From: a virus | Strand: one strand, 5' to 3' | Length of the DNA: 21,799 bases | Virus genome (UHGV): UHGV-1662791 | Shown here: positions 1 through 21,799 of the stretch, in pieces | How the letters are laid out: every line of letters starts with the position of its first letter | Numbering within the stretch: the first letter of the stretch is position 1 | Program-made: the position numbers and the translations under genes | The notes under the pieces: model-generated | Told to the model about the DNA's origin: nothing | Database searches by the model: none | The model's input: only the letters and a program-made list of their open reading frames with translations

Positions 1-7023: not shown

Positions 7024-8264
7024 TGTTCTTTTCGGGATTATTTCAACGAAAAAGTGACGCACCGGTGACCACGCCAGCAGAGCTGGCGGATGCTATCGGG
7101 CTGTCATATGACACCTATACCGGAAAGCAGATCAGCAGCCAGCGGGCCATGCGACTGACGGCGGTTTTTTCCTGCGTCAGGGTGCTGGCGGAGTCGGTCG
7201 GGATGTTGCCCTGCAACCTGTATCACCTGAACGGCAGCCTGAAACAGAGAGCCACCGGCGAACGTCTGCATAAACTGATCTCCACGCATCCCAATGGCTA
7301 TATGACGCCGCAGGAGTTCTGGGAGCTGGTGGTCACCTGTCTGTGCCTACGGGGAAACTTTTACGCCTACAAAGTGAAAGCATTTGGCGAAGTGGCTGAA
7401 CTGCTGCCCGTCGATCCCGGCTGTGTGGTACCGAAGCTTAACAGTAGCTGGGAGCCGATCTATCAGGTCACATTCCCGGATGGCTCCACGGATGTACTGA
7501 GCCAGGAGGATATCTGGCATGTGCGCACGCTGACGCTGGACGGACTGGTGGGGCTGAATCCCATCGCCTATGCCCGCGAGGCAATATCGCTGGCAGCTGC
7601 GACCGAAGAGCACGGGGCCAGACTGTTCAGCAATGGCGCGGTGACGTCGGGTGTGTTGCGTACAGAGCAGACGCTGTCAGATCAGGCTTATGAGCGCCTG
7701 AAGAAAGATTTTGAGGAGCGTCACACCGGGCTTGGCAATGCTCACCGCCCGATGATCCTTGAGATGGGGCTGGACTGGAAGTCGATGGCGCTGAACGCCG
7801 AGGACAGCCAGTTCCTGGAAACCCGCAAGTTTCAGCTTGAAGAAATCTGTCGTCTGTTCCGGGTGCCGTTGCACATGGTGCAGAACACCGATCGCGCCAC
7901 CTTCAACAATATCGAAGAGCTGGGGCTGGGATTTATCAACTATTCACTGGTGCCGTATCTGACCCGCATCGAACAGCGGATCAACACCGGACTGGTACGA
8001 AAAAGTAAGCAGGGCGTTTATTACGCCAAATTTAACGCCGGGGCGTTACTGCGCGGGGATATGAAGTCCCGTTTTGAAGCCTACGCCACCGGGATCAACT
8101 GGGGAATTTACTCTCCCAATGACTGCCGCGACCTGGAAGATATGAATCCACGACCCGGTGGTGATGTCTATCTCACACCGATGAACATGACCACGAAACC
8201 CTCCGATGGCAGTAAAGCCGGTAAGCAGAAGGATAACGCCAATGCAGACGAAACAACGTCTTGA
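7023..8264 (+). CDS. Portal protein (HK97 family)
   Basis: 413 aa; GTG start at 7023 with GGAGGT RBS (7012-7017); size, position after terminase and before protease/capsid, and sequence character consistent with HK97-family portals. Confidence 0.9.
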   Translation: MFFSGLFQRKSDAPVTTPAELADAIGLSYDTYTGKQISSQRAMRLTAVFSCVRVLAESVGMLPCNLYHLNGSLKQRATGERLHKLISTHPNGYMTPQEFWELVVTCLCLRGNFYAYKVKAFGEVAELLPVDPGCVVPKLNSSWEPIYQVTFPDGSTDVLSQEDIWHVRTLTLDGLVGLNPIAYAREAISLAAATEEHGARLFSNGAVTSGVLRTEQTLSDQAYERLKKDFEERHTGLGNAHRPMILEMGLDWKSMALNAEDSQFLETRKFQLEEICRLFRVPLHMVQNTDRATFNNIEELGLGFINYSLVPYLTRIEQRINTGLVRKSKQGVYYAKFNAGALLRGDMKSRFEAYATGINWGIYSPNDCRDLEDMNPRPGGDVYLTPMNMTTKPSDGSKAGKQKDNANADETTS

Positions 8265-8892
8265 TGTACCGCTGAGTCTGAAATCTGTCAGTGACTCCGG
8301 TGAGTTTGAAGGGTATGGCTCCGTCTTTGGTGTAAAGGACAGCCACGATGATGTGGTGATGTCCGGGGCATTTGCTGCTTCCCTGCGGGCGTGGAGTGAC
8401 AGAAAAGCGTTACCTGCGCTGCTCTGGCAGCACCGCATGGATGAACCCATCGGTGTTTACACCGAAATGAAGGAAGACGATGTCGGGCTTTACGTCAGGG
8501 GACGGTTGCTTATTGATGATGATCCCCTCGCAAAACGCGCACATGCACACATGAAGGCCGGTTCGTTAACCGGCCTTTCTATTGGGTACGTCCTGAAAGA
8601 CTGGGAATACGACCGGAGCAAAGAAGCCTTTCTGCTGAAAGAAATCGACCTCTGGGAAGTCAGCCTGGTGACGTTCCCGTCTAACGACGAGGCGCGGATC
8701 AGCGACGTCAAGAACGCACTGGCCCGCGGGGAAATCCCCGAACAGAAAAAAATCGAAAGAGTCCTGCGTGATGTCGGACTCTCCCGTACCCAGGCCAAAG
8801 CATTCATGGCCGGGGGCTATGGCGCACTGTCCCTGCGCGACGCTGAGGATGTGGGCTCTGCACTGAATGCACTGAAAAATCTGAACTTCTAA
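8242..8892 (+). CDS. Prohead maturation protease (HK97 family)
   Basis: GEFEGYGSVFGVKDSHDDVV motif near the N-terminus and position between portal and capsid. Start ambiguous: ATG 8242 (chosen, 23-nt overlap with portal) or ATG 8206 (ORF track). Confidence 0.85.
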   Translation: MQTKQRLDVPLSLKSVSDSGEFEGYGSVFGVKDSHDDVVMSGAFAASLRAWSDRKALPALLWQHRMDEPIGVYTEMKEDDVGLYVRGRLLIDDDPLAKRAHAHMKAGSLTGLSIGYVLKDWEYDRSKEAFLLKEIDLWEVSLVTFPSNDEARISDVKNALARGEIPEQKKIERVLRDVGLSRTQAKAFMAGGYGALSLRDAEDVGSALNALKNLNF

Positions 8893-8906
8893 TCAGGAGA
8901 AATACG

Positions 8907-10112
8907 ATGGCGGTTGATATTAAAGATGTCGAACAGGTCGCGCAGGAGCTGCAGCAGAAGTTTGACGACTTCAAAGCAAAGAACGACAAGCGCGTGGATG
9001 CGATTGAGCAGGAAAAAGGCAAGCTTGCCGGGCAGGTGGAAACCCTGAACGGGAAACTCAGCGAGCTGGAAAATCTCAAAAGCGACCTTGAAAAAGAGCT
9101 GCTTGAGCTGAAACGTCCGGCAGGTGGAGCGCAAAATAAACTGGCCACCGAGCATAAAGAGGCGTTTGTGGGCTTCCTGCGTAAAGGCCGTGAAGACGGT
9201 CTGCGCGATCTGGAGCGTAAGGCATTGCAGGTGGGTACCGATGAAGACGGTGGCTACGCCGTGCCGGAAGCACTGGATCGCAACATTCTTAACCTGCTGA
9301 AAGATGAAGTGGTGATGCGTCAGGAAGCCACGGTGATCACCGTTGGCGGTTCCGACTACAAAAAACTGGTGAATCTGGGCGGTACGGCTTCCGGATGGGT
9401 GGGGGAAACGGATACGCGATCCCAGACTGCCACCTCCAGACTGGAGCTGATTGAACCTCTCATGGGGGAAATTTACGGCAACCCGCAGGCTACCCAGAAA
9501 ATGCTGGACGATGCCTTCTTCAACGTGGAGGCCTGGATCAACAGCGAGCTGGCAACCGAATTTGCCGAACAGGAAGAAATTGCCTTTACCTCAGGCGATG
9601 GCACCAAGAAGCCGAAAGGGTTCCTGGCGTATGAATCCACTGATGAAACCGACAAGGTCCGGGCGTTCGGCAAACTTCAGCATATTGTATCTGGCGAAGC
9701 GACGGCGGTGACCGCAGACGCCATTATCAAACTGATTTACACGCTGCGTAAGGCACACCGCACTGGCGCGAAGTTCATGATGAACAACAACAGCCTGTTT
9801 GCCATCCGTCTGCTTAAAGACAGCGAGGGTAACTATCTGTGGCGTCCGGGGCTGGAACTGGGGCAGCCGTCCTCTCTGGCGGGTTACGGTATCGCTGAAA
9901 ACGAACAGATGCCGGATATCGCCGCTGATGCGAAAGCCATTGCATTTGGTAACTTCAAACGGGGTTACACCATCGTTGACCGTATCGGCACCCGCATTCT
10001 GCGTGACCCGTACACCAATAAACCGTTTGTCGGTTTTTATACCACCAAGCGCACCGGCGGGATGCTGGTCGATTCGCAGGCCATCAAACTGCTGAAGATT
10101 GCAGCGGCGTAA
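8907..10112 (+). CDS. Major capsid protein (HK97 fold), with N-terminal coiled-coil delta-domain-like region
   Basis: 401 aa; AGGAGA RBS; N-terminal about 100 aa highly charged and coiled-coil-like (scaffold-like delta domain), then capsid body; follows the protease. Confidence 0.92.
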   Translation: MAVDIKDVEQVAQELQQKFDDFKAKNDKRVDAIEQEKGKLAGQVETLNGKLSELENLKSDLEKELLELKRPAGGAQNKLATEHKEAFVGFLRKGREDGLRDLERKALQVGTDEDGGYAVPEALDRNILNLLKDEVVMRQEATVITVGGSDYKKLVNLGGTASGWVGETDTRSQTATSRLELIEPLMGEIYGNPQATQKMLDDAFFNVEAWINSELATEFAEQEEIAFTSGDGTKKPKGFLAYESTDETDKVRAFGKLQHIVSGEATAVTADAIIKLIYTLRKAHRTGAKFMMNNNSLFAIRLLKDSEGNYLWRPGLELGQPSSLAGYGIAENEQMPDIAADAKAIAFGNFKRGYTIVDRIGTRILRDPYTNKPFVGFYTTKRTGGMLVDSQAIKLLKIAAA

Positions 10113-10118
10113 TCACTC

Positions 10119-10141
10119 AGGGGCGCGGAACCGTGCCCCCT
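10119..10141 (+). other. GC-rich stem-loop immediately after the capsid stop codon (weak terminator or mRNA-stabilising hairpin)
   Basis: AGGGGCGCGG / CCGTGCCCCT arms (10119-10128 and 10131-10140) pair with one G-U; no clean U-tract follows. Confidence 0.3.
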
Positions 10142-10161
10142 GTTCTGACGGGTGAAGAATC

Positions 10162-10362
10162 ATGATCCTGAAACAAGATCTGAAATGGTCACCGGACGGT
10201 ATGCGTGTTGAGGTCATTCGGGCCGGTGAGTATGACGACGGGGCGCTTCCTGCCCGGGTGCAGGAGATTGCACTTCAGGCCGGGTTAGCAGAGCGCGGAA
10301 CCAGTGCAAAAAGCAGTAAAGCGGCAAAAGAGAAAAAAGCCACGACCAGTAAAGAGGGCTGA
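10162..10362 (+). CDS. Hypothetical small protein with Lys/Ala/Ser-rich C-terminal tail
   Basis: 66 aa ORF between capsid and connector genes; C-terminus SAKSSKAAKEKKATTSKEG. No family recognised. Confidence 0.4.
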   Translation: MILKQDLKWSPDGMRVEVIRAGEYDDGALPARVQEIALQAGLAERGTSAKSSKAAKEKKATTSKEG

Positions 10363-10364
10363 GT

Positions 10365-10688
10365 ATGCTTCTGACAATGGAAGAGATTAAAGCCCAACTC
10401 CGGCTGGATGAGGATTTCGATGCTGATGACCGCCATCTGCAACTGCTGGCCTGTGCGGCGCAAAAGCGGACGGAAACGTATCTGAACCGGAAGCTCTATG
10501 TACCGGATGAAACCATTCCGGACAGCGATCCGGACGGGCTGCACCTGTCGGATGATATTCGTCTGGGGATGCTGATGCTTATCAGCCATTTTTACGAAAA
10601 CCGCTCTTCGGTTACGGAAGTGGAGAAACTCGACATGCCGCAGAGTTTTGTCTGGCTTGTCGGCCCGTACAGGTACTTTCCGCAATGA
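10365..10688 (+). CDS. Head-tail connector protein (gp6-like)
   Basis: 107 aa; N-terminus MLLTMEEIKAQLRLDEDFDADD resembles recalled gp6-like connector proteins; position after capsid. Confidence 0.65.
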   Translation: MLLTMEEIKAQLRLDEDFDADDRHLQLLACAAQKRTETYLNRKLYVPDETIPDSDPDGLHLSDDIRLGMLMLISHFYENRSSVTEVEKLDMPQSFVWLVGPYRYFPQ

Positions 10689-11095
10689 AAATTCGTCAGG
10701 CGCAGACCAGCGCAACCTACATTCTGCCGGACCCCGGCGAACTGAATAAACGCGTCCTGATCCGCCAGCGGGTGGATATGCCCGCGGATAACTTTGGCGT
10801 GGAGCCTCAATACCCGGTTGCGTTCCGGGCATGGGCGAAGGTTATCCAGACCAGTGCCACCACCTGGCAGGAAACCGCGCAGACCGGGGACGCCATCACC
10901 CATTACATCACCATTCGTTACCGCCGGGGGATCACTGCTGATTATGAGGTGGTCTGTGATGACAGTGTGTACCGGGTGAAACGTCAGCGTGATCTGAACG
11001 GGGCGCGGCGCTTTCTGCTGCTGGAGTGTACGGAGCTGGGCGAATGTAGGCAGAGTCACGGAGGCAGCAATGGCGACTCCCTTTTTTCACGTTGA
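10685..11095 (+). CDS. Head closure / head-tail adaptor protein
   Basis: 136 aa; position and size in the head-completion block; overlaps both neighbours. Assignment by synteny and general resemblance only. Confidence 0.55.
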   Translation: MKIRQAQTSATYILPDPGELNKRVLIRQRVDMPADNFGVEPQYPVAFRAWAKVIQTSATTWQETAQTGDAITHYITIRYRRGITADYEVVCDDSVYRVKRQRDLNGARRFLLLECTELGECRQSHGGSNGDSLFSR

Positions 11096-11576
11096 TGTTC
11101 AGCAGCCCGCCGAGATGCGCTTTAACCGCGCCCGTGTCCGGCGGGCGTTTGTCACGATTGGGCAGCGTCATATGCGTGATGCCCGTCGGCTGGTGATGCG
11201 CCGTGCGCGGTCGGCACCGGGTGAAAACCCCGGTTATCAGACCGGACGCCTGGCTCGTTCGATTGGTTATATGGTGCCGAGAGCCAGTAAAAAGCGAGCC
11301 GGTTTTATGACACGCATTGCTCCTAACCAGCGCAACGGGAAGGGGAACCGGATGATCTCTGGTGACTTCTATCCGGCGTTTCTGTTTTTTGGTGTCCGGG
11401 GAGGAGCAAAACGTCGTCGTAGTCATCATCGTGGTGCATCCGGTGGCAGCGGCTGGCGACTGGCTCCACGTAATAACTTCATGGTGGAAACGCTTGAAAA
11501 GAACCGCAGCTGGACACGCTATTTTCTGGCGCGGGAATTGCGTAAATCACTGAAGCCGGAGCGACGACACAGATGA
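11070..11576 (+). CDS. HK97 gp10-family neck / tail-attachment protein
   Basis: 168 aa basic protein in the head-completion block. Assignment by synteny; not verified. Confidence 0.5.
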   Translation: MATPFFHVDVQQPAEMRFNRARVRRAFVTIGQRHMRDARRLVMRRARSAPGENPGYQTGRLARSIGYMVPRASKKRAGFMTRIAPNQRNGKGNRMISGDFYPAFLFFGVRGGAKRRRSHHRGASGGSGWRLAPRNNFMVETLEKNRSWTRYFLARELRKSLKPERRHR

Positions 11577-12133
11577 AACTGAAGCCTGTTATTGCTGCGC
11601 TGCGTGCCCGCTGCCCGTATTTTGAAAACCGGGTGGCAGGCGCGGCACAGTTCAAAAATCTGCCGGAGGTCGGAAAGCTGAAACTCCCGGCGGCATATGT
11701 TGTACCGGGTGATGATTCTCCGGGAGAAAACAAAAGCCAGACCGACTACTGGCAGGAGCTGAAAGAGGGTTTCTCCGTGGTTGTCATACTGAGTAACGGG
11801 CGTGATGAGCGCGGTCAGTTTGCCTCGTATGATGTGGTGGATGATGTCCGGCAGATGCTCTTTAAGGCTCTGCTGGGCTGGAACCCGGAAGCGTGCGGTA
11901 ACCCGATTACCTATGACGGCGGCACGCTGCTGGATCTGAATCGTCATGAGCTGATTTATCAGTTCGATTTTTCGGTCATCAGCGAGCTGACTGAAGACGA
12001 TACCCGCCAGCAGGATGATCTGAACAGTCTGGATGAACTGCAAACGCTGGCGATTGATGTTGATTATCTCGAGCCCGGTAACGGGCCTGACGGCGATATC
12101 GAACATCACACCGAAATAACCCTTCCTTCCTGA
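11573..12133 (+). CDS. Tail completion / virion morphogenesis protein (Mu gp37-like position)
   Basis: 186 aa acidic protein immediately upstream of the sheath block. Assignment by synteny with Mu-like tail modules. Confidence 0.5.
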   Translation: MKLKPVIAALRARCPYFENRVAGAAQFKNLPEVGKLKLPAAYVVPGDDSPGENKSQTDYWQELKEGFSVVVILSNGRDERGQFASYDVVDDVRQMLFKALLGWNPEACGNPITYDGGTLLDLNRHELIYQFDFSVISELTEDDTRQQDDLNSLDELQTLAIDVDYLEPGNGPDGDIEHHTEITLPS

Positions 12134-12141
12134 GGATCCTC

Positions 12142-12312
12142 ATGTTTGTCAAACCTGTTAAAGGGCGGTCAGTTCCTGATCCTGCCCGCGGCGACCTTTT
12201 GCCCGCCGAAGGGCGAAATGTTGACGAGAACAACTACTGGCTGCGCCGTGAAGCAGCGGGTGATATCCGGCGCGTGAATAAAAAGGTGAATACCGATGAC
12301 GATAAGCTTTAA
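12142..12312 (+). CDS. Small protein preceding the tail sheath gene (DUF2635-like by recollection)
   Basis: Not in the ORF track. Hand translation MFVKPVKGRSVPDPARGDLLPAEGRNVDENNYWLRREAAGDIRRVNKKVNTDDDKL (56 aa); GAGGA RBS 5 nt upstream; its 3' end overlaps the sheath start by 17 nt. Confidence 0.4.
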   Translation: MFVKPVKGRSVPDPARGDLLPAEGRNVDENNYWLRREAAGDIRRVNKKVNTDDDKL

Positions 12313-13792
12313 CACCATTCCGTCGAATACGCTGGTTCCGTTGTTTTATGCGGAAATGGATAACCAGGCGGCGAATACTGCACAGGACAGCGGAGCATCG
12401 CTGCTGATTGGTCATGCCAATAACGGTGCAGAGATTGTTGCCAACAGTCTGGTACTGATGCCGTCGGCAGACTATGCACGCCAGATTTGTGGTGTGGGAA
12501 GTCAGCTGGCGCGTATGGTCGAGGCTTATCGCCAGACCGACCCGTTTGGTGAGCTGTATGTGATTGCCGTTCCTGAATCCACGGGCGCGGCGGCAACGGT
12601 TACGCTGACGGTGACCGGGGCGGCAACCGAAACCGGCACGGTGAATGTTTATGTGGGACGTACCCGCGTACAGGCACCGGTGACCAACGGCGATAACGTC
12701 GCGACGATTGCCAGCAGTATCCAGGATGCCATTAATGCCGTTCCGGCCCTGCCGTTTACGGCCTCATCTTCGGCAGGCGTGGTCACGCTGACCGCGCGTC
12801 ATAAGGGGCTTTGCGGGAATGAAATTCCTGTCAGCCTCAATTACTACGGCTTTGGTGGGGGCGAAGTGCTGCCAGCGGGCGTACAGATTGCCGTGGCGAC
12901 GGGGAGCGCCGGAACGGGCGCTCCGGTTCTCACCGGTGCGGTGGCTGCAATGGCGGATGAGCCGTTTGATTATATTGGTCTGCCGTTCAACGACACGGCC
13001 TCCGTTAACACGCTGGTGACCGAGATGAACGATACCAGCGGTCGCTGGAGCTATGCGCGTCAGCTGTATGGTCATGTGTATACGGCAAAGACCGGCACAC
13101 TGTCAGAACTGGTGAACGCAGGTGACCAGTTTAACCAGCAGCACATCACCCTGGCGGGGTACGAAAAAGAGACCCAGACGCCAGCCGACGAGCTGGCGGC
13201 AAGCCGTACCGCCCGCGCAGCTGTGTTTATTCGCAACGATCCGGCACGTCCCACGCAGACCGGTGAGCTGGTGGGTATGCTGCCTGCGCCGAAGGGGAAA
13301 CGGTTCACGATGACCGAACAACAGACCCTGCTGTCTCATGGCGTGGCAACGGCGTATGTCGAAAGCGGGGTACTACGCATTCAGCGTGATGTCACCACGT
13401 ACAGGAAAAACGCTTACGGGGTTGCGGATAACAGTTACCTCGACAGTGAGACGCTGCATACCAGCGCGTATGTACTGCGCAAACTGAAATCCGTCATTAC
13501 CAGTAAGTACGGGCGTCACAAGCTTGCCAGTGACGGTACCCGCTTTGGTCCCGGTCAGGCGATTGTCACCCCGGCGGTGATCAAAGGGGAACTGCTGACA
13601 ACCTACCGTCAGCTTGAGCGTGCGGGGATCGTGGAAAACTACGAACTGTTTAAGCAGTACCTGGTTGTGGAGCGTGATGCCAGCGATCCGAACCGCCTGA
13701 ACACGCTGTTCCCGCCTGACTATGTTAACCAGCTGCGTGTCTTTGCCGTGGTTAATCAGTTCCGTCTTCAGTATTCAGAGGAGTCTGCATAA
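12296..13792 (+). CDS. Tail sheath protein (Mu gpL-like)
   Basis: 498 aa, the size of Mu-type sheath proteins, and directly followed by a 118-aa tube protein. Confidence 0.9.
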   Translation: MTISFNTIPSNTLVPLFYAEMDNQAANTAQDSGASLLIGHANNGAEIVANSLVLMPSADYARQICGVGSQLARMVEAYRQTDPFGELYVIAVPESTGAAATVTLTVTGAATETGTVNVYVGRTRVQAPVTNGDNVATIASSIQDAINAVPALPFTASSSAGVVTLTARHKGLCGNEIPVSLNYYGFGGGEVLPAGVQIAVATGSAGTGAPVLTGAVAAMADEPFDYIGLPFNDTASVNTLVTEMNDTSGRWSYARQLYGHVYTAKTGTLSELVNAGDQFNQQHITLAGYEKETQTPADELAASRTARAAVFIRNDPARPTQTGELVGMLPAPKGKRFTMTEQQTLLSHGVATAYVESGVLRIQRDVTTYRKNAYGVADNSYLDSETLHTSAYVLRKLKSVITSKYGRHKLASDGTRFGPGQAIVTPAVIKGELLTTYRQLERAGIVENYELFKQYLVVERDASDPNRLNTLFPPDYVNQLRVFAVVNQFRLQYSEESA

Positions 13793-14148
13793 TGGCCCGT
13801 ATCGGGGGAACCTGTTATTTCAAAATTGACGGTCAGCAGCTATCGCTGACCGGCGGCATTGAGGTGCCCATGAACAAAACGGTTAACGATGACATCATCG
13901 GCCTGGACGGTTCAGTGGACCGCAAGGAAACTCACCGTGCGCCTTATGTCAAAGGGACCTTCAAGGTGCCGAAGAATTTTCCGGTGAGCAAAATCACCTC
14001 GTCTGATGAGATGACCATCACTGCCGAGCTGGCGAACGGTCAGGTCTATGTATTGTCGTCTGCCTGGCTGCACGGCGAAGCGAACCATAATGCCGAAGAA
14101 GGCACGGTTGATCTTGAGTTCCACGGTGAAGAAGGGGATTACCAGTAA
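13792..14148 (+). CDS. Tail tube protein (Mu gpM-like)
   Basis: 118 aa; start overlaps the sheath stop (TAATG) and its stop overlaps the chaperone start (TAATG). Confidence 0.85.
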   Translation: MARIGGTCYFKIDGQQLSLTGGIEVPMNKTVNDDIIGLDGSVDRKETHRAPYVKGTFKVPKNFPVSKITSSDEMTITAELANGQVYVLSSAWLHGEANHNAEEGTVDLEFHGEEGDYQ

Positions 14149-14417
14149 TGAAAGAGCTTGAGTTAAAGAAACCGATTACTGCTCATGGCGAGACACTCTC
14201 CGTACTGGAGTTTGATGAACCCACCGGGAAGGATGTCCGCGAGCTGGGGTATCCCTACCAGATGAATCAGGATGAGTCAGTCAGACTTCTGGCGCATGTG
14301 GTGTCGAAATACATTGTGCGGCTGGCGAAAGTGCCGCAAAGCTCTGTCGACCAGATGTCTCCGGCAGACCTGAATGCAGCGGCGTGGCTTGTGGCTGGTT
14401 TTTTCCTCCAGGCCTGA
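14148..14417 (+). CDS. Tail assembly chaperone, short (0-frame) form
   Basis: 89 aa ORF between tube and tape measure genes; contains a slippery heptamer near its 3' end (see next feature). Confidence 0.7.
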   Translation: MKELELKKPITAHGETLSVLEFDEPTGKDVRELGYPYQMNQDESVRLLAHVVSKYIVRLAKVPQSSVDQMSPADLNAAAWLVAGFFLQA

Positions 14418-14572
14418 CGGCTGAATACCTCACTGATCGCTTCTTTGACTGCGCCAGCTACTGGCGCATTAATCCTTTCGAATTGCTGAATATGCCGATC
14501 AGTGAAATTCCCTTGCTGGTCAGTCAGGCAAACAGGATAGAGCAGGAGAAACGCACACATGGCGGAATTTGA
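14148..14572 (+). CDS. Tail assembly chaperone, predicted -1 frameshift-extended form
   Basis: Slippery heptamer T_TTT_TTC at 14399-14405 in the 0 frame; the -1 frame (ORF track 14384..14572) stays open to 14572, overlapping the tape measure start at 14559. Predicted fusion about 141 aa. Confidence 0.45.
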
Positions 14573-16394
14573 GCTTAAGGCGTTGATCACCGGTGTCGAC
14601 AGGCTTTCTCCCGCGCTGTCGAAAATGCAAAAGAAAATCCGGGGATTTAAACGCCAGGCGGAAGAAGCGTCACAGGGTGGGCTGGCGCTTGGTGGCGGAC
14701 TGGCAGCGGGTCTGACGCTTTCCCTGAAATCTTATGCCGATCAGGAAAACGCCGCCACCGGGCTGAAAGTCGCCATGATGGATGCGAACGGCGAGGTCGG
14801 AAAGCGCTTTCAGGACATCAATAAACTGGCTATTGGCCTGGGTAACCAGCTACCCGGTACAACGGCTGATTTCCAGAACATGATGCAGATGCTGGTGCGT
14901 CAGGGGATCCCGGCAGAAAACATTCTTGGCGGTGTGGGTAAAGCGACAGCTTATCTTGCGGTACAACTGAAAAAAACACCGGAAGCGGCTGCTGAGTTTG
15001 CTGCAAAGATGCAGGATGCTACCGGAACGGCGTCAGAAGACATGATGGGGCTGTTCGACACTATCCAGAAGGCGTTTTATCTGGGTGTTGACGATACCAA
15101 CATGTTGTCCTTCTTCACTAAAACCAGCTCTGTTCTGAAGATGGTGAACAAGGACGGTCTTCAGGCTGCACAGAGCCTTGCCCCCATCAGCGTCATGATG
15201 GATCAGATGGGGATGAACGGGGAGTCGGCAGGTAACGCCCTGCGAAAAGTTATCCAGTCCGGATTAAGCGTTAAGAAAATCAGGGACGTCAATAAAATCA
15301 TGGCCCGCCAGAAACTCGGGGTACAGCTCGATTTTACTGACGGCAAAGGAAGTTTTGGCGGTCTTGATAACATGTTCAGGCAACTGGCAAAGCTGCGAAA
15401 ACTGACCGACGTTAAGCGAACAGGTGTACTTAAGGCAATATTTGGTGATGATGCCGAAACCCTTCAGGTGGTCAATGCACTAATCGATAAAGGAAAGGAT
15501 GGCTACGATCAGATCCAGCAGAAGATGAATAAACAGGCCAGCCTGAATAAACGTGTTCAGGCCCAGCTTGGTACGCTGTCCAACCTGTGGGAGGCAATGA
15601 CGGGGACCGCAACTAACGGCCTTGCGGCTATTGGCGGCGCATTTTCTGGTGACGCCAAAAATATCACGCAATGGTTGGGGGAGTTAGGGGAAAAATTCAC
15701 GAAGTTTGCGGATGAAAATCCCCGGGTTATTCGCGGCGTCGTCGGGCTTGCTGCCGGTCTTGCGATTCTGAAACTGGGATTGATGGGCGTTGGCGGTGCC
15801 ATCAGTATTGTCAGCAGGATCATGTCGATGACGCCGATTGGAATGATTGCGACGGCGATAGCCCTGGCTGCGGGATTAATTATCACTAACTGGGATGTTG
15901 TCGGACCTTATTTCAAGAAGCTCTGGGAAACCATTGGTCCTTATTTTGAGGCTGGCTGGGAACTTCTGAAGAAGGTTTTTGCCTGGTCGCCGCTGGGGAT
16001 GGTAATCAATAACTGGGGACCGGTTGTTAAGTGGTTTCAGGATATGTGGGACAAACTGAAGCCAATTATTGAGTGGTTTACCGACAGTTCCGGTGACACG
16101 GTCGATGCCATTAACTCTGCGCAGTGGGGCGCGGGTGCTTATGATGCTTATGGGACGGGAATACCGGCACGGGGATACACACCTTATCAGGCGGTAGATC
16201 CGGCTCAGTCAAACAACGCCTCCGGTGCCACAGGCCCGAATCCCTTCATGATTAACAAAGCTTCTGCGCCAAAAGTTGATGGTGAGATCAAGGTCTCTTT
16301 TGTGAATTCGCCTCCGGGTATGCGGGTTATGGAAACGCGATCCAGCGGTTTTGATGTCAGCCATGATGTTGGCTATACGCGCTTTGGCAGGTAA
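14559..16394 (+). CDS. Tail tape measure protein
   Basis: 611 aa; Ala/Gly-rich with a hydrophobic central segment and Trp-rich C-terminal part; position after the chaperone pair. Confidence 0.88.
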   Translation: MAEFELKALITGVDRLSPALSKMQKKIRGFKRQAEEASQGGLALGGGLAAGLTLSLKSYADQENAATGLKVAMMDANGEVGKRFQDINKLAIGLGNQLPGTTADFQNMMQMLVRQGIPAENILGGVGKATAYLAVQLKKTPEAAAEFAAKMQDATGTASEDMMGLFDTIQKAFYLGVDDTNMLSFFTKTSSVLKMVNKDGLQAAQSLAPISVMMDQMGMNGESAGNALRKVIQSGLSVKKIRDVNKIMARQKLGVQLDFTDGKGSFGGLDNMFRQLAKLRKLTDVKRTGVLKAIFGDDAETLQVVNALIDKGKDGYDQIQQKMNKQASLNKRVQAQLGTLSNLWEAMTGTATNGLAAIGGAFSGDAKNITQWLGELGEKFTKFADENPRVIRGVVGLAAGLAILKLGLMGVGGAISIVSRIMSMTPIGMIATAIALAAGLIITNWDVVGPYFKKLWETIGPYFEAGWELLKKVFAWSPLGMVINNWGPVVKWFQDMWDKLKPIIEWFTDSSGDTVDAINSAQWGAGAYDAYGTGIPARGYTPYQAVDPAQSNNASGATGPNPFMINKASAPKVDGEIKVSFVNSPPGMRVMETRSSGFDVSHDVGYTRFGR

Positions 16395-16417
16395 TGAAAA
16401 ATTAATCTGTTAATGAG

Positions 16418-21799: not shown

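Follow-up and report, generated by a model that had tools for sequence, protein, structure and literature searches.

A putative programmed -1 ribosomal frameshift site in the gene encoding the tail assembly chaperone of an SfV-like prophage, a diverged relative of the P2 E/E+E' locus

Introduction

In phage lambda, as in the locus described herein, a small chaperone gene is flanked by the genes of the major tail (tube) protein and the tape measure protein, and a -1 shift near its 3' end gives, or in the present case is predicted to give, a rarer, C-terminally extended product. The G and GT products of lambda are present at a ratio of approximately 30:1; the tape measure protein is a binding partner of both, and the T part attaches to the tube subunit, as stated in a passage of PMC5009743. 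The conserved nature of this arrangement is credited to Xu, Hendrix, and Duda (2004) in the summaries contained in sections of PMC5009743 and PMC2628397.

Other phages with contractile tails provide further reference points. The E+E' protein of P2 is described as a -1 frameshift product in a passage of PMC3091744, which also states that P2 lacks a downstream structure, and frameshifting in P2 is said in a section of PMC5009743 to exceed that in lambda by 2- to 3-fold. Two products sharing their N-terminus, both required to assemble the tail, are reported in these sources for lambda and P2. In the sequence record of P2, E+E' is entered as a CDS joined from two pieces, with the remark "site of -1 translational frameshift" at TTTTTTG. 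Regarding Mu gp41, a -2 shift has been reported, as mentioned in a section of PMC2628397. Outside of tail genes, E. coli dnaX and IS3/IS911 carry canonical X_XXY_YYZ tandem-slippage heptamers that are decoded by E. coli ribosomes, as would be the case for the site examined in the present study, and U_UU.U_UU.C is in use by some IS elements according to a portion of PMC4066793.

The present study concerns a stretch of 21,799 nt, hereafter the window, which is an SfV-like prophage with 98.9% identity to Shigella phage SfV over positions 13792-14800. Based on comparisons with its relatives, we consider it very probable that a programmed -1 ribosomal frameshift makes a 141-aa fusion protein from this prophage's tail assembly chaperone gene.

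Results

The chaperone gene sits between the genes that encode the tail tube (PF10618) and the tape measure protein (PF10145), and the elements of the locus are as follows.

Positions 13792 to 14148, + strand: tail tube gene, directly upstream (PF10618 Tail_tube, E = 3.3e-33), given as the synteny context.
Positions 14148 to 14417, + strand: tail assembly chaperone gene, the equivalent of "G" or of P2 "E", with a zero-frame product of 89 aa (PF10109).
Positions 14399 to 14405, + strand: putative slippery heptamer T_TTT_TTC, in the X_XXY_YYZ phase, at the C-terminal boundary of the PF10109 domain.
Positions 14405 to 14572, + strand: -1 frame extension, the equivalent of "T" or of P2 E', with 55 codons (PPGLTAEY...RTHGGI) and a TGA stop at 14570-14572, predicted to be translated only after the frameshift.
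Positions 14148 to 14572, + strand: predicted frameshift fusion "GT" of 141 aa, with codons 14148-14405 followed by codons 14405-14569 and base 14405 read twice.
Positions 14544 to 14548, + strand: AGGAG Shine-Dalgarno of the tape measure gene, read from the sequence, within the -1 extension and 10 nt before the ATG at 14559.
Positions 14559 to 16394, + strand: tape measure protein gene, 611 aa (PF10145 PhageMin_Tail, E = 6.8e-27).

The chaperone ORF begins at ATG 14148, which overlaps the stop codon of the tail tube gene (TAATG), and ends at TGA 14415-14417 with the C-terminus ...WLVAGFFLQA. In a Pfam scan, its product matched PF10109 (Phage_TAC_7, "E, or 41 or 14") at 60.3 bits (E = 1.9e-16; cutoff, 25 bits); the match covered residues 4-86 and profile positions 2-78 of 79, and its end coincides with the slip site. 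The 89-aa product also matched the tail protein family phrog_166 (E = 7e-24). The zero-frame codons around the heptamer are GGT (14397-14399), TTT (14400-14402), TTC (14403-14405), CTC, CAG, GCC, and TGA; therefore, T_TTT_TTC is in the canonical X_XXY_YYZ phase for tandem -1 slippage, and three sense codons separate it from the zero-frame stop. After a -1 slip, the next codons would be CCT (14405-14407), CCA, GGC, CTG, and ACG, such that ...AGFF would be followed by PPGLTAEY... in a fusion of 86+55 = 141 residues, the predicted tryptic junction peptide of which is VPQSSVDQMSPADLNAAAWLVAGFFPPGLTAEYLTDR (37 aa). The extension overlaps the tape measure gene by 14 nt because the ATG of the latter is at 14559. 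The sequence-only reading from which this analysis started had placed T_TTT_TTC at 14399-14405, three codons before the stop of an 89-aa ORF, and had followed an open -1 frame to 14572, which would yield a 141-aa fusion ending in the tape measure start; these coordinates were all correct, and its assignment of the gene to the tail assembly chaperones was borne out by the PF10109 match at 60.3 bits and by the flanking tube and tape measure genes.

The -1 extension matched phrog_32181 (function unknown, E = 4.7e-40), which is evidently this same extension called by phage annotators as a small separate ORF. Structural predictions added little: a single-sequence AlphaFold model of the 141-aa fusion was unusable (mean pLDDT 46, pTM 0.29), and a sequence search of the PDB with the fusion profile returned nothing credible, the best match (E = 0.17) being to an unrelated reductase. 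An antisense ORF at 14267-14590 (107 aa) was regarded as spurious, having no Pfam hit and substitutions that are explained by the + strand frames. A promoter and terminator scan found neither element on the + strand between the chaperone and tape measure genes.

The heptamer by itself is not unusual. TTTTTTY occurs 13 times in the window against an expectation of 8.9 +/- 4.0, which is not above chance, and the + strand ORFs of at least 80 aa in the window contain 14 in-frame XXXYYYZ heptamers, two of which open a -1 extension of at least 40 codons beyond the zero-frame stop. The other of these two, at 9615, is located in a spurious ORF within the capsid gene (8907-10112). The support for the frameshift site is its conservation in relatives, not the heptamer alone. 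A T run that arose by chance, or a chaperone gene broken by an indel in a decaying prophage, would make the open -1 frame accidental and devoid of function; the heptamer count is in keeping with this view, as are the prophage nature of the element and the degraded copy of the locus found in Serratia symbiotica.

Relatives were collected by a species scan with one genome per species, using patterns derived from the N-terminal 79 residues only in order to avoid bias towards the site; the scan alignment consisted of 4 sequences and was cut before the slip site. The scan yielded 29 loci from 28 species, spanning Enterobacterales, Burkholderiales, Rhodocyclaceae, Methylophaga, Acetobacteraceae, and others. 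Of the 29 loci, 25 retain an in-phase slippery heptamer at the corresponding G-F-F residues, with a -1 extension of 47-61 aa behind it, and 7 diverged phages with 39-76% protein identity showed the same arrangement. When the fusion was used as a tblastn query, 23 of 30 phage records, with identities as low as approximately 40%, matched it in two pieces lying in neighbouring frames. The conserved extensions end at the tape measure start and share a core of the form A-x-[FYV]-[WF]-[RKH]-x-x-[PR] ... A-x-R-I. Among 27 relatives, 16, one of them P2, have a -1 stop that overlaps this start by 8 nt; the overlap is 14 nt in the window and in two loci of the scan (L104 and L105). The zero-frame tail past the heptamer varies between 2 and 22 codons across relatives and is unconserved. 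When the first 45 codons past the heptamer were compared among diverged relatives including P2, the -1 frame was open in 27 of 27, frame 0 in none of the 27, and frame +1 in 3 of the 27. The sequence-only reading had proposed to look in homologues for stops in the -1 frame or a loss of its conservation; the frame is instead open in 27 of 27 and is conserved as a protein.

The pattern of substitutions also changes at the heptamer. Among ten gap-free relatives, the wobble position of frame 0 accounted for 66.6% of the pairwise differences before the heptamer, and the wobble position of the -1 frame for 55.7% of those after it; therefore, the frame in which purifying selection acts on the protein moves by one base at this point. 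The information content was 1.8-2.0 bits at heptamer positions 1-6 and 1.2 bits or less at all but one of the flanking positions. The codon before the heptamer was GGT, CGT, AAT, CCT, AGT, or GAT, and, thus, specified six amino acids, with a T at its end in 27 of 27 relatives against a background of 25.5% T at third positions elsewhere in these genes. Similarly, the first Phe codon at the site was always TTT, whereas the other Phe codons in these genes were TTC in 26 cases and TTT in 15. Judging from these patterns, selection acts on the nucleotides of the site themselves. The arrangement is, furthermore, present in the plaque-forming or inducible phages SfV, SfI, SfII, SfIV, ST64B, phiP27, EPP-1, and AH07 as well as across Enterobacterales, Burkholderiales, Rhodocyclaceae, Methylophaga, and others, which, together with the -1 frame being open in 27 of 27 and the purifying selection on the extension in that frame, speaks against an accidental origin. 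An absence of function is next to negligible as an explanation, and, as far as comparisons of sequences can decide, it is effectively refuted by this comparative signal.

The open -1 frame may also be read as a second, separate gene, namely, a 62-aa ORF at 14384-14572 that is translated from its own GTG at 14384 without any fusion. This GTG does exist in the -1 frame of the window, the ORF has been called as a hypothetical protein in one GenBank record and in many draft genomes, and the homologue of the extension in Caballeronia may start by itself from a GTG preceded by GAGGGG. However, no purine-rich Shine-Dalgarno sequence is located ahead of GTG 14384, the upstream bases being gcagcggc, and this codon is unconserved. 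Moreover, when the -1 frame was searched for start codons between its last upstream stop and the twentieth codon after the heptamer, no ATG, GTG, or TTG was found in ST64B, F1055, SfIV, phiP27, or BgVeeders33, in which the peptide is still conserved, so that the extension cannot be a separate gene in these five relatives. In AH07, the -1 frame has its first start codon past the heptamer, although the peptide is conserved there as well. Since separate translation would also offer no reason for the heptamer and the wobble T before it to be conserved at the nucleotide level, and the homologous P2 product is a fusion, we consider two separate genes to be very improbable and a frameshift fusion to be the better account of the extension.

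The comparison with P2 places the locus in a family. The PF10109 domain of P2 E+E' (47.8 bits, residues 7-85) also ends at the shift site, at residue 85 as compared with residue 86 here, and the products are of similar lengths, with 91 aa for E and 142 aa for E+E' versus 89 and 141 aa. A T-rich heptamer in the like phase occupies the same G-F-(F/L) position (...VVGFL in P2), and the extension likewise ends within the tape measure gene, T in P2, 8 nt inside. A profile of 18 extensions aligned with P2 E' in hhalign with a probability of 89.8% and an E-value of 1.8e-6 over 36 columns, and two of these 18 extensions directly hit PF06528 (Phage_P2_GpE; best E = 2e-6). The window's own extension gave no PF06528 hit in a direct scan with the Pfam HMM, even at E-values up to 10, and a full-length profile compared with P2 E+E' gave a weak match (E = 0.019, probability 2.4%). 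Taking the PF10109 match together with the match of the extension profile, the locus appears to be related to P2 E/E+E', as a diverged homologue, both before and after the shift site. It differs from P2 in its heptamer (T_TTT_TTC versus T_TTT_TTG), in a zero-frame tail of 3 rather than 6 codons, in an overall identity of only approximately 24%, and in its surrounding tail module, which resembles that of Mu (DNA circulation protein, gp44 to gp48) and not that of P2.

The sequence-only reading had described this as a G/GT-type arrangement. While the architecture is indeed conserved, the family as judged by sequence is P2 E/E+E', and lambda G/GT is an analogue only. No similarity to lambda G was detected in the Pfam scan, in which the 89-aa and 141-aa products both hit PF10109 only. 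Lambda also differs in its heptamer, G_GGA_AAG, which involves Gly and Lys tRNAs rather than two Phe tRNAs, and in having a siphovirus tail instead of a contractile tail. Mu shares the gene order of sheath, tube, chaperone, tape measure, DNA circulation protein, and gp44 to gp48, and its gp41 gives a weak PF10109 match (24.7 bits). However, gp41 is a protein of 144 aa that matches PF23746 at 119.5 bits, a family that the window protein does not hit, its downstream open frame is +1 (equivalently -2) rather than -1, and it lacks a T_TTT_TTY site. The extension in Caballeronia is, as in Mu, in the +1 frame, and a sequence akin to GGC TTC TTC, a silent form of the site, is natural to Caballeronia.

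The heptamer varies among relatives in an informative manner. Across 28 diverse sites including P2, TTTTTTC was found at 20, TTTTTTT at 5, TTTTTTG at 2, and GGGTTTT at 1, and the X_XXY_YYZ phase was kept at all 28. The T run consists of six residues in the window and seven in the group of ST64B, SfIV, and phiP27. T_TTT_TTG is used by P2 and by one further lineage (L118), and in another lineage (L117) the site is G_GGT_TTT, a different canonical slippery heptamer without a long homopolymer.

These variants bear on transcriptional slippage, in which RNA polymerase would add an extra U on the T6 run and a minority of the mRNA would then encode the identical 141-aa fusion. Because transcriptional and ribosomal slippage lead to the same peptide, mass spectrometry cannot separate the two mechanisms. 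The homopolymeric nature of the site, with T6 here and T7 in the group above, is compatible with slippage of the polymerase, as is the low ribosomal shifting of the bare heptamer (0.12% in reporters) when no conserved stimulator was found. A passage of PMC4066793 adds that UUUUUUU occurs less often than expected in each of the three frames, for which transcriptional slippage may be a reason. A scan of viral contigs, which returned only near-identical copies of the locus, served to count T-run lengths; a few assemblies show one-base insertions at the T run, which is, therefore, to some degree prone to slippage. Efficient transcriptional slippage in bacteria usually needs runs of approximately 9 or more, and the run here is short. 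Further points against the polymerase are the G_GGT_TTT site, which is a canonical ribosomal site lacking a long homopolymer, the T_TTT_TTG sites of P2 and L118, and the X_XXY_YYZ phase, which is kept at 28 of 28 sites and would be needless for polymerase slippage. In addition, the homologous P2 site was reportedly published as a translational frameshift, to go by the title of the paper by Christie et al. in 2002. Slippage of the polymerase as the source of the fusion is, thus, improbable in our estimation, and we infer slippage of the ribosome.

In dnaX and IS3/IS911, the shift relies on a Shine-Dalgarno-like element 6-17 nt upstream of the heptamer, on a hairpin or pseudoknot downstream of it, or on both; at the present site, neither type of element is conserved. 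The minimum free energy of the 102 nt downstream had a z-score of -1.18, and no conserved stimulatory structure was found in the consensus fold of 16 homologues (-4.1 kcal/mol). The sole consensus helix, of 5 bp, belongs to a local hairpin at 14450-14468 that starts 44 nt downstream of the heptamer, far beyond the usual spacing of 5-9 nt between a heptamer and a structure. The nucleotides flanking the 28 sites showed no conservation suggestive of an upstream Shine-Dalgarno-like element, and an Rfam scan of 14100-14800 gave no family match, with one sub-threshold chance hit to a CRISPR repeat. In the absence of a downstream structure, the window resembles P2 as reported in the passage of PMC3091744 cited above.

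According to a section of PMC4066793, U_UU.U_UU.C in E. coli reporters gives 0.12% shifting unstimulated, which rises to 0.89% when the IS911 signal is present and to 7.6% for the IS3 pseudoknot, U_UUU_UUG gives 0.12% only, and H_HH.U_UU.Y motifs are among the most efficient. With the bare heptamer at approximately 0.1% in reporters, the efficiency at the present locus could be very low, or it could depend on a stimulator. Candidate stimulators may include the conserved hydrophobic nascent peptide (W/M-x-V/I-A/x-G-F-F) in the exit tunnel, or a mixed mechanism with RNA polymerase slippage may operate. That the site reaches an efficiency of several percent, as in P2, without the help of RNA structure, owing to an unrecognised stimulator shared by the whole PF10109 family, may be envisaged, but we regard it as rather unlikely. 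A loose end concerns P2 itself, which is said to shift 2- to 3-fold above lambda, yet its heptamer gave only 0.12% in the reporters, as far as these figures are given in the portions of the sources cited above.

The prophage has a lambdoid late region and contains a Q antiterminator and an Rz lysis gene, its head module is HK97-type (terminase, portal, protease, capsid), and its contractile tail module is Mu-type, with the terminator, sheath, tube, chaperone, tape measure, and DNA circulation protein followed by homologues of gp44 to gp48. Of 5426 complete E. coli genomes, 1089 (approximately one fifth) contain related sequence, many O157:H7 strains among them, and the locus is also carried by the serotype-converting Shigella phages SfV, SfI, SfII, and SfIV.

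We inspected RefSeq and GenBank records of relatives (E. coli O157:H7, SfV, SfIV, ST64B, phiP27, F1055, EPP-1, AH07, and BgVeeders33) and found no joined CDS at the chaperone locus in any of them. The records instead show the chaperone gene and then a gap up to the tape measure gene, which is 141 nt in the records most similar to the window; the 89-aa product is named "phage tail assembly protein" in the RefSeq E. coli and SfV records. A 60-aa hypothetical protein is called in the gap in one GenBank record, and the 62-aa GTG ORF at 14384-14572 is listed as "hypothetical protein" on 921 contigs. The expectation that gene callers would miss the second part or split it off is, thus, matched by these gaps and by the 60-aa and 62-aa hypothetical proteins. 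A full-text literature search found no paper on a TTTTTTC frameshift in a tail assembly chaperone, and the chaperone gene is in none of the five prophage clusters of the E. coli heptamer survey by Sharma et al. An earlier list of 28 phages with the tail-chaperone frameshift arrangement is said to be contained in Xu et al. 2004.

Discussion

In the mechanism that we propose, most ribosomes would translate 14148-14417 and release the 89-aa chaperone. On U_UUU_UUC, a minority would slip, with the tRNA-Phe on UUU in the P site and the tRNA-Phe on UUC in the A site re-pairing one base back. Since tRNA-Phe decodes both UUU and UUC, the P-site and A-site tRNAs can re-pair perfectly in the new frame. 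The slipped ribosomes would continue in the -1 frame to 14572 and produce the 141-aa fusion. The efficiency of the shift is probably a few percent or less.

Regarding the role in assembly, which we infer from lambda G/GT and P2 E/E+E', the chaperone and the fusion probably both bind the tape measure protein through their shared N-terminal domain, and recruitment of the tube subunit is probably the task of the rare C-terminal extension. A fixed low ratio of these products would, thus, be built into the mRNA itself. Neither the chaperone nor the fusion is expected to be present in the finished virion.

Based on its sequence relationships, the locus is an ordinary, unannotated member of the known class of tail-chaperone recoding sites, belonging to the P2 E/E+E' family within a Mu-like tail module. 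The mechanism itself is textbook knowledge, and the main value of the locus is a correction of annotation for the SfV-like group, as far as the records examined are concerned. The 141-nt gap before the tape measure gene appears to code for a recoded product without which tails would probably not be assembled, and the missing annotation of the fusion affects predictions of prophage intactness and the engineering of these tails. Furthermore, the variants T_TTT_TTC, T_TTT_TTT, T_TTT_TTG, and G_GGT_TTT at homologous positions, together with Caballeronia and Mu and their +1 frame extensions, would provide a natural series for studying structure-independent -1 frameshifting of the Phe-Phe type.

Variation of the predicted frameshift site among relatives

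Regarding the conservation of the -1 design within the family, two Caballeronia loci represent a natural counter-example. The slippery heptamer is absent from the chaperone end in both, the 3' end of the gene reading ...GGC TTC TTC GGT..., and the extension homologue, VFDLAYFWKISPAEVMAL..., lies in the +1 frame, where it opens with GTG preceded by GAGGGG. This extension is either initiated independently or reached by a +1/-2 shift, as has been proposed for Mu. Two further loci, one of them decayed, retained T_TTT_TTC.

L108:1381-1700, chaperone/extension region of C. cordobensis
L110:1381-1700, chaperone/extension region of C. novacaledonica
L116:1440-1880, locus of an uncultured proteobacterium MAG
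L103:1381-1600, decayed copy in Serratia symbiotica

In the MAG locus, the heptamer occupies the homologous position and the -1 frame stays open over 143 codons, from which the FW..P...A.RI motif is missing; this extension may correspond to another module or to a fused one. Stops interrupt both the chaperone and the extension in S. symbiotica, in which the -1 frame remnant YDCAKYWVINP is still recognizable.

A 1-nt insertion at the frameshift site, near locus position 850, was found in four contigs.

L122, E. coli GCA_000714335
L123, E. coli GCA_000700445
L124 and L125, Logan assemblies

The inserted sites read GGG+T6 or GG+T7, and the chaperone and extension are thereby placed in one frame, which accounts for the protein database entries identical to the 139-aa and 141-aa fusions, such as the in-frame fusion KDU22203.1, named "FluMu gp41 family protein". 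A T5 run was observed at the site in 2 of 80 IMG/VR copies. These insertion and T5 variants reflect either errors in sequencing the homopolymer or genuine indels.

At the other end of the extension, a comparison of window positions 14566-14572 with 2268-2275 of the Shigella phage SfV locus (L002) showed that the window extension is two codons longer (...THGGI versus ...THG), and its overlap with the tape measure gene is, therefore, 14 nt, versus 8 nt in P2 and 16 of 27 relatives. The 14-nt overlap was also found in L104 and L105.

Other candidate elements in the window

Three further elements were considered.

9615-9621, in-phase slippery heptamer A_AAG_GGT within ORF 9451-9711
14267-14590, - strand, 107-aa antisense ORF across the frameshift region
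14450-14468, perfect 8-bp hairpin, UGCGCCAG-cua-CUGGCGCA

A_AAG_GGT was the sole other in-phase heptamer in the window with a long -1 extension; its host is a spurious TTG ORF nested inside the major capsid gene (8907-10112), and the heptamer is thus an artefact of ORF listing. The antisense ORF is probably spurious because it had no Pfam match and the substitution pattern of the sequence opposite it agrees with the + strand frames. The hairpin starts 44 nt downstream of the chaperone heptamer, too distant for a classical frameshift stimulator. It falls within the C-A-S-Y-W-R-I codons of the extension and may be a side effect of the conservation of this peptide. Close relatives retain the hairpin with altered loop bases, but the group comprising ST64B, SfIV, and phiP27 does not.

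Efficiency of the predicted shift

Bare U_UUU_UUG and U_UUU_UUC yielded approximately 0.12% frameshifting in reporters (PMC4066793, supplement), whereas P2 E+E' shifting is said to be 2- to 3-fold above the roughly 1 in 30 of lambda (PMC5009743). This large gap suggests a context effect in the PF10109 chaperone family.
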